Translations under genes and position numbers: made by a program
From: Escherichia phage vB_EcoM-fFiEco06
Sequence record: NC_054914.1
Length of the DNA: 64,000 bases
Strand: one strand, 5' to 3'
Shown: positions 1-64,000 of the stretch, piece by piece
How the letters are laid out: each line of letters begins with the position of its first letter
Numbering within the stretch: position 1 is the first letter of the stretch
The notes under the pieces: generated by a model
The model's database searches: none
What the model was told of the DNA's origin: nothing
The model's input: the letters and a program-made list of their open reading frames with translations, nothing else

Positions 1-1235
1 CTGCATTACTGCCAATTTATCCAGGTGGTGGTACTCGTGCATCTACTGCCAAGGCAGTATTTGGATATGGGCCGCAGACTGACTCACAGTACGCTATTAT
101 AGTTCGTCGAAATGATGCTATTGTTCAAAGCGTTGTTCTTTCAACTAAGTGTGGTGAAAAAGATATTTACGATAGTAACATCTATATCGATGACTTTTTC
201 GCAAAAGGTGGTTCAGAATATATTTTTGCAACTGCACAAAACTGGCCAGAAGGATTCTCTGGAATTTTAACTCTTTCTGGTGGATTATCATCAAATGCTG
301 AAGTTACAGCAGGAGATTTGATGGAAGCTTGGGACTTCTTTGCTGACCGTGAATCTGTTGACGTTCAACTGTTTATTGCGGGTTCTTGTGCCGGTGAATC
401 TTTAGAAACAGCATCTACTGTCCAAAAACACGTCGTTTCAATTGGAGATGCTCGCCAAGATTGCTTAGTATTGTGCTCACCACCGCGTGAAACTGTTGTT
501 GGAATTCCTGTAACTCGTGCAGTAGATAATTTAGTTAACTGGAGAACTGCGGCAGGTTCATATACTGATAATAACTTTAATATTAGTTCAACCTACGCAG
601 CAATTGATGGTAACTACAAATATCAGTATGACAAATATAATGATGTAAATCGTTGGGTTCCATTAGCAGCTGACATTGCTGGTTTATGCGCGAGAACTGA
701 TAACGTTTCTCAGACTTGGATGTCTCCAGCTGGTTATAATCGTGGTCAGATTCTTAACGTTATTAAACTTGCTATTGAAACTCGCCAAGCTCAGCGCGAC
801 CGTTTATATCAAGAAGCTATCAACCCAGTAACTGGTACAGGTGGTGATGGTTACGTATTGTATGGTGATAAAACAGCTACTTCTGTTCCTTCTCCATTTG
901 ATCGTATTAACGTTCGTCGTCTGTTTAATATGTTGAAAACGAATATCGGACGTAGTTCAAAATATCGTTTGTTCGAATTAAACAACGCGTTTACTCGTTC
1001 ATCATTCCGCACAGAAACTGCCCAATACTTACAGGGAATTAAAGCTCTCGGTGGAATTTATGAATATCGTGTAGTTTGCGATACAACAAATAACACTCCG
1101 TCAGTAATTGATAGAAATGAGTTTGTTGCAACATTCTACATTCAACCGGCTCGTAGTATAAATTATATCCAACTTAATTTCGTCGCAACTGCTACTGGTG
1201 CAGATTTTGATGAGTTAACTGGTCTTGCAGGTTAA
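1..1235 (+). CDS. 18: tail sheath protein gp18, C-terminal ~410 codons (5' end upstream of window; frame open from nt 3)
   Basis: Frame open from window edge to TAA 1233-1235; sits directly upstream of 19/20 in conserved T4 order. Confidence 0.85.
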   Translation, partial: ALLPIYPGGGTRASTAKAVFGYGPQTDSQYAIIVRRNDAIVQSVVLSTKCGEKDIYDSNIYIDDFFAKGGSEYIFATAQNWPEGFSGILTLSGGLSSNAEVTAGDLMEAWDFFADRESVDVQLFIAGSCAGESLETASTVQKHVVSIGDARQDCLVLCSPPRETVVGIPVTRAVDNLVNWRTAAGSYTDNNFNISSTYAAIDGNYKYQYDKYNDVNRWVPLAADIAGLCARTDNVSQTWMSPAGYNRGQILNVIKLAIETRQAQRDRLYQEAINPVTGTGGDGYVLYGDKTATSVPSPFDRINVRRLFNMLKTNIGRSSKYRLFELNNAFTRSSFRTETAQYLQGIKALGGIYEYRVVCDTTNNTPSVIDRNEFVATFYIQPARSINYIQLNFVATATGADFDELTGLAG

Positions 1236-1880
1236 TTGATTATGGGGCTTCGGCCCCTATTCTCGAGGAAACAAGTGATTATTTCTAAGTTTGTTACAAT
1301 AAAACCAAGAAATCATTCAAAAATGTGGTCGACAATTCTGGGATATAAAGTATCATATCATGATACAGTATCTGTTCCAATAGAATTAATGCCAAAGAAT
1401 AGTAATAAAATAGTTGACGCTAAATGTGATTTGTGTGGTATTAAATTTAGTAGAAGCATTCAGCTTTTAAATAGAACACCCACGCATGCATGTAGAAAAT
1501 GTAGCATTAAACAAGTTGCTATTAAAAATTCGGAAGTTCAATCTGGAATAAGTAGACCATGGCAAAGAGGTGATAAACATCCTCGATGGACTGGTAAAAG
1601 AAAAGAGTTTGCATTATATGCTAGTAGAGTTCATTCTATAACTAAGTCAGCTAAAATAAGAAAAATCTGGTCAAAATGGCCAAATGCTGATAAAATAGGA
1701 GTGTGTGGTGTAGAAGGTGCTTACCAGCTTGATCATAAGGTATCTATCAAATATGGATTTGATAATTTAATTCCGCCGGAAATTATAGCAAGCGTAAAAA
1801 ATTTAGAAATAATCACTTGGGAATCTAACCGAGAAAAGTCAAAAAGAAATAGCGTAGATCTTTGGGATTTACTAGAATGA
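1236..1880 (+). CDS. HNH-family endonuclease-like protein with N-terminal CxxC...CxxC zinc ribbon; probable free-standing homing endonuclease; start codon uncertain (TTG 1236, ATG 1242, GTG 1272 or ATG 1323)
   Basis: C-terminal motif YQLDHKVSIKYGFDNL...ITWESNREKSKRN (D-H...N...N) and CDLCG...CRKC seen in translation; ORF fills the gene 18/19 gap. Confidence 0.55.
   Translation: MIMGLRPLFSRKQVIISKFVTIKPRNHSKMWSTILGYKVSYHDTVSVPIELMPKNSNKIVDAKCDLCGIKFSRSIQLLNRTPTHACRKCSIKQVAIKNSEVQSGISRPWQRGDKHPRWTGKRKEFALYASRVHSITKSAKIRKIWSKWPNADKIGVCGVEGAYQLDHKVSIKYGFDNLIPPEIIASVKNLEIITWESNREKSKRNSVDLWDLLE
1244..1257 (+). terminator. GGGGC-UUCG-GCCCC tetraloop hairpin immediately after gene 18 stop
   Basis: Perfect 5-bp GC stem with UUCG loop read directly; weak U-tract. 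Confidence 0.6.
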
Positions 1881-1887
1881 TTCTAAA

Positions 1888-1905
1888 GGCCTGTTTCGGC
1901 AGGCC
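1888..1905 (+). terminator. hairpin GGCCTG-(TTTCGG)-CAGGCC downstream of HNH ORF
   Basis: 6-bp stem read directly; followed by AT-rich late promoter region. Confidence 0.45.
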
Positions 1906-1906
1906 A

Positions 1907-1914
1907 TATAAATA
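1907..1914 (+). promoter_or_regulatory. T4-type late promoter TATAAATA (distal copy upstream of gene 19)
   Basis: Exact TATAAATA match. Confidence 0.55.
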
Positions 1915-1965
1915 CACTATATCCTTAATTCTTTAATTCTATATGCCCTAGGTTAAACATAGGGA

Positions 1966-1973
1966 TATAAATA
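1966..1973 (+). promoter_or_regulatory. T4-type late promoter TATAAATA (proximal, 15 nt upstream of gene 19 ATG, SD GAGG)
   Basis: Exact TATAAATA followed by GAGG and ATG 1988. Confidence 0.7.
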
Positions 1974-1987
1974 CTACAGAGGCTAAT

Positions 1988-2479
1988 ATGTTTGTAGATG
2001 ATGTAACACGAGCGTTTGAATCTGGTGATTTTGCTCGACCTAACTTATTCCAAGTAGAAATTTCTTATCTTGGACAAAATTTTACATTCCAATGTAAAGC
2101 CACTGCTTTACCAGCTGGTATTGTAGAAAAAATTCCAGTCGGATTTATGAACCGTAAAATTAACGTAGCAGGCGATCGTACATTCGATGACTGGACTGTT
2201 ACAGTAATGAACGATGAAGCTCATGATGCTCGCCAGAAGTTTGTTGATTGGCAAAGCATTGCTGCTGGTCAAGGAAACGAAATTACTGGTGGAAAACCTG
2301 CAGAGTATAAAAAGAGCGCTATTGTTCGTCAATATGCTCGTGATGCTAAAACAGTAACAAAAGAAATTGAAATTAAAGGTCTGTGGCCTACTAACGTGGG
2401 TGAACTTCAATTAGATTGGGATTCAAACAATGAAATCCAAACCTTTGAAGTAACTCTTGCTCTCGATTATTGGGAATAA
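1988..2479 (+). CDS. 19: tail tube protein gp19 (163 aa)
   Basis: Length and position match T4 gp19; late promoter and RBS upstream. Confidence 0.9.
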   Translation: MFVDDVTRAFESGDFARPNLFQVEISYLGQNFTFQCKATALPAGIVEKIPVGFMNRKINVAGDRTFDDWTVTVMNDEAHDARQKFVDWQSIAAGQGNEITGGKPAEYKKSAIVRQYARDAKTVTKEIEIKGLWPTNVGELQLDWDSNNEIQTFEVTLALDYWE

Positions 2480-2485
2480 AATGAA

Positions 2486-2499
2486 TGGGGAGAAATCCC
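2486..2499 (+). terminator. GGGGA-GAAA-TCCCC hairpin after gene 19 (terminator or mRNA-stability hairpin)
   Basis: Stem-loop read directly; no strong U-tract. Confidence 0.4.
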
Positions 2500-2511
2500 C
2501 ATCCTGCTTAA

Positions 2512-4136
<1,625 letters not shown>

Positions 4137-4137
<1 letters not shown>

Positions 4138-4376
4138 TGGAAGGTTTAATTGAAGCTATTAAATCAAACGACCTCGTAGCCGCTCGTAAATTATTTGCTG
4201 AAGCCATGGCTGCAAGAACGACTGATTTAATTAAAGAAGAAAAAATCGCTATCGCTCGTAATTTCTTAATCGAAGGTGAAGAACCTGATGACGAGGATGA
4301 TGACGAAGACGAAGATAGTGATGATAAAGACGACAAAAAAGACAAAGACTCTGACGAAGACGAGGATGATGAATAA
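4137..4376 (+). CDS. 67: prohead core protein gp67 (acidic C-terminal tail)
   Basis: 79 aa, start overlaps gene 20 stop (TAATG); position and size as T4 gp67. Confidence 0.8.
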
Positions 4377-4801
4377 TGCTTCTGATCCCTGAAACTCATG
4401 AATTAGTTCTCGAGAATGTCGAAGCACTTATTCCTGAAGCACAGGGTCGCTTTGACGAATTGTCTTCTGCTTTAAATAAAGACGATATAAATACAATTGT
4501 CGAGAATATGCTTGATGATGAAACTGATTTAGCGGTTGCATTAGCTTCTATTAATGAAAATATGCCGTTAAATGAATTTATCGTTAAACATGTTTCTGCC
4601 CGTGGTGAAATTACTCGCACTAAAGATCGCAAAACCCGCGAACGTAATGCATTTCAAACTACCGGGTTGTCTAAAGCAAAACGTAGACAAATTGCTCGTA
4701 AAGCTACCAAAACGAAGATTGCCAATCCAGCAGGTCAATCTCGTGCTCAGCGTAAGCGTAAAAAAGCTCTTAAACGCCGTAAAGCATTAGGATTAAGCTA
4801 A
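4376..4801 (+). CDS. 68: prohead core protein gp68
   Basis: 141 aa, basic C-terminus; position between 67 and 21. Confidence 0.8.
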
Positions 4802-5439
4802 TGAATGAACCCCAATTACTAATTGAAACTTGGGGTCAACCTGGCGAAATTATTGATGGCGTACCAATGCTTGAATCTCATGATGGAAAAGACTTAGGTT
4901 TAAAACCGGGTTTATACATCGAAGGAATATTCATGCAAGCGGAAGTTGTCAATAGAAATAAACGTCTTTATCCAAAACGTATATTAGAAAAAGCGGTAAA
5001 AGACTATATTAATGAGCAAGTTTTAACTAAACAAGCTCTCGGAGAATTAAATCATCCTCCACGCGCTAATGTTGACCCGATGCAAGCCGCTATCATTATA
5101 GAAGATATGTGGTGGAAAGGAAATGACGTATACGGACGAGCTCGTGTTATTGAAGGTGACCACGGTCCTGGAGATAAATTAGCAGCTAATATTCGTGCCG
5201 GATGGATTCCAGGAGTTTCTTCTCGTGGATTAGGTTCATTGACTGACACAAATAAAGGTTATCGTATCGTAAACGAAGGATTCAAATTAACTGTAGGTGT
5301 TGATGCAGTATGGGGTCCAAGTGCTCCAGATGCATGGGTAACTCCTAAGGAAATTACCGAATCACAGACGGCTGAAGCCGATACAAGTGCCGATGACGCC
5401 TATATGGCTCTCGCAGAGGCCATGAAAAAAGCGTTATAA
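4801..5439 (+). CDS. 21: prohead core protease gp21
   Basis: 212 aa; length and position match T4 gp21. Confidence 0.9.
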   Translation: MNEPQLLIETWGQPGEIIDGVPMLESHDGKDLGLKPGLYIEGIFMQAEVVNRNKRLYPKRILEKAVKDYINEQVLTKQALGELNHPPRANVDPMQAAIIIEDMWWKGNDVYGRARVIEGDHGPGDKLAANIRAGWIPGVSSRGLGSLTDTNKGYRIVNEGFKLTVGVDAVWGPSAPDAWVTPKEITESQTAEADTSADDAYMALAEAMKKAL

Positions 5440-5442
5440 ATA
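5435..5442 (+). promoter_or_regulatory. late promoter TATAAATA for gene 22
   Basis: Exact match 28 nt upstream of ATG 5470. Confidence 0.65.
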
Positions 5443-5469
5443 TTATTATCTAAACAACAGGACTACAAA

Positions 5470-6279
5470 ATGCTTAAAGAACAACTGATTGCCGAAGCGC
5501 AGAAAATTGATGCTTCCGTTGCTCTTGATAGTATTTTCGAATCAGTTAATATTTCTCCGGAAGCAAAAGAAACTTTCGGCACTGTATTCGAAGCTACCGT
5601 CAAGCAGCACGCCGTTAAATTAGCTGAATCTCATATCGCTAAAATTGCTGAAAAAGCAGAAGAAGAAGTAGAAAAAAATAAAGAAGAAGCAGAAGAAAAA
5701 GCTGAGAAGAAAATCGCTGAGCAAGCTTCTAAATTCCTTGACCATCTTGCAAAAGAATGGCTCACTGAAAATAAATTAGCAGTAGATAAAGGTATCAAAG
5801 CCGAACTGTTTGAATCCATGCTTGGTGGATTGAAAGAGCTCTTCGTTGAACACAACGTTGTTGTTCCAGAAGAATCAGTTGATGTTGTAGCTGAAATGGA
5901 AGAAGAACTGCAAGAACATAAAGAAGAATCAGCTCGTCTGTTCGAAGAACTCAATAAGCGTGACGCATATATCAATTATGTGCAGCGTGAAGTGGCATTG
6001 AGCGAAAGTACTAAAGATCTGACTGAGTCTCAAAAAGAAAAAGTCTCTGCTCTGGTCGAAGGTATGGATTATTCAGATGCATTCTCAAGTAAATTGAGTG
6101 CAATCGTAGAAATGGTGAAGAAATCTAATAAAGATGAAAGCACTATTACTGAGAGTATAAATACTCCTGATACTGAAGCAGCCGGACTGAATTTCGTCAC
6201 TGAAGCTGTAGAAGATAAATCTGCACAAGGTGCAGAAGATATTGTAAGTGTATATGCGAAAGTCGCATCTCGTTTCTAA
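5470..6279 (+). CDS. 22: prohead core scaffold protein gp22
   Basis: 269 aa, Glu/Lys-rich coiled-coil-like protein; position upstream of 23. Confidence 0.85.
   Translation: MLKEQLIAEAQKIDASVALDSIFESVNISPEAKETFGTVFEATVKQHAVKLAESHIAKIAEKAEEEVEKNKEEAEEKAEKKIAEQASKFLDHLAKEWLTENKLAVDKGIKAELFESMLGGLKELFVEHNVVVPEESVDVVAEMEEELQEHKEESARLFEELNKRDAYINYVQREVALSESTKDLTESQKEKVSALVEGMDYSDAFSSKLSAIVEMVKKSNKDESTITESINTPDTEAAGLNFVTEAVEDKSAQGAEDIVSVYAKVASRF
6156..6163 (+). promoter_or_regulatory. late promoter TATAAATA inside 3' end of gene 22, candidate promoter for gene 23
   Basis: Exact TATAAATA ~135 nt upstream of gene 23 ATG. Confidence 0.55.
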
Positions 6280-6297
6280 TTTTAAAGGTTAACACAA

Positions 6298-7863
6298 ATG
6301 ACTATCAAAACTAAAGCTGAACTTTTGAACAAATGGAAGCCATTACTGGAAGGTGAAGGTTTACCGGAAATTGCTAATAGCAAACAAGCGATTATCGCTA
6401 AAATCTTTGAAAACCAGGAAAAAGATTTCCAGACAGCTCCGGAATATAAAGACGAAAAAATTGCTCAGGCATTCGGTTCTTTCTTAACAGAAGCTGAAAT
6501 CGGTGGTGACCACGGTTACAATGCTACCAACATCGCTGCAGGTCAGACTTCTGGAGCAGTAACTCAGATTGGCCCAGCTGTTATGGGTATGGTACGTCGT
6601 GCTATTCCTAACCTGATTGCTTTCGATATTTGTGGTGTTCAGCCAATGAACAGCCCGACTGGCCAGGTATTCGCACTGCGCGCAGTATATGGTAAAGACC
6701 CAATCGCTTCCGGTGCTAAAGAAGCATTCCACCCAATGTATGGTCCAGATGCAATGTTCTCTGGTCAGGGTGCTGCTAAGAAATTCGCTGCTTTGAAAGC
6801 AAGTGATACTCTTGAAGTCGGAACTATTTACACTCACTTCTTCCAGGAAACTGGTACAGTATATCTGCAAGCTACAGCAGCTAAACAAATTGATTCAGGC
6901 GCATCTGACGCAGACAAATTAGATGCTGAAATTAAGAAACAAATGGAAGCTGGTGTACTGGTAGAAATCGCTGAAGGTATGGCTACTTCTATCGCTGAAC
7001 TTCAAGAAGGTTTTAACGGTTCTACCGATAACCCGTGGAATGAAATGGGCTTCCGTATCGATAAACAAGTTATCGAAGCTAAATCTCGTCAGCTGAAAGC
7101 TGCTTACTCTATTGAATTAGCACAAGACCTCCGCGCTGTTCACGGTATGGATGCTGATGCTGAACTGTCTGGTATTCTGGCTACAGAAATTATGCTGGAA
7201 ATCAACCGTGAAGTTGTTGATTGGATTAACTACTCCGCTCAGGTTGGTAAATCTGGTATGACCCTGACTCCGGGTTCTAAAGCTGGTGTATTTGACTTCC
7301 AGGACCCAATCGATATTCGTGGTGCTCGCTGGGCAGGTGAATCCTTTAAAGCTCTGTTGTTCCAGATTGACAAAGAAGCAGTTGAAATTGCTCGTCAGAC
7401 TGGTCGCGGCGAAGGTAACTTCATTATCGCTTCCCGTAACGTAGTTAACGTTCTGGCTTCAGTTGATACCGGCATTTCTTATGCTGCACAAGGTCTGGCT
7501 ACTGGCTTTAACACTGATACTACCAAGTCAGTATTTGCTGGTGTTCTGGGTGGTAAATACCGTGTATATATCGACCAGTATGCTAAACAGGATTATTTCA
7601 CCGTAGGTTATAAAGGTCCGAACGAAATGGATGCTGGTATTTACTATGCTCCATATGTAGCTCTGACTCCGCTGCGTGGTTCTGATCCGAAGAACTTCCA
7701 ACCGGTAATGGGATTCAAAACTCGTTACGGTATCGGTATCAACCCATTTGCAGAATCCGCTGCTCAGGCTCCGGCTTCTCGCATCCAGAGCGGTATGCCT
7801 TCTATTCTGAATAGCCTTGGTAAAAACGCTTACTTTAGACGTGTATATGTTAAAGGTATCTAA
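6298..7863 (+). CDS. 23: major capsid protein gp23 (521 aa precursor)
   Basis: Sequence recognisable as T4 gp23 (MTIKTKAELLNKWKPLLEGEG...); length identical. Confidence 0.97.
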   Translation: MTIKTKAELLNKWKPLLEGEGLPEIANSKQAIIAKIFENQEKDFQTAPEYKDEKIAQAFGSFLTEAEIGGDHGYNATNIAAGQTSGAVTQIGPAVMGMVRRAIPNLIAFDICGVQPMNSPTGQVFALRAVYGKDPIASGAKEAFHPMYGPDAMFSGQGAAKKFAALKASDTLEVGTIYTHFFQETGTVYLQATAAKQIDSGASDADKLDAEIKKQMEAGVLVEIAEGMATSIAELQEGFNGSTDNPWNEMGFRIDKQVIEAKSRQLKAAYSIELAQDLRAVHGMDADAELSGILATEIMLEINREVVDWINYSAQVGKSGMTLTPGSKAGVFDFQDPIDIRGARWAGESFKALLFQIDKEAVEIARQTGRGEGNFIIASRNVVNVLASVDTGISYAAQGLATGFNTDTTKSVFAGVLGGKYRVYIDQYAKQDYFTVGYKGPNEMDAGIYYAPYVALTPLRGSDPKNFQPVMGFKTRYGIGINPFAESAAQAPASRIQSGMPSILNSLGKNAYFRRVYVKGI

Positions 7864-7877
7864 TCTTTGACGATTTA

Positions 7878-7895
7878 AGGGACCTTCGGGTCCCT
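7878..7895 (+). terminator. AGGGACC-UUCG-GGUCCCU hairpin with T-rich tail after gene 23
   Basis: 7-bp stem, UUCG loop, followed by TTAGTTGTTTTT. Confidence 0.75.
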
Positions 7896-7911
7896 TTAGT
7901 TGTTTTTATGG

Positions 7912-7919
7912 TATAAATA
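7912..7919 (+). promoter_or_regulatory. late promoter TATAAATA for gene 24
   Basis: Exact match ~28 nt upstream of ATG 7947. Confidence 0.7.
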
Positions 7920-7946
7920 AATCATATAAACCAAAAGGAAAGCGCA

Positions 7947-9230
7947 ATGGCTAAAATCAACGAACTTCTGCGCGAATCAACCACAACGAATAGCAACTCA
8001 ATCGGTCGCCCAAATCTCGTTGCTTTGACTCGCGCTACCACTAAATTAATATATTCTGACATTGTAGCAACGCAAAGAACTAATCAACCTGTTGCTGCTT
8101 TTTATGGTATCAAATACCTTAACCCGGATAACGAATTTACATTTAAAACTGGTGCTACTTACGCTGGCGAAGCTGGGTATGTAGACCGAGAACAAATCAC
8201 AGAATTAACAGAAGAGTCTAAATTAACTCTCAATAAAGGCGATTTATTCAAATATAATAATATCGTTTATAAAGTATTAGAAGATACACCATTTGCTGAT
8301 ATTGAAGAAAGCGATTTAGAATTAGCTCTTCAGATTGCAATCGTTCTTTTAAAGGTTCGTCTATTTTCTGATGCTGCAGTAACAAGCAAATTTGAAAACT
8401 CTGATAGCGAAATTGCGGATGCTAGATTCCAGATTAATAAATGGCAAACCGCAGTTAAATCTCGTAAACTTAAAACTGGTATCACAGTTGAATTAGCACA
8501 AGATTTAGAAGCAAATGGATTCGATGCTCCTAATTTCTTGGAAGATTTGCTTGCAACTGAAATGGCAGATGAAATCAATAAAGATATTCTGCAGTCTTTG
8601 ATTACAGTGTCAAAACGCTATAAAGTTACAGGAATTACTGATACTGGATTCATTGATTTGAGTTATGCATCTGCACCTGAAGCTGGTCGTTCATTATACC
8701 GAATGGTGTGTGAAATGGTTTCACATATCCAGAAAGAATCAACTTATACAGCAACGTTCTGTGTTGCTTCAGCTCGTGCCGCTGCGATTCTTGCTGCATC
8801 AGGTTGGTTAAAACATAAACCAGAAGATGACAAATATCTTTCACAAAATGCCTACGGGTTCTTAGCTAATGGTTTACCGCTTTATTGCGATACCAACAGT
8901 CCATTAGATTATGTAATCGTTGGCGTAGTAGAAAATATTGGTGAAAAAGAAATTGTTGGATCAATTTTCTATGCTCCGTATACAGAAGGTCTTGACTTAG
9001 ATGACCCTGAACATGTAGGTGCATTTAAAGTTGTAGTTGATCCAGAAAGTTTGCAGCCATCTATCGGTTTATTAGTTAGATATGCTTTATCTGCAAATCC
9101 TTACACTGTAGCAAAAGATGAAAAAGAAGCAAGAGTAATTGATGGTGGAGATATGGATAAAATGGCGGGTCGTTCAGATTTGTCTGTTTTATTAGGTGTT
9201 AAGCTACCAAAAATTATCATTGATGAATAA
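7947..9230 (+). CDS. 24: capsid vertex protein gp24 (427 aa)
   Basis: Length and position match T4 gp24. Confidence 0.9.
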   Translation: MAKINELLRESTTTNSNSIGRPNLVALTRATTKLIYSDIVATQRTNQPVAAFYGIKYLNPDNEFTFKTGATYAGEAGYVDREQITELTEESKLTLNKGDLFKYNNIVYKVLEDTPFADIEESDLELALQIAIVLLKVRLFSDAAVTSKFENSDSEIADARFQINKWQTAVKSRKLKTGITVELAQDLEANGFDAPNFLEDLLATEMADEINKDILQSLITVSKRYKVTGITDTGFIDLSYASAPEAGRSLYRMVCEMVSHIQKESTYTATFCVASARAAAILAASGWLKHKPEDDKYLSQNAYGFLANGLPLYCDTNSPLDYVIVGVVENIGEKEIVGSIFYAPYTEGLDLDDPEHVGAFKVVVDPESLQPSIGLLVRYALSANPYTVAKDEKEARVIDGGDMDKMAGRSDLSVLLGVKLPKIIIDE

Positions 9231-9233
9231 AAC

Positions 9234-9255
9234 AAAGGGACCGAAAGGTCCCTTT
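9234..9255. terminator. bidirectional hairpin AAAGGGACC-GAAA-GGTCCCTTT between convergent genes 24 and rnlB
   Basis: 9-bp stem flanked by A-tract and T-tract. Confidence 0.75.
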
Positions 9256-9259
9256 TTAT

Positions 9260-10264
9260 TTAACTTACCAATTCAATCCAAGCCGGACGAAGTACATCTT
9301 GTACCATTTTAACTAATTCCTTCTTAATCAAAGAAGGATTATCCGCTTGAGTTAGAGTAATACCTTCACGAGAAGTTTCTTCCAAAATATCTTGAACAGT
9401 TAGCCCCATCACCTTTCCAAAATCTTTTGGACCAATTTCACCAATTTTAGAAATAACGTTATTTACTCGGTTCAGTGTAACGTAACAAGCTAAAATTCCA
9501 ACCAATTTGTTATCAGCTTCTGACAGTTCAACTTTAGCTTTAATAGGCTTATCAGACTTTTTCTTTTCACTAAATTTAGAGTTCTTGCATTTGATAGCTA
9601 CGCGATTGCCATTAGGCATCCAAGAAGGATAACAAGGTTTCAATACATATCCTTCAGCGGTAAATACTTCGCCTTTTACTTCAGCATTCCAAACGCATTT
9701 ATTTGCATCAACTAATCCAGCATGGTCTACCGTAAAATTATAATCCTGGACGACAGAATCTAAATCATTTGGCAATTTAATAAGTTCTTCAAATTTACCG
9801 CGACCTAAAAGTGGAGCCATTTTAAATTTAAATGTATTGCAGAATGATTCCATCATATAATCATCGACATAAGTCACATCACCACTTTCTGTAGTAACAA
9901 TAATGTCAAATACATAAAAATCTTTATCGCCATAATCGACATTCTTCTGAATGCCAGATCCAGCGAATTCGCCAAAAACTTGATAAGATACAACCGCTGA
10001 AGTTTCCATAATATCTTGTACTGCTTTAATGGAATCAGAGTAATTCTTCAAAATAATTTCATACCCAAAGAAATCTTCAGCAGGAAGAATAGGACCAGTG
10101 CGTTTAGCGCAAGTTACTTTATCACGCTCAATAATCAATGAGAAATTTGTGCCGTGAATCTTTTCACGAGCTACCCACTCCCCACCAGTCAATCCCAAGC
10201 TATAAAGTTTTTCAATAAATTTAGAGTTGTAATGATTTTCAAGACTGCTATACTTTTTAAACAT
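9260..10264 (-). CDS. rnlB: RNA ligase 2 (334 aa)
   Basis: N-terminus [19 protein letters not shown] and KIHGTN nucleotidyl-transfer lysine motif; length matches T4 Rnl2. Confidence 0.9.
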
Positions 10265-10273
10265 AATTAATCC

Positions 10274-10552
10274 TCAAAATGTAATTTCTAACCAATCACC
10301 ATCACGCTGATCACTATTGACTTTAAAGCTAAATCCTTCTTTTCTCAGCCAATCACCAATTTCTTCAGTAATCAATTTATCGCGAGCAGTACAATAATAA
10401 CTAAAATATGTTTTACCTTGTTCAGCTGCTTTATTAGCAAGTTCCGAAAAATCTTTAATAAAACACTCTAGCTTAAACTGTTTACTTTTAAGTGCTTTTT
10501 CGCGTAATCGATTAGCAAAAGATTCATTTTCATAAAGATCATACTGTTCCAT
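10274..10552 (-). CDS. hypothetical protein (position of T4 24.2)
   Basis: 92-aa ORF in compact co-oriented array. Confidence 0.5.
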   Translation of the reverse strand: MEQYDLYENESFANRLREKALKSKQFKLECFIKDFSELANKAAEQGKTYFSYYCTARDKLITEEIGDWLRKEGFSFKVNSDQRDGDWLEITF

Positions 10553-10754
10553 TTTTCACCTTTTTATTGATATGTCTTTTTCTATAGACAACTTTTTCTC
10601 GAGTTTCAAATTTATTCTTAGCAGTCATAGCTCGAGCCCATAATACAGCCACTTCTTTCGCCTGTAAGTTTAATTCACGAGCAATTTCAATGAATGACTT
10701 TCCAGACTCATGAAGAGTAAACACCACAACCTCAGTTCTCATAATCAATCTCAT
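10539..10754 (-). CDS. hypothetical small protein with possible helix-turn-helix (position of T4 24.3)
   Basis: 71-aa ORF; segment GKSFIEIARELNLQAKEVAVLW looks HTH-like. Confidence 0.45.
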   Translation of the reverse strand: MRLIMRTEVVVFTLHESGKSFIEIARELNLQAKEVAVLWARAMTAKNKFETREKVVYRKRHINKKVKNGTV

Positions 10755-10822
10755 GTTATCGAGTTGATGCCATTATATACATCATTTTCTGAGTATGTTT
10801 TGTGTGCTTTCAAAATGAAGAA

Positions 10823-10836
10823 AGGGGCCGAAGCCC
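10823..10836 (-). terminator. GGGGC-UUCG-GCCCC hairpin plus U-tract downstream of hoc (minus strand)
   Basis: Reverse complement reads GGGGCTTCGGCCCCTTT. Confidence 0.7.
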
Positions 10837-10855
10837 CTTATGATTATGATTATGA

Positions 10856-11986
10856 TTATGGATAGGTATAGATGATACCAGTTTCTAAAGCAGTTTTATG
10901 AATGATGTATCCATTGCGTGATTCTTGAACATCAACTTCTGGATAGTCTTTCATCATCTTCTGAAGAGTGTAACGATGCAGGTAGTATTTACTGTCTGGA
11001 TCTTCAGTTTTCCAATCTTTACCTTCTTCGGTCATTTTTTGGATTTCATCCATAACCCACCAACCGCACCAGATATAAGCTGAAGTACGATGTGGAAGAG
11101 GATGAACATAAGGCAATTCACCTTCTGGTTCTGGAGCAACTTTATCAGTTACCTGAACTTGACCTTCTGCTGTAATAGTTTTGCTATCGTAATCAGTTGC
11201 AGTAACGACAGCAGTAACTTCAATAGTTTGACTTCCAACAGATGAGGTATCGACAGTATATACGTTAGTTGACCCTTCTACAGGAGAAGAATCTTTCTTC
11301 CATGAGTAAGTAATTTGTGCTTCTTCTGGAGCACCCGTAACATTAGCCGTAAATGTAGCCGAAGCATCTTGCTGAACGTTAATAGAAGGAGGAGTCAATG
11401 TAACCTGTAGATTCATTGTTTTCTTATTAACAGTCAATGATACTTCATTAGAAGTAACTTCCTTTTCATTGTAATTTTCTGCAGTTACTTGCGCTACACA
11501 CTTAACTGTTTTAGCTCCAACTGTGGTAGGAGTATAGTTAAATGTAGTAGTAGTTTCTCCATCGACCAGAGAACCGTCAACATACCACTGATACGTAGCA
11601 GACGCTCCTGGTGGCTGTGAATCCAAGGCAGCAGTAAATTGAACTGGGGTTCCAATTACTCCGGCAGCAGGATTAGCAGGAGTTACGGCTAAGGTGGTCG
11701 TTTGTGTCTTATTTTGAACTGTGATAGTTGTAGTAGCTTCTGCTGTTTCAGCATCAGTATCTGGAACTGTATTTGTTGCAACTACTTTAATAGTCTTTTG
11801 TCCAGCAGGTCCTTTTAATACATAATCAAAAGTTGCTTCAGCTCCATCTTGTGGAGCATCATCTACAGTCCAAGCATATGTAATAGTTCCGCCTCCAGTT
11901 TCACCACTGGGTGTAGCAGTAAACTGCTTAGTTTCATCAATAACCCCTGTCGGTGTTTTAGGAGTTATATCAACTGTAAAAGTCAT
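10856..11986 (-). CDS. hoc: highly immunogenic outer capsid protein Hoc (Ig-like domain repeats)
   Basis: 376 aa, Thr/Val-rich repeated Ig-like segments; size and position match T4 Hoc. Confidence 0.85.
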   Translation of the reverse strand: MTFTVDITPKTPTGVIDETKQFTATPSGETGGGTITYAWTVDDAPQDGAEATFDYVLKGPAGQKTIKVVATNTVPDTDAETAEATTTITVQNKTQTTTLAVTPANPAAGVIGTPVQFTAALDSQPPGASATYQWYVDGSLVDGETTTTFNYTPTTVGAKTVKCVAQVTAENYNEKEVTSNEVSLTVNKKTMNLQVTLTPPSINVQQDASATFTANVTGAPEEAQITYSWKKDSSPVEGSTNVYTVDTSSVGSQTIEVTAVVTATDYDSKTITAEGQVQVTDKVAPEPEGELPYVHPLPHRTSAYIWCGWWVMDEIQKMTEEGKDWKTEDPDSKYYLHRYTLQKMMKDYPEVDVQESRNGYIIHKTALETGIIYTYP

Positions 11987-11995
11987 AAGTTATCC

Positions 11996-12676
11996 TTATT
12001 TTAATGTTACGAAAGAAGAGTTGCGTGTTTCACGAATTAAAACTGATCCGTCACGGTTAATGTAATAAATTAAGCTAAATAAAGTTTGGTGTGCTGACGC
12101 ATGTTCAAAACTAGTTGGGTGAGATTTCCAATCAGGAGTTTCAGCAATCCATTGATAAATCCACCAAGGAACAGTACAGAATCCTGGATTTTTTCCAATC
12201 AACTGAAGATTCGGGCTAAAGTTTTCCGGAAGAGTAAATACAGACGGCTTTTCAGATTCAATAATCTCAGCTACAGCCTGTTCAAATTTTTCTTCAACAA
12301 ATGGAGTATCTTCAATCAAAACATCGGTATTTTCAGGAATTTTATCTGTTTCTACTACTTCAATTTTAATGTCAGATTTAACCGGAGAATCAATCAAAAG
12401 TGCTGCTTCTGGATTGACTTCTTCATCGTCATATTTTAACCCCTCTGCAGCATCAGCAGCATCAATTAAGTCTTTAATAGATAACCCATCAGTCTCCGGC
12501 ATAGGTTCACTAGCGAGCTTCTGGAGGGCTTCTTCAATATCAACAACGATATTATCAAAAGATTTATTCTTTTTGACCTTTATACCAAACTGTTCAGCAT
12601 ATTCAGCTAATTTAGCTTTAGCTTCTTTGTTATCATCAAGAGCCTTCAGCTCTGCAATATAATCTTTATCTATCAT
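11996..12676 (-). CDS. inh: inhibitor of prohead protease (Inh)
   Basis: 226 aa; position between hoc and uvsW. Confidence 0.75.
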   Translation of the reverse strand: MIDKDYIAELKALDDNKEAKAKLAEYAEQFGIKVKKNKSFDNIVVDIEEALQKLASEPMPETDGLSIKDLIDAADAAEGLKYDDEEVNPEAALLIDSPVKSDIKIEVVETDKIPENTDVLIEDTPFVEEKFEQAVAEIIESEKPSVFTLPENFSPNLQLIGKNPGFCTVPWWIYQWIAETPDWKSHPTSFEHASAHQTLFSLIYYINRDGSVLIRETRNSSFVTLK

Positions 12677-12689
12677 AATATTTCCTCAG

Positions 12690-12697
12690 TATAAATA
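12690..12697 (+). promoter_or_regulatory. late promoter TATAAATA for uvsW
   Basis: Exact match ~30 nt upstream of ATG 12727. Confidence 0.65.
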
Positions 12698-12726
12698 TAG
12701 ATATATTTATTACATGGTATTTAGAC

Positions 12727-14238
12727 ATGACTGACATTAAAGTACATTTTTATGATTTTAGTCACGTGAGAATTGATTGTGAAGAAAGTACATTTCATGA
12801 ACTCCGTGATTTCTTTAGCTTTGAAGCTGATGGGTATCGTTTTAATCCGAAGTACAAATATGGCCACTGGGATGGACGAATTCGTCTTTTAGATTATAAT
12901 CGCCTTCTTCCATTCGGTTTAGTCGGGCAAATTAAAAAGTTCTGCGATAACTTTGGCTATAAAGCCTGGATTGACCCACAGATTAACGAAAAAGAAGAAT
13001 TATCAAGAAAAGATTTTGATGAATGGCTTTCTAAATTAGAAATCTATTCAGGAAATAAAAGAATTGAACCGCATTGGTATCAAAAAGATGCAGTGTTCGA
13101 AGGATTAGTTAATCGTCGTAGAATTCTTAATCTTCCAACATCCGCAGGTAAATCTTTAATTCAAGCTTTGCTTGCTCGGTATTATTTGGAAAATTATGAA
13201 GGCAAAATTCTTATTATTGTTCCAACAACTGCTCTGACAACTCAGATGGCTGATGACTTTGTTGACTATCGTTTATTCAGTCATGCAATGATAAAGAAAA
13301 TCGGTGGTGGAGCATCAAAAGATGATAAATATAAAAATGATGCACCGGTCGTTGTTGGTACATGGCAAACTGTAGTAAAACAACCGAAAGAATGGTTCTC
13401 ACAGTTTGGAATGATGATGAATGATGAATGTCATCTTGCTACAGGAAAAAGTATTTCATCTATCATATCAGGTTTAAATAACTGCATGTTCAAATTCGGT
13501 TTGTCTGGTTCATTACGTGATGGCAAAGCCAATATCATGCAGTATGTTGGAATGTTCGGTGAAATATTTAAGCCAGTAACGACTTCTAAGTTAATGGAAG
13601 ATGGACAAGTAACTGAGCTAAAAATTAATAGTATTTTTCTTCGCTATCCCGATGAGTTCACTACTAAATTAAAGGGAAAAACTTATCAAGAAGAAATAAA
13701 AATTATTACGGGGCTTAGTAAAAGAAATAAATGGATCGCTAAATTGGCTATTAAGCTTGCACAAAAAGATGAAAACGCTTTTGTCATGTTTAAACATGTA
13801 TCGCATGGTAAAGCTATTTTCGATTTAATTAAAAATGAATACGATAAAGTTTATTACGTATCAGGGGAAGTTGATACCGAAACCCGCAATATAATGAAAA
13901 CCTTAGCTGAAAATGGTAAAGGAATAATTATAGTAGCTAGTTATGGTGTATTTTCTACTGGTATTTCAGTTAAAAATCTGCATCACGTTGTTTTAGCGCA
14001 CGGTGTTAAATCAAAAATCATTGTATTACAAACAATCGGTCGTGTATTACGTAAGCATGGTTCTAAGACAATAGCAACCGTCTGGGACCTCATAGATGAT
14101 TGTGGCGTTAAGCCAAAATCTGCTAATACGAAAAAGAAATACGTTCATTTGAACTATCTTTTAAAACACGGCATTGATCGTATTCAGCGCTACGCAGATG
14201 AAAAATTTAATTACGTAATGAAAACAGTTAATTTATAA
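12727..14238 (+). CDS. uvsW: UvsW SF2 DNA/RNA helicase (503 aa)
   Basis: Walker A LPTSAGKS, DEAH-like MNDECH; length matches T4 UvsW. Confidence 0.9.
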   Translation: MTDIKVHFYDFSHVRIDCEESTFHELRDFFSFEADGYRFNPKYKYGHWDGRIRLLDYNRLLPFGLVGQIKKFCDNFGYKAWIDPQINEKEELSRKDFDEWLSKLEIYSGNKRIEPHWYQKDAVFEGLVNRRRILNLPTSAGKSLIQALLARYYLENYEGKILIIVPTTALTTQMADDFVDYRLFSHAMIKKIGGGASKDDKYKNDAPVVVGTWQTVVKQPKEWFSQFGMMMNDECHLATGKSISSIISGLNNCMFKFGLSGSLRDGKANIMQYVGMFGEIFKPVTTSKLMEDGQVTELKINSIFLRYPDEFTTKLKGKTYQEEIKIITGLSKRNKWIAKLAIKLAQKDENAFVMFKHVSHGKAIFDLIKNEYDKVYYVSGEVDTETRNIMKTLAENGKGIIIVASYGVFSTGISVKNLHHVVLAHGVKSKIIVLQTIGRVLRKHGSKTIATVWDLIDDCGVKPKSANTKKKYVHLNYLLKHGIDRIQRYADEKFNYVMKTVNL

Positions 14239-14250
14239 GGGCTTCGGCCC
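14239..14250 (+). terminator. GGGC-UUCG-GCCC hairpin + UUU directly after uvsW stop
   Basis: Read directly; the downstream GGAG RBS follows the hairpin. Confidence 0.55.
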
Positions 14251-14263
14251 TTTGGAGAAAAAG

Positions 14264-14494
14264 ATGTTACTAGAATTTAAACAATTTCTTTATGAAGCTT
14301 CTATTGATGAATTTATGGGTAAAATTGCCTCTTGTCAAACATTAGAAGGTTTAGAAGAACTTGAAGCTTATTATAAGAAAAGAGTTAAAGAAACTGAATT
14401 AAAAGATACTGATGACATCTCAGTCAGAGATGCTTTGGCAGGAAAAAGAGCTGAATTAGAAGATTCAGACGATGAAGTAGAAGAAAGCTTTTAA
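14264..14494 (+). CDS. uvsW.1: UvsW.1 small acidic protein (76 aa; start ATG 14264 after GGAG)
   Basis: Size matches T4 UvsW.1; RBS spacing 6 nt. Confidence 0.7.
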   Translation: MLLEFKQFLYEASIDEFMGKIASCQTLEGLEELEAYYKKRVKETELKDTDDISVRDALAGKRAELEDSDDEVEESF

Positions 14495-14549
14495 ATTAAA
14501 AAAGGCCCAACCAAAAAGGAAGGGCCAAAACTATAGACTAAAGGTCACA

Positions 14550-14717
14550 CTATAGCAAAAGTTGCGTTTCATTTAATTGTTCTTCCGAACTTTCTGAAAC
14601 TGGTAGTTCTTTAATGTAATTATAGCAAGGCCCAGGATGTACAGGACCTTTGTCTGTTTCAACAACCAATGCAGAATCGATTGGAGTTTTACAGACAACA
14701 CAAATCTTATCTGACAT
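14550..14717 (-). CDS. small Cys-containing protein, 55 aa (position of T4 uvsY.-2); missing from the ORF track because <60 aa
   Basis: Hand translation MSDKICVVCKTPIDSALVVETDKGPVHPGPCYNYIKELPVSESSEEQLNETQLLL; GAGGAG RBS and late promoter upstream. Confidence 0.55.
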   Translation of the reverse strand: MSDKICVVCKTPIDSALVVETDKGPVHPGPCYNYIKELPVSESSEEQLNETQLLL

Positions 14718-14742
14718 GATTGTCTCCTCTGAATTATATATC

Positions 14743-14750
14743 TATTTATA
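14743..14750 (-). promoter_or_regulatory. late promoter TATAAATA (minus strand) upstream of the 55-aa ORF
   Basis: Exact TATTTATA on plus strand, 25 nt from ATG 14717. Confidence 0.5.
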
Positions 14751-14970
14751 CAACTCTCATATGCATATCAATGCCCATATCTTTAGAATAAAAATATTCA
14801 TCAAGATATCCGGCAAATTTTCCTTTAATATAAAGAACATCTTCACCGCACGGGTGGTCGGCCAGGATACGAATATCCTGACGCTTGAGATTATACTTTT
14901 TCATTAAGAATTGAATTTCCGTTTCGAATTCTTCTTCATAATTAAAAGCATCATCAATGCTATATCTCAT
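14746..14970 (-). CDS. hypothetical protein (position of T4 uvsY.-1), 74 aa
   Basis: ORF start overlaps uvsY stop (ATGA-type coupling). Confidence 0.6.
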   Translation of the reverse strand: MRYSIDDAFNYEEEFETEIQFLMKKYNLKRQDIRILADHPCGEDVLYIKGKFAGYLDEYFYSKDMGIDMHMRVV

Positions 14971-15383
14971 TATTTTCCAGCCTCAAATGCTCGCATGTCT
15001 TGAATATGCTTAATAGCAAATCCACGTGATTTAATAGCATCAAGAGCTCCGCTACAGAAATCTAATAAAATCCCCCAATACTGTAACGAGGTATCAACCT
15101 TTAAAACATCCTTATCAGCTGATAGAACTGTCTTCATTTCTGATTTCTCGTAACGATCCATACTAAATTCATCACCATCTCCTCGTCCCGAGTAGTAGTC
15201 TAATTTAGCTTTAAGAGCAACTTTTTTCTGTGCATCAATTCTAAGCATTTCCTTTTTAATACTTGAATGCTTATTAAGCCATTTACTATATAACATCACA
15301 TTATTAGCTGCTTCATACTGTAATTTAGTCGAATCTATAAATACATCTTTCTTCAATTCTTCTTGAAGATCTTCTAATCTCAT
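14970..15383 (-). CDS. uvsY: recombination mediator UvsY (137 aa)
   Basis: Sequence recognisable as T4 UvsY (MRLEDLQEELKKDVFIDSTKLQYEAANN...). Confidence 0.93.
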   Translation of the reverse strand: MRLEDLQEELKKDVFIDSTKLQYEAANNVMLYSKWLNKHSSIKKEMLRIDAQKKVALKAKLDYYSGRGDGDEFSMDRYEKSEMKTVLSADKDVLKVDTSLQYWGILLDFCSGALDAIKSRGFAIKHIQDMRAFEAGK

Positions 15384-15423
15384 ATTGTTCTCTATTCAAT
15401 TGTTATTGGATGGACTTAGATTC

Positions 15424-15452
15424 ATTATACCACGTTTATACGTGAAGCATTA
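15424..15452 (-). promoter_or_regulatory. MotA-dependent middle promoter for uvsY: MotA box TAATGCTTCA (15452-15443), 13-nt spacer, -10 TATAAT (15429-15424)
   Basis: Perfect match to (a/t)3TGCTT(t/c)A with correctly spaced TATAAT, read on minus strand. Confidence 0.7.
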
Positions 15453-15848
15453 TACTCTATTACTGGAAGCCAGTTGTAGTTTTATCTGCTCAATATCATC
15501 AGGGTTATCGATGACTGAAAAGCGTATTTCTACTATCAAAGTATAATCATCATAAACCGGTATTACATTAACTGCTAATTTATCAATACGTGGCTCATAG
15601 TTTCTTACTGCGCTTTCGATATTACGCTCAACCGTGTCAGCAGTAAGAGGAGTCATATTCTCAAAAAGTTGGTCAGATAAATCGCATCCAAATTCAGGGT
15701 CAAACGGTCTTGAACCTTTTCTTGTTGTAATAATTCCTAAAAGACTATTTTTAATTGACCTTAATCCAAGTGATCTTGAAACGTCTTTGTTCCAATCCAT
15801 TTTCATCTCTGGGTCAATATCAGAATAAAGCTTATTAATATTTGCCAT
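15450..15848 (-). CDS. 25: baseplate wedge protein gp25 (132 aa)
   Basis: Length and position match T4 gp25. Confidence 0.9.
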   Translation of the reverse strand: MANINKLYSDIDPEMKMDWNKDVSRSLGLRSIKNSLLGIITTRKGSRPFDPEFGCDLSDQLFENMTPLTADTVERNIESAVRNYEPRIDKLAVNVIPVYDDYTLIVEIRFSVIDNPDDIEQIKLQLASSNRV

Positions 15849-16474
15849 TACAATAGCTCAAAGAATTCTTTGAGTCCTCTTATTACATGAGCGTGAGTTT
15901 TTCCACACTCTGGACATTTAATTGGAACAGCCAAATAAACAGTAGGCTTTAAAAGCATATCTTTTATAGCTACAATATCTGACTCTGCGATGATAGAATA
16001 TAAATCTTCCAGTTCTTTTTCATTTAAGTCTTCAACTGGAATGCTTTCACCGTTAGCATGAATCGTTTCTATACATGATACTATCATGTGGGCTATATTT
16101 TTATCATCAAAAATTTTAGGGTAATGGAATTTAATTTTAATGTCACCCAGTGTATACCAGAGGTCTTCTGGTGCATCTATTTGTGTATGTAATAGATTTA
16201 TATGGGTTGGTATTTCAGTTCCACAGGTGCACTTCCAGGAGTTTTCGTGATTAACTTCTCCAAGAGAATGCGCCCATAAATGAATCAGTAATAGTTCTGA
16301 TTCTTGGCGGTTTAAATCTTTTGCATTTGTACAGTCTTTGATTAGCTTTTTAACAATCTCTTCTACTGAACCATTCTTTTTAGCAGTAATAAGTTCTAGA
16401 TATTCTTTAAGAGTAAATGCGCGACAGTTGATTATTTTAGAACCAACTCTCACATCAAATTTGTATTCATACAT
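15848..16474 (-). CDS. 26: baseplate hub protein gp26 (208 aa)
   Basis: Length/position; divergent from gene 51. Confidence 0.85.
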
Positions 16475-16495
16475 ATTTAGCTCCTTTATTTATCA

Positions 16496-16503
16496 TATTT
16501 ATA
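16496..16503 (-). promoter_or_regulatory. late promoter TATAAATA for gene 26 (minus strand), overlapping the divergent gene 51 promoter
   Basis: Plus-strand TATTTATAAATA contains both orientations. Confidence 0.6.
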
Positions 16504-16507
16504 AATA
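16500..16507 (+). promoter_or_regulatory. late promoter TATAAATA for gene 51
   Basis: Exact match 18 nt upstream of AGGAG-ATG 16525. Confidence 0.65.
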
Positions 16508-16524
16508 GAATAAAAGGAGCATCT

Positions 16525-17277
16525 ATGGCAAACATTATTCGTTGTAAATTACCAGATGGTGTTCATCGTTTTAAACCATTTACGGTAGAAGATTATCGAG
16601 ATTTTTTGTTAGTTCGAAACGATATAGAACATCGGTCACCACAAGAACAAAAAGAAGTAATTGCTGATTTAATTGCTGATTATTTTGGAGACTATCCAAA
16701 GACTTGGCAACCATTTATATTTTTGCAGGTATTTGTAGGTTCAATAGGTAAAACTAAAGTACCGGTCACATTTGTATGTCCAAAATGTAAAAAAGAAAAG
16801 ACAGTTCCATTTGAAATATATCAAAAAGAATTAAAGGAACCTGTTTTTGATGTAGCTAATGTTAAAATTAAATTAAAGTTTCCTTCTGAGTTTTATGAAA
16901 ATAAAGCAAAGATGATTACTGAAAATATTCATTCTGTTCAAGTAGATGAAATATGGTATGATTGGAAGGAAATTAGCGAGTCCAGTCAAATAGAACTAGT
17001 TGACGCCATCGAGATAGAAACATTAGAAAAAATTCTCGATGCAATGAATCCTATTAATTTAACATTGCACATGTCGTGTTGTGATAAGTACATTAAAAAA
17101 TACACTGATATAGTAGATGTGTTTAAGCTATTAGTTAATCCAGATGAGATATTTACTTTTTATCAAATTAATCACACGCTTGTAAAAAGTAATTATAGCT
17201 TAAATTCAATAATGAAAATGATTCCTGCCGAGCGCGGATTCGTATTAAAACTGATTGAGAAGGATAAACATCAATGA
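16525..17277 (+). CDS. 51: baseplate hub assembly catalyst gp51
   Basis: 250 aa; position between 26 and 27. Confidence 0.8.
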
Positions 17278-18446
17278 GTATGTTACAACGTCCTGGATAT
17301 CCAAATCTCAGCGTTAAATTATTTGAGAGTTATGACGCTTGGAGTAATAATAGATTTGTTGAATTAGCTGCTACTATTACCACATTAACTATGCGTGACT
17401 CTCTTTATGGTCGAAATGAAGGAATGCTACAATTTTATGATTCTAAAAACATCCATACAAAAATGGATGGAAATGAAATAATTCAGATTTCTGTAGCTAA
17501 TGCAAATGATATTAATAATGTTAAAACACGAATTTATGGATGTAAGCATTTTTCCGTGTCAGTAGATTCAAAAGGCGATAACATCATTGCTATTGAATTG
17601 GGAACTATTCATTCTATAGAAAATCTTAAATTTGGTAGACCATTTTTCCCTGATGCCGGTGAATCTATAAAAGAAATGCTTGGTGTCATTTATCAAGACC
17701 GTACATTATTAACTCCAGCAATAAATGCTATAAATGCTTATGTTCCTGATATTCCATGGACTAGCACATTTGAAAACTATTTGTCATATGTCAGAGAAGT
17801 TGCTCTAGCTGTAGGAAGTGACAAATTTGTATTTGTATGGCAAGACATCATGGGAGTTAACATGATGGACTATGATATGATGATAAATCAAGAACCATAT
17901 CCAATGATTGTAGGTGAGCCAACTTTAATAGGTCAATTCGTCCAAGAATTGAAATATCCATTAGCATATGATTTTGTTTGGTTGACTAAATCAAACCCGC
18001 ATAAACGTGATCCAATGAAAAATGCTACTATCTATGCTCATTCGTTTTTAGATTCTTCACTGCCAATGATTACTACAGGAAAGGGTGAAAACTCTATTGT
18101 AGTGTCAAGGTCAGGTGCTTATTCTGAAATGACTTATAGAAATGGCTATGAAGAAGCTATTCGTCTTCAAACTATGGCGCAATATGATGGCTATGCTAAA
18201 TGTTCTACTGTCGGTAATTTTAACTTGACTCCTGGTGTTAAAATTATTTTTAATGATAGTAAAAACCAATTTAAAACAGAATTTTACGTTGATGAAGTTA
18301 TCCATGAATTATCAAATAATAATTCAGTAACTCATCTATATATGTTCACTAATGCGACGAAACTGGAAACAATAGACCCAGTTAAGGTTAAAAATGAATT
18401 TAAATCTGATACTACCACTGAAGAAAGTAGTTCTTCCAATAAGTAA
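17274..18446 (+). CDS. 27: baseplate hub protein gp27
   Basis: 390 aa; ATGA overlap with gene 51. Confidence 0.85.
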
Positions 18447-18927
18447 TAAAGAAGTTTCTATTCCTAAGATGGGTCTTAAACATTATAACATTTTAAAAGA
18501 TGTTAAAGGTCCTGATGAAAATTTAAAACTTCTTATTGATTCTATTTGTCCGAATTTATCACCGGCAGAAGTTGATTTCGTTTCCATTCATTTATTGGAA
18601 TTTAATGGAAAGATTAAATCCCGTAAAGAAATAGATGGTTATACTTATGACATTAATGATGTTTATGTGTGCCAAAGATTAGAATTTCAATACCAAGGAA
18701 ATACATTTTATTTTAGACCTCCTGGAAAATTTGAGCAATTTTTGACAGTAAGCGATATGTTATCTAAATGCTTGCTTAAGGTCAATGATGAAGTTAAAGA
18801 AATTAATTTTCTTGAGATGCCAGCATTTGTTTTAAAATGGGCAAATGATATTTCTACAACTTTAGCAATTCCTGGCCCTAATGGTCCAATAACCGGAATT
18901 GGCAATATTATTGGATTATTTGAATGA
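18394..18927 (+). CDS. 28: baseplate hub distal subunit gp28 (177 aa)
   Basis: Length/position; overlaps 3' end of 27. Confidence 0.8.
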
Positions 18928-20696
18928 AAAAGCCACAAGAAATGCAAACGATGCGTAGAAAAGTTATTTCAGATAATAAACCAACACAGGAAGCGGCTAA
19001 ATCCGCTTCTAATACTTTATCTGGTCTTAATGACATTTCTACAAAATTAGATGATGCTCAAGCTGCCTCTGAATTAATAGCTCAGACTGTTGAAGAAAAA
19101 TCAAATGAAATAGTTGGAGCAATTGATAACGTTGAAAGCGCAGTGAGTGATACTACTGCCGGTTCTGAGTTAATTGCCGAGACTGTTGAAATTGGCAATA
19201 ATATCAATAAAGAAATAGGCGAATCACTCGGAAGCAAATTAGATAAATTAACGAGTTTATTAGAACAAAAAATTCAAACAGCTGGAATTCAACAGACTGG
19301 AACGAGTTTAGCAGTAGTCGAAAATGCTATTCCTGTTAAAGTCGTCGAGGATGATACAGCTGAATCTGTGGGTCCTTTATTACCGGCTCCTGAAGCAGTT
19401 AATAATGATCCTGATGCTGATTTTTTCCCTACTCCTCAGCCAATTGAACCAAAACAAGAGTCTCCAGAAGAGAAGCAAAAAAGAGACGCATTTAACTTAA
19501 AATTATCTCAAGCTTTAGATAAATTAACAAAGACAGTTGATTTCGGATTTAAGAAATCTATTTCAATTACTGATAAAATATCTAGCATGCTATTTAAGTA
19601 TACCGTCAGTGCTGCTATTGAAGCTGCTAAAATGGTTGCATTGATAATGGCTGTTGTTATTGGAATAGACCTGCTGATGGTTCATTTTAAATACTGGTCA
19701 GATAAATTTTCAAAAGCCTGGGATTTATTTAGCACTGATTTTAAAACTTTCTCAAGCGAAACAGGAACTTGGGGCCCTTTATTACAAAGCATCTTTGAAT
19801 CTATTGATGAAATTAAAAAGTTCTGGGAAGCTGGAGATTGGGGCGGATTAACAGTAGCTATTGTTGAAGGGCTTGGAAGTGTTCTTTATAATTTAGGAGA
19901 GCTTATTCAATTAGGTATGGCTAAATTATCTGCAGCAATTCTTCGAGTCATTCCTGGCATGAAGGATACTGCTGATGAAGTAGAAGGAAGAGCATTAGAA
20001 AATTTCCAAAATTCTACTGGAGCATCTCTTAATAAAGAAGACCAAGAAAAAGTAGCAAATTATCAAGATAAACGAATGAATGATGATCTTGGCCCAATAG
20101 CAAAAGGATTAGACAAAATTGCGAACTGGAAAACTCGTGCATCTAACTGGATTCGTGGTGTAGATAATAAAGAAGCATTGACTACTGACGAAGAACGTGC
20201 AGCAGAAGAAGAAAAATTAAAACAACTTTCACCGGAAGAAAGAAAAAATGCTTTAATGAAAGCTAATGAAGCTCGTGCTGCGATGATTCGTTTTGAAAAA
20301 TATGCTGATTCAGCTGATATGAGCAAAGACTCGACAGTTAAATCAATTGAAGCTGCTCATGAAGACCTTAAAAAACGAATGAATGATCCGGATTTAAATA
20401 ATTCACCAGCAGTTAAAAAAGAACTTGCTTCTAGATTTGCTAAAATTGATGCCACTTATCAAGAGCTCAAGAAAAATCAACCTGAAGCAAAACCTGAAAC
20501 TTCTGCTAAATCACCAGAAGCAAAACAGGTCCAGGTGATTGAAAAGAACAAAGCACAACAAGCTCCTGTTCAACAAGCATCTCCTTCAATCAATAATACT
20601 AATAATGTTATTAAGAAAAATACTGTCGTTCATAATATGACACCTGTCACAAGCACAACTGCTCCTGGTGTATTTGGTGCGACGGGAGTTAATTAA
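18924..20696 (+). CDS. 29: tail tape-measure / baseplate hub protein gp29 (590 aa)
   Basis: Length matches T4 gp29; internal hydrophobic segment. Confidence 0.85.
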   Translation: MKKPQEMQTMRRKVISDNKPTQEAAKSASNTLSGLNDISTKLDDAQAASELIAQTVEEKSNEIVGAIDNVESAVSDTTAGSELIAETVEIGNNINKEIGESLGSKLDKLTSLLEQKIQTAGIQQTGTSLAVVENAIPVKVVEDDTAESVGPLLPAPEAVNNDPDADFFPTPQPIEPKQESPEEKQKRDAFNLKLSQALDKLTKTVDFGFKKSISITDKISSMLFKYTVSAAIEAAKMVALIMAVVIGIDLLMVHFKYWSDKFSKAWDLFSTDFKTFSSETGTWGPLLQSIFESIDEIKKFWEAGDWGGLTVAIVEGLGSVLYNLGELIQLGMAKLSAAILRVIPGMKDTADEVEGRALENFQNSTGASLNKEDQEKVANYQDKRMNDDLGPIAKGLDKIANWKTRASNWIRGVDNKEALTTDEERAAEEEKLKQLSPEERKNALMKANEARAAMIRFEKYADSADMSKDSTVKSIEAAHEDLKKRMNDPDLNNSPAVKKELASRFAKIDATYQELKKNQPEAKPETSAKSPEAKQVQVIEKNKAQQAPVQQASPSINNTNNVIKKNTVVHNMTPVTSTTAPGVFGATGVN

Positions 20697-20704
20697 GGAA
20701 TAAT

Positions 20705-21799
20705 ATGGCAATTGTTAAAGAAATAACTGCTGATTTAATTAAAAAGTCCGGTGAAACAATTTCAGCCGGACAGAGTACTAAATCAGAAGTAGGAACTAAA
20801 ACATACACAGCCCAGTTTCCAACTGGGCGTGCTAGTGGTAATGACACTACAGGGGACTTCCAGGTAACAGATCTATATAAGAATGGATTATTATTTACTG
20901 CATACAATATGTCATCTAGGGATTCTGGAAGTCTTAGAACGATGAGATCTAACTACTCTTCTTCATCTTCGAGTATTTTACGTACAGCCAGAAACACTAT
21001 CAGTAATACAGTATCAAAACTATCAAATGGACTAATATCAGATAATAATTCAGGAACAATAAGTAAAGTTCCTGTTGCAAATATTCTTTTACCTAGATCT
21101 AAATCTGACGTCGATACGTCATCACATAGATTTAATGATGTTCAAGATAGTCTTATTACAAAAGGTGGAGGTACTGCTACTGGTGTGCTAAGCAATATGG
21201 CTTCAACCGCAGTATTTGGAGCGCTGGAAAGTATAACACAAGGTATAATGGCTGATAATAATGAACAGATTTATACGACAGCCAGAAGCATGTACGGCGG
21301 TGCTGAAAATAGAACTAAAGTGTTCACTTGGGATTTGACTCCGCGCTCAACAGAAGATTTAATGGCTATTATTAATATCTATCAGTATTTTAACTATTTT
21401 TCTTACGGTGAAACTGGTAAATCTCAATATGCTGCTGAAATAAAAGGATATTTAGATGAGTGGTACCGTTCTACTTTTATTGAGCCGTTAACTCCAGAAG
21501 ATGCAGTTAAAAATAAGACGTTATTTGAGAAAATGACATCGAGTTTAACTAACGTTCTTGTAGTTTCAAACCCGACAATTTGGATGGTGAAAAACTTTGG
21601 TGCAACATCTAAGTTTGATGGAAAAACGGAAATATTCGGTCCATGTCAAATCCAGAGTATCAGATTTGATAAAACACCTAATGGTAACTTTAACGGATTA
21701 GCTATTGCTCCAAATCTCCCTAGTACATTTACTCTCGAGATTACTATGAGAGAAATTATCACGTTAAACCGTGCTTCTTTATATGCGGGGACTTTTTAA
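20705..21799 (+). CDS. 48: baseplate tail-tube cap protein gp48 (364 aa)
   Basis: Length/position. Confidence 0.85.
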   Translation: MAIVKEITADLIKKSGETISAGQSTKSEVGTKTYTAQFPTGRASGNDTTGDFQVTDLYKNGLLFTAYNMSSRDSGSLRTMRSNYSSSSSSILRTARNTISNTVSKLSNGLISDNNSGTISKVPVANILLPRSKSDVDTSSHRFNDVQDSLITKGGGTATGVLSNMASTAVFGALESITQGIMADNNEQIYTTARSMYGGAENRTKVFTWDLTPRSTEDLMAIINIYQYFNYFSYGETGKSQYAAEIKGYLDEWYRSTFIEPLTPEDAVKNKTLFEKMTSSLTNVLVVSNPTIWMVKNFGATSKFDGKTEIFGPCQIQSIRFDKTPNGNFNGLAIAPNLPSTFTLEITMREIITLNRASLYAGTF

Positions 21800-22764
21800 T
21801 GTATTCTTTAGAGGAATTTAATAATCAAGCAATAAACGCAGATTTCCAACGTAATAATATGTTCAGCTGTGTTTTTGCTACAACTCCATCAACTAAAAGC
21901 TCTTCGTTGATAAGTTCAATTAGCAACTTTTCTTATAATAACTTGGGCCTAAATTCAGATTGGTTAGGATTAACTCAAGGCGATATTAATCAGGGAATTA
22001 CTACGCTAATTACAGCTGGCACACAAAAACTGATAAGAAAATCAGGGGTTAGTAAATATCTTATTGGTGCCATGAGTCAACGTACAGTTCAAAGTTTATT
22101 AGGCTCATTTACAGTTGGTACATATTTAATTGACTTCTTTAACGTGGCATATAACTCATCTGGATTGATGATATACTCTGTAAAAATGCCAGAGAATAGA
22201 TTATCCTATGAAACTGACTGGAACTATAATTCTCCTAATATTCGTATAACTGGGAGAGAATTAGACCCTTTGGTTATTTCATTCAGAATGGATTCAGAAG
22301 CTTGTAACTATCGTGCAATGCAAGACTGGGTTAACGCTGTTCAAGACCCAGTAACTGGATTGCGTGCTTTGCCGCAAGATGTCGAGGCAGATATTCAGGT
22401 TAATCTTCATTCTCGCAATGGATTACCACATACTGCGGTGATGTTCACTGGATGCATTCCAGTGTCCGTAAGCGCTCCTGAGTTATCATATGATGGAGAT
22501 AACCAAATAACTACATTTGATGTTACTTTTGCGTATAGAGTGATGCAGGCTGGAGCAGTTGATAGACAAGCTGCCCTTGAATGGCTTGAATCTGCTACTA
22601 TAAATGGTATTCAAAGCGTTCTCGGAAATAGTGGAGGTGTTACTGGACTATCTAATTCGCTTTCACGACTTAGTAGATTAGGGGGAACTGCAGGAAGCAT
22701 TTCAAATATTAATACTATGACAGGAATTGTCAATTCGCAGAGTAAAATATTAGGAGCAATATAA
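21799..22764 (+). CDS. 54: baseplate tail-tube initiator gp54
   Basis: 321 aa; position after 48. Confidence 0.85.
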   Translation: MYSLEEFNNQAINADFQRNNMFSCVFATTPSTKSSSLISSISNFSYNNLGLNSDWLGLTQGDINQGITTLITAGTQKLIRKSGVSKYLIGAMSQRTVQSLLGSFTVGTYLIDFFNVAYNSSGLMIYSVKMPENRLSYETDWNYNSPNIRITGRELDPLVISFRMDSEACNYRAMQDWVNAVQDPVTGLRALPQDVEADIQVNLHSRNGLPHTAVMFTGCIPVSVSAPELSYDGDNQITTFDVTFAYRVMQAGAVDRQAALEWLESATINGIQSVLGNSGGVTGLSNSLSRLSRLGGTAGSISNINTMTGIVNSQSKILGAI

Positions 22765-22768
22765 CAAT

Positions 22769-22786
22769 GGGGACCTTTCGGTCCCC
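22769..22786. terminator. bidirectional hairpin GGGGACC-UUUC-GGUCCCC after gene 54 and the convergent small ORF
   Basis: 7-bp GC-rich stem followed by ATATTTTTATTT. Confidence 0.75.
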
Positions 22787-22792
22787 ATATTT

Positions 22793-23083
22793 TTATTTAC
22801 GGAATGAAATGAAAGCAGAAACTGAAGCAACTAAACTGTCTTCAATATAAACTTCAATTTTTACCGGAGCTTCTGACTCAAATTTACCTGTTACTACACC
22901 TTGGAAAATACTTTCAGTCTGTTCTGGCTTTGAAAAATTTTCAGAAGGAAAAATTCCGAACTTTTTATCTGTTCCAAAAATTTTGATAAATTCATCGTAA
23001 ACTGCTTCATTAAAAGCATTATCAGCAGGAATAACTCCTTCAACTACAAGTTCTTGACCTAAAAAGCGCAAAGAAGATTTCAT
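22793..23083 (-). CDS. hypothetical protein, 96 aa (downstream of Alt paralogs; possibly alt.-3-like)
   Basis: ORF in co-oriented array. Confidence 0.45.
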   Translation of the reverse strand: MKSSLRFLGQELVVEGVIPADNAFNEAVYDEFIKIFGTDKKFGIFPSENFSKPEQTESIFQGVVTGKFESEAPVKIEVYIEDSLVASVSAFISFRK

Positions 23084-23143
23084 TTTGTGTTCCTCATGTT
23101 ATGTCAGTAAGACTACTATAACACAACACGAGGGACTTGTAAA

Positions 23144-25201
23144 CTACATTTTGAACTTTTTAGACATTCCGTTGATGTTAACCAAAGAAGTCAAGATTTG
23201 AGAAACTTCATTTTCCTCTTCTTTTGATTCTTCTACAAGGAATTGATTAAATCCAGCCATTGGACGAACTTCACCAGTTTCCATTAGATGGTCTCCATCA
23301 TATACTGATTCTTCTAATTGTTCAGAAGGAGGAACGATTGTACCTTCGATTAGATACTTGTTATAAGCAGTTTCTTTCATAAAGTACGTACTTACTTTAT
23401 TAATCTTCAGTAAAATTCCACGTGGTAGAATAACTTCAGCTTCTGATGGAAATCCTGATAAATGACCTGGAACGATAACTTTGATTCGCTCAGCTCCTTT
23501 AATTACCATACCCACGCTAGTTTCTGCATCTTCATTAGCATATGTAGAATGACTACCCATATGCATCAAATCTTCTGCATCAACGGAACCTTCTCCTTCA
23601 CCAGAAAATACTGCGCCGGAATCATCTAGAGCCATATAGTTTTTACCATGCTCACCGAAGATATTTGGTTTAAGCGATGTGGATACGAAGTTCTTGAAAT
23701 AGAACATTTTATTTTCAATGTTATGACGCAAAGTTTTAAAGGTAACTTCTTGCCCACGGTAAAGTGTAGTTCCTGGAGGAAGAACTGATCCTTTGGCAAA
23801 GGCAGAATCTAACGTCTCGATGTGCTTAATAGCTCGTTCCATGTATTCTTCACGGGTAGAATCTGGTTTACCCAAAAGGAACGAGTTCATTTCAACATAT
23901 GAATCTGCACAATAATCTTCAATTACATCAGATTCAGCCTGAGTCAGTCCTTTTGGAGCTACTTCGGTGCTTGCGTATTCATATGCCTGGGCAGCAGATT
24001 CATTAATCAATTTATAAATGCCATTCATTACAAATTGAATAATAGCTGTCTTTTCATCTGGTGTGGTTTTAGAACCTTTAACTAAATCATTAATAATTTT
24101 CTTAATAACATCAAAGCTATTAGAAATATTAATGTCAGCAAGATCGCTTAAAATTTTATCAGTTTTATAATCAAAGAATTCTTTATTCTTTAAATATTCT
24201 TGAGAACCTTGATATGTTATATCGCTCTGCAACTTGATAGATGGATCACGTAAACGTGCATGGGCCAATGCAATATGATTTCGGAAGCTTTCTAGTTCAT
24301 AATCGCTAGATTTAAAACGAGAAGCACTTCTCATACCACCGATAGCTCCTTTGCTGAAGTTTGAACCAATCTGGATAACGCCAGAGTTCATTGGTCCTTC
24401 TGCTTTATATACCGGAACTTTAGATTCAAACTCTTGATATTTCTTGGCAGCGAAGCTATCACCCTGTAGCGAAGCATCGACAGTAGAATATTGAGCTTGT
24501 GCTGCTAATCGACGACTAATTTTAGTTTTCTGAATAACAGCTTGGTCCGTGCGCTTATCATTTTCTAAAGCAATAGAAGCAGCAACAGCGACAGCTTTAG
24601 GAACAGCATTTCCTGTTTTAACGTCTACATAAACATCACCGACCTTTGATTCAACTTTTGTGAATAACTCAGTTGAAATGGGAGGTACACCTGGAATGTC
24701 TTCTAAATTGGCATTTTTACGGTAAACCATAATATATGCGTACTTTTTATCGTAATCCCAGATTTCCTTTAAAAGAACATATCGACCTGCTCCTTTAGTA
24801 CGTACTAAACGGTCAGCAATAACTTGCATTTGACGAGCTGCGCCATTTGTTTTACTCTTTAGTACACGGAATAAGCACGCGTCAATTTTATACTGCTTCA
24901 TTGTTTGAAGAGCAGTATCAAAAACGGCATTAATGACACCAATTGGATTTCCACCCAAGTTTTTAAGCTTAACTAATGATAGTTTCTCATTAACACCTAT
25001 CATTACGATATGCATCATTTTATCGCCTGGCTTAACGTTTTTATTCGTATCACCACCAGAGGTGTATGTACAAAATCTAAATCCAGGAAGCACGCTTTCT
25101 TCGCCGGCTTGAATAGCAAAAATTTGTGGTATTTTATGCTTAGGATTTAAGTTAACAACCGGCGCCGAAGCGCCGTCAAATAATTCTGTAATAAGTTCCA
25201 T
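23144..25201 (-). CDS. Alt-like ADP-ribosyltransferase paralog (685 aa), R-S-E motifs intact
   Basis: N-terminus MELITELFD shared with the upstream copy; TLYRGQ, NFVSTSL, EAEVILPRG motifs seen. Confidence 0.75.
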   Translation of the reverse strand: MELITELFDGASAPVVNLNPKHKIPQIFAIQAGEESVLPGFRFCTYTSGGDTNKNVKPGDKMMHIVMIGVNEKLSLVKLKNLGGNPIGVINAVFDTALQTMKQYKIDACLFRVLKSKTNGAARQMQVIADRLVRTKGAGRYVLLKEIWDYDKKYAYIMVYRKNANLEDIPGVPPISTELFTKVESKVGDVYVDVKTGNAVPKAVAVAASIALENDKRTDQAVIQKTKISRRLAAQAQYSTVDASLQGDSFAAKKYQEFESKVPVYKAEGPMNSGVIQIGSNFSKGAIGGMRSASRFKSSDYELESFRNHIALAHARLRDPSIKLQSDITYQGSQEYLKNKEFFDYKTDKILSDLADINISNSFDVIKKIINDLVKGSKTTPDEKTAIIQFVMNGIYKLINESAAQAYEYASTEVAPKGLTQAESDVIEDYCADSYVEMNSFLLGKPDSTREEYMERAIKHIETLDSAFAKGSVLPPGTTLYRGQEVTFKTLRHNIENKMFYFKNFVSTSLKPNIFGEHGKNYMALDDSGAVFSGEGEGSVDAEDLMHMGSHSTYANEDAETSVGMVIKGAERIKVIVPGHLSGFPSEAEVILPRGILLKINKVSTYFMKETAYNKYLIEGTIVPPSEQLEESVYDGDHLMETGEVRPMAGFNQFLVEESKEEENEVSQILTSLVNINGMSKKFKM

Positions 25202-25204
25202 GAT

Positions 25205-27259
25205 TTATCCTTGAACGAACTTGTAAGGCATGTTTGCAATATCTATACAAGACGCAATAATTCCAAGAGATGATTCTACTTTCTGTTTAACGTTTGATGA
25301 AACAAATGATGTAAAGTCAACTCTGTCTTCTATTTCAATATCACCTGTCATTGCAACTACTTCGCCGGTTTCCATTAGACGGTCACCGTCATAAATTACC
25401 GATTCGGTGAGTTCTTCTGTGGTCATAACTTCAGCTTGAATAAGCTTGTTGTTAGTTTTAACTGTTCCATCATTGTAAGATGCATCGGTTATTTTATTAA
25501 CTTTGACCATTAATCCACGTGGCAAAATGACTTCCATTTCATTTGAAGGTGCTAAACTTCCACCTGGTAAAACAACATTGACTTTATCAGCCCCAGTAAT
25601 AACCCATCCAATTCCAACTAAATTATCGCTAGAATTTACTAGTCCTTCATCAGTTTTATCAATAGAAACACTTAAACGCTTTTCGTCTGGTAAAACACCC
25701 ACAGATGAATCAGTCATCCAGGTACCAAAAATATTTGGATATAATGATGTTGACACAAAATTTCTAAAATAAAAAACTCGATTTTTTACCAGTGCTTCAT
25801 ATATTGAAGGTAACATTCGTTGTGAACGATACAAAGTAATACCTTTTGGTAATCGTTCACCATTTTTAAAGGCAGAATCTAAATTATCAATAGCTTTTTC
25901 TATATCAGATGCTGTCAAAATACTTGTACGCTCATCTGGATTATATAATCCCAAAAGAGCGTTATTTATGTCTACATATCCTGAACTTACGTATTCACGA
26001 ATTCCGCGTTTTTGTGCCGGTGTGTATTTAGATGAATCTTTATTTTCGACTATAGGATGTAGTGACCATCCAGCGGTAAGAGCATATCCACGCAATTCTC
26101 TTCGAATAATCTTTGTTTTTATTGCATTCCAAGAATTTTGTACTAACTCATTCGCAGCATCTTGATTTAAATGCGAATGCTTGTTAATGTTTCTTTCTAA
26201 CCAAGCACCTTTATATTTTTCTAAAGTATCATCAACTATAGAAGCAATAGTTTCTAAAGTTTTTATTGAAGTAATAGATTCTTTTCGTAATCTTTCTAAA
26301 GCTTTATTTTTTATTTCTGCATTAACATCAGATTCTTTATCTTCAGGAATTATAGAAGCTTCTCTGAATGCCATTCCAGCTGTAACACTACTAAGAGCAT
26401 TCTCTAATGCAAATCCTGAAGTAGAAATAACAGTTAATTCATTAGCGTCAGAAATTAAAGGAGCGTCAGCAGGTTTATTTAATTCTGCTGCTGAAGCCTC
26501 AAATTTTTGAAACATCGGCGTTTCAAATCTAGAAGATTCCAATGATTGACTTTGCGCAATTGCTCTACGGGAAATTTTAACTTTAACGATTACAGCTTGG
26601 TCAGAACGTTTATCATTTTCTTGCGCAATAGATGCTGCAATTGCCTCATTTTTAGTTACTTGAGCTCCAGTATCTTTATTGATATAAACATCACCGACCT
26701 TCGATTCAACTTTAGTAAAGAGCTCAGTACTAATTTCCGGAACTCCCGGAATGTCTTCTAGTGATACATTTTTGCGATGTATAAGAATATATGCATACTT
26801 TTTATCGTAATCCCAGAGTTCCTTAAGAAGGACATATCTGCCACCTGAACGACTACGGATAAGTCTATCAGCAATAACTTGAATTTGTCGAGCTTGACCA
26901 GCGGTTTTAGACTTAAGAATACGAAGCATACAGGCATCAATTTTATACTGACGCATTGTTTGCATCGCAACAGTAAAAACTGAATTGATATAATTAATTG
27001 GGCTTGGACCAAGACCTTTTAATTTAGCAATTGAACCTTTAGCAGTTAATGTAAAAGGAACAATATGCATCATTTTATCGCCCATCTTTAAATCGCGATT
27101 AGTATCACCTCCAGATGTATAGGTACATAAACGAAAGCCTGGTTGTTCAATTGCATCATCAACATGAACTGAAAAAATTTGCGGTATTTTCTTCTTTGGA
27201 TTTAAGTTTGTAATCGGAAGAGTAGTATCTTCGTCAAATAATTCTGTAATAAGTTCCAT
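25205..27259 (-). CDS. alt: ADP-ribosyltransferase Alt (virion-packaged); start taken as second ATG (MELITELFDEDTT...)
   Basis: LYRSQ, FVSTSL, EMEVILPRG (R-S-E ART motifs); late promoter and RBS upstream; ~684 aa. Confidence 0.8.
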   Translation of the reverse strand: MELITELFDEDTTLPITNLNPKKKIPQIFSVHVDDAIEQPGFRLCTYTSGGDTNRDLKMGDKMMHIVPFTLTAKGSIAKLKGLGPSPINYINSVFTVAMQTMRQYKIDACMLRILKSKTAGQARQIQVIADRLIRSRSGGRYVLLKELWDYDKKYAYILIHRKNVSLEDIPGVPEISTELFTKVESKVGDVYINKDTGAQVTKNEAIAASIAQENDKRSDQAVIVKVKISRRAIAQSQSLESSRFETPMFQKFEASAAELNKPADAPLISDANELTVISTSGFALENALSSVTAGMAFREASIIPEDKESDVNAEIKNKALERLRKESITSIKTLETIASIVDDTLEKYKGAWLERNINKHSHLNQDAANELVQNSWNAIKTKIIRRELRGYALTAGWSLHPIVENKDSSKYTPAQKRGIREYVSSGYVDINNALLGLYNPDERTSILTASDIEKAIDNLDSAFKNGERLPKGITLYRSQRMLPSIYEALVKNRVFYFRNFVSTSLYPNIFGTWMTDSSVGVLPDEKRLSVSIDKTDEGLVNSSDNLVGIGWVITGADKVNVVLPGGSLAPSNEMEVILPRGLMVKVNKITDASYNDGTVKTNNKLIQAEVMTTEELTESVIYDGDRLMETGEVVAMTGDIEIEDRVDFTSFVSSNVKQKVESSLGIIASCIDIANMPYKFVQG

Positions 27260-27282
27260 CATAGCCTCTCTAGTGTTTATTC

Positions 27283-27290
27283 TATTTATA
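27283..27290 (-). promoter_or_regulatory. late promoter TATAAATA (minus strand) for alt
   Basis: Plus-strand TATTTATA ~20 nt upstream of GAGAGG-ATG. Confidence 0.6.
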
Positions 27291-27295
27291 AAATT

Positions 27296-27313
27296 AAAGG
27301 CCCGAAGGCCTTT
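27296..27313 (-). terminator. AAAGGCC-CGAA-GGCCTTT hairpin downstream of the 62-aa ORF
   Basis: 7-bp stem read directly; overlaps the ORF stop. Confidence 0.5.
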
Positions 27314-27500
27314 AATAATCTAGTGGTAAGAGAGTACGGTATATTTCAAACTTTGGACCTTTTTCATAGGCATCAAATGTTTCTGTGAATTTATTATAAG
27401 CGTATGCATCTACAAATTCGAGAATGACTTGTGATACAGAAGTAGAAACATCTCCACCTTCTTTTTGAGCAATGACAATTGTTTCTAAGTAAGCTTTCAT
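27312..27500 (-). CDS. hypothetical small protein, 62 aa, between gene 30 and alt
   Basis: Start overlaps ligase stop (ATGA). Confidence 0.4.
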   Translation of the reverse strand: MKAYLETIVIAQKEGGDVSTSVSQVILEFVDAYAYNKFTETFDAYEKGPKFEIYRTLLPLDY

Positions 27501-28960
27501 AAACCAGTTACCTCATGAAAATCACCAAATACATCCTCGAATGTATTAGCTTTAGTTTTATCTTCACGCAAACGAATCGCAATCGGAAGAAATAATTTAA
27601 CGTAATCAGTGCGGCCATCAGATTTTAACCAACCGTTGCATTCGCACTCTAGAATTTTTCCAATATAATAATTTTGGTTTTCCATAATGCGAGTACGGTC
27701 AAGTTCATGCGATTTTACACCGGCTTTATCTTTTAAGCCTGAACCAGCATTTACTTTAATTTTTCCACACTCTGACTCAAGAATAAATCCACCTGCTTTA
27801 GTAGGGTCTTTACGGTGAGGATAAATTCCTACAATTTTTAAATCAACATCAATTACTTCTTTAAATTTATAGAGATTTTTTGAACGAGCATTTTCCCATA
27901 ATCCATCGATATTTTTGAGAATAATACCTTCAAGACCTTGGTCAATATACTTTTTATAAATTACCTTGGCTTCGTCTAGGTTATTTACTACCTGGTTTTC
28001 AATTAAAATTACTTTATCATAGCCTGATGTCATTTGTTCTAGTTTAGAAAAACGTACATCATATTTCAAACGAAATGCAGGAAGACCGTATATTTCTACC
28101 AACGGTACATAATCCCAGACCTGAAACTTCATGCATTGTGCTTCTTTTTCAGAAATGGTTCCCTTTAAAGATTTATTGGCGATGCCATTAGATGCAGTAC
28201 GTGATTCAGCTACTTCGGCGAATTCTTTAGCTTTACTGTTTTCAGGATAAGCATCAAAAAGAAAATCTAGGCCTTCTGGCTCCTTTTCAACTTGCTCATG
28301 GTATACCAATTCGCCATCAATTAACACACCTTCTGGATGAATCTGGCGAGCTTCTGCAGTCATTTTGATTAACTCTTCTTTGAGAAGATCTAATCCTAGA
28401 TATTCATTACCAGCTCGTGATAAAAGACGAACATCATCTAATTCATCACCTCTGACTTCAGCAAAGCACCGAGCTCCATCAGCTTTTAATTGGGCAAAGG
28501 CTGGAAATTTGATATTCTTGCTAATGCCTTTTTCATCATAAGAACTTGCCAGCATTTGAGGTTGTTCAGGAATTAAACCTGGCCAAACTTTGTTTGCAAT
28601 AGATACTGATGCACCGCATTCAAGGTCTCGCATCATCACCCGACGCAAAACTTCAACATCATCTTTTTTACCGTCAGCAATATATCCAGTCAATTCCTCA
28701 ATTGCCGCATTTCCAGTCAATTTCCGAGTAGCTAATGTGAATTCAATGAAGTCAAGCATATCGGTAAGAGTCAACATTCCAAAACTCTGGGTAGCAATAC
28801 CAGGTTTAGGCCATTTCTTGATATAATACTGTAACCCACGAGAATAAGTTAGACGATATACTCGTTTAAGCAATTCATTATCTTTATTCTTTTCAAGAAT
28901 TGCTTGCTTCTGCTTAGTTGAACCAATAGATGCTATTTTGTTCAGAATTTTAAGAATCAT
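27497..28960 (-). CDS. 30: ATP-dependent DNA ligase gp30 (487 aa)
   Basis: Sequence recognisable as T4 DNA ligase (MILKILN...; adenylation lysine in KADGARC). Confidence 0.97.
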   Translation of the reverse strand: MILKILNKIASIGSTKQKQAILEKNKDNELLKRVYRLTYSRGLQYYIKKWPKPGIATQSFGMLTLTDMLDFIEFTLATRKLTGNAAIEELTGYIADGKKDDVEVLRRVMMRDLECGASVSIANKVWPGLIPEQPQMLASSYDEKGISKNIKFPAFAQLKADGARCFAEVRGDELDDVRLLSRAGNEYLGLDLLKEELIKMTAEARQIHPEGVLIDGELVYHEQVEKEPEGLDFLFDAYPENSKAKEFAEVAESRTASNGIANKSLKGTISEKEAQCMKFQVWDYVPLVEIYGLPAFRLKYDVRFSKLEQMTSGYDKVILIENQVVNNLDEAKVIYKKYIDQGLEGIILKNIDGLWENARSKNLYKFKEVIDVDLKIVGIYPHRKDPTKAGGFILESECGKIKVNAGSGLKDKAGVKSHELDRTRIMENQNYYIGKILECECNGWLKSDGRTDYVKLFLPIAIRLREDKTKANTFEDVFGDFHEVTGL

Positions 28961-29226
28961 TGTTCATCCTTTAGAGTTTGGTTTACAGCTCTATTATAAA
29001 TCAATTCATCATTAAGCTCAGTCAAAGACTTGTGGTACGTGGTTCTAACTTTATTTCCTTGCATCCAGTGCTTGACGTAAATGAAACCTTGCTCTACACA
29101 TTTTTTAAAAATTCGTTCGTCTTTTTGAGCTCGGAATTCTGGATTGCATCTAAAAAATTGATTTACGTGACCGTAATCACGTGTAGTATTACCTTCATTT
29201 TCATAAATAGTGTGAACGACAAACAT
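28957..29226 (-). CDS. hypothetical early protein, 89 aa (positional equivalent of T4 30.1)
   Basis: ATGA overlap with gene 30. Confidence 0.5.
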   Translation of the reverse strand: MFVVHTIYENEGNTTRDYGHVNQFFRCNPEFRAQKDERIFKKCVEQGFIYVKHWMQGNKVRTTYHKSLTELNDELIYNRAVNQTLKDEQ

Positions 29227-30062
29227 TAGAATGCTCCTTGAAAAATATTATCACCACTAGTAGGTCTATTATACAAATACTCTATGCCACCGGGTTTAAT
29301 ATAGTTCCATGTCTGAAACGGATGCGTCTGATATGGATGATATAGATTATAAGGATTAAATCCAGGAGTTCTCCAGGTAGTGTTCCAAGGAAAAGAATCG
29401 TTTTTAATCATCTTTTCAATTACATCTTTTATAGCTTTTTCACTATCAAAACTTTCTTTATTTTCATTCGATGGAAAAAGCTTATTCTCTACATCATTCC
29501 ATGTATAAACTCGCTGTGCAGTTTTTGGAATACTGTCACGCTCCCCTCGAGCCATCCAATAAACAGGAACATTTAATATTTCACTCGCATGATCGCAGTG
29601 GTGAGCGAGATCGTCAATATAACAAATTACGTTATATTTCTCTTTTGCCTTTTTGAACAACTCTTCTTTTGAAGAATCATGACCACACATCAATACTTCT
29701 GAGAAGGCACCAGGAAAAAGAGCATTCAAATTAAATTGACGATTCAGCAGAGCGTCAATAGAATCACCCAGTGCTGTAACAGCTACAAAATTATAATCTT
29801 CTTTTAATTTGTTAATTACACACAGGGCATCTTTATATGGAGACAAATAGCGAATAAAATCTGAACGATTATACTTTTCGATTAATTTAACACCAAGTTC
29901 TTCATCGCAATTAAAGAGCTTACCAGGAGAAATAAATTTTTCGTCCTGAATCATTTTTAAAATATGTTCCAACGGAAGATTATATTTTTGGGCAAAATAA
30001 GGAAGGCCCGATTGCCAGCTTAAACACACCCCGTCAATATCAGTCAAAATAGTAGGCTTCAT
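29226..30062 (-). CDS. HAD-superfamily-like hydrolase/phosphatase candidate, 278 aa (position of T4 30.2)
   Basis: N-terminal ILTDIDGV (DxDG[VT]) and later YIDD motif; aromatic/Pro-rich C-terminal tail. Confidence 0.5.
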   Translation of the reverse strand: MKPTILTDIDGVCLSWQSGLPYFAQKYNLPLEHILKMIQDEKFISPGKLFNCDEELGVKLIEKYNRSDFIRYLSPYKDALCVINKLKEDYNFVAVTALGDSIDALLNRQFNLNALFPGAFSEVLMCGHDSSKEELFKKAKEKYNVICYIDDLAHHCDHASEILNVPVYWMARGERDSIPKTAQRVYTWNDVENKLFPSNENKESFDSEKAIKDVIEKMIKNDSFPWNTTWRTPGFNPYNLYHPYQTHPFQTWNYIKPGGIEYLYNRPTSGDNIFQGAF

Positions 30063-30523
30063 AGAGAGTCTCTTAATAGGTTTAACACATCAATAAATTC
30101 AGCTTCGGTTAGTATTGTATCATCTTTTGTTAGACCACTAGCCATGCTATGCTTCAAAATTTTTCCTTTAGAGGCTTGTAAGGCATCACGAAACCCCTTG
30201 TTTTGAATCGCTGCTTCAAAATATGCATTTGTATACAACTCTTTCCATGCTGCAGAGTATCTTGAAAAGGGAATTCCAAGCCAGAAAAGCGTCCCACGGT
30301 CCGCAGCTCTTGCATAAGCTCTTCCACTTTGCTGGGCGGCCAAGCCGGAGAGCCCAAATATACGTTTTTGTTGTTCAACATTTTTCACCTTGCATCCTTG
30401 GAGGAATCCTTCAAGACCTCCGAATTGAATACCATCCATGACGAAAGGCCATTGGGCGAAATTACTTAATGCACACGATGGCCATCTAAAATTGCTTCTA
30501 ATCTCTAACTCAGACATTTTCAA
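30059..30523 (-). CDS. NADAR (YbiA/DUF1768)-like domain protein candidate, 154 aa (position of T4 30.3)
   Basis: Motif ALSNFAQWPF-x2-DG-x-FGGLEGFLQG-x-K resembles the NADAR core as I recall it. Confidence 0.45.
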   Translation of the reverse strand: MKMSELEIRSNFRWPSCALSNFAQWPFVMDGIQFGGLEGFLQGCKVKNVEQQKRIFGLSGLAAQQSGRAYARAADRGTLFWLGIPFSRYSAAWKELYTNAYFEAAIQNKGFRDALQASKGKILKHSMASGLTKDDTILTEAEFIDVLNLLRDSL

Positions 30524-30716
30524 TACTTATAATTTCAACATCAGCCCAATGACCATAGCAAGGAAGACGAAATTCAACTGGCCAGTTAGGGTCCTTTTCT
30601 AATATAATAGACTTAACTTGTGGTTCTTCATGTTCATCAGTATACGGATTTTTATCTGTTACTTTATATGTGACCTTAATGTACTGAATTCCAAAAATCT
30701 TATTAATTATATTCAT
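30510..30716 (-). CDS. hypothetical early protein, 68 aa
   Basis: ORF in overlapping array. Confidence 0.45.
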   Translation of the reverse strand: MNIINKIFGIQYIKVTYKVTDKNPYTDEHEEPQVKSIILEKDPNWPVEFRLPCYGHWADVEIISIENV

Positions 30717-30910
30717 ACTAATTCCTTTAATCCGTAAATAGGAGACAATTCATCACCCATACGAAGGTCTTCATTTCCATCTACCCAGGAAACAATATAA
30801 GCCTCTTTTATTTGAATACCACTCCATTTAAATGGAGGTAGAACCTTAGAAATTAATCCAGGTATACCAACTCCCTTTAATTCAACAGTTTGACCTAAAA
30901 AGAATTTCAT
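30713..30910 (-). CDS. hypothetical early protein, 65 aa
   Basis: ATGA-coupled ORF. Confidence 0.45.
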   Translation of the reverse strand: MKFFLGQTVELKGVGIPGLISKVLPPFKWSGIQIKEAYIVSWVDGNEDLRMGDELSPIYGLKELV

Positions 30911-31197
30911 TAGAACCTCATCTGAAAGCCATGCGATTTAACATTACCGCCGCCAATATCAGAAATATTAATTTCACGCGCAATTGAAGGGTCAATGTCA
31001 ATTTCACGATTGAGTTTAGTGATAGCTAAAGTATCGCGCCCATTTACTGTACGGAACTCTAGAGGACAAACCACATTAACGTAGTTTTTAATCGATTCAC
31101 TGGTAGGTTGCAAATGAGCAGGAAGATCTTTAGGCGCCTTAGAGAAAACTACTTCGCAGAAGTTTTTACGAGTATCAAAATAAGTAGTCATAAACAT
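30910..31197 (-). CDS. hypothetical early protein, 95 aa
   Basis: ORF with GAGG RBS after hairpin. Confidence 0.5.
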   Translation of the reverse strand: MFMTTYFDTRKNFCEVVFSKAPKDLPAHLQPTSESIKNYVNVVCPLEFRTVNGRDTLAITKLNREIDIDPSIAREINISDIGGGNVKSHGFQMRF

Positions 31198-31214
31198 AGT
31201 ATTTTCCTCAGTAA

Positions 31215-31228
31215 GGGGCCGAAGCCCC
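31215..31228 (-). terminator. GGGGC-UUCG-GCCCC hairpin between two early ORFs (stability/processing hairpin or terminator)
   Basis: Same hairpin sequence as the hoc terminator. Confidence 0.4.
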
Positions 31229-31238
31229 TCATTTTATT

Positions 31239-31616
31239 TTAAATATCAAATTCGTTAAGAACTACATCAAAGATTGCTTCAAGATGCTCAGGTTTAGCTC
31301 TGTTACTCAGAATATGACGAATCCAAGTTTTAACCAAAAGCTTGCGATTAGCGCCATTCCAGCAAGGATGAGTCCCTAAATCGCGTTGACGGAAATCATC
31401 ATCCAGAGCGATTTTAAAGTTGGAACCTTCCATTGTGATTGAAACCGTGATACCGTTTTCAAATCGCATATAAACGTAATTAGGAGTCATATACTGTTCA
31501 ATTTCGCATACTGAACCATTTTGATGTTTCCAAAGGCAGATGGTATCAATAGAACCTGTAATACCATTAGAAACATATTTACGTTCAAAGTTAATGTAGT
31601 TCATTTTATTCTCCAA
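31239..31616 (-). CDS. hypothetical early protein, 125 aa
   Basis: ORF preceded by early promoter cassette. Confidence 0.5.
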   Translation of the reverse strand: MENKMNYINFERKYVSNGITGSIDTICLWKHQNGSVCEIEQYMTPNYVYMRFENGITVSITMEGSNFKIALDDDFRQRDLGTHPCWNGANRKLLVKTWIRHILSNRAKPEHLEAIFDVVLNEFDI

Positions 31617-31629
31617 GATGTTTAATTGC

Positions 31630-31669
31630 GGTACAGGTATATAATATCATGTCCTGTACCAAAGTAAAC
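31630..31669 (-). promoter_or_regulatory. early promoter/stem-loop cassette (PeSL-like): -35 GTTTAC (31669-31664), 17-nt spacer, -10 TATTAT (31646-31641), inside inverted repeat GGTACAGG/CCTGTACC
   Basis: Sigma70-like hexamers with 17-nt spacing and 8-bp inverted repeat read directly. Confidence 0.55.
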
Positions 31670-31673
31670 TATT

Positions 31674-32042
31674 TTATGCAACTTTAATCCAATTATCTAA
31701 ATTTAATTCACCTTTGGCTTTCATTTTTTCAATCAAGAGGTCAGCGGTAATACGACCATTTTGATACCACGTAACATCTTCAGAGTAACCAGTTTCTTTA
31801 TCTTCATAAGTCTCACAGCGAATTTTACCAAGAATCAAAGTTTTTAATTCGTATGTATCTCCAGTAAAAAAGTTAGTTAACATTATTTTCCAAGAGAAAT
31901 CATCAGAAGGACCTTCAGGAGTCATACAATCTACAAATTCAAATTGTTCTTTATATAAATGCCACTGAAGTTCTTTAGTTTCGATAGCTTTATAGCCGTC
32001 GTGATCTTTACCTTTGATGTATGAGTTAAGATTGATTTTCAT
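31674..32042 (-). CDS. hypothetical early protein, 122 aa
   Basis: ORF in array. Confidence 0.5.
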   Translation of the reverse strand: MKINLNSYIKGKDHDGYKAIETKELQWHLYKEQFEFVDCMTPEGPSDDFSWKIMLTNFFTGDTYELKTLILGKIRCETYEDKETGYSEDVTWYQNGRITADLLIEKMKAKGELNLDNWIKVA

Positions 32043-32069
32043 TTTATTCTCCTTTGTTTGTGTAAGATA

Positions 32070-32099
32070 ATACTATCACAAAGGAACCATACTGTAAAC
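32070..32099 (-). promoter_or_regulatory. candidate early promoter: -35 GTTTAC (32099-32094), -10 TAGTAT, 18-nt spacer
   Basis: Hexamers read on minus strand; -10 is weak. Confidence 0.35.
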
Positions 32100-32128
32100 A
32101 ACTTTGTGCAATCTTTGGAAAATAAAAA

Positions 32129-32148
32129 AGGACTCCCGAAGGAGTCCT
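32129..32148 (-). terminator. AGGACUCC-UUCG-GGAGUCCU hairpin + U-tract downstream of the lysine-rich ORF
   Basis: 8-bp stem; minus strand reads hairpin then TTTTTATTTTCC. Confidence 0.7.
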
Positions 32149-32152
32149 CAAC

Positions 32153-32329
32153 TTATGCTTTCTGCTTACCAAAACGAGAAGCATCATCTCGAAGAACCGC
32201 ACGTGCTCGGCGCATGATCTTCTCAACAGTTTGATTGATACGAGAGTTCGACCCACGCTTGTAGCCAGCGCGTTTAGAATCACCAACTTTCTTTTCAACT
32301 GCTTTCTTTGCTTTAACTTGTTTTGCCAT
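32153..32329 (-). CDS. small lysine-rich basic protein, 58 aa (MAKQVKAKKAVEKK...; position of T4 30.9)
   Basis: Start chosen at ATG 32329; highly basic composition. Confidence 0.5.
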   Translation of the reverse strand: MAKQVKAKKAVEKKVGDSKRAGYKRGSNSRINQTVEKIMRRARAVLRDDASRFGKQKA

Positions 32330-32574
32330 TATAAATTCTCTTTTAAATGAAAATGCAGGACTTATTGACATTGCCTGCGCAAGCCCTCAAGGGGAACATA
32401 GGTTTTTGGATATTTAACGACCAGGATAACCATAAACCCGTCATCATTCACATTCAAGAGGTACACCGTAAAACTGCCGGGGTCTTAAAACTATAATGAT
32501 TCGCAAATCATTAATCAGACAGTTCGACGGCTCCTCGATTTTAGCTCACACTAAGGCAGTGAATCTCCAATAAA

Positions 32575-32823
32575 TTACTTCAATGTTACCACAAAGTGAC
32601 GAACTGCTTTTCGTGCAGCAGAAGCCAGAGGCTTAGCATATTTAAGTTCATCTTTTTCCTGAAGCTCAGCAGCTAATGCAGTTTGAGCAGGATTCAGATG
32701 TTTGAAATAACGCAGGATTTCAAGAGCTTCGGCTTCAACATCAATAGATGCGCCATAGTTTTCGTGACCATTATTCCATGCGTTTCGTTGCAGTTCAAGA
32801 GCGTGTTGTAATTGTTTAATCAT
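32575..32823 (-). CDS. rIII: lysis-inhibition accessory protein rIII (82 aa)
   Basis: Length and position match T4 rIII. Confidence 0.85.
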   Translation of the reverse strand: MIKQLQHALELQRNAWNNGHENYGASIDVEAEALEILRYFKHLNPAQTALAAELQEKDELKYAKPLASAARKAVRHFVVTLK

Positions 32824-32970
32824 TTAAAAATTCTCGTTAGAGATTAAAACTCGGTAGTCACGTTCTTCTGAATTTCATCTTCTTTCGACAGATCTCTCAG
32901 TTGTAGACTACCACATAGAATTGTTCGGTTAACTTATTATTCCGACACCCAATTCATATTATTATTTATA

Positions 32971-33306
32971 TCACTTATAAAGACACGGAATAGCTTTATA
33001 GTGACAAGTAACGAATTTTTGTTTAATTTCTTTTGGCTGCTTAAGACCCAGAGCTACAAAAGGATGCGGAACATTTCGAATTTGACCAACTGGAAGAGAA
33101 GTCAAATCACCAACTTCGCAGAAACCTTCAGGAACATCAGGACCAACAGAGTGAACTACACACAGTTCAGGAACTTCACCTTGGACACGTTTACCAATAA
33201 TAAGTCCTGATTCTGTAACTTCTTCATCACCGGCTTGTGCAGGTTCAGAAACTAAAATAACATATTCACCGACAGCACGAATTGGTAGCTGTTGTACTTC
33301 AGACAT
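32971..33306 (-). CDS. 31: co-chaperonin gp31 (GroES-like, 111 aa)
   Basis: Sequence recognisable as T4 gp31 ([21 protein letters not shown]...). Confidence 0.92.
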
Positions 33307-33362
33307 CGTTTTTCCTTTTTGTTAACAGATGAATTAATAATAACAAATAGTTCTTAAAGCAT

Positions 33363-33671
33363 TTATTTACCAATAAATTGAAGCAAATGCTCAACTTTCA
33401 TACCATTAACGGAAATCAATTTGTCAATAGAAAAACCTCGCCACGCACCAAGCTCAACATCAAATACTGGAATCATGTCAGTAGATTCTTTCCGAGTAGA
33501 TTCAGTCAATTTGCCAGTTTGCATGGTTGGCATAAAGTCCGCGTCGCGAGTACCTTTCATAACACGAATAGTACCGTCAGACTTTTCAAAAACTACGTTT
33601 GAAACACCCATGGACAATTTAGTTTTCAAAATTTCACGAATTGCTACTTTTTGTTCAGTCGTCAGTTTCAT
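33363..33671 (-). CDS. hypothetical protein, 102 aa (position of T4 31.1)
   Basis: ORF in array. Confidence 0.5.
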   Translation of the reverse strand: MKLTTEQKVAIREILKTKLSMGVSNVVFEKSDGTIRVMKGTRDADFMPTMQTGKLTESTRKESTDMIPVFDVELGAWRGFSIDKLISVNGMKVEHLLQFIGK

Positions 33672-33908
33672 TTATTTACCTATTACAGTTTTAATATGAG
33701 TTGTTCCACGTTCTTTAAGAGTGGAAAGTAATTTTTGGCATTTTTCTAAATCAGATTTCCAACTATATGGTCTATCAATACAAACCCATTCTGACTTATA
33801 ATACTGCTTCCATTTAGAGAAAAAATATTTCTTATACTCTACAGCAAATGAAATATTCTCATTAGAATAAGAACTAATTGCTGTGAGCTGTACCAAACGA
33901 AATTTCAT
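33672..33908 (-). CDS. hypothetical protein, 78 aa (position of T4 31.2)
   Basis: ORF in array. Confidence 0.5.
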   Translation of the reverse strand: MKFRLVQLTAISSYSNENISFAVEYKKYFFSKWKQYYKSEWVCIDRPYSWKSDLEKCQKLLSTLKERGTTHIKTVIGK

Positions 33909-34489
33909 TATTCACCACAGAATTCGTTGATATTTTCCCAGTTTAACTTATTCAAGTTTTTCTTAGGAACATTAAACACTTCAATACCTGCATTTCGCAG
34001 AATATCATCCCAGCCAGGTTTATTTTTATCGTATGTTTCACAATAAACCAGCTTTTTAATTCCAGATTGAGCTATTGCTTTTGCACAATCTGGGCAAGGA
34101 GAAAGTGTTACATACATAGTAGCACCTTCAATTGAAGAACCGTTTCGTGCAGCAAACAAAATCGCATTTAGTTCAGCATGAATTTCATTTTTAGACGACC
34201 ATTCAGAGTGCGCGCTACGATGTTCTTTCGCCAATACAAAACGATCAGTTGAACCAAACGATACACATTCAGGCTTATGACCTTGAATGATAGTATGTTT
34301 AGGTTTATTCAGCAACCAACCTTGCTCAGCAGCATAATCACAACAGTTCACACCACCTGCAGGTGAACCATTATATCCAGTAGAAATAATACGTCCATTC
34401 TTTTCAATTACTGCTCCTACTTTCCAGGAGCAACATTTTGATTCTTGTGATACTAAATATGCAATTTGAAGTACTGTACTCGCTTTCAT
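33908..34489 (-). CDS. cd: dCMP deaminase (193 aa)
   Basis: Zinc-binding deaminase motifs HAELNAI and PCPDCAKAI; length matches T4 Cd. Confidence 0.92.
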   Translation of the reverse strand: MKASTVLQIAYLVSQESKCCSWKVGAVIEKNGRIISTGYNGSPAGGVNCCDYAAEQGWLLNKPKHTIIQGHKPECVSFGSTDRFVLAKEHRSAHSEWSSKNEIHAELNAILFAARNGSSIEGATMYVTLSPCPDCAKAIAQSGIKKLVYCETYDKNKPGWDDILRNAGIEVFNVPKKNLNKLNWENINEFCGE

Positions 34490-34824
34490 TTCATAATCAC
34501 CAGATAAGCAGATTTAGCAGTTTCAACACGATAAATTTCGTGACGAAGTTTAGTTATACTTTTAATAACAGAACTAATTATATTCTGCCCATCTTTAAAG
34601 CGGTTTTTCTTATCAATAAAAATTGCGCCAACCATCTTTTTGTGAAGCTCAACCGGATACTTCGTCACAATAATAGCATCATACACAGAAGGATGAATAC
34701 TATTCACCAAAGTATCATTCATTAAAGTTATTCTAATGAACTTTGCTGTTTCAGAGTCAAGCGCTCTATGATCGCCAGTATCATTTTCAAGACAATTATC
34801 AATTATATCAGTTAAATTCATCAT
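34486..34824 (-). CDS. hypothetical protein, 112 aa (cd.1 position)
   Basis: ATGA-coupled ORF. Confidence 0.5.
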   Translation of the reverse strand: MMNLTDIIDNCLENDTGDHRALDSETAKFIRITLMNDTLVNSIHPSVYDAIIVTKYPVELHKKMVGAIFIDKKNRFKDGQNIISSVIKSITKLRHEIYRVETAKSAYLVIMK

Positions 34825-35057
34825 AGTACGCCATACACCCTTTGTGCTTCAACTAATCCATCAAAATCCAATTTGAGATGTGTTATTTGGTCACCATCAC
34901 CTGGATTCACAATTACTAATACTGAACGAGGAGTTTCGGTAATAACACGAACCGATGTTTCGGGAAATCGTTCAGAAACCTTATTTACTAATTCCTGCGC
35001 AAATAGTTTAACTTTTTCTTGGAATTCTTTAACAGTAATTGGTTTTTCACTTAGCAT
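34821..35057 (-). CDS. hypothetical protein, 78 aa (cd.2 position)
   Basis: ATGA-coupled ORF. Confidence 0.5.
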   Translation of the reverse strand: MLSEKPITVKEFQEKVKLFAQELVNKVSERFPETSVRVITETPRSVLVIVNPGDGDQITHLKLDFDGLVEAQRVYGVL

Positions 35058-35578
35058 GTTGATCCCAGCTCCTTACTTTCAACGTTTTTAACTAATTTGA
35101 CAGAAACTAATTCAGCATCTTGGGTAATCATTACCGGGCCTTCTTCATGCTCTTCAAGATATTCTAGAGCTTTCTTTTTAGCTTCTTCCTTCGTATCAGT
35201 TTGAGCATAGATATAGAACATACAACCAGTAATACCTACTACTTTCCACTTAATTTCTTTATCAGTTTTAATTTCAAATTTACTTACAGAATCATCTTTT
35301 TGAACTTCTTCGAAAAAAGAATATTCTAACATATAAGCAATTGAAAATAACGGGCTAACTTTATAGGATTCACCCATTACATCAACAGCTTTATACCAAC
35401 AATCATCAATTTCGCGTTTAATGCTAATAACATTTTTCGCAGGATCTATTTTTACTTTAAATGAATTTTCCCCAATAAACTGGGCAATTCGTTTATTAGC
35501 CCCGCAAGTTTCATTAAAAATATCTTTATACCCAGTTTTAAAGCGATAAACCTTATCTTCTTCAAACCATTCGCTCAT
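35051..35578 (-). CDS. hypothetical protein, 175 aa (cd.3 position)
   Basis: ORF preceded by promoter cassette. Confidence 0.5.
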   Translation of the reverse strand: MSEWFEEDKVYRFKTGYKDIFNETCGANKRIAQFIGENSFKVKIDPAKNVISIKREIDDCWYKAVDVMGESYKVSPLFSIAYMLEYSFFEEVQKDDSVSKFEIKTDKEIKWKVVGITGCMFYIYAQTDTKEEAKKKALEYLEEHEEGPVMITQDAELVSVKLVKNVESKELGSTC

Positions 35579-35599
35579 TTCAATTTCCTCGTTTGTTTT

Positions 35600-35638
35600 G
35601 GTAGAGCTATAATATCACAACTCTACCGTAAAGTAAAC
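35600..35638 (-). promoter_or_regulatory. early promoter/stem-loop cassette: -35 GTTTAC (35638-35633), 18-nt spacer, -10 TATTAT (35614-35609), inverted repeat GGTAGAG/CTCTACC
   Basis: Same architecture as the 31630-31669 element. Confidence 0.5.
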
Positions 35639-35639
35639 T

Positions 35640-35945
35640 TTAAATTGCTTTGAATTCTGATGTCTGTGATTTAAAGCGAATATCGCCTTTGATGACTAGC
35701 TCAGCATCAAGACCGAATACGACAATGATATGCGCGGAACCTGGATACAACGTGATGGCAACAGAATCCACCTGGTCTGGAAGCAAAGTGTTCAATACAT
35801 GAGTCACTTGAGCATGGATTCGAAGCTCAGCTGCGTTATCAAGTTTTTCAAACATATTATTAGCGATAATTTGGCTAAACACTACTTCTACGATTTTAGA
35901 GTAAGTCGGAAACATATTTACCTCACATAATTTTCTTCGAGCCAA
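35640..35945 (-). CDS. hypothetical protein, 101 aa (cd.4 position)
   Basis: ORF in array. Confidence 0.5.
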   Translation of the reverse strand: MARRKLCEVNMFPTYSKIVEVVFSQIIANNMFEKLDNAAELRIHAQVTHVLNTLLPDQVDSVAITLYPGSAHIIVVFGLDAELVIKGDIRFKSQTSEFKAI

Positions 35946-36110
35946 TCAATAACATCCAAAGCGTTATCAAAAGTTGCGCCATCTACTTTGTCTTCTGTTT
36001 CATAATCAAGAACATCTAGGCCTACTCTTCCGTCAACAATAGGCCATAGACAAAATAGATATTTCTTTTCTTTTTCAATTTTATCACAAAGACGATAAAT
36101 CTTTTCTAGG

Positions 36111-36118
<8 letters not shown>
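35918..36118 (-). CDS. hypothetical protein, 66 aa (cd.5 position)
   Basis: ORF in array. Confidence 0.45.
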
Positions 36119-37526
<1,408 letters not shown>

Positions 37527-37530
<4 letters not shown>

Positions 37531-37757
37531 TTATTTTTCTCAACCAATGATTGAATATAATCATGCAGGTCTTTAGATGCTTTGCCCCACTTATTTTGGT
37601 ATTCATTTTTAAGATTAGCACGTGATTGAGCTAATAAAACATCATTAGTTGGAGGTAAAGATTCTAATCGCTGAATCTGGCGTCCATAAATCATTGCAGC
37701 CATCTCGGATTCATAAATCAATCCTTTGAGATGTTCAAATTGATGCCATGAAATCAT
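37527..37757 (-). CDS. hypothetical protein, 76 aa
   Basis: ATGA-coupled ORF. Confidence 0.45.
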
Positions 37758-38053
37758 TTACATTTATCCTCTTTTAACTCTTGACGATAATAACATATCA
37801 TAGTTTTCTGGTCGTGTACATATCGTTTTACATCATTAAGCCAAATACGAAATTCCTGAGAATCTTCAAATGGCATACCGACCCAAGCTTTACCATCAAT
37901 AACTTTAACTTGCCAAGATAATTTAGCTTCGTCATATGACTTTATTTGTACAGGCCAATTAGGATGAACTGTTTCTTTCTTTACTTCTAGAGGCTTTGTC
38001 GAACAACCAACTAGAAGACCAATAGATAATATTACTGCTGATAGTTTAATCAT
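37754..38053 (-). CDS. outer-membrane spanin (o-spanin) lipoprotein, 99 aa; probably the T4 pseT.2 equivalent
   Basis: Signal peptide with lipobox LLVGC (MIKLSAVILSIGLLVGCS). Confidence 0.7.
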   Translation of the reverse strand: MIKLSAVILSIGLLVGCSTKPLEVKKETVHPNWPVQIKSYDEAKLSWQVKVIDGKAWVGMPFEDSQEFRIWLNDVKRYVHDQKTMICYYRQELKEDKCK

Positions 38054-38403
38054 TTAGAAAGGTCCTGGATGTCTTCTGCGAACTTGTTGAAGGAGTTGTT
38101 GATTTGTTTTTCAACCAATCCTGGCTTACGAGCCACCACATCCGCCTTCTTTGCATCTTTGCGCAGTTTTTCATTTTCACGCTCAATAGCAGCAATCGCC
38201 TCACGATTTTTATTATTCATCGCATCAATATAATTATACTGAATTCGCAAATTATTTAATGCTAAGGCGTTTTCATTGGCCGTTTTTGTAATTTCTACAA
38301 CAGACGTTTCTAATCTTTCAATTTTATTTTTTAAAATTAAAGAAGTTCCGCCTAATGCAATTACAATTAATAGCAAACCTGCTGTCGTATTACTTAATTG
38401 CAT
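38050..38403 (-). CDS. inner-membrane spanin (i-spanin), 117 aa; probably the T4 pseT.3 equivalent
   Basis: N-terminal transmembrane helix (AGLLLIVIALGGTSLIL) then coiled-coil-like periplasmic domain; directly upstream of the lipoprotein gene. Confidence 0.7.
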   Translation of the reverse strand: MQLSNTTAGLLLIVIALGGTSLILKNKIERLETSVVEITKTANENALALNNLRIQYNYIDAMNNKNREAIAAIERENEKLRKDAKKADVVARKPGLVEKQINNSFNKFAEDIQDLSK

Positions 38404-38900
38404 AAAGTTTTAATAACCTCTATAATATCGTCTTGAGAAAGACCGTTAATTAAAATATGATGTTCAGCCGGAGATTTAGAAATTTTAAAGCACGCCGCAA
38501 CATCTTCTGCCATATCCGATGCGCTACGATTTGGATTACTAATTCCAAGACGATGTTTTCCCGTTAAAGGATTAACGATGATATAGCATTTACAGTTGTT
38601 AATATGAACATTAGGTTGAGTCTGATTAATGAACACATCGCAATCATATTTCGCAAGCTGATTTTCTAAAAAGACTTTCATCTCCTCAACCGCATCAGGA
38701 AGCATATCACGGGCTTGCTCAAGACGACGATTTCGATATTCTTTAATGGTCGTTTTCCGCTTGACTTGCTTAGCTAAATCTTTCTTAAGATCGGTGATAT
38801 ATCCAACTCGACGATTTCCTTTAAATACAGAAATCCCATCTGTAGTATCACCGTATGCTTCAACGACCATTTCAGTAGTAATAAGCTGCAAATCCATCAT
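38394..38900 (-). CDS. alc: Alc transcription-termination protein candidate (168 aa)
   Basis: Assigned by size and position next to rnlA. Confidence 0.55.
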   Translation of the reverse strand: MMDLQLITTEMVVEAYGDTTDGISVFKGNRRVGYITDLKKDLAKQVKRKTTIKEYRNRRLEQARDMLPDAVEEMKVFLENQLAKYDCDVFINQTQPNVHINNCKCYIIVNPLTGKHRLGISNPNRSASDMAEDVAACFKISKSPAEHHILINGLSQDDIIEVIKTLCN

Positions 38901-38961
38901 AAAGTCCTCATGTTATGTCAGTAAGACTACTATAACACAACACGAGGGACTTGTAAACAGC

Positions 38962-40549
<1,588 letters not shown>

Positions 40550-40557
40550 AATAAAAT

Positions 40558-40571
40558 GGGCCTTGCGGCCC
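40558..40571 (-). terminator. GGGCC-GCAA-GGCCC hairpin between nrdB stop and denA start
   Basis: 5-bp GC stem read on minus strand, followed by AUUUUAUU. Confidence 0.5.
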
Positions 40572-40576
40572 ACTCC

Positions 40577-41755
40577 TTAAAAGTATTTTTTAAAACTCAT
40601 CATAACTTTATCATCAACATCATTATCAATCTGTGCAACAAGGTAAGATGACAATTCTACTTCTTGTGGCGCAGATTGAACATTATCAGAATTAAGATAT
40701 TCACGAATCCAAGGATATGGATGTTTAACCGGAGCATCGGTAATTGGGCATGGAAGACCACACTGCTTCATACGAGATACAGTTAAGTAATCAATAAAGC
40801 TCCACATGCTATTTGTATTTAATCCAGGAACATCTCCATCTTTAAATAAATGAACTGCCCAATCTTTTTCTTGGCGGTTAACTTCCATGAAAATATCAAC
40901 TGCTTCTTGTTCACACTCTTGAGCAATTTTAACCCATTGATCGCCATCAGTACCAGATTGAAGTTGACGAATAATATATTGGGTGCCTTTAAGGTGAAGC
41001 TGTTCATCGCGTGCAATGAACTTCATAATCTTGGCATTACCTTCCATGATTTCCATGTTCTTATGGAAGTTAAAGGTACATGCAAAAGATACATAAAAAC
41101 GAATAGCTTCCAATGCGTTGATTACATGCAAACAGAGGTAAAGAGATTTCATTAGCTCACGCTTCCAATATGTCTCATGCTCAATAGCATCTTCAATAAC
41201 GTCTTCGTCTGCATTAATTTCTTTTTGGTATTCGATATCAGCTTTAGCGTTTTCCCAATAACGAGTTTTAATCAGAACATCATCATAATAACGTCCAATG
41301 GATTCAGCACGTTTCATAATAGCTTCATCTAATACAATCTCATCAAATACCTTCGATGGATCAGTATAAAGATTTCGCATGATATGAGTATATGAACGAC
41401 TGTGAATAGTTTCACTAAAAGTCCATGTAGCAACCCATGTATCAAGACTTGGGTCTGAAATTAATGACATAAGTACAGCAGACGGCGCACGACCCTGAAT
41501 GCTATCTAAAAGTGATTGATACTTCAGGTTGTTAGTAAAAATATTTTGCTGGTACTGAGGAAGCTTATTAAACTGTGCAGCATCCATCATCAAGTTTACT
41601 TCTTCAGGACGCCAGAAAAATGATAATTGCTTTTCGGTTAAATCTTCAAAAACTTTATGACGTTGAATATCATAACGCGCAATACCAAGACCTGAACCAA
41701 AAAACATAGGTTCTTTTAAAACATCAACTGGATTTGTATTAAAAACTGTGCTCAT
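40577..41755 (-). CDS. nrdB: ribonucleotide reductase small subunit NrdB, uninterrupted
   Basis: Continuous 392-aa ORF recognisable as R2. Confidence 0.9.
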   Translation of the reverse strand: MSTVFNTNPVDVLKEPMFFGSGLGIARYDIQRHKVFEDLTEKQLSFFWRPEEVNLMMDAAQFNKLPQYQQNIFTNNLKYQSLLDSIQGRAPSAVLMSLISDPSLDTWVATWTFSETIHSRSYTHIMRNLYTDPSKVFDEIVLDEAIMKRAESIGRYYDDVLIKTRYWENAKADIEYQKEINADEDVIEDAIEHETYWKRELMKSLYLCLHVINALEAIRFYVSFACTFNFHKNMEIMEGNAKIMKFIARDEQLHLKGTQYIIRQLQSGTDGDQWVKIAQECEQEAVDIFMEVNRQEKDWAVHLFKDGDVPGLNTNSMWSFIDYLTVSRMKQCGLPCPITDAPVKHPYPWIREYLNSDNVQSAPQEVELSSYLVAQIDNDVDDKVMMSFKKYF

Positions 41756-41806
41756 AAATTTTCCGCTTAGTTAATAGTTGGTGACTCGTCCGTGAGTCAA
41801 ATTATA

Positions 41807-44071
41807 TCATAATTTACAGGATGAACAATCTTCAGCTTTTGGAGTTTCTATTTCATAATCATCAGTACCAGAACCATCGCGGGTATTATGATAATAGAAA
41901 TTTTTTCCGCCAAAATACCAAAAATACAAAAGGTCATCAATCATTATTGACATTGGAACCTTGCCTTTAGGGAAGATTTGGGGGTCATAGTATGTATTCG
42001 CCGAAGCTGATTGACAAACCCATTTCAGCATAATAGCTACCTGCGTAAGATAAGGTTTATTACCTTTCTTAGCTAATTTCCATGTATAGTCGTAAAGGTC
42101 TATGTTATGCTCAATATTGGGCACGACTTGATTAAAGGAACCCTCTTTTGATTCTTTAACAGAGACTGGTCCACGTGGAGGCTCGATACCGTTTGTACTG
42201 TTAGAAACTTGGGAAGATGACTCACATGGCATAAGTGCTGATAATGTGCTATTACGGATGCCAAAGAGCTTAAGGTCTTCCCGCAGCGCCGACCAGTCAC
42301 AAACGTATTTTGGAGCTGCGATTTGGTCAATCTTTTTATTGTACCAGTCGATAGGTAATTCGCCTCGAGACCAACGAGTGTCTGAATAATATTCGCAAGG
42401 TCCTTTTTCTTTGGCGAGCTTAATGGATGCTTTAATGAGTCCATACTGTAATCTCTCAAATAGTTCATGTGTTAAATCATTAGCATCTTCATAAGAAGCA
42501 AAGTTACTTGCCAGCCAAGCTGCATAGTTGGTAACACCTACACCGAGGTTACGACGCTTTTTAGCTTTTTCTGCTTCAGGAACTGGATATCCTTGGTAAT
42601 CCAACAGATTATCAAGAGCACGAACTTGAACTTCTGCCAATTCATTAATTTTATCTTGGTCTTGCCAGTCAAAATTATCTAGTACGAATGCAGAGAGAGT
42701 ACACAATCCAATTTCAGCATCAGGACTATTCACATCATTTGTTGGAATAGCAATTTCACAGCACAAGTTACTCTGACGAATAGGTGCCTTTTCACGAATA
42801 AACGGAGTATAGTTATTCGTATTATCAATGAACTGTACATAAATTCTTGCTGTTCCTGAGCGTTCAGTCATGAGCAATTCAAATAGTTCACGGGCTTTAA
42901 TACGCTTTTTACGAATATTAGGGTCTTTTTCTGCTGCTTCGTATAATTCACGGAAACGGTCTTGGTCTTTAAAATAAGAATAATAAAGCTCTCCGCCCAT
43001 TTCATGGGGACTGAACAAAGTAATGTAATCGTTCTTTCCAAAACGTTCCATCATCAAATCATTCAGTTGAACACCATAATCCATATGACGAATGCGGTTT
43101 TCTTCTACGCCTTTGTTATTTTTCAAAACAAGAAGATTTTCAACTTCCAAATGCCAAATAGGATAATAAGCAGTAGCAGCGCCGCCACGAATTCCACCCT
43201 GTGAGCATGATTTAACAGCAGTCTGAAAATGTTTCCAAAAAGGAATAACACCAGTATGGCGTACTTCACCCATGCCAATCTTAGAACCTTCAGCACGAAT
43301 CATACCAACGTTAATACCAATTCCAGCGCGTTTAGAGATATATTCAACAATTGAAGCAGAAGCCTTATTGATAGACTTCAGTGAATCGCCTGCCTCAATA
43401 ACAACGCATGAACTAAACTGCCGAGTTGGAGTACGGCAACCAGCCATAATAGGAGTTGGTAATGAAATCTGTCGAGTAGATACCGCTTCATAAAAACGGA
43501 TAACATGTTTTAATCTATCAACAGGTTCATCTTGATGCAAGGCCATTCCAATAGTCATAAATGCAAACTGTGGAGTTTCATAAATTTGACCAGTGGTTTT
43601 ATCTTTAACTAGATATTTTTCTTTTAATTGCATCGCCCCGGAATAAGTAAATTCCATATCCCGTTCGTGCTTAATTTTTGATTCTAAAAATGTAATTTCT
43701 TCTGCTGAATATTTTGACAACAGTTCAGGGTCGTATTTACCTTCATTTACACAGTAAGAAATATGGTCAATAAATGAACGCGGTTCATACTGCCCATAAA
43801 CATGCTTACGAAGAGCGAACATTAGACAACGTGCAGCTACATATTGATAATCAGGCTCTTCGACCGAAATAGAATTCGCAGCGGCCTTAATGACAATAGT
43901 CTGAATATCATCAGTTGTCATTCCATCACGGAGATAAGATTTAATATTTTCATATAATTCATAAGGATCTACTGATGTTCCCTCAGATGCCCAAGATAAA
44001 ACTTTAATAATTTTTTGCGGGTCAAAGCTCTGAGAAACACCACTACTTTTGATAACATTAATTAATTGCAT
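41807..44071 (-). CDS. nrdA: ribonucleotide reductase large subunit NrdA (754 aa)
   Basis: Length matches T4 NrdA; class I RNR large subunit. Confidence 0.93.
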   Translation of the reverse strand: MQLINVIKSSGVSQSFDPQKIIKVLSWASEGTSVDPYELYENIKSYLRDGMTTDDIQTIVIKAAANSISVEEPDYQYVAARCLMFALRKHVYGQYEPRSFIDHISYCVNEGKYDPELLSKYSAEEITFLESKIKHERDMEFTYSGAMQLKEKYLVKDKTTGQIYETPQFAFMTIGMALHQDEPVDRLKHVIRFYEAVSTRQISLPTPIMAGCRTPTRQFSSCVVIEAGDSLKSINKASASIVEYISKRAGIGINVGMIRAEGSKIGMGEVRHTGVIPFWKHFQTAVKSCSQGGIRGGAATAYYPIWHLEVENLLVLKNNKGVEENRIRHMDYGVQLNDLMMERFGKNDYITLFSPHEMGGELYYSYFKDQDRFRELYEAAEKDPNIRKKRIKARELFELLMTERSGTARIYVQFIDNTNNYTPFIREKAPIRQSNLCCEIAIPTNDVNSPDAEIGLCTLSAFVLDNFDWQDQDKINELAEVQVRALDNLLDYQGYPVPEAEKAKKRRNLGVGVTNYAAWLASNFASYEDANDLTHELFERLQYGLIKASIKLAKEKGPCEYYSDTRWSRGELPIDWYNKKIDQIAAPKYVCDWSALREDLKLFGIRNSTLSALMPCESSSQVSNSTNGIEPPRGPVSVKESKEGSFNQVVPNIEHNIDLYDYTWKLAKKGNKPYLTQVAIMLKWVCQSASANTYYDPQIFPKGKVPMSIMIDDLLYFWYFGGKNFYYHNTRDGSGTDDYEIETPKAEDCSSCKL

Positions 44072-44388
44072 AAGTCCTCAACTTGAAAATCGTCTTTAAA
44101 CAGTCGGTTAACTATATGAGCTATTATATCACCATGACACGGCTTTGGTTTACATGTGCATCCTAGCCTCATTCCACGTAAAGGCTCTAAATGTGCTTTA
44201 GTTATTTCTCCGGATTTAATTCGACGTATAAAATCTTTTTTGAATAATTCAATGGCAGCCTCCCGGCTGCCAGCATCTTTACCGACGTAATTTCCCCAAA
44301 ATGTACCACGGTGAATATTCACATCAAAGTCGGATTTGTATTTATTCACTACCCGACATAGACGGCCCGCGCGGTGATAATTCGGCAT
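44062..44388 (-). CDS. hypothetical protein, 108 aa (nrdA.1 position)
   Basis: ORF overlapping nrdA start. Confidence 0.5.
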
Positions 44389-44605
44389 ATTGTTTTTCCG
44401 TTAAAACAGTAATATCGTAGTAACAGTCAGAAGAAGTTTTAACTGTGGAAATTTTATTATCAAAATACTCACGAGTCATTTTATGAGTATAATATTTTTT
44501 GCCATAAATGATAATAGGCTGATTTGGTCCTGGAACTTCTAACTCACTTGGGTTAGGAAGTGTAAAAAGAACTACACCAGAAGTATCTTTAAATCGTAAA
44601 ATCAT
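44342..44605 (-). CDS. hypothetical protein, 87 aa (nrdA.2 position)
   Basis: ORF in array. Confidence 0.5.
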
Positions 44606-44628
44606 AAATCCTCACAATTAAATTAAAA

Positions 44629-44940
44629 TTACACCGCCATTTTTCCTTTCAAGACGCCGTGGGACTGATAATCTTTGAGAACGAAATCTTTAGGCCTGAG
44701 TTTAAGAATGTATTCCAATTGTTCTTTAGTAGAAAGATAGCGGAATTTATAAGGCAATCCGCCTATTACCAGTTCACAAAGCTCTTTAGGTTCACGACGC
44801 AAAATTTCTTTACATTGTTCTACGTGATTCATATAGATATGAGTATTACCACCGGAAAATATCAAATCTCCCGGAATAAGATTACACATCTTAGCTACAA
44901 TATGAACTAACGTAGCATATGATGCAATATTAAATGGAAG
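44629..44940 (-). CDS. td: thymidylate synthase exon 2 (103 codons, begins LPFNIASYA...)
   Basis: TS C-terminal sequence; exon junction deduced from reading frame. Confidence 0.92.
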   Translation of the reverse strand, partial: LPFNIASYATLVHIVAKMCNLIPGDLIFSGGNTHIYMNHVEQCKEILRREPKELCELVIGGLPYKFRYLSTKEQLEYILKLRPKDFVLKDYQSHGVLKGKMAV

Positions 44941-45956
44941 CATTATGTTCAGATAAGGTCGTTAATCTTACCCCGGAATTATATCCAGCTGCATGTCACC
45001 ATGCAGATCAGACTATATCTCCAACTTGTTAAAGCAAGTTGTCTATCGTTTCGAGTCACTTGACCCTACTCCCCAAAGGGATAGTCGTTAGGCATTTATG
45101 TAGAACCAATTCCATTTATCAGATTTTACACGATAAGTAACTAATCCAGACGAAATTTTAAAATGTCTAGCTGCATCTGCTGCACAATCAAAAATAACCC
45201 CATCACATGAAATCTTTTTAATATTACTAGGCTTTTTACCTTTCATCTTTTCTGATATTTTAGATTTAGTTATGTCTGAATGCTTATGATTAAAGAATGA
45301 ATTATTTTCACCTGAACGATTTCTGCATTTACTACAAGTATAAGCAGAAGTTTGTATGCGAACACCGCACTTACAAAACTTATGGGTTTCTGGATTCAAA
45401 CGCCCGTTTTTACTTCCGGGTTTACTGTAAAGAGCTTTCCGACCATCAGGTCCAAGTTTAAGCATCTTAGCTTTAACAGTTTCAGAACGTTTCTTAATAA
45501 TTTCTTCTTTTAATGGATGCGTAGAACATGTATCACCAAACGTTGCATCAGCAATATTGTATCCATTAATTTTAGAATTAAGCTCTTTAATCCAAAAATT
45601 TTCTCGTTCAATAATCAAATCTTTCTCATATGGAATTTCTTCCAAAATAGAACATTCAAACACATTACCATGTTTGTTAAAAGACCTCTGAAGCTTTATA
45701 GAAGAATGGCATCCTTTTTCTAAATCTTTAAAATGCCTCTTCCATCTCTTTTCAAAATCTTTAGCACTTCCTACATATACTTTATTGTTTAAAGTATTTT
45801 TAATCTGATAAATTCCGCTTTTCATAAATACCTCTTTAAATATAGAAGTATTTATTAAAGGGCAGTCCTACAATTTAGCACGGGATTGTCTACTAGAGAG
45901 GTTCCCCGTTTAGATAGATTACAAGTATAAGTCACCTTATACTCAGGCCTCAATTA
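44941..45956 (-). mobile_element. td group I self-splicing intron (1016 nt) carrying I-TevI
   Basis: Intron 5' sequence TAATTGAGGCCTGAGTATAAGGTGACTTATACTTGTAATC... recognised; length equals T4 td intron. Confidence 0.92.
45088..45825 (-). CDS. I-TevI: GIY-YIG homing endonuclease I-TevI (245 aa), intron-encoded
   Basis: N-terminus MKSGIYQIKNTLNNKVYVGSAKDFEKRWKRH (GIY...YVG) and zinc finger; length matches. Confidence 0.93.
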   Translation of the reverse strand: MKSGIYQIKNTLNNKVYVGSAKDFEKRWKRHFKDLEKGCHSSIKLQRSFNKHGNVFECSILEEIPYEKDLIIERENFWIKELNSKINGYNIADATFGDTCSTHPLKEEIIKKRSETVKAKMLKLGPDGRKALYSKPGSKNGRLNPETHKFCKCGVRIQTSAYTCSKCRNRSGENNSFFNHKHSDITKSKISEKMKGKKPSNIKKISCDGVIFDCAADAARHFKISSGLVTYRVKSDKWNWFYINA

Positions 45957-46504
45957 ACCCAAGAAAACATCTACTGATCGTTGATACCACTGCAAATCCA
46001 AATAGCCATTACGCACATTAAACTGATAGAACATATGACAAGGCGGTAATGCCATCTGCTTGAGTTCAGCTGGATTCCATGCTGAAACAATTTGACGCCT
46101 ATCATTTGGCAATTTTTTAATACGATCAATAACTTCTATAATTTGGTCTACACCACCAAAATCACGCCACTGTTTTCCATAAATTGGACCAAGTTCACCG
46201 CTATGGTATCCTAAATCTTTTGCTTGATTTTCGTAATTTTCATCCCAAACTGTTTTGCCTTGGATTAACGAATCATGTTGAATTAATCGCAAATCATTGA
46301 CATTTGTGCTTCCCGATAAAAACCAAAGCAGCTCAGCAATGCAAGCTTTCCAGGCGAGCTTCTTAGTTGTTACTGCAGGAAAACCTTTAGTTAAATCCCA
46401 GCGTAATTTAGTACCGAACAAAGCAATTGTTCCTGTGCCTGTTCGGTCATCGGTTTCGTAGCCATTTTCCAGGATATCTTTAATTAAAAATTGGTATTGT
46501 TTCA

Positions 46505-46505
<1 letters not shown>
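45957..46505 (-). CDS. td: thymidylate synthase exon 1 (183 codons, MKQYQ...VDVFLG)
   Basis: TS N-terminal sequence; exons 1+2 give 286 aa as in T4. Confidence 0.92.
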
Positions 46506-47534
<1,029 letters not shown>

Positions 47535-47544
47535 ATTATTTTCC

Positions 47545-47787
47545 TTAAACAGACTTTTTCACAATTTTCCAATCAGCTTTAAACTGCTCGACGTCAGAAT
47601 GGTAAATCCAGAATCCTGCGCTTTCACCGTCTTCATAAAGCGGACACCCATCACATTCATCTTCCCATCCCATGCCACGTAAAAGGTGTTCAGCTTTTTC
47701 AACAAGTTCAGAATCTTTACCGATGATATTAAAATACCATTTACCTCTAACTTCTGAATCTTTGATGCTCTGGCGTTGTAATCTCAT
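47545..47787 (-). CDS. hypothetical protein, 80 aa
   Basis: ORF in array. Confidence 0.5.
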   Translation of the reverse strand: MRLQRQSIKDSEVRGKWYFNIIGKDSELVEKAEHLLRGMGWEDECDGCPLYEDGESAGFWIYHSDVEQFKADWKIVKKSV

Positions 47788-47925
47788 TTTATTCTCCTTA
47801 GCAAGCTTTAATCAAAAGATATAAACAGACCAACATAACTGCTGCCATAATATAAGGTGCGAACATTTTCTTTTCTCCATTAGTTTTGATAGGGTAATAG
47901 TATCACACTACTACCCTTCTGTAAA

Positions 47926-48291
47926 CTACTTTTTGAAAGTTTTTCGCAAAAGTTCAATGATTTCATCTACATTGTTTTCGTCAACAATGCAGTGAATTTT
48001 TGTTACGCCAGAAACTTTGTCTTTGACTTCATCTTCTTCAGAAGTCGGTTCTTTATACTCACGAAAACAATGAAATTCGTCTTCACAAACGTTAAAGTAA
48101 AAATGCTTTCCATTTGCGCATTCAATGTGTTTTATTACTCTAAATCCATCAACAAAGAAAGCTTCTTTAACTTCAAACCATCCGCCATTTTCTTGAATAA
48201 TTTTAACTATTGCTGAATTAGAACGTGGGCGATAATTAATAAATGTATCAATAAGTCTTGGAACAAGTTCATACTTTTTACCGATATACAT
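47926..48291 (-). CDS. hypothetical protein, 121 aa
   Basis: ORF with GAGG RBS after hairpin. Confidence 0.5.
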   Translation of the reverse strand: MYIGKKYELVPRLIDTFINYRPRSNSAIVKIIQENGGWFEVKEAFFVDGFRVIKHIECANGKHFYFNVCEDEFHCFREYKEPTSEEDEVKDKVSGVTKIHCIVDENNVDEIIELLRKTFKK

Positions 48292-48312
48292 TATGTTTTC
48301 CTCATTTTAACG

Positions 48313-48329
48313 GGGCTGTAATAGCCCCT
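48313..48329 (-). terminator. GGGGCT-(5 nt)-AGCCCC hairpin between early ORFs
   Basis: 6-bp stem read directly. Confidence 0.4.
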
Positions 48330-48335
48330 TGATAA

Positions 48336-48563
48336 TTATTGTTCAATCAATCCCATGTAAAATTCTGCGTCTTCAGAATCCATACCATCACAATATTCAT
48401 TAGCCATAAAGCGGGTGAGGTCTTCAAGAGGACCTTCAATAACGATTTGAATACTCCAAAACTTAGAATCTTGCACGCTTGTGATACTAAGTTCAGGATA
48501 ACGATTACGAATAATTTCTTCGATATATTCAAAATCAACGATGTCAATATCAACTTTAGCCAT
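48336..48563 (-). CDS. hypothetical acidic protein, 75 aa (start ATG 48563 with GAGGA RBS rather than the upstream in-frame ATG)
   Basis: Strong RBS TTAAAGAGGAAAATAAT-ATG. Confidence 0.5.
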
Positions 48564-48666
48564 ATTATTTTCCTCTTTAATCATCAGCAGTATTGCCGAT
48601 AGTTGTATAGTACCATGGAAGGACAAGGATGTAAACCGTTTTGTGAAAAAATTTTTGAAATAAAAA

Positions 48667-48685
48667 GGGGACCTCTAGGGTCCCC
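48667..48685 (-). terminator. GGGGACC-(5 nt)-GGTCCCC hairpin + U-tract downstream of gene 32
   Basis: 7-bp stem followed by TTTTTA on minus strand. Confidence 0.75.
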
Positions 48686-48707
48686 AATTAATTAGTAATA
48701 TAATCTA

Positions 48708-49616
48708 TTAAAGGTCATTCAAAAGGTCATCTAGGTCCGTGTCATCAGCACTAGATGAACTGCCAGAGCTTGAGCTCATAAAATCATCTTCAGTTTTTGT
48801 ATTGAAGTCATCAACATTGAATGCATCCAAATCATCAGCAACTTTATCAGCTTTCTTAGCAGCAGTTGCAGCAGCACCGCCCATCACAGCAGTTCCCATA
48901 ACTTGACCGAATTTAGTGCTCAGTTCTTCAAACGATTTGAATTTATCTTTAGAAGTCATTTCAGAAAGGTCAACCATTTGTTCGAACAGTTCTTTCTGGA
49001 AAGATTCATCGTCAATGTTTGGAATCGCAGATTGATTCAGGAATTTAGATTCGTCGTAGTTACTAAATCCAGAAACCTGTTTAACTTTCAGTACAAAGTT
49101 AGCACCTTCCCACGGACAAGTTACATCAACCGGAGTTTCACCCATTTCAACATCAACCGCAATCATCGCGTTGATTTTATCCCAGATTTTCTTACCGAAA
49201 CGATATTTAAATACTTTACCTTCATTTTCTGGAGCAGCTGGGTCTTTTACAACAAGAATATTAGCCCAGTAAGAAGTTTTACGTTTAACAAGACTGTACT
49301 CTTTATTGTCAGTGTTGTACAGATCATTTTTACTGATGTACTGACATACTGGACAAGAATCGTAATCACCGTGGGTAGATGAACAGTTTTCAATATACCA
49401 TTTACCATTTTTCTTGAAACCGTGATTTACAAGAATTGCGAACGGTGCTTGTTCATCATTTTTAGACGGAAGAAAACGAATTACTGCTTGACCGTTACCC
49501 GCATTGTCGAGTTTCAGTTTCCACTCGCCTTTATCTTCAGAAGAAAAACCACCTTTATTTCCAGCCAGTTTAGCCATTTGTGCAGCGAGTTCAGCAGTAG
49601 ATTTACGTTTAAACAT
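48708..49616 (-). CDS. 32: single-stranded DNA-binding protein gp32
   Basis: Sequence recognisable as T4 gp32 ([17 protein letters not shown]...; acidic Ser-rich C-terminus). Confidence 0.95.
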
Positions 49617-49682
49617 TTTTATTTCCTTTTTAATTTAATTAACAGTTGGTGCTATGACGATGTATGACCTCATAGCTGGTCA
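49617..49682 (-). promoter_or_regulatory. gene 32 autoregulatory translational operator: A/U-rich leader (UUAAUUAAAUUAAAAAGGAAAUAAAAAUG) preceded by an RNA pseudoknot
   Basis: Minus-strand leader read directly; pseudoknot stems UGACC/GGUCA and GCUAUGA/UCAUAGC. Confidence 0.75.
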
Positions 49683-49699
49683 GTGAGATAATTATAATC

Positions 49700-49707
49700 T
49701 ATTTATA
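49700..49707 (-). promoter_or_regulatory. late promoter TATAAATA (minus strand) upstream of gene 32 leader
   Basis: Exact TATTTATA on plus strand. Confidence 0.55.
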
Positions 49708-49715
49708 ATAAGCAA

Positions 49716-50369
49716 TTAATACTTGCAAGATTTCACAGTTTCAATGAAAACATTTTTAGCTTTCTGTGAATCAATATTTAAAATTTTTCTATAAGCCTTT
49801 AACTTTATAGAATAATTATTCCAGACTAAATTATCAGTCTGTTCATCATGTTTATCAATTATATTTAAAAACGAATCAAGCAAGATAAACGTTTCAAACG
49901 AAATTATATTCGATTGAAGTAGTTTAAAAATATAACTTGATTGAACTTTTGGATTATACTCAAAGATTTCTTTAAAAGCAGAAACTTCAACTTTCTTACT
50001 AAAATAATAAATGTTGCGAATATCTTCTTCAAACTTAAATTTAATTTGCTTTAAGCGTCCGATATATTCACGATAAAACACAAGTGCATCAGCGTCAGAG
50101 ATGTCGCCAATCCAAGCATCCTGGTTAGCAACAAGATTGCTTATAAAGATTAAAGCAAGTTCCTTTAATTTATATTTTTCTGATAACTTCTGGAAAAAAT
50201 ACTTATCCCTTCGCTTTTGATAAGCGGCATCAGACACCCGCATGCACCAATTATACTTAATAACATCATACTTTCCATTCATATGTTGTTTTATCATTAA
50301 GTATAATTTATAAACTGATTTACCATCAATGTATCTTTCACCACCAGCAGGCATGCGGAGTTTAATCAT
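49716..50369 (-). CDS. 59: helicase loader gp59 (217 aa)
   Basis: Sequence recognisable as T4 gp59 (MIKLRMPAGGERYIDGKSVYKLY...). Confidence 0.92.
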   Translation of the reverse strand: MIKLRMPAGGERYIDGKSVYKLYLMIKQHMNGKYDVIKYNWCMRVSDAAYQKRRDKYFFQKLSEKYKLKELALIFISNLVANQDAWIGDISDADALVFYREYIGRLKQIKFKFEEDIRNIYYFSKKVEVSAFKEIFEYNPKVQSSYIFKLLQSNIISFETFILLDSFLNIIDKHDEQTDNLVWNNYSIKLKAYRKILNIDSQKAKNVFIETVKSCKY

Positions 50370-50704
50370 AGTAGAAAATCTAATGTATTAGTTTTTTCAC
50401 AACGAACAACAGAAGGACGTAAAAGATTTTCGTCAATGGCTTCTGACTGAATTTTTTCAATTATACCCGAAGGAATAAATTTAGCAAATTGAGTTTCAGG
50501 AATAGAGTTTTCTTCTAAGAATGCTGTTGTAGCTTCAAGATAACTCATTCCAAACTCTTCTACCATTTTTTCAATAATAAATCCATTTTCTTGACGATCA
50601 AGAAGCTTTGCTATTTCATCCTTTTCTTTCTTGATTGAAAGTTCTTTTTCTGAAAGACCGGTCTCATCGACCGGACGAATGTCATTTAGAGAAAACTGTG
50701 TCAT
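50366..50704 (-). CDS. 33: late transcription co-activator gp33 (112 aa; start ATG 50704)
   Basis: N-terminus MTQFSLNDIRPVDE...; length matches T4 gp33. Confidence 0.85.
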   Translation of the reverse strand: MTQFSLNDIRPVDETGLSEKELSIKKEKDEIAKLLDRQENGFIIEKMVEEFGMSYLEATTAFLEENSIPETQFAKFIPSGIIEKIQSEAIDENLLRPSVVRCEKTNTLDFLL

Positions 50705-50951
50705 AAAGTTCAACTACCTCTTCAGTTTCAGCTTCAAACACATCACGGTTATCTTTATGATACAAAGCTAATAGACGATTAAACATCTTACCATCAACGC
50801 CAAGTTCATCTTTGGCACGAATTCGAATATCTTTAATCAGTTCATTATAACCGGAAATTTTCAGTTTATGATCAGATGCTTCTTTAATAAATTTAGCCAA
50901 GTCTTCGCCATGGATAGCTTCATCAAATTCAACCATTTCTTTTTTAGCCAT
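50682..50951 (-). CDS. dsbA: dsDNA-binding protein DsbA (89 aa)
   Basis: Size/position; overlaps gene 33 start. Confidence 0.75.
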   Translation of the reverse strand: MAKKEMVEFDEAIHGEDLAKFIKEASDHKLKISGYNELIKDIRIRAKDELGVDGKMFNRLLALYHKDNRDVFEAETEEVVELYDTVFSK

Positions 50952-50959
50952 TATTCACC

Positions 50960-51877
50960 TCAAAATTCATTAATGCTATTAGTTAATTTAGAAAGACCCG
51001 CTTTTACAAAATATGAATAAATTTTGCCACGCGGTGGTAATTTATATGAATTATAGTAATTCACAATGTTTGAAGCAATATTATCAGGAATATAATCAAA
51101 ATCAATTAGAACTAAATTTTCTTTATAACGATTATACTCAGATTCTGAGAGAAGCACCTTAGCTTGCTCACGGTCATTAGCAATAGCTTCAACGATTGAA
51201 GTTTTCATTGAAGGAGTTCGTTCACCTTCAACTCTGGTAAACCAAAAGTCAGATCGTACTTTAACTGAAGCAACGTTATCCTTTTTGTCGCCTTTAAGGA
51301 TTTTAGTCATACAGTCAATTTCAGCAGAACCGCTTTTAATTTTAACCCATTTCTTATGCATCGGTGACCATTGCTTAACATTTGGATATTTGTGAAGCTG
51401 TGTAAAGTCACCATCCGACGAAATGATTAAAATCTTGTGTCCTTCTAAAGAGAACTTTTTAACAAGAACAGCAATATGGTCATCTGCTTCATACTTATCA
51501 ATATCCATAACAATGTATGGCATATAAGCTTTCAATTCATCTATAACTTTATGGCTGGATTCAAAATAACCTTCCCAGTCCCAAGTAGATTCTTCTCGTG
51601 CTTTTCCACGGTTTTTCTTATAATAATAAGCAAAATCACGACGCCAGTATCCAGATTTCGCGTTATCAATACACAGCACAATTTTAGTGTATCCAAGCGT
51701 TTTTGCTTTTTTGACATTAAACTTAATTGAGTTCAATATCAAATGACGAACCATTGATAAATTAATTTTTTCTTTATCTGGGAAGTTTACCAGAGCAGTT
51801 GAAAGAGCAATTTGACTAAAGTCAATAAAGCAAATTCCTTCTTTGTAATCTTCATCCAGCATCATTTCTAAATCCAT
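50960..51877 (-). CDS. rnh: RNase H / 5'-3' exonuclease (305 aa; start ATG 51877 with GAGG RBS)
   Basis: N-terminus MDLEMMLDEDYKEGI...; FEN-family acidic residues. Confidence 0.9.
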   Translation of the reverse strand: MDLEMMLDEDYKEGICFIDFSQIALSTALVNFPDKEKINLSMVRHLILNSIKFNVKKAKTLGYTKIVLCIDNAKSGYWRRDFAYYYKKNRGKAREESTWDWEGYFESSHKVIDELKAYMPYIVMDIDKYEADDHIAVLVKKFSLEGHKILIISSDGDFTQLHKYPNVKQWSPMHKKWVKIKSGSAEIDCMTKILKGDKKDNVASVKVRSDFWFTRVEGERTPSMKTSIVEAIANDREQAKVLLSESEYNRYKENLVLIDFDYIPDNIASNIVNYYNSYKLPPRGKIYSYFVKAGLSKLTNSINEF

Positions 51878-51939
51878 ATGAACCTCGTTCAATTAGTGAG
51901 ATTTCTATTATATACTATCTAAATCTTAAAGTAAACAGG

Positions 51940-51947
51940 TATAAATA
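51940..51947 (+). promoter_or_regulatory. late promoter TATAAATA for gene 34
   Basis: Exact match ~35 nt upstream of ATG 51982. Confidence 0.65.
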
Positions 51948-51981
51948 CTTATTATTGAAAACACAATAGGAGCCCGGGAGA

Positions 51982-54900
51982 ATGGCCGAGATTAAAAGAA
52001 AGTTCAGAGCAGAAGATGGTCTGGACGCAGGTGGCGATAAAATAATCAACGTAGCTTTAGCTGATCGTACCGTAGGAACTGACGGTGTTAACGTTGATTA
52101 CTTAATTCAAGAAAACACAGTTCAGCAATATGACCCAACTCGTGGATATTTAAAAGATTTTGTAATCATTTATAATAATCGTTTTTGGGCAGCAACGGAT
52201 AATATTCCAAAACCTGCTGGAAATTTTAATAGAATTCGTTGGAAAGCATTACGTACTGATGCCGTATATACAACCGTATCATCTGGACCATATCAATTAA
52301 AATCCGGAGAAGCAATTTCAGTAGATACATCAGTTGGCAATGACATTGAGTTTACTTTACCACCTTCTCCGCTTGATGGAGAAACCGTAATAATTCAAGA
52401 TATCGGTGGAAAACCTGGCATAAATCAGGTTAAAATAAATTCTTCAAATCAGAGTATTGTCAATTTTAGAGGTGAACAGGTACGTTCAGTTTTAATGACT
52501 CATCCAAAGTCACAGATGGTATTCATTTTTAATAATCGTTTGTGGCAAATGTATATTGCTGATTATAGCAGAGAAGCTGCGATTGTTACTCCATCGACTG
52601 CATATCAAGCACAATCTAATGATTTTATCGTACGTAGATTTACTTCTGCTGCACCAATTAATGTTAAACTTCCGAGATTTGCTAATCATGGCGATATTAT
52701 TAATTTCGTTGATTTAGATAAACTGAATCCACTTTATCATACAATTGTTACTACATACGATGAAACGACTTCAGTACAAGAAGTTGGAACTCATTCCATT
52801 GAAGGCCGTACATCGATTGACGGTTTCTTGATGTTTGACGATAATGAGAAATTGTGGAGATTGTTTGACGGGGATAGTAAAGCACGTTTACGCATTATAA
52901 CAACTAATTCAAATATTCGTCCAAATGAAGAAGTCATGGTATTTGGCGCGAATAATGGAACAACCCAAACAATTGAACTTCAGCTTCCGACTGATATTTC
53001 TGTTGGTGATACTGTTAAAATTTCCATGAATTACATGAGAAAAGGACAAACAGTTAAAATCAAAGCTGCTGGTGAAGATAAAATTGCTTCTTCAGTTCAA
53101 TTGCTGCAATTCCCAAAACGTTCAGAATATCCGCCTGAAGCTGAATGGGTAACAGTTCAAGAATTAGTTTTTAACGGTGAAACTAATTATGTACCAGTTT
53201 TGCAACTTGCTTATATAGAAGATTCTGATGGAAAATACTGGGTTGTACAGCAAAACGTTCCAACAGTTGAAAGAGTCGATTCTTTAAATAATTCTACTAG
53301 AGCAAGATTAGGCGTAATTGCTTTAGCTACACAAGCTCAAGCAAATGCTGATTTAGAAAATTCTCCGCAAAAAGAATTGGCAATTACTCCAGAAACGTTA
53401 GCTAATCGTACTGCTACAGAAACTCGCAGAGGTATTGCAAGAATAGCAACTACTGCTCAAGTGAATCAGAACACCACATTCTCTTTTGCAGATGACCTTA
53501 TCATCACTCCTAAAAAGCTGAATGAAAGAACTGCTACAGAAACTCGCAGAGGTGTCGCTGAAATTGCTACGCAGCAGGAAACTAATACAGGTACTGATGA
53601 TACTACAATCATTACTCCTAAAAAGCTTCAAGCTCGCCAAGGTTCTGAATCATTATCTGGTATTGTAACTTTTGTATCTACCGCAGGAGCTACTCCAGCT
53701 TCTAGTCGTGAATTAAATGGTACGAATGTTTATAATAAAAACACTAATAATTTAGTTGTTTCACCTAAAGCTTTGGATCAGTATAAAGCTACTCCAACGC
53801 AACAAGGCGCAGTAATTTTAGCAGTTGAAAGTGAAGTAATTGCTGGACAAAGCCAAGAAGGATGGGCAAATGCGGTTGTAACGCCAGAAACGTTACATAA
53901 AAAGACATCAACTGATGGAAGAATTGGTTTAATTGAAATTGCTACGCAAAGTGAAGTTAATACAGGAACTGACTATACTCGTGCAGTCACTCCTAAAACT
54001 TTAAATGACCGTAGAGCAACTGAAAGTTTAAGTGGTATAGCTGAAATTGCTACGCAAGTTGAATTCGACGCAGGCGTCGACGATACTCGTATCTCTACAC
54101 CATTAAAAATTAAAACCAGATTTAATAGTACTGATCGTACTTCTGTTGTTGCTCTATCTGGATTAGTTGAATCAGGAACTCTCTGGGACCATTATACCCT
54201 TAATATTCTTGAAGCAAATGAGACACAGCGTGGTACACTTCGTGTAGCTACACAAGTTGAAGCTGCTGCAGGAACATTGGATAATGTTCTAATAACTCCT
54301 AAAAAGCTTTTAGGTACTAAATCTACTGAAGCGCAGGAAGGCGTTATTAAAGTTGCAACTCGGTCTGAAACTGTAGCTGGAACGTCAGCAAATACTGCTG
54401 TATCTCCAAAAAATTTAAAATGGATTGTGCAGAGTGAACCTACTTGGGCAGCGACTACTGCGATAAGAGGTTTTGTTAAAACTTCGTCTGGTTCAATTAC
54501 ATTCGTTGGTAATGATACAGCTGGTTCAACACAGCCATTAGAATCATATGAGAAAAATGGTTATGCAGTATCACCATATGAATTAAATCGCGTATTAGCA
54601 AATTATTTGCCGTTAAAAGCAAAAGCCGTAGATAGTAATTTATTAGATGGTCTAGATTCGCTCCAGTTCATTCGTAGGGACATTGCACAAACAGTTAATG
54701 GTTCACTAACCTTAACCCAACAAACGAATCTGAGTGCCCCTCTTGTATCATCTAGTACTGCTACATTCGGTGGATCAGTTTCAGCAAATAGTACATTAAC
54801 TATTTCTAATACTGGAACGGCAACTCGTCTGATTTTTGAGAAAGGACCTCAAACTGGAACAAACCCGGCTCAAACGATGACAGTCAGAGTGTGGGGAAAT

Positions 54901-55851
54901 CAATTTAGCGGGGAATCAGACACAACACGTTCTACCGTATTTGAAGTTAGTGATGAAACGTCTAGTCATTTTTATTCTCAGCGTAATAAAGCTGGAAATA
55001 TAACATTTAATATCAACGGTACAGTAACACCGATAAATGTTAATGCTTCAGGAACATTGAATGCAAATGGTGTAGCAACATTTGGTAATTCAGTCACTGC
55101 AACTGGTGAAATTATTTCTCGAAGCGCAAATGCTTTCCGTGCTATTAACGGAAATTATGGTTTCATTGTTCGCAATGATGGGTCAGTAACGAATTTTATG
55201 CTTACTGCATCGGGTGATCAAACTGGCGGATTTAATGGATTGCGTCCTTTAGCTATTAATAATGCATCTGGCCAAGTAACGATTGGTGAAAGCTTAATCA
55301 TTGCAAAAGGTGCTACTATAAGTTCGGGTGGTTTGACTGTTAACTCGAGAATTCGTTCTCAGGGTACTAAAACCTCTGATTTATATACCCGTGCGCCAAC
55401 ATCTGATACAGTAGGATTCTGGTCAATCGATATTAATGATTCAGCCACTTATAACCAGTTCCCGGGTTATTTTAAAATGGTTGAAAAAACTAATGAAGTG
55501 ACTGGACTTCCATACTTAGAACGTGGTGAAGAAGTTAAATCTCCTGGTACATTGACTCAGTTTGGTAACACACTTGATTCACTTTACCAAGATTGGATTA
55601 CTTATCCAACGACCCCAGAAGCACGTACCACTCGCTGGACACGTACATGGCAGAAAACCAAAAACTCTTGGTCAAGTTTTGTTCAGGTATTTGACGGAGG
55701 TAACCCTCCTCAACCTTCAGATATAGGAGCGATCCCATCTGATAATGGAATAATAGGTAATCTTACTATTCGCGATTTCTTGCGAATTGGTAATGTTCGC
55801 ATTATTCCTGACCCAGTGAATAAAACTGTTAAATTTGAGTGGATTGAATAA
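51982..55851 (+). CDS. 34: long tail fibre proximal subunit gp34 (1289 aa)
   Basis: Length identical to T4 gp34; internal tandem repeats. Confidence 0.9.
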   Translation: MAEIKRKFRAEDGLDAGGDKIINVALADRTVGTDGVNVDYLIQENTVQQYDPTRGYLKDFVIIYNNRFWAATDNIPKPAGNFNRIRWKALRTDAVYTTVSSGPYQLKSGEAISVDTSVGNDIEFTLPPSPLDGETVIIQDIGGKPGINQVKINSSNQSIVNFRGEQVRSVLMTHPKSQMVFIFNNRLWQMYIADYSREAAIVTPSTAYQAQSNDFIVRRFTSAAPINVKLPRFANHGDIINFVDLDKLNPLYHTIVTTYDETTSVQEVGTHSIEGRTSIDGFLMFDDNEKLWRLFDGDSKARLRIITTNSNIRPNEEVMVFGANNGTTQTIELQLPTDISVGDTVKISMNYMRKGQTVKIKAAGEDKIASSVQLLQFPKRSEYPPEAEWVTVQELVFNGETNYVPVLQLAYIEDSDGKYWVVQQNVPTVERVDSLNNSTRARLGVIALATQAQANADLENSPQKELAITPETLANRTATETRRGIARIATTAQVNQNTTFSFADDLIITPKKLNERTATETRRGVAEIATQQETNTGTDDTTIITPKKLQARQGSESLSGIVTFVSTAGATPASSRELNGTNVYNKNTNNLVVSPKALDQYKATPTQQGAVILAVESEVIAGQSQEGWANAVVTPETLHKKTSTDGRIGLIEIATQSEVNTGTDYTRAVTPKTLNDRRATESLSGIAEIATQVEFDAGVDDTRISTPLKIKTRFNSTDRTSVVALSGLVESGTLWDHYTLNILEANETQRGTLRVATQVEAAAGTLDNVLITPKKLLGTKSTEAQEGVIKVATRSETVAGTSANTAVSPKNLKWIVQSEPTWAATTAIRGFVKTSSGSITFVGNDTAGSTQPLESYEKNGYAVSPYELNRVLANYLPLKAKAVDSNLLDGLDSLQFIRRDIAQTVNGSLTLTQQTNLSAPLVSSSTATFGGSVSANSTLTISNTGTATRLIFEKGPQTGTNPAQTMTVRVWGNQFSGESDTTRSTVFEVSDETSSHFYSQRNKAGNITFNINGTVTPINVNASGTLNANGVATFGNSVTATGEIISRSANAFRAINGNYGFIVRNDGSVTNFMLTASGDQTGGFNGLRPLAINNASGQVTIGESLIIAKGATISSGGLTVNSRIRSQGTKTSDLYTRAPTSDTVGFWSIDINDSATYNQFPGYFKMVEKTNEVTGLPYLERGEEVKSPGTLTQFGNTLDSLYQDWITYPTTPEARTTRWTRTWQKTKNSWSSFVQVFDGGNPPQPSDIGAIPSDNGIIGNLTIRDFLRIGNVRIIPDPVNKTVKFEWIE
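53299..54427 (+). repeat. tandem ~40-residue repeats within gp34 (motif ...TE.RRG.A.IAT..E.N.GTDDT..ITP.KL...), with DNA-level repeats such as ACTGCTACAGAAACTCGCAGAGGT
   Basis: Repeated peptide motif seen at least six times; near-identical 24-nt DNA segment twice. Confidence 0.7.
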
Positions 55852-55859
55852 GAGGTATT

Positions 55860-56975
55860 ATGGAAAAATTTATGGCAGAGTTTGGACAAGGATATGTCCA
55901 AACGCCATTTTTATCGGAAAGCAATTCAGTAAGATATAAAATAAGCATAGCGGGTTCTTGCCCGCTTTCTACTGCGGGGCCATATGTTAAATTTCAGGAT
56001 AATCCCGTTGGAAATCAAACATTTAGTGCAGGTCTTCATTTAAGAGTTTTTGACCCTTCTACAGGAGCATTAGTTGATAGTAAGTCATATGCTTTTTCTA
56101 CTTCAAATAATACTACATCAGCTGCTTTTGTTAGTTTCATGAATTCTTTGTCAAACAATAGACTTGTTGCTATATTAACTAGCGGAAAGGTTAATTTTCC
56201 TCCTGAAGTGGTATCTTGGTTAAGGGGAGCAGGAACTTCAGTTTTTCCATCAGATTCAGTATTGTCAAGATTTGACGTATCATATGCTGCTTTTTATACT
56301 TCTTCTAAAAGAGCTATTGCATTAGAGCATGTTAAACTAAGTAATAGAAAAAGCACAGATGATTATCAAACTATTTTAGATGTTGTATTTGATAGTTTAG
56401 AAGACGTCGGAGCGACAGGATTTCCAAAAAGAACTTATGAAAGTGTCGAGCAATTCATGTCAGCAGTTGGTGGAACTAATAACGAAATTGCGCGATTGCC
56501 AACTTCAGCTGCTATAAGTAAACTTTCTGACTATAATTTAATTCCTGGTGATGTTCTTTATCTTAAAGCACAGTTATATGCTGATGCTGATTTACTTGAT
56601 CTTGGAACTACAAACATATCCATTCGTTTTTATGATGCATCAAATGGATATATTTCCTCGACCCAAGCTGAGTTTACTGGGCAAGCTGGGTCTTGGGAAT
56701 TAAAAGAAGACTATGTAGTTGTTCCAGAAAACGCCGTAGGATTTACGATATATGCGCAAAGAACTGCTCAAGCAGGTCAAGGCGGCATGAGAAATTTAAG
56801 TTTTTCTGAAGTATCAAGAAATGGCGGCATTTCAAAACCTGCCGAATTTGGCGTCAACGGTATTCGCGTTAATTATGTCTGTGAATCGGCTTCACCTCCA
56901 GATATAATGGTACTTCCTACACAAGCCTCTTCTAAAACTGGCAAAGTGTTTGGACAGGAATTTAGAGAAGTTTAA
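55860..56975 (+). CDS. 35: long tail fibre hinge protein gp35
   Basis: 371 aa; position between 34 and 36. Confidence 0.85.
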   Translation: MEKFMAEFGQGYVQTPFLSESNSVRYKISIAGSCPLSTAGPYVKFQDNPVGNQTFSAGLHLRVFDPSTGALVDSKSYAFSTSNNTTSAAFVSFMNSLSNNRLVAILTSGKVNFPPEVVSWLRGAGTSVFPSDSVLSRFDVSYAAFYTSSKRAIALEHVKLSNRKSTDDYQTILDVVFDSLEDVGATGFPKRTYESVEQFMSAVGGTNNEIARLPTSAAISKLSDYNLIPGDVLYLKAQLYADADLLDLGTTNISIRFYDASNGYISSTQAEFTGQAGSWELKEDYVVVPENAVGFTIYAQRTAQAGQGGMRNLSFSEVSRNGGISKPAEFGVNGIRVNYVCESASPPDIMVLPTQASSKTGKVFGQEFREV

Positions 56976-56980
56976 ACTGA

Positions 56981-56998
56981 GGGAGCCTTCGGGTTCCC
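56981..56998 (+). terminator. GGGAGCC-UUCG-GGUUCCC hairpin + U-tract after gene 35
   Basis: 7-bp stem (one G-U pair), UUCG loop, followed by TTTTTC. Confidence 0.7.
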
Positions 56999-57006
56999 TT
57001 TTTCTT

Positions 57007-57014
57007 TATAAATA
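57007..57014 (+). promoter_or_regulatory. late promoter TATAAATA for gene 36
   Basis: Exact match 24 nt upstream of ATG 57038. Confidence 0.7.
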
Positions 57015-57037
57015 ATATTAAAATAAAGGGGCATATA

Positions 57038-57688
57038 ATGGCTGATTTAAAAGTAGGTTCAACTGTGGGTGGATCTGTCATTTGGCATCAAGGAAATTTT
57101 CCATTGAATTCAGCCGGTGACGATGTACTCTACAAATCATTTAAAATATATTCAGAATATAATAAACCGCAGGCAGCTGATAACGATTTCGTTTCTAAAG
57201 CTAATGGTGGTACTTACGCCGGTCCAATTACTATTAATTACGGGGTAAATAGTTATCTTCAATTAAGTAATAATGAAACCCCTATCCGAATTCGTTCTGG
57301 TGGCGGCACTGGTAATACTCTTGTAGTTGGTGGCTCTTCTGGCGGTATTAGTTTTAGACCAGCAGGTAGTGAAATCACTACTGGACAAATTACTATTACG
57401 CCAGAAGGTTTGACAACATTTACCAAAGCTGTAACGGCTCCATCTGTAACTGTTACATCTACTCCTTCCGCAGCATCTGATGTTACTCGCAAAGATTATG
57501 TTGATGGAGCAATAAATACTGTTACAGCAAATGCAAACTCTAGGGTATTACGCTCTGGAGACACTATGACAGGAAATTTAACTGCGCCAAACCTTTTTTC
57601 ACAGAATCCTGCATCTCAACCTTCACACGTTCCACGATTTGACCAAATCGTAATTAAGGATTCTGTTCAAGATTTCGGCTATTATTAA
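57038..57688 (+). CDS. 36: long tail fibre distal connector gp36
   Basis: 216 aa; position. Confidence 0.85.
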
Positions 57689-57696
57689 GAGGACTT

Positions 57697-60681
57697 ATGG
57701 CTACTTTAAAACAAATACAATTTAAAAGAAGCAAAACTGCAGGTCAACGTCCTGCTGCTTCAGTATTAGCCGAAGGTGAATTGGCTATAAACTTAAAAGA
57801 TAAAACAATTTTCACAAAAGATGACTCAGGTAGTGTTATAGAATTAGGTTTAAAATATGGAGGAACAATTGATGGTTCTTTAACTGTTAATGGAAATATA
57901 ATTGGAAATTTAACAGGTAACGCTGCAACTGCAACGAAATTAAAAACAGCACGAAAAATTAATGGTATATCCTTTGATGGGTCAAAAGATATCACGCTAA
58001 CTCCATCTGACATAAATGTCAATAGCACAACGTTTATAAAAAATAATGGCGAATTACCTGTTGATGCTAATTTAGATACGTATGGGCCTGTTGAAGAATG
58101 TCTTGGAGTTTGGTCGAAAGCAACTTCAACCAACGCTCAACCAGCAAATAAATTTCCAGAAGAAAATGCTGTAGGTGTGCTAGAAGTATTTGTGGCCGGT
58201 CAATTTGCTGGTACTCAGAGATATACAACTAGATACGGAAATGTTTATATTCGTTCCTTGACTGCTACATGGAACGGAGTAAATGGTCCGTGGAGTGTGT
58301 GGCGAAATATTCAATCTGGTACTCGTCCACTGTCAACAACAATTGATCTTAATGATCTAGGAGGCGCTGAACACTTTGGTTTGTGGCGAAATAGTTCAAA
58401 TTCCATTGCTACCTTTGACAGAAATTTCCCAGAAGAAGGATCGTCCGCTCAAGGACTTTTAGAAGTATATGAAGGTGGAAACTATTCTCGCACACAGAGA
58501 TATACGACCAGATTTGGTGTTGTTTATACTCGTTGTCTTACTGCTGCGTGGGATGCTTCTGCGCCTAAATGGGGACCTTGGCAACAAGTCGGTAATGTCA
58601 CACCGGCGACTTTCTATGACGGAGATCTGAATGATTTTAAAACTCCTGGGTTATATAATATTTTAGGCACTGATGCCGTTATTAACTGTCCTACCGGTGA
58701 AGGTTTGCCGACTGTTATTGTTGGTTTGCTGGAAGTTAAACAGCGTGCTTCTGGCGGTGCTATTTTCCAAAAATTTACTACTGCCGGAACGGGTGCAACT
58801 ACTCGCGATCGTATTTTTGAGCGTGCATATACTGGTGGTGTGTGGGGTGCATGGAACGAAGTATATACATCTTATTCTCTTCCAATTACTTTGGGTATGG
58901 GTGGTATTAAAGCTCAATTAGCGGAGTTAGATTGGCAAACCTTTGATTTTGTTCCTGGTAGTATGTTTAGCGTTCCTTTGAACAAAATAAAGAACATGCC
59001 AGCAAATATGGATTGGGGGACGATTGACGGAAACCTGGTTATGTTTTCCGTTGGTCCTAGCGAACACACTAGCACAGGGCGTACTGTTCAGGTTTGGCGC
59101 GGTACTGTATCCCAGACAAACTACCGTTATTTTGTCGTTCGTGTGTTCGGTAATTCTGGAAATAGAACTTGCACAGTCCGCCGTGTTGTTCTTGAAGATG
59201 GTCGCCACACATGGACAGCTCAACAAGATTTTAATGGTGCTGTTAACTTCGGTGCTCCTACCAATTTTAACTCTACTGTTAACCTTAATAACACTACCAC
59301 ATTTAAAACAGAAGTTAAATTCCGCTCATCTAATGCATTCCGTATGTATGGCGGAAAATTTGGTACAATTTTCCGTAATGATGGAGAGAGTCTTTATATT
59401 CTTTCCACCGACGAAAATGATCAAGATGGAAACTTTAATACAAATAGACCTTTCCGTTATGAATTAAGAACTGGTGATGTTACTTTGGGTGGTACTAGTG
59501 GTGCTAACGTTTTAAAATTAAAACGCGATTCTCTCACCGCATTTTTTGGTGGTGATATTAATATAAAAGGCTTGATGACTTTTGATGCCGGACGTTTAGG
59601 ATCACGAGATTATTTTAAATTTAACCATTGGGGTGATAGTAATAATGCGCGCGATAACATTATTCAGTTAGAAGACAGCAAAGGCGTTCATTTTTCCACT
59701 GAACGTACTTTAGCGACTGGTGCAATTAAAACTAAATTCTTTGGTGAAGTTGAATCCGAAGGTAGATTGATTATTAAACGTCCGGGTGATTCTATTGTAT
59801 TATCAACAACTGCTGGTAATGCTTTGCATATTCGTGGTGACGTAGACGGGAGTGGTAACTGGTATATTGGTAAGGGTGGTGCTGATAATTCGCTAGCATT
59901 TTATAGCTATGCTACTCAGGCGGCAGTACATATCACAAACAATGGTGAGATTTCGCTAAATCCACAAAATATCGCAATGGTTAACGTTAACCGCGATCGT
60001 GTACACATTAACGGTTCTGGATGGATTGCTAGACAACCGGGTGATTGGGGCAACCAATGGCGAGTAGAAGCTCCATTATTCGTCGATCATGGTTATGTTT
60101 CACAGGATTGTTATTATCCAATTATTAAAGGAAGAAGTGTAATCACCAATCAAGGGTTTGTAACTGCCGTCGATCTTGGTATTCGTCGTGTCCCTAACAA
60201 TTGGGGGCAAGCAATTATTCGTGTTGGATCTGCAGAGGCATCGCCAGCGGCTGGACACCCTAACGCGGTATTTGAATTTCATTACGACGGTACTTTCTAT
60301 TCTCCTGGTAATGGTAACTTTAACGATGTGTATATTCGTTCCGATGGTCGTCTTAAGATTAATAAAAAAGAGCTAGAAAACGGAGCACTTGAAAAAGTAT
60401 GTCGACTGAAAGTTTATATTTACGATAAAGTTAAGTCTATTAAAGACCGTAGTGTTATTAAACGTGAAGTTGGTATTATTGCTCAGGACCTTGAAAAGGA
60501 ATTACCGGAAGCTGTATCTAAAGTTGAAGTTGATGGATCTGATGTTCTGACAATTTCTAACTCTGCTGTGAATGCTCTTTTAATTAAGGCTATTCAGGAA
60601 ATGAGTGAAGAAATTAAAGAATTGAAAACGCCTCTCTTTACTAAAATTGCTCGCAAAATTAGTAAATATTTTAAATTCTAA
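57697..60681 (+). CDS. 37: long tail fibre distal subunit gp37 (994 aa), T2-type with C-terminal intramolecular chaperone-like domain
   Basis: Position/size; N-terminus conserved with T4 gp37; C-terminal SDGRLK motif. Confidence 0.9.
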
Positions 60682-60687
60682 CAACAA

Positions 60688-60702
60688 GGGGGAAATGCCC
60701 CC
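60688..60702 (+). terminator. GGGGG-AAAUG-CCCCC hairpin + UUU after gene 37
   Basis: 5-bp G/C stem read directly. Confidence 0.55.
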
Positions 60703-60716
60703 TTTGGAGTATAATT

Positions 60717-61517
60717 ATGGCAGTAGTTGGTGTTCCTGGTTGGATTGGAAGTTCAGCCGCAAATGAAACAGGACAGCGCTGGATGAGTCAAGCGGCTGGT
60801 CAATTAAGATTGGGTGTTCCTTGCTGGATGAGTCAATTTGCAGGTCGCTCACGAGAAATTATTCACACCCTTGGAGCGGACCATAACTTCAATGGTCAAT
60901 GGTTCCGAGATAGATGTTTTGAGGCAGGTAGTGCACCTATAGTGTTTAATATTACCGGAAATTTGGTATCATATTCTAGAGACGTTCCTTTATTCTTCAT
61001 GTATGGAGATACACCTAATGAATATGTTCAGTTGAATATTGGTGGCGGCGTCCATATGTGGGGTAGAGGTGGACAAGGTGGATGGACCCATTCCGGCGGA
61101 GATGGTAATGGTCAACAAGGTGGTCATTGTATTCAAAATGACATCGGTGGACGATTAAGAATTAATAACGGTGGAGTAATTTGTGGTGGAGGTGGAGGTG
61201 GAGGTGGTATCGCTTATCGTCCTCACTCTGGTGCAAATTGGCAAGATATTGGTGGTGGTGGAGGAAGACCATTTGGCCCAGGAGGAGGCGGAGGTTATTC
61301 CGGCGGCGCAGCTTCTTATGATGGCCCAGGAGGTGGTTATAATTATGGTAATGCTCACTCTGGCCAGGGTGGTGATGCTGGCGCAAATGGACAAAATGCC
61401 TGGTATGATGGCGGTAAAGTTCTAAAAGTTGGAGCTGGTGGCGCTGCCGGATATGCTGTTATAGGATCAGCTCCAACATGGCAAAATGTTGGAGTAATAT
61501 ATGGTCCAAGGGTATAA
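60717..61517 (+). CDS. 38: gp38 receptor-binding adhesin (T2/T6 type, glycine-rich motifs), 266 aa
   Basis: Conserved N-terminal domain followed by Gly-rich motifs and variable segments; between 37 and t. Confidence 0.8.
61035..61451 (+). repeat. glycine-rich motif region of gp38 (GGG.., GGGGGGGG, GGGGG, GGGGG runs separated by variable segments)
   Basis: Poly-Gly runs in translation; GGT/GGA/GGC codon runs in DNA. Confidence 0.8.
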
Positions 61518-61548
61518 TTTTGAATAAATATCCTTAAAAGGAGGGTCT

Positions 61549-62205
61549 ATGGCAGCACCTAGAATATCATTTTCGCCCTCTGATATTCTATTTGGTGTTC
61601 TAGATCGCTTGTTCAAAGATAACGCTACCGGGAAAGTTCTTGCTTCTCGGGTAGCTGTCGTAATTCTTTTGTTTATGATGGCGATTGTTTGGTATAGGGG
61701 AGATAGTTTCTTTGAGTACTATAAGCAATCAAAGTATGAAACATACAGTGAAATTATTGAAAAGGAAAGAAATGCACGCTTTGAATCTGTCGCCCTGGAA
61801 CAACTCCAGATAGTTCACATATCATCTGAGGCAGACTTTAGTGCGGTGTATTCTTTCCGCCCTAAAAACTTAAACTATTTTGTTGATATTATAGCATATG
61901 AAGGAAAATTACCTTCAACAATAAGTGAAAAATCACTTGGAGGATATCCTGTTGATAAAACTATGGATGAATATACAGTTCATTTAAATGGACGTCATTA
62001 TTATTCCGACTCAAAATTTGCTTTTTTACCAACTAAAAAGCCTACTCCCGAAATAAACTACATGTACAGTTGTCCATATTTTAATTTGGATAATATCTAT
62101 GCTGGAACGATAACCATGTACTGGTATAGAAATGATCATATAAGTAATGACCGCCTTGAATCAATATGTGCTCAGGCGGCCAGAATATTAGGAAGGGCTA
62201 AATAA
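61549..62205 (+). CDS. t: holin T (218 aa)
   Basis: Sequence recognisable as T4 T holin (MAAPRISFSPSDILFGVLDRLFKDN...; single TMD, large periplasmic domain). Confidence 0.93.
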   Translation: MAAPRISFSPSDILFGVLDRLFKDNATGKVLASRVAVVILLFMMAIVWYRGDSFFEYYKQSKYETYSEIIEKERNARFESVALEQLQIVHISSEADFSAVYSFRPKNLNYFVDIIAYEGKLPSTISEKSLGGYPVDKTMDEYTVHLNGRHYYSDSKFAFLPTKKPTPEINYMYSCPYFNLDNIYAGTITMYWYRNDHISNDRLESICAQAARILGRAK

Positions 62206-62478
62206 TTATTTGTTCGTATACATTTCTAGATATCGATATACACCCTCAAAACCCTCGTTGAATTCATCGATGAGGGTTTTCTTATCTTCTTGAGTTAATT
62301 CAGAAACAATTTTACGAAATGAATTCTGATTTAACTTTCTACCTTCATGCGTTACTCCAATCTCATTAAGAAATGCAATAAAATTAGCACGATTCTCAAC
62401 AATATCTTCTCTGGAAAATTTAATCAAAATAGATGCAACAGTAATAATTTCACGAACTGTATCAATGTTTTTATTCAT
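62206..62478 (-). CDS. asiA: anti-sigma70 factor AsiA (90 aa)
   Basis: Sequence recognisable as T4 AsiA (MNKNIDTVREIITVASILIKFSRED...). Confidence 0.93.
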   Translation of the reverse strand: MNKNIDTVREIITVASILIKFSREDIVENRANFIAFLNEIGVTHEGRKLNQNSFRKIVSELTQEDKKTLIDEFNEGFEGVYRYLEMYTNK

Positions 62479-62490
62479 TAACTATACCAC

Positions 62491-62643
62491 TCAATTAGTT
62501 GACTTTGTTATAATATCATCAGACGCTTGATTTGTAAACTGGTCTGTGTTATTTTCTTCAAAAATTTTTTCTACGAATTCCTTGAACGACTCGCGTTCCT
62601 GAGCTACATTATGCTCGATTACCTTTTCAAGATTATGACTCAT
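62491..62643 (-). CDS. candidate small ORF, 50 aa (MSHNLEKVIEHNVAQERESFKEF...), ATGA-coupled to upstream arn-like gene; not in ORF track
   Basis: Hand translation; start overlaps upstream stop. Confidence 0.3.
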   Translation of the reverse strand: MSHNLEKVIEHNVAQERESFKEFVEKIFEENNTDQFTNQASDDIITKSTN

Positions 62644-62918
62644 TCGAAATAATCTTCAATTTCGTAATCATAGACATAAATCATTATAGTTTTTAATACA
62701 TCATCAATACTTTTTCCTGGAGCTGGAATTACGTAAAAATATCCTGCTTTTGAGAGGTCTTTATAAGTTCCAATCAAGAAATCATTATTCTCAAGATGTA
62801 ACTCTTCAACTAATTCATTGACAATTGAATGGTATAGGTTTGGTAGAAACTTATATAGCTTTTCTAGAATATCAATTTTGATTGTGTATTGAACCACGGA
62901 CTGAGAATCAATAATCAT
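62640..62918 (-). CDS. arn: acidic 92-aa protein, probable Arn (anti-restriction, McrBC inhibitor)
   Basis: Size equals T4 Arn, acidic composition, position after asiA. Confidence 0.5.
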   Translation of the reverse strand: MIIDSQSVVQYTIKIDILEKLYKFLPNLYHSIVNELVEELHLENNDFLIGTYKDLSKAGYFYVIPAPGKSIDDVLKTIMIYVYDYEIEDYFE

Positions 62919-62995
62919 AGACCTTCCCCTTATGTTTCTGTTTGCGATTAGATTCTTTAAACGCTTTCTTCTTATCCTTATGGACAGAAGCTTTA

Positions 62996-63220
62996 TTAAA
63001 ATTGTGTTTTGCGACTAAATTGTTCATAGTGCTGAATTACCTCTCTCAAACACTTGCATGTGAATGAAAACTTTTTAGCTACACCACATTCAAATATATG
63101 TTCTCTTAAATCACGTGTGTCAGTATATCCCATCTCAACAATAAAATGTCTTATTAGATTTTTATCTTTATCATTGAGAGAATTAAAATAATCGGATTTT
63201 GAATTAATTTCCCTGGCCAA
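62996..63220 (-). CDS. hypothetical protein, 74 aa
   Basis: ORF in early array. Confidence 0.4.
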   Translation of the reverse strand: MAREINSKSDYFNSLNDKDKNLIRHFIVEMGYTDTRDLREHIFECGVAKKFSFTCKCLREVIQHYEQFSRKTQF

Positions 63221-63500
63221 ATTGAATCACCTTCAGTTGACGTTTTAGTTCTTTTATCATTTCTTCGTTCATCGCAATATAAAGATCGCGTAAAGCAGGT
63301 TTTAACATTCCATTTACTGGAGAACTAAATGGACATACATAATCTTTTCCTACGAGCTTTTTGGTGAATTCCATATCACAGAACTGAAATGCCGGTTCAT
63401 TGGCATAAATTCCCCAATTAGTTGACATCATTTTATTGGCATATTCCAACGCCTGGATTTGATTCTTAATTCCATCAATTTGAAACTTTTTAATATTCAT
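63204..63500 (-). CDS. hypothetical protein, 98 aa
   Basis: ORF in early array. Confidence 0.4.
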   Translation of the reverse strand: MNIKKFQIDGIKNQIQALEYANKMMSTNWGIYANEPAFQFCDMEFTKKLVGKDYVCPFSSPVNGMLKPALRDLYIAMNEEMIKELKRQLKVIQFGQGN

Positions 63501-63961
63501 TAGTAAAGGTCCTCAGAGTAAAGTTCTTTTTCACTACCACCGCGTTCAATACGTACTTGTCCGGCGTAAGTTGCAATAATCATTGCTTCTTCACGTGTCC
63601 AGTAATTGCTATACTGATCAATAAACCCTTGGTCATCATCACAAACTTGCTGAGTAACTAATTGGGGTTTAACTGCATCTAAAACTTCTGCCATATCTTT
63701 AGAATAATGACGAGCACCTGGAATAACAAGAGTTCGTCCATCTTTTAATTTAAAACGGTTGGCGGCACAAACAATTCGTCGTTGATACTTTTGGTTTTCA
63801 TCCCAGTATGCGGTCTGCCAACAGATTTCAGGAACTTCTTTTAGAATATCTTCTTCTGTGCATTTATAACCATGCGCTTTAAATTTTTCAACAAGACTTT
63901 CTGGAGTTTCACGACATAAAGGAACATTCAGCATTTTTAAACGATTAATAAATGGGTTCAT
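63500..63961 (-). CDS. hypothetical protein, 153 aa
   Basis: ORF with start overlap to the downstream gene. Confidence 0.45.
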
Positions 63962-64000
63962 TTAAACCATCCTTTAATACGCTGCCACAAAGTTTTCTGT

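Follow-up and report, generated by a model that had tools for sequence, protein, structure and literature searches.

The glycine-rich product of gene 38 in Escherichia phage vB_EcoM-fFiEco06 is an adhesin of the T2/T6/S16 type, whose main glycine runs keep their length throughout the family. By analogy with its relatives, gp38 would be carried on the virion at the fibre tip, where it would bind an outer-membrane receptor, predicted here to be OmpA. We envision that a gp38 monomer caps the trimeric gp37 tip of the long tail fibre of this Tequatrovirus. Its N-terminal three-helix domain, with one tryptophan per helix, would plug into the gp37 tip, and a conserved beta-helix would bear two long excursions. 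In these excursions, glycine-rich motifs (GRMs) would pack as polyglycine-II (PGII) helices to form a three-layer sandwich, and hypervariable segments (HVSs) would form the distal loops that bind the receptor. The GGN-rich DNA would then exist since the fold needs glycine. As a side effect, it would provide short conserved or repeated sites for homologous and microhomology-mediated exchange, so that loops can be swapped, duplicated and trimmed, and selection on the fold would hold the run lengths constant. Taken as a whole (an fFiEco06 adhesin capping gp37, with a PGII fold, a type 1 OmpA specificity and GGN DNA as exchange sites), we regard this explanation as highly probable.

The DNA analysed is a stretch of 64,000 nucleotides of record NC_054914.1, hereafter the window. 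Gene 38 and its surroundings are laid out as follows:

57007-57014, plus strand: T4-type late promoter motif TATAAATA, found by pattern search
57038-57688, plus strand: gene 36, which precedes gene 37
57697-60681, plus strand: gene 37, the distal long-tail-fibre subunit carrying gp38, 994 aa (Pfam, match to S16 gp37, fHoEco02 annotation)
60717-61517, plus strand: gene 38, the gp38 tail-fibre adhesin, an ATG-initiated ORF of 266 aa plus stop (Pfam)
61549-62205, plus strand: gene t, a holin and the downstream neighbour (Pfam Phage_holin_T, 1.9e-117; annotation)

An exact-sequence look-up showed that the encoded protein is identical to AUV61110.1 / YP_010069270.1 of vB_EcoM-fFiEco06. It served as the reference gp38 (fFiEco06, NC_054914.1:156717-157517, 801 nt) in the alignments of Lutz et al. 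2025 (PMC12032242), and gene 38 of the window is therefore a named, published gene in a well-studied family. The coordinates of that reference lie exactly 96,000 above those used here, as they should if the window is bases 96001-160000 of the genome. Its ribosome-binding site is the GGAG at 60706-60709, eight bases upstream. The gene order 36-37-38-t, fixed by gene t, is canonical, and the motif at 57007, just ahead of gene 36, is the nearest plus-strand copy upstream of the 36-37-38 block; gene 38 would be transcribed from this late promoter upstream of gene 36. In the whole window the motif occurs 18 times against 7.95 expected, mostly on the plus strand and ahead of structural genes. Between the stop codon of gene 37 and the Shine-Dalgarno sequence of gene 38 there is a G+C-rich hairpin (AAGGGGG-AAATG-CCCCCTT, 60686-60704). 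The terminator scan, which matched only the reverse complement of this hairpin, called none on the plus strand between the two genes. Open reading frames in other frames over the GGN region (e.g. 61183-61425) were set aside as by-products of repeat composition.

The fibre subunit itself is of the expected kind. A C-terminal intramolecular chaperone domain, Peptidase_S74, covers aa 882-940 of gp37 (60340-60516; Pfam), and it is in this part that gp37 aligns with the S16 gp37 chain 6f45_A (1.4e-4). Judged from its sequence, such a gp37 fits a T2/S16-type fibre, the tip of which would be capped by gp38, with predicted cleavage of the chaperone domain.

Sequence families and fold agree on the identity of gp38, which the first-pass annotation had already read as a receptor-recognising protein of the T2/T6 type. 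Pfam PF05268 (GP38) matches aa 47-266 (8.1e-69, 232.2 bits against a cutoff of 25) and PF21721 (Gp38_N) matches aa 1-42 (1.5e-19, 70.1 bits, same cutoff). [quoted passage not shown] An AF2 model computed with 86 homologues reached a mean pLDDT of 87.6 and a pTM of 0.80; only residues 1-17 are poorly defined, as would be expected of a domain that folds against gp37, which is absent from the model. When the model was compared to the PDB with Foldseek, 9v85 and 6f45_D were the only hits (E of 8e-23 or better, TM-scores normalised to the target of 0.87 and 0.82), all other matches having E > 4. As modelled, gp38 has three domains: a helical attachment domain, a beta-helix and a polyglycine-II sandwich. 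S16 gp38 (6F45) and the PP01 gp38 RBD (9V85) share this three-domain fold, with the same PGII sandwich and eight-glycine central helix; the window protein is 43% identical to the former and 62-63% identical to PP01 gp38, and the distal loops differ.

Along the gene, these domains can be placed as follows:

60717-60854, plus strand: N-terminal attachment domain, aa 1-46, with three W-containing pseudo-repeats (W9, W22, W37; Gp38_N)
60855-61040, plus strand: N-terminal part of the conserved beta-helix domain, aa 47-108 (homologue identity, AF2)
61041-61049, plus strand: GGT GGC GGC tract encoding G109-G111, a turn between two beta strands just before GRM1 (alignment, DSSP)
61062-61451, plus strand: specificity region, about aa 116-245, in which glycine-rich motifs alternate with hypervariable loops (invariant residues, Foldseek)
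61185-61208, plus strand: eight-glycine run, aa 157-164, encoded by (GGT GGA)x3 GGT GGT (Tandem Repeats Finder, shuffle test, family register)
61209-61250, plus strand: HVS2, or loop B, aa 165-178 (comparison with RB32 and type 1 adhesins)
61251-61295, plus strand: GRM3 block, aa 179-193 (GGGGGRPF essentially invariant; site of the pSe_SNUABM_01 crossover)

The attachment domain is thought to dock the gp38 monomer onto the trimeric gp37 tip. Among gp38 homologues W9 is invariant and W22 nearly so, and the S16 structure shows three conserved tryptophans at helix apices (PMC6851490). The DNA of this domain carries direct repeats between 60729 and 60846, one pair being GCTGGATGAGTCAA (60778, 60823) and the other GGTGTTCCT (60729, 60813). 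The recurring (G)VP-W / WMSQ motifs are encoded by these repeats, which reflect the pseudo-threefold design of a monomer binding the gp37 trimer. Downstream, aa 47-108 are 93-100% identical across adhesins of different receptors and are modelled as beta strands with pLDDT above 90. Glycine makes up 27% of gp38 overall and 37% of aa 107-266; the protein contains 15 runs of at least two glycines, including GGGGGGGG (aa 157-164) and GGGGG at 179-183 and 189-193. Invariant residues in the specificity region are G116, R117, G118, G119, G121, G135, G136, G160-162, G182-183, P185, G187, G190 and G205. Across alignments of 86 and 118 sequences, glycine-rich motifs and hypervariable segments alternate in the C-terminal half, so the architecture first proposed from the single sequence, a conserved N-terminal part followed by glycine runs with variable segments between them, is that of the family.

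What the runs do is best understood from the solved structures. In S16 gp38, ten glycine-rich motifs form polyglycine-II helices packed in a three-layer sandwich (PMC6851490). Its central helix 3, 151-GGGGGGGG-158, lies in a network of main-chain hydrogen bonds that is saturated; binding is proposed to take place through the distal HVS loops, the receptor-binding site(s) being called 'yet unknown' in the same paper (PMC6851490). The PP01 gp38 structure has the same PGII lattice, with loops A to E; PP01 gp38 binds OmpC of E. coli O157 (PMC12892980). By analogy, the window run at aa 157-164 would be the counterpart of S16 helix 3. If the window runs are structural PGII helices, then their length should be constrained.

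Which receptor the loops recognise can be predicted from close relatives. The nearest is RB32 gp38 (ABI95068.1), with 98.3% nucleotide identity and 263 of 266 residues in common; its GRMs and HVSs are arranged alike, and its eight-glycine run uses the same (GGT GGA) codon pattern. Of the three differences, one falls in the attachment domain (A15V), one in HVS2/loop B (N174K) and one in HVS4/loop E (Y230H), so that HVS2 holds one of the two differences in the specificity domain. RB32 requires OmpA and is sensitive to LPS composition, and RB5 phages that acquired the RB32 HVS block by recombination gained RB32 specificity (both Trojet et al. 2011, PMC3157838). Two further phages, FL08 and AV119, depend on OmpA in deletion-mutant assays and have been named 'type 1' (Lutz et al. 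2025, PMC12032242). Over aa 107-266 they are 94% identical to the window protein; they differ from it by another type of attachment domain (52-57%), by IGA instead of GGGV before GRM1 and by seven loop substitutions. The predicted OmpA contacts of type 1 adhesins are kept:

R168 in the window, R165 in FL08
H170-A173 in the window, H167-A170 in FL08
R184 in the window, R181 in FL08
D220 in the window, D217 in FL08
R265 in the window, R262 in FL08

HVS2 contains the RxHSGA residues implicated in OmpA contact by type 1 adhesins, with P169 of the window replacing the type 1 valine in the predicted contact region. This R-x-H-S-G-A signature and the GGDAG aspartate are among the HVS sequences of the type 1 group. 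On these sequence grounds the fFiEco06 allele is assigned to the group of RB32, FL08, AV119 and KIT03 (OmpA 'type 1'). Because it lies three residues from RB32 and its specificity domain is 94% identical to that of FL08/AV119, its receptor is very probably OmpA, with sensitivity to the LPS core. That the variable segments specify the receptor, as the first reading of the sequence had assumed, agrees with published chimera and mutagenesis work.

KIT03 gp38 has a specificity domain 100% identical to that of the window and an attachment domain only 52% identical over aa 1-46; no receptor for KIT03 was found in the literature passages that matched. The gp38 proteins of T6 (Tsx) and M1 (OmpA) have attachment domains 96-100% identical to that of the window and a nearly identical beta-helix, but their specificity domains are only 52-56% identical, with unrelated HVS sequences. 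Modules thus appear shuffled among gp38 proteins, with values of 100% in the specificity domain and 52% in the attachment domain for KIT03, and of 52% and 100%, respectively, for M1.

Some doubt about OmpA is left by N174K and Y230H, because one HVS substitution can switch the receptor of a gp38: in RB68, Q206L changes it from OmpF to OmpW (bioRxiv 10.64898/2026.04.02.716166). The same adhesin fold could therefore recognise something else, if the changes in loops B and E relative to RB32 retarget the protein either to LPS alone or to a different porin. In PP01, loops B and E are important for adsorption (PMC12892980), and a search for adsorption or receptor data on fFiEco06 found none in the searchable literature. 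Yet FL08 and AV119 still use OmpA despite P169V, D202V, G203A, N208Q, A223G and Y230S. Moreover, the specificity domain with N174 and Y230 recurs unchanged (100%) in KIT03 and nearly so in many phages, so this version is a common functional allele of the group. We consider retargeting away from OmpA unlikely. The published host range of fFiEco06, 9 of 200 clinical E. coli strains (17 of 200 for its sibling fHoEco02; PMC5981032), is narrower than the 'broad' behaviour of type 1, which factors other than adsorption can explain.

The GGN runs had been called slippage-prone in the first-pass annotation, and in its strongest form this idea makes them contingency loci, in which frequent replication slippage would change run length and generate host-range variants at a high rate. 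Several observations point that way. The DNA quoted in support, ggtggaggtggaggtggaggtggt, lies at 61185-61208, and Tandem Repeats Finder detects (GGTGGA)x3.8 at 61185-61207 with 100% matches, at a score of 46, below the default threshold of 50. When synonymous glycine codons were shuffled within the gene, a perfect repeat this long arose in 2.4% of cases (p about 0.02), and in 0.8% for period 6. Codon patterns in the eight-glycine run also vary among relatives despite the same protein: (GGT GGA)n in the window, RB32 and FT, and a period-9 pattern in pSe_SNUABM_01, PBM-1 and the relative L015. Against shuffles, this periodicity gave p of 0.005-0.02 in some lineages (L015 0.005, the ZN18 gene 0.008) and 0.12-0.97 in others; for pSe_SNUABM_01 and PBM-1, period 9 is read from the codon pattern. 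Finally, close relatives differ by one-codon GGN indels at aa 109-111.

Nevertheless, the runs themselves do not change length. Across 118 homologues the eight-glycine and GGGGGRPF blocks stay in register with no gain or loss by indel; apparent runs of 6, 7 or 9 glycines come from terminal substitutions (C-G versus A-S, trailing G versus I), and the eight- and five-glycine lengths are likewise fixed within the 90% identity cluster. Synonymous turnover in run codons was not faster than at other C-terminal four-fold sites in five relatives (Fisher p 0.08 to 1). The repeat itself comprises fewer than four units, and one-codon variation is found at aa 109-111 only. The runs would moreover be buried PGII helices in a saturated hydrogen-bond lattice, whose length variants should misfold. 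Contingency loci of this kind therefore seem very improbable. 'Slippage-prone' overstates the matter, because surviving genes keep their run lengths; one-codon indels are confined to the small GGN tract upstream of GRM1. The codon periodicity hints at occasional slippage, after which selection would restore the length, without being compelling; since the lineages are not independent, we take it as no more than suggestive. Independently of run length, the window is separated from PBM-1 or FT by a synonymous divergence at four-fold sites of about 8% over the N-terminal third, which rises to roughly 25-35% in the C-terminal part, the proteins being nearly identical.

The small tract upstream of GRM1 deserves attention because of fHoEco02. 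The fFiEco06 and fHoEco02 genomes are 99.96% identical, and their tail sheath, gp34, gp37 and adhesin differ by 1-2 residues (PMC5981032). The window is >99.9% identical to fHoEco02 (MG781191), with 42 differing positions over roughly 58.7 kb and a last 20 kb that is essentially identical. Over 54717-64000 (9.3 kb), the four differences all change a protein and none is silent:

58051: gp37 E119 (K in fHoEco02)
59428: gp37 G578 (R in fHoEco02)
61041-61049: extra gp38 glycine
61777: holin t R77 (C in fHoEco02)

The gp38 gene of fHoEco02 (AUV61382.1) is 100% identical in DNA but for this one indel, the loss of a single GGN codon that gives GGV instead of the window GGGV at aa 109-112. The shorter state is derived, because RB32, ESh30, pSe_SNUABM_01, PBM-1 and FT have three residues at G109-G111. 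Among the 118 homologues and in the 90% cluster, one-codon indels always fall at NI-[GHIS]-G-(G)-[VA]-H, just before GRM1, and the same polymorphism occurs on other backgrounds, as IGA versus IGGA in a15/FL08/AV119 and as H-GV versus HGGV in T2/PP01-like adhesins. In the AF2 model, DSSP places G109-G111 in a turn between strands 104-108 and 113-115, not in a receptor loop. It is conceivable, if doubtful, that this tract is a recurrent one-codon indel hotspot at a beta-helix turn and that the single glycine contributes to the host-range difference between the siblings. If so, GGN slippage outside the receptor loops would tune how the adhesin presents its loops. This glycine is among very few tail-fibre differences between siblings of different host range, the other candidates being gp37 E119K and G578R and the 1-2 residue differences in the tail sheath and gp34.

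Elsewhere, 34 of the 38 differences from fHoEco02 in window positions 1-49409 fall within 240 bp of the hoc gene (head outer capsid, minus strand; 11409-11648), as though a third phage had donated a short patch by recombination. The remaining ones are substitutions at 6896 (gp23), 10032 (rnlB) and 21125 (gp48) and a 1-bp indel at 30639.

In T4-type phages, deletions and duplications arise at short direct repeats. The possibility raised at the outset, that the repeat DNA could mediate recombination, is supported by natural gp38 genes. In pSe_SNUABM_01, informative sites follow PBM-1 over gene nt 136-540 and the window over 570-778; since the parent switches between nt 540 and 570, the crossover lies inside GRM3. 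FT carries a window-like patch over gene nt 453-516 that includes the eight-glycine run. A different outcome is seen in Yersinia phage vB_YepM_ZN18 (MN716856.1 / NC_054945.1; L017 862-978), isolated on Yersinia pseudotuberculosis. Its T6-like gp38 of 277 aa contains HVS2 (YYSPFSQMRLTFGGGGG) twice, through a perfect tandem duplication of 51 bp. At the borders of the duplication is a 15-nt GGN repeat, TGGCGGTGGCGGCGG, that lies at the end of a nine-glycine run and again within a five-glycine run. The 11 other records listed, out of 179 further ones among 181 that match, do not have this duplication, their two-piece alignments spanning 230 bases, 51 fewer than the query; like the fHoEco02 indel, it is present in one deposited assembly. 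The window has a shorter analogue of this bracket, as the direct repeat GTGGTGGAGG (10 nt, in frame), with copies at 61183 and 61255, flanks its HVS2. These crossover and duplication results fit the published view of GRMs as recombination sites (Tetart 1998, as cited in Trojet 2011, PMC3157838). In addition, an engineered exchange replaced only the part of gp38 from HVS2 onward (2026 preprint, bioRxiv 10.64898/2026.04.02.716166).

Two deposited gene 38 sequences carry frame-disrupting changes. Escherichia phage EPIMAM01 (PQ493298.1; L010 3201-4128) has a 127-bp tandem duplication that starts in the eight-glycine run, is out of frame and leaves a truncated annotated CDS; the cause may be an artefact of assembly, or the variant may be defective. 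Gene 38 of phage RB33 (KM607001.1; L005 3201-4000) has a 1-bp deletion near GRM1 (AGAGGTGG), with a frameshift and an annotated CDS of 441 nt. A sequencing error is probable in this deposit, because RB33 g38 is identical to RB32 according to Trojet 2011 (PMC3157838).

That gp38 could instead be an assembly chaperone of the T4 type, not retained on the virion, has a negligible chance of being right: only the gene name and the position after gene 37 speak for it, but BLASTP finds no similarity to T4 gp38 (NP_049864.1; best E = 0.84 over 20 residues, far from the full-length alignment that the first-pass annotation had named as its own refutation), the adhesin families and structures match strongly, and gp37 has an intramolecular chaperone domain of its own. 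T4 gp38, a tail-fibre assembly chaperone of 183 aa that is not a virion component, shares with the window protein its name and its slot between gene 37 and gene t, and is unrelated to it in sequence.

Published work already covers the architecture of gp38, its PGII fold, what the HVS loops do and recombination at GRMs, and current understanding is unchanged by our analysis. To this picture, ZN18 adds a clear case in nature of an HVS duplicated between GGN runs. Since most T-even-like phages owe their host range to gp38 adhesins, knowing the allele allows the receptor to be predicted, which is of use in phage therapy and engineering. For fFiEco06, a phage from a therapeutic collection, the practical result is a predicted receptor, OmpA, with sensitivity to LPS.

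Follow-up and report, generated by a model that had tools for sequence, protein, structure and literature searches.

asiA.1 of a T4-like phage: a small early gene with a conserved N-terminal helix and a predicted asiA promoter inside its coding sequence

The window, by which we mean the whole 64,000-nucleotide stretch of phage DNA analysed here, carries the genes arn, asiA.1 and asiA in a row on its minus strand, in the same layout as in T4 and in MG781191. The middle gene is a 50-aa ORF, MSHNLEKVIEHNVAQERESFKEFVEKIFEENNTDQFTNQASDDIITKSTN, which runs on the minus strand over 62491..62643 with an ATG start and a TGA stop, just as a 50-codon ORF had originally been predicted between asiA and an arn-like gene. 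The features of the locus are the following:

62640..62918, minus strand: arn, the upstream gene, encoding a DNA-mimic inhibitor of McrBC (92 aa; Pfam DM_Arn, E 7e-53)
62640..62643, minus strand: ATGA overlap of the arn stop and the asiA.1 start, a junction unchanged in 17/17 aligned Tequatrovirus sequences
62491..62643, minus strand: asiA.1 coding sequence, 50 codons plus TGA, orthologue of T4 T4p256 / Y16A_BPT4
62566..62643, minus strand: codons 1-26, conserved N-terminal module MSHNLE-x-V-I-E...E16...F-K-E-F-V, as seen in pN/pS and codon turnover, and in the AlphaFold2 prediction the confident part of one long amphipathic helix
62560..62570, minus strand: A6T5 homopolymer in codons E25-K26-I27-F28, a slippage hot spot
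62491..62565, minus strand: codons 27-50 plus stop, an acidic tail whose codons coincide with the asiA promoter region; from residue 31 or so the model is of low confidence or the chain disordered
62510..62538, minus strand: predicted asiA early promoter, the best sigma-70-type match in 62000..64000 (10/12 positions, with TG)
62538..62533, minus strand: predicted -35, TTTACA, in codons F36-T37
62515..62510, minus strand: predicted -10, TATTAT, in codons D43-I45, after a 17-nt spacer ending in TG
62479..62490, minus strand: 12-nt spacer between the asiA.1 stop and the asiA ATG, invariant in 17 aligned Tequatrovirus sequences
62206..62478, minus strand: asiA, the downstream gene, encoding the anti-sigma-70 factor (Pfam AsiA, E 1e-42)

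Together with DUF7230, these three genes form a chain (DUF7230-arn-asiA.1-asiA) of overlapping or abutting genes. The ATG of asiA.1 shares the ATGA with the TGA of arn, as had been noted before, and we were not able to find a good Shine-Dalgarno sequence upstream of this start, which makes it probable that translation of asiA.1 is coupled to that of arn. At the other end of the gene, the Shine-Dalgarno-like GAGTGG of asiA is carried by the 12-nt spacer and the asiA.1 stop codon together.

This ORF is almost certainly the asiA.1 gene of phage T4 (T4p256, NP_049867.1, UniProt Q9T0T0 / Y16A_BPT4, PHROG 3762). The PHROG 3762 profile matches residues 1-50 of 50 at E 7.1e-38, and 49/50 residues (98%) are identical to the T4 protein, with N32 here in place of Y32 in T4 as the sole difference; the position, the strand, the ATGA overlap with arn and the 12-nt gap to asiA are also those of T4. 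Phage vB_EcoM-fHoEco02 (MG781191) shows 100% DNA identity over 1 kb of the stretch, and judging from this comparison the carrier appears to be a Tequatrovirus indistinguishable from that phage over the ~1 kb compared. In MG781191 the ORF is CDS HE2_258, labelled 'AsiA.1 hypothetical protein'; the T4 RefSeq record NC_000866.4 annotates it as T4p256, UniProt names it 'Uncharacterized 5.9 kDa protein in asiA-arn intergenic region', and most Tequatrovirus genomes annotate it. The initial description of the ORF as unannotated is therefore correct for a 60-aa ORF track but not for the public records. The gene has been known for decades in T4 annotation and UniProt, and it is present in mass spectrometry and genome-wide knockdown data; a literature search with T4-specific co-terms or database identifiers found it in supplementary tables only, with no main-text discussion.

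Many records name this ORF 'anti-sigma factor'. A Pfam search found no match of asiA.1 to PF09010 (AsiA), BLASTP gave no alignment with AsiA at E up to 100, and hhalign assigned the pair a probability of 0.2%. We therefore reject asiA.1 as an AsiA-type anti-sigma factor; the label is an annotation error without sequence basis, and should not spread further.

The length of asiA.1 by itself is not significant, as ATG-ORFs of at least 50 aa occur 1.55 +/- 1.19 times per shuffle of a 2.5-kb region read in six frames. It is conservation, and not length, that marks the ORF as more than chance. The original prediction would have lost its footing had the ORF not been kept in close relatives; tblastn recovers it from 483 phage records, with coverage of at least 80% throughout and identity of at least 92% in nearly all of them, and relatives exist beyond these as well. 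In a divergent contig, L029, arn and asiA again flank an ORF of this kind, a full-length orthologue with 48% identity, and a Tequatrovirus-only HMMER profile run against 1.84 billion representatives returned the same family and one 48%-identical relative. Two further matches of that profile, in long repetitive proteins, were discarded as spurious. The 7 related loci in IMG/VR are near-identical and of little use for selection tests.

Within Tequatrovirus, whole-gene pN/pS is 0.41 for asiA.1, compared with 0.07 for arn and 0.02 for asiA. Codons 1-26 have a pN/pS of 0.19 in this genus, and codons 27-50 have a pS of 0.017 and a pN/pS of 2.5. Against L029, pS is 0.38 in the C-terminal half and 0.85 in the N-terminal half, and 10 of the 11 conserved residues of the C-terminal half are encoded by the identical codon. 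The A6T5 tract, about -57 to -67 from the inferred asiA transcription start, has in-frame length variants (KFFF and KFFFF) in P0004, P0007 and phage Lutter, and frameshift variants in phage a15 (+1 A), P0013 and P0014; in T2, a 2-nt deletion rewrites the last residues of the protein.

T4-type early promoters have a GTTTAC-type -35, a TATAAT-like -10 and A/T-rich upstream DNA. The element predicted within asiA.1 shares with them the -35 (G)TTTACA, the 17-nt spacer ending in TG, the -10 TATTAT and the position upstream of asiA, and it agrees, as a prediction from sequence, with the early-promoter pattern (G)TTTAC(A) / 16-18 nt / TAnnnT. What sets it apart from usual T4-type early promoters is that, in T4-type phages, translated codons cover its full length. 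From this predicted promoter, asiA transcription would start near 62503. The same element is located 27-53 nt upstream of the asiA ATG in 9/13 phages, with a TGTACA variant in two more, and the variable sites in the C-terminal half of asiA.1 fall in the spacer, in the discriminator and around -47 of the promoter. About the last 15 codons of the T4-type gene overlap this promoter, and it is the DNA that is conserved there. Since the T4-type frame runs on through the promoter, codons ~33-50 would be constrained as DNA rather than as protein, and it is likely that the C-terminal third of asiA.1 has been shaped by the asiA promoter. A promoter annotated in phage Lutter ~20 nt downstream of the proposed one was rejected, as it would place the start at or after the asiA ATG and seems a weaker automated call. 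As a candidate middle promoter for asiA.1 we also rejected TGCTTTA-9 nt-TATATT near 63293 on the minus strand, in which the spacing is too short. A MotA-box pattern scan found no middle promoter for asiA.1 nearby.

asiA.1 is, by sequence comparison, the T4-type member of a family whose genes immediately precede asiA in 8 or more Tevenvirinae genera. ORFs starting with MSHNLE adjoin asiA on its upstream side in Tequatro-, Mosig-, Dhaka-, Gapriver-, Jiaoda-, Moon-, Winkler- and Tegunavirus. This MSHNLE family (PHROGs 3762, 5245, 7272 and 24016) is a grouping proposed in the present analysis; the PHROG cross-matches within it are weak but reciprocal, and its tblastn counts amount to 483 + 164 + 88 + 201 + 12 records, against 1167 records with asiA. 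Its members, 50-112 aa in total, have in common an N-terminal MSHNLE...R..E amphipathic helix, which is followed by unrelated C-terminal parts; the long members (85-112 aa) have conserved C-terminal domains, and the Karamvirus member does not have the MSHNLE start.

The positional homologues of asiA.1 are PHROG 5245 (Mosig-, Dhaka- and Gaprivervirus, 52-54 aa), PHROG 7272 (Jiaoda-, Moon- and Karamvirus, 85-90 aa), and the 112-aa Winklervirus and 55-aa Tegunavirus ORFs. Like asiA.1, they carry MSHNL[EQ]-x-[VT]-[VI]-x-x-x-R-x-x-E, with F-x-E-F-[LV] in addition in the short forms, and they too are found directly upstream of the asiA early promoter, a position that thus holds at the level of the family. 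In contrast to asiA.1, they have C-terminal parts of different sequence and length, they stop before or inside the promoter whereas the T4-type ORFs stop beyond it, they possess their own Shine-Dalgarno sequence (AAGG- or GGAG-type), and their start is overlapped by the upstream gene by 11 nt as compared with 4 in the T4 type. The nine genera examined that have the ORF, Karamvirus included, show gaps of 12-67 nt between it and asiA. In Acinetobacter and Aeromonas T4-like phages and in Muldoonvirus, asiA is present, in Lazarusvirus with motA abutting it, and we found no such ORF.

An 8-genus codon alignment shows synonymous turnover at S2, H3, N4, L5 and E16; across these genera Ser is encoded by AGT/AGC, His by CAT/CAC, Leu by CTT/TTA/CTC/CTA and Arg13 by CGT/AGA/CGA. 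In this alignment the annotated frame has a pN/pS of 0.45 and the two other frames have 1.15 and 1.26; 3/8 genera have not kept E10. The codon pattern shows purifying selection on the N-terminal MSHNLE helix at the protein level. AlphaFold2 models asiA.1 as a single helix over residues 3-40, with pLDDT of 83-93 over residues 1-30 and of 58 and 48 in the last two ten-residue blocks, and the hydrophobic moment of 0.38, against 0.18 +/- 0.09 in shuffles, is that of an amphipathic sequence. The model of an 88-aa Jiaodavirus-type member, at pLDDT 54, was too poor for a fold search.

Searches with asiA.1 and the longer family members against Pfam, NCBIfam, PADLOC and PDB sequences yielded nothing above noise. 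Among the PADLOC defence-system profiles asiA.1 itself had no match, and the only match of its relatives, at E 0.036, is at chance level. Foldseek of the AlphaFold2 model against the PDB found no fold match, as is expected for a single helix. An Arn-like DNA mimic (PF22134) was considered and rejected, there being no DM_Arn match, and the single-helix model having no match among PDB folds.

The T4 orthologue, Y16A_BPT4 (Q9T0T0; 49/50 residues), has been detected as a protein by LC-MS during infection (PMC9697503, supplementary file 5). The description of the ORF as a small early gene proves genuine. Its LFQ signal is zero in samples 1-11 of 24, and 3e7 to 2.8e8 in all samples 12-24 (PMC9697503). 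The time points were 0, 1, 3, 5, 8, 12, 20 and 30 min, in triplicate (PMC9697503); on the assumption that the columns are time-ordered, Y16A is first seen ~5-8 min post infection, later than AsiA, which is present from 1 min and rises to about 1e9, with Y16A at about a tenth of the AsiA signal (PMC9697503). The T4 gene is classed as 'early-RNA_late-Protein' (PMC9697503). CRISPRi-ART knockdown of T4 asiA.1 gave a score of -0.44 with p 0.87, 'Not Fit' (PMC11879866, supplementary file 15). asiA.1 is hence dispensable in the laboratory host, a datum that belongs to the T4 orthologue and not to the present phage. The idea voiced with the original prediction, of a role in host takeover or anti-defence, is still a guess from the neighbourhood of the gene, with no match in Pfam, NCBIfam, PADLOC or the PDB and no knockdown defect.

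We consider it likely that asiA.1 is a translated, functional protein. We propose that it is translated by coupling to arn, on transcripts that would start upstream of arn; the earlier appearance of AsiA would be accounted for by a separate promoter for asiA inside asiA.1. The working part may be the amphipathic helix of residues about 3-30, whose conserved face (L5, V8/I9, E16, F20, F23/V24, I27) probably docks onto a partner protein; this partner would be conserved among the enterobacterial hosts or among the phages themselves. AsiA.1 might then assist early in host takeover or counter-defence, as an accessory factor whose benefit is confined to certain hosts or conditions. Its assignment as a helical protein-binding accessory factor is a tentative one, as there is neither a homologue of known function nor a fold match, and the proposed mechanism is drawn from shape, charge and neighbourhood. 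For the explanation as a package, the balance is modestly favourable.

It is possible, though improbable, that asiA.1 is instead a by-product: an open frame over the promoter-bearing arn-asiA spacer, entered by ATGA restart after arn and yielding an inert peptide. The weak whole-gene constraint (pN/pS 0.41), the C-terminal half conserved as DNA and not as protein, the low protein abundance, the abundance of chance ORFs of this length in the AT-rich DNA here, and the knockdown without fitness effect in T4 (PMC11879866) all agree with such an origin. However, the N-terminal 17-26 residues are kept across 8 genera via synonymous changes, with pN/pS below 1 only in the annotated frame, and the family is retained in Jiaoda-, Moon- and Karamvirus, whose ORFs do not reach into the promoter at all, as well as in genera that supply the ORF with a Shine-Dalgarno sequence of its own; the members of 85-112 aa, with their conserved C-terminal domains, would also hardly be expected of an inert peptide.

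One variant of the accessory-helix explanation, and an unlikely one, makes AsiA, sigma-70 region 4 or MotA the binding partner of the helix, which would thereby tune the switch from early to middle transcription. The strict adjacency to asiA in every genus with the family and the presence of motA in the same gene cluster speak for it, but since all gene order here is conserved, adjacency is weak evidence; accumulation later than AsiA would suit a late modulator. Yet Acinetobacter and Aeromonas T4-like phages and Muldoonvirus have asiA and no such ORF, asiA.1 has no sequence similarity to AsiA, and its knockdown in T4 has no phenotype (PMC11879866).

We also regard as doubtful a reading in which the family consists of modular early effectors: the MSHNLE helix, shared between them, would dock onto a hub conserved in enterobacterial infections, and the C-terminal parts would differ from genus to genus. 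This hub could be the complex of RNA polymerase, sigma-70 and AsiA, for instance, or some other target of takeover, and the C-terminal parts would deliver host-specific activities such as counter-defence. Such proteins would be analogous to the internal proteins, with a targeting sequence and a variable cargo, but would act inside the infected cell.

Less probable again is that asiA.1 serves as a regulatory upstream ORF, whose translation on read-through transcripts controls asiA by termination-reinitiation 12 nt before the asiA AUG or by opening of RNA structure, so that the act of translation matters and not the peptide. The asiA.1 stop does overlap the GAGTGG of asiA, the spacer is invariant in the genus, and the DUF7230-arn-asiA.1-asiA chain suggests coupled translation. 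Nevertheless, the stop-to-AUG distance varies, being 12 nt in the T4 type, 20 nt in L029 and 46-67 nt in other genera, and the asiA promoter sits downstream of nearly the whole ORF, so that the main early asiA mRNA would be without asiA.1. RNA folding around the asiA start is not significant (z +0.7 and +1.0) with no Rfam match, and what is conserved is the peptide sequence.

T4 internal proteins carry a 10-residue capsid targeting sequence (MKTYQEFIAE), and the prohead-protease site is hydrophobic-x-Glu. As in these proteins, a hypervariable remainder follows a short conserved N-terminus in the asiA.1 family; this architecture, the superficial resemblance of MSHNLEKVIE to the targeting sequence, and the 'late' protein class with accumulation up to 30 min could suggest a peptide targeted to the capsid by its N-terminus, packaged and injected with the DNA. 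We rejected this highly improbable reading because, in contrast to the internal proteins, the cleavage motif is not conserved (residues 8-10 are VIE/VVE in 5 genera and TVT, TIT or VIQ in the other 3 of 8); the transcription of asiA.1 is moreover of the early RNA class, no late promoter was found, and Y16A is not known to occur in T4 heads.

As a finding in itself asiA.1 matters little, and the by-products of its analysis are practical. Experiments are best directed at the N-terminal 26 residues, by which a family across most enterobacterial T4-like phages is defined; any mutagenesis of asiA.1 must spare codons ~33-50, which hold the predicted asiA promoter, and the ATGA shared with arn.

Several small T4 early proteins bind one host protein, as AsiA does on sigma-70 and Arn on McrBC, and Stp and Dmd belong with them. 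asiA.1 differs from these four in that we found neither sequence nor fold similarity to them, and in having no knockdown phenotype. It is nonetheless like AsiA, Arn, Stp and Dmd in being small, early, acidic and helical, and in being encoded in the same early gene cluster.

The original prediction placed an unannotated 50-codon ORF beside asiA, coupled through ATGA to the stop of the gene upstream. We find this ORF exactly as claimed, on the minus strand, with an ATGA common to its start codon and the stop codon of arn:

62491-62643, minus strand: asiA.1, ATG at 62643 and TGA at 62491-62493, 50 residues
62640-62918, minus strand: arn, 92 aa (Pfam DM_Arn, E 7e-53)
62206-62478, minus strand: asiA, 12 nt downstream of asiA.1 (Pfam AsiA, E 1e-42)

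The word 'unannotated' holds only for the 60-aa ORF track: the T4 RefSeq entry carries the gene as asiA.1 (T4p256, NP_049867.1), and Escherichia phage vB_EcoM-fHoEco02 (MG781191) carries it as CDS HE2_258, 'AsiA.1 hypothetical protein'. It is a gene already annotated, not a new one, and our additions are modest: an N-terminal module shared by the whole family, a C-terminal third read from the DNA of the predicted asiA promoter, and a case of mislabelling. The value of this anatomy is chiefly practical.

The window phage is a Tequatrovirus. Its 1 kb around asiA.1 is 100% identical to that of vB_EcoM-fHoEco02 and is matched by 490 phage records, nearly all at no less than 95% identity. AsiA.1 differs from the T4 protein at one residue (N32 in the window, Y32 in T4) and aligns to PHROG 3762 from end to end (E 7e-38). 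Shuffling a 2.5-kb region gave 1.55 +/- 1.19 ATG-ORFs of at least 50 aa per shuffle in six frames; a 50-codon ORF is therefore unremarkable in DNA as AT-rich as this, and the case for asiA.1 is its conservation, not its length. Close relatives do conserve it as an ORF, as the original prediction needed: tblastn recovers it in 483 phage records, all at 80% coverage or more, with at least 90% identity in 481 of the 483.

The two halves of the gene evolve differently. In an alignment of 17 Tequatrovirus sequences over arn, asiA.1 and asiA, pN/pS was 0.07 for arn, 0.02 for asiA and 0.41 for asiA.1 as a whole (1.03 and 0.57 in the two shifted frames). Codons 1-26 gave 0.19 (pS 0.10) and codons 27-50 gave 2.5, with a pS of only 0.017; synonymous sites in this C-terminal half are nearly frozen, and its few changes are non-synonymous, at codons 32, 40 and 46.

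The N-terminal half belongs to a wider family. Among phages, asiA is carried by 1167 records, and an ORF starting MSHNL[EQ] lies directly upstream of it in eight genera: Tequatrovirus (50 aa), Mosigvirus (53 aa), Dhakavirus (52 aa), Gaprivervirus (54 aa), Tegunavirus (55 aa), Jiaodavirus (88 aa), Moonvirus (90 aa) and Winklervirus (112 aa). The Karamvirus ORF (85 aa) is alignable from residue ~10 and starts MNQTVE; in Karamvirus vB_Ent31 (L022:367-624), of the 85-90-aa subtype, the start is MNQTVEIQRYLE, without the otherwise invariant MSHNLE, so the first five residues are not indispensable to this subtype. No such ORF precedes asiA in Lazarusvirus (Acinetobacter), Biquartavirus (Aeromonas) or Muldoonvirus. 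Family members fall in PHROGs 3762, 5245 and 7272, whose cross-hits are weak, reciprocal and confined to the N-terminal 17-36 residues; the subtypes comprise 483, 164, 88, 201 and 12 records, roughly 80% of those carrying asiA.

As judged from codon turnover, the family N-terminus is conserved at the protein level. Across the eight genera, synonymous codons alternate at S2 (AGT/AGC), H3 (CAT/CAC), N4 (AAT/AAC), L5 (CTT/TTA/CTC/CTA), R13 (CGT/AGA/CGA) and E16 (GAA/GAG), and codons 1-25 have a pN/pS of 0.45 with saturated pS (0.85), the other frames giving 1.15 and 1.26. The first 11 nt, ATGAGTCATAA, vary in no genus but Winklervirus; the final codons and stop codon of the gene upstream are read from these same bases in several genera, an overlap that may add DNA-level constraint there. 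That asiA.1 is a by-product ORF without function is unlikely, given this protein-level conservation across genera.

The odd pattern of the C-terminal half is explained by a predicted promoter of asiA, the top sigma-70-type site within 62000-64000:

62538-62533 (TTTACA), 17 nt ending TG, 62515-62510 (TATTAT), minus strand: predicted asiA promoter, 10 of 12 consensus positions

Its -35 hexamer corresponds to codons F36-T37 and its -10 hexamer to D43-I45, and transcription would start near 62503, 25 nt ahead of the asiA ATG. Of the variable sites, codons 39-40 belong to the spacer, codon 46 belongs to the discriminator, and codon 32 lies at about -47, all of them positions where a promoter tolerates change. 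A -35 of the GTTTAC type is a hallmark of T4 early promoters. Of 13 phages compared from different genera, nine have (G)TTTACA-16/17-TAnnAT at a distance of 27-53 nt ahead of asiA, and two more, VR7 and phiR1-RT, show the variant TGTACA. Counted from the first base of the -35, the small ORF stops at -6 nt in Jiaodavirus, -4 nt in Moonvirus and Karamvirus, +13 to +17 nt in Dhaka-, Mosig- and Winklervirus, and +47 nt in T4-type phages. Mosig- and Dhakavirus translate the -35 as V-Y-N and T4-type phages translate it as F-T, in different frames, so that at the protein level their C-terminal tails are not homologues. The C-terminal third of AsiA.1 thus coincides with a conserved predicted promoter.

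A metagenomic contig (L029; Logan SRR8048117, 3.4 kb) has the same DUF7230-arn-ORF-asiA-holin order as the window, with identities of 48% for AsiA.1, 51% for Arn and 68% for AsiA. Between the two, the N-terminal half has a pS of 0.85, conserved residues often using different codons, and the C-terminal half a pS of 0.38, with identical codons at 10 of 11 conserved residues; these same-codon residues fall in the -35, in the -10 with its TG extension and around the transcription start. At the sequence level, the comparison confirms DNA-level conservation of the C-terminal half linked to the predicted promoter. The contig is a divergent T4-like phage fragment with the complete arn.4-to-asiA gene order, apparently outside all genera sampled from GenBank, and is useful as an outgroup for the arn-asiA cluster.

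Two Tequatrovirus records rank lowest among the 483 tblastn records. In phage a15 (OQ067373) an A6T5 run has gained an A, and asiA.1 is frameshifted as a result; its record annotates an opposite-strand ORF at this position. In one record of phage T2 (PV648363), a 2-nt deletion close to the 3' end gives asiA.1 different final residues. This deletion sits inside the asiA -10 hexamer (TATTAT to TAT--T...) and should weaken the predicted promoter besides altering the AsiA.1 C-terminus. Each variant could be real or a sequencing error.

AsiA.1 is a 5.9 kDa protein (pI 4.6; 11 acidic and 5 basic residues) that UniProt names 'Uncharacterized 5.9 kDa protein in asiA-arn intergenic region'. AlphaFold2, given the family alignment, predicts a single helix at residues 3-40, with pLDDT of 83-93 at residues 1-30, falling to 58 and then 48 across the last twenty. 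The helix is amphipathic (hydrophobic moment 0.38, against 0.18 +/- 0.09 for shuffled sequences, 3% of which reach as high), and one face holds the conserved L5, V8/I9, E16, F20, F23/V24 and I27. Across genera, selection acts on this predicted N-terminal helix as protein, and the conserved face of the helix would probably bind a partner protein. We could not find any resemblance in Pfam, NCBIfam, PADLOC, PDB sequences or PDB folds, and HMMER, run exhaustively over 1.84 billion representatives, returned nothing beyond the family itself. Many GenBank and UniRef entries name AsiA.1 'anti-sigma factor'; the name is a carry-over from the adjacent gene, since neither BLASTP nor profile comparison relates the protein to AsiA. 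A role as modulator of the AsiA / MotA / sigma-70 switch is improbable, adjacency being the one argument for it.

Our literature search found asiA.1 in two supplementary data sets only, not in main-text discussion. In a time-resolved omics study of T4 (PMC9697503; 0, 1, 3, 5, 8, 12, 20 and 30 min, triplicate, room temperature), the protein (sp|Q9T0T0|Y16A_BPT4) has an LFQ intensity of 0 in samples 1-11 of 24 and of 3.3e7 to 2.8e8 in each of samples 12-24. Assuming time-ordered columns, AsiA.1 is first seen at 5-8 min, and AsiA from 1 min, at up to about 1e9; asiA.1 is classed there as 'early-RNA_late-Protein'. A CRISPRi-ART screen (PMC11879866) lists its function as 'Unknown' and prior essentiality as 'UNKNOWN', with a knockdown score of -0.44 (p 0.87, 'Not Fit'). 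The LC-MS detection and the knockdown score show that T4 makes the orthologue as a protein and can do without it in the laboratory host; asiA.1 encodes a conserved, dispensable small early protein.

Because of the ATGA overlap and the lack of a Shine-Dalgarno sequence, translation of asiA.1 would be coupled to that of arn; in other genera, AAGG- or GGAG-type sites precede the small ORF. As asiA has its own predicted promoter inside asiA.1, AsiA would be made first, and AsiA.1 from transcripts begun upstream of arn, which fits its later, roughly ten-fold weaker signal. A regulatory upstream ORF is an unlikely reading, since its spacing to asiA is not conserved and no RNA structure was found. 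A packaged peptide with a targeting leader can practically be dismissed, as the cleavage motif is not conserved. We tentatively propose that AsiA.1 is an accessory factor for host takeover or counter-defence, of importance in certain hosts only; this is suggested by C-terminal parts that differ between lineages and by the confinement of the family to Enterobacterales phages.

Several neighbouring features of the window also deserve mention:

62908-63027, minus strand: DUF7230 ORF, 39 aa, very basic, MNNLVAKHNFNKASVHKDKKKAFKESNRKQKHKGKVYDY (Pfam DUF7230, E 1e-11; PHROG 1359)
62996-63220, minus strand: arn.1, 74-aa ORF with a TTG start (43 aa in T4 RefSeq)
62248-62280, plus strand: hairpin, 14-bp stem followed by a T-rich run, ~40 nt past the stop of holin gene t
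60717-61517, plus strand: gp38, 266 aa, glycine-rich tail-fibre adhesin of the T2/T6 type

The DUF7230 ORF shares 11 nt with the start of arn. RB32-type, VR7, G2133 and other records annotate it; T4 RefSeq NC_000866.4 and MG781191 do not. VR7 and phiR1-RT have it immediately adjoining the MSHNLE ORF, so that arn looks inserted between them in T4-type phages. The arn.1 ORF matches PHROG 4452 (72 aa, 'anti-restriction nuclease') and PHROG 6212 (43 aa); the former's label looks inherited from arn and not the outcome of a test. The hairpin falls within the 3' coding region of the convergent asiA and is likely, from its sequence, a terminator for t embedded in that gene. Finally, gp38 is an adhesin of the T2/T6 type and not the assembly chaperone found in T4; the receptor-binding module therefore differs from that of T4, while the asiA region is still about 98% identical.
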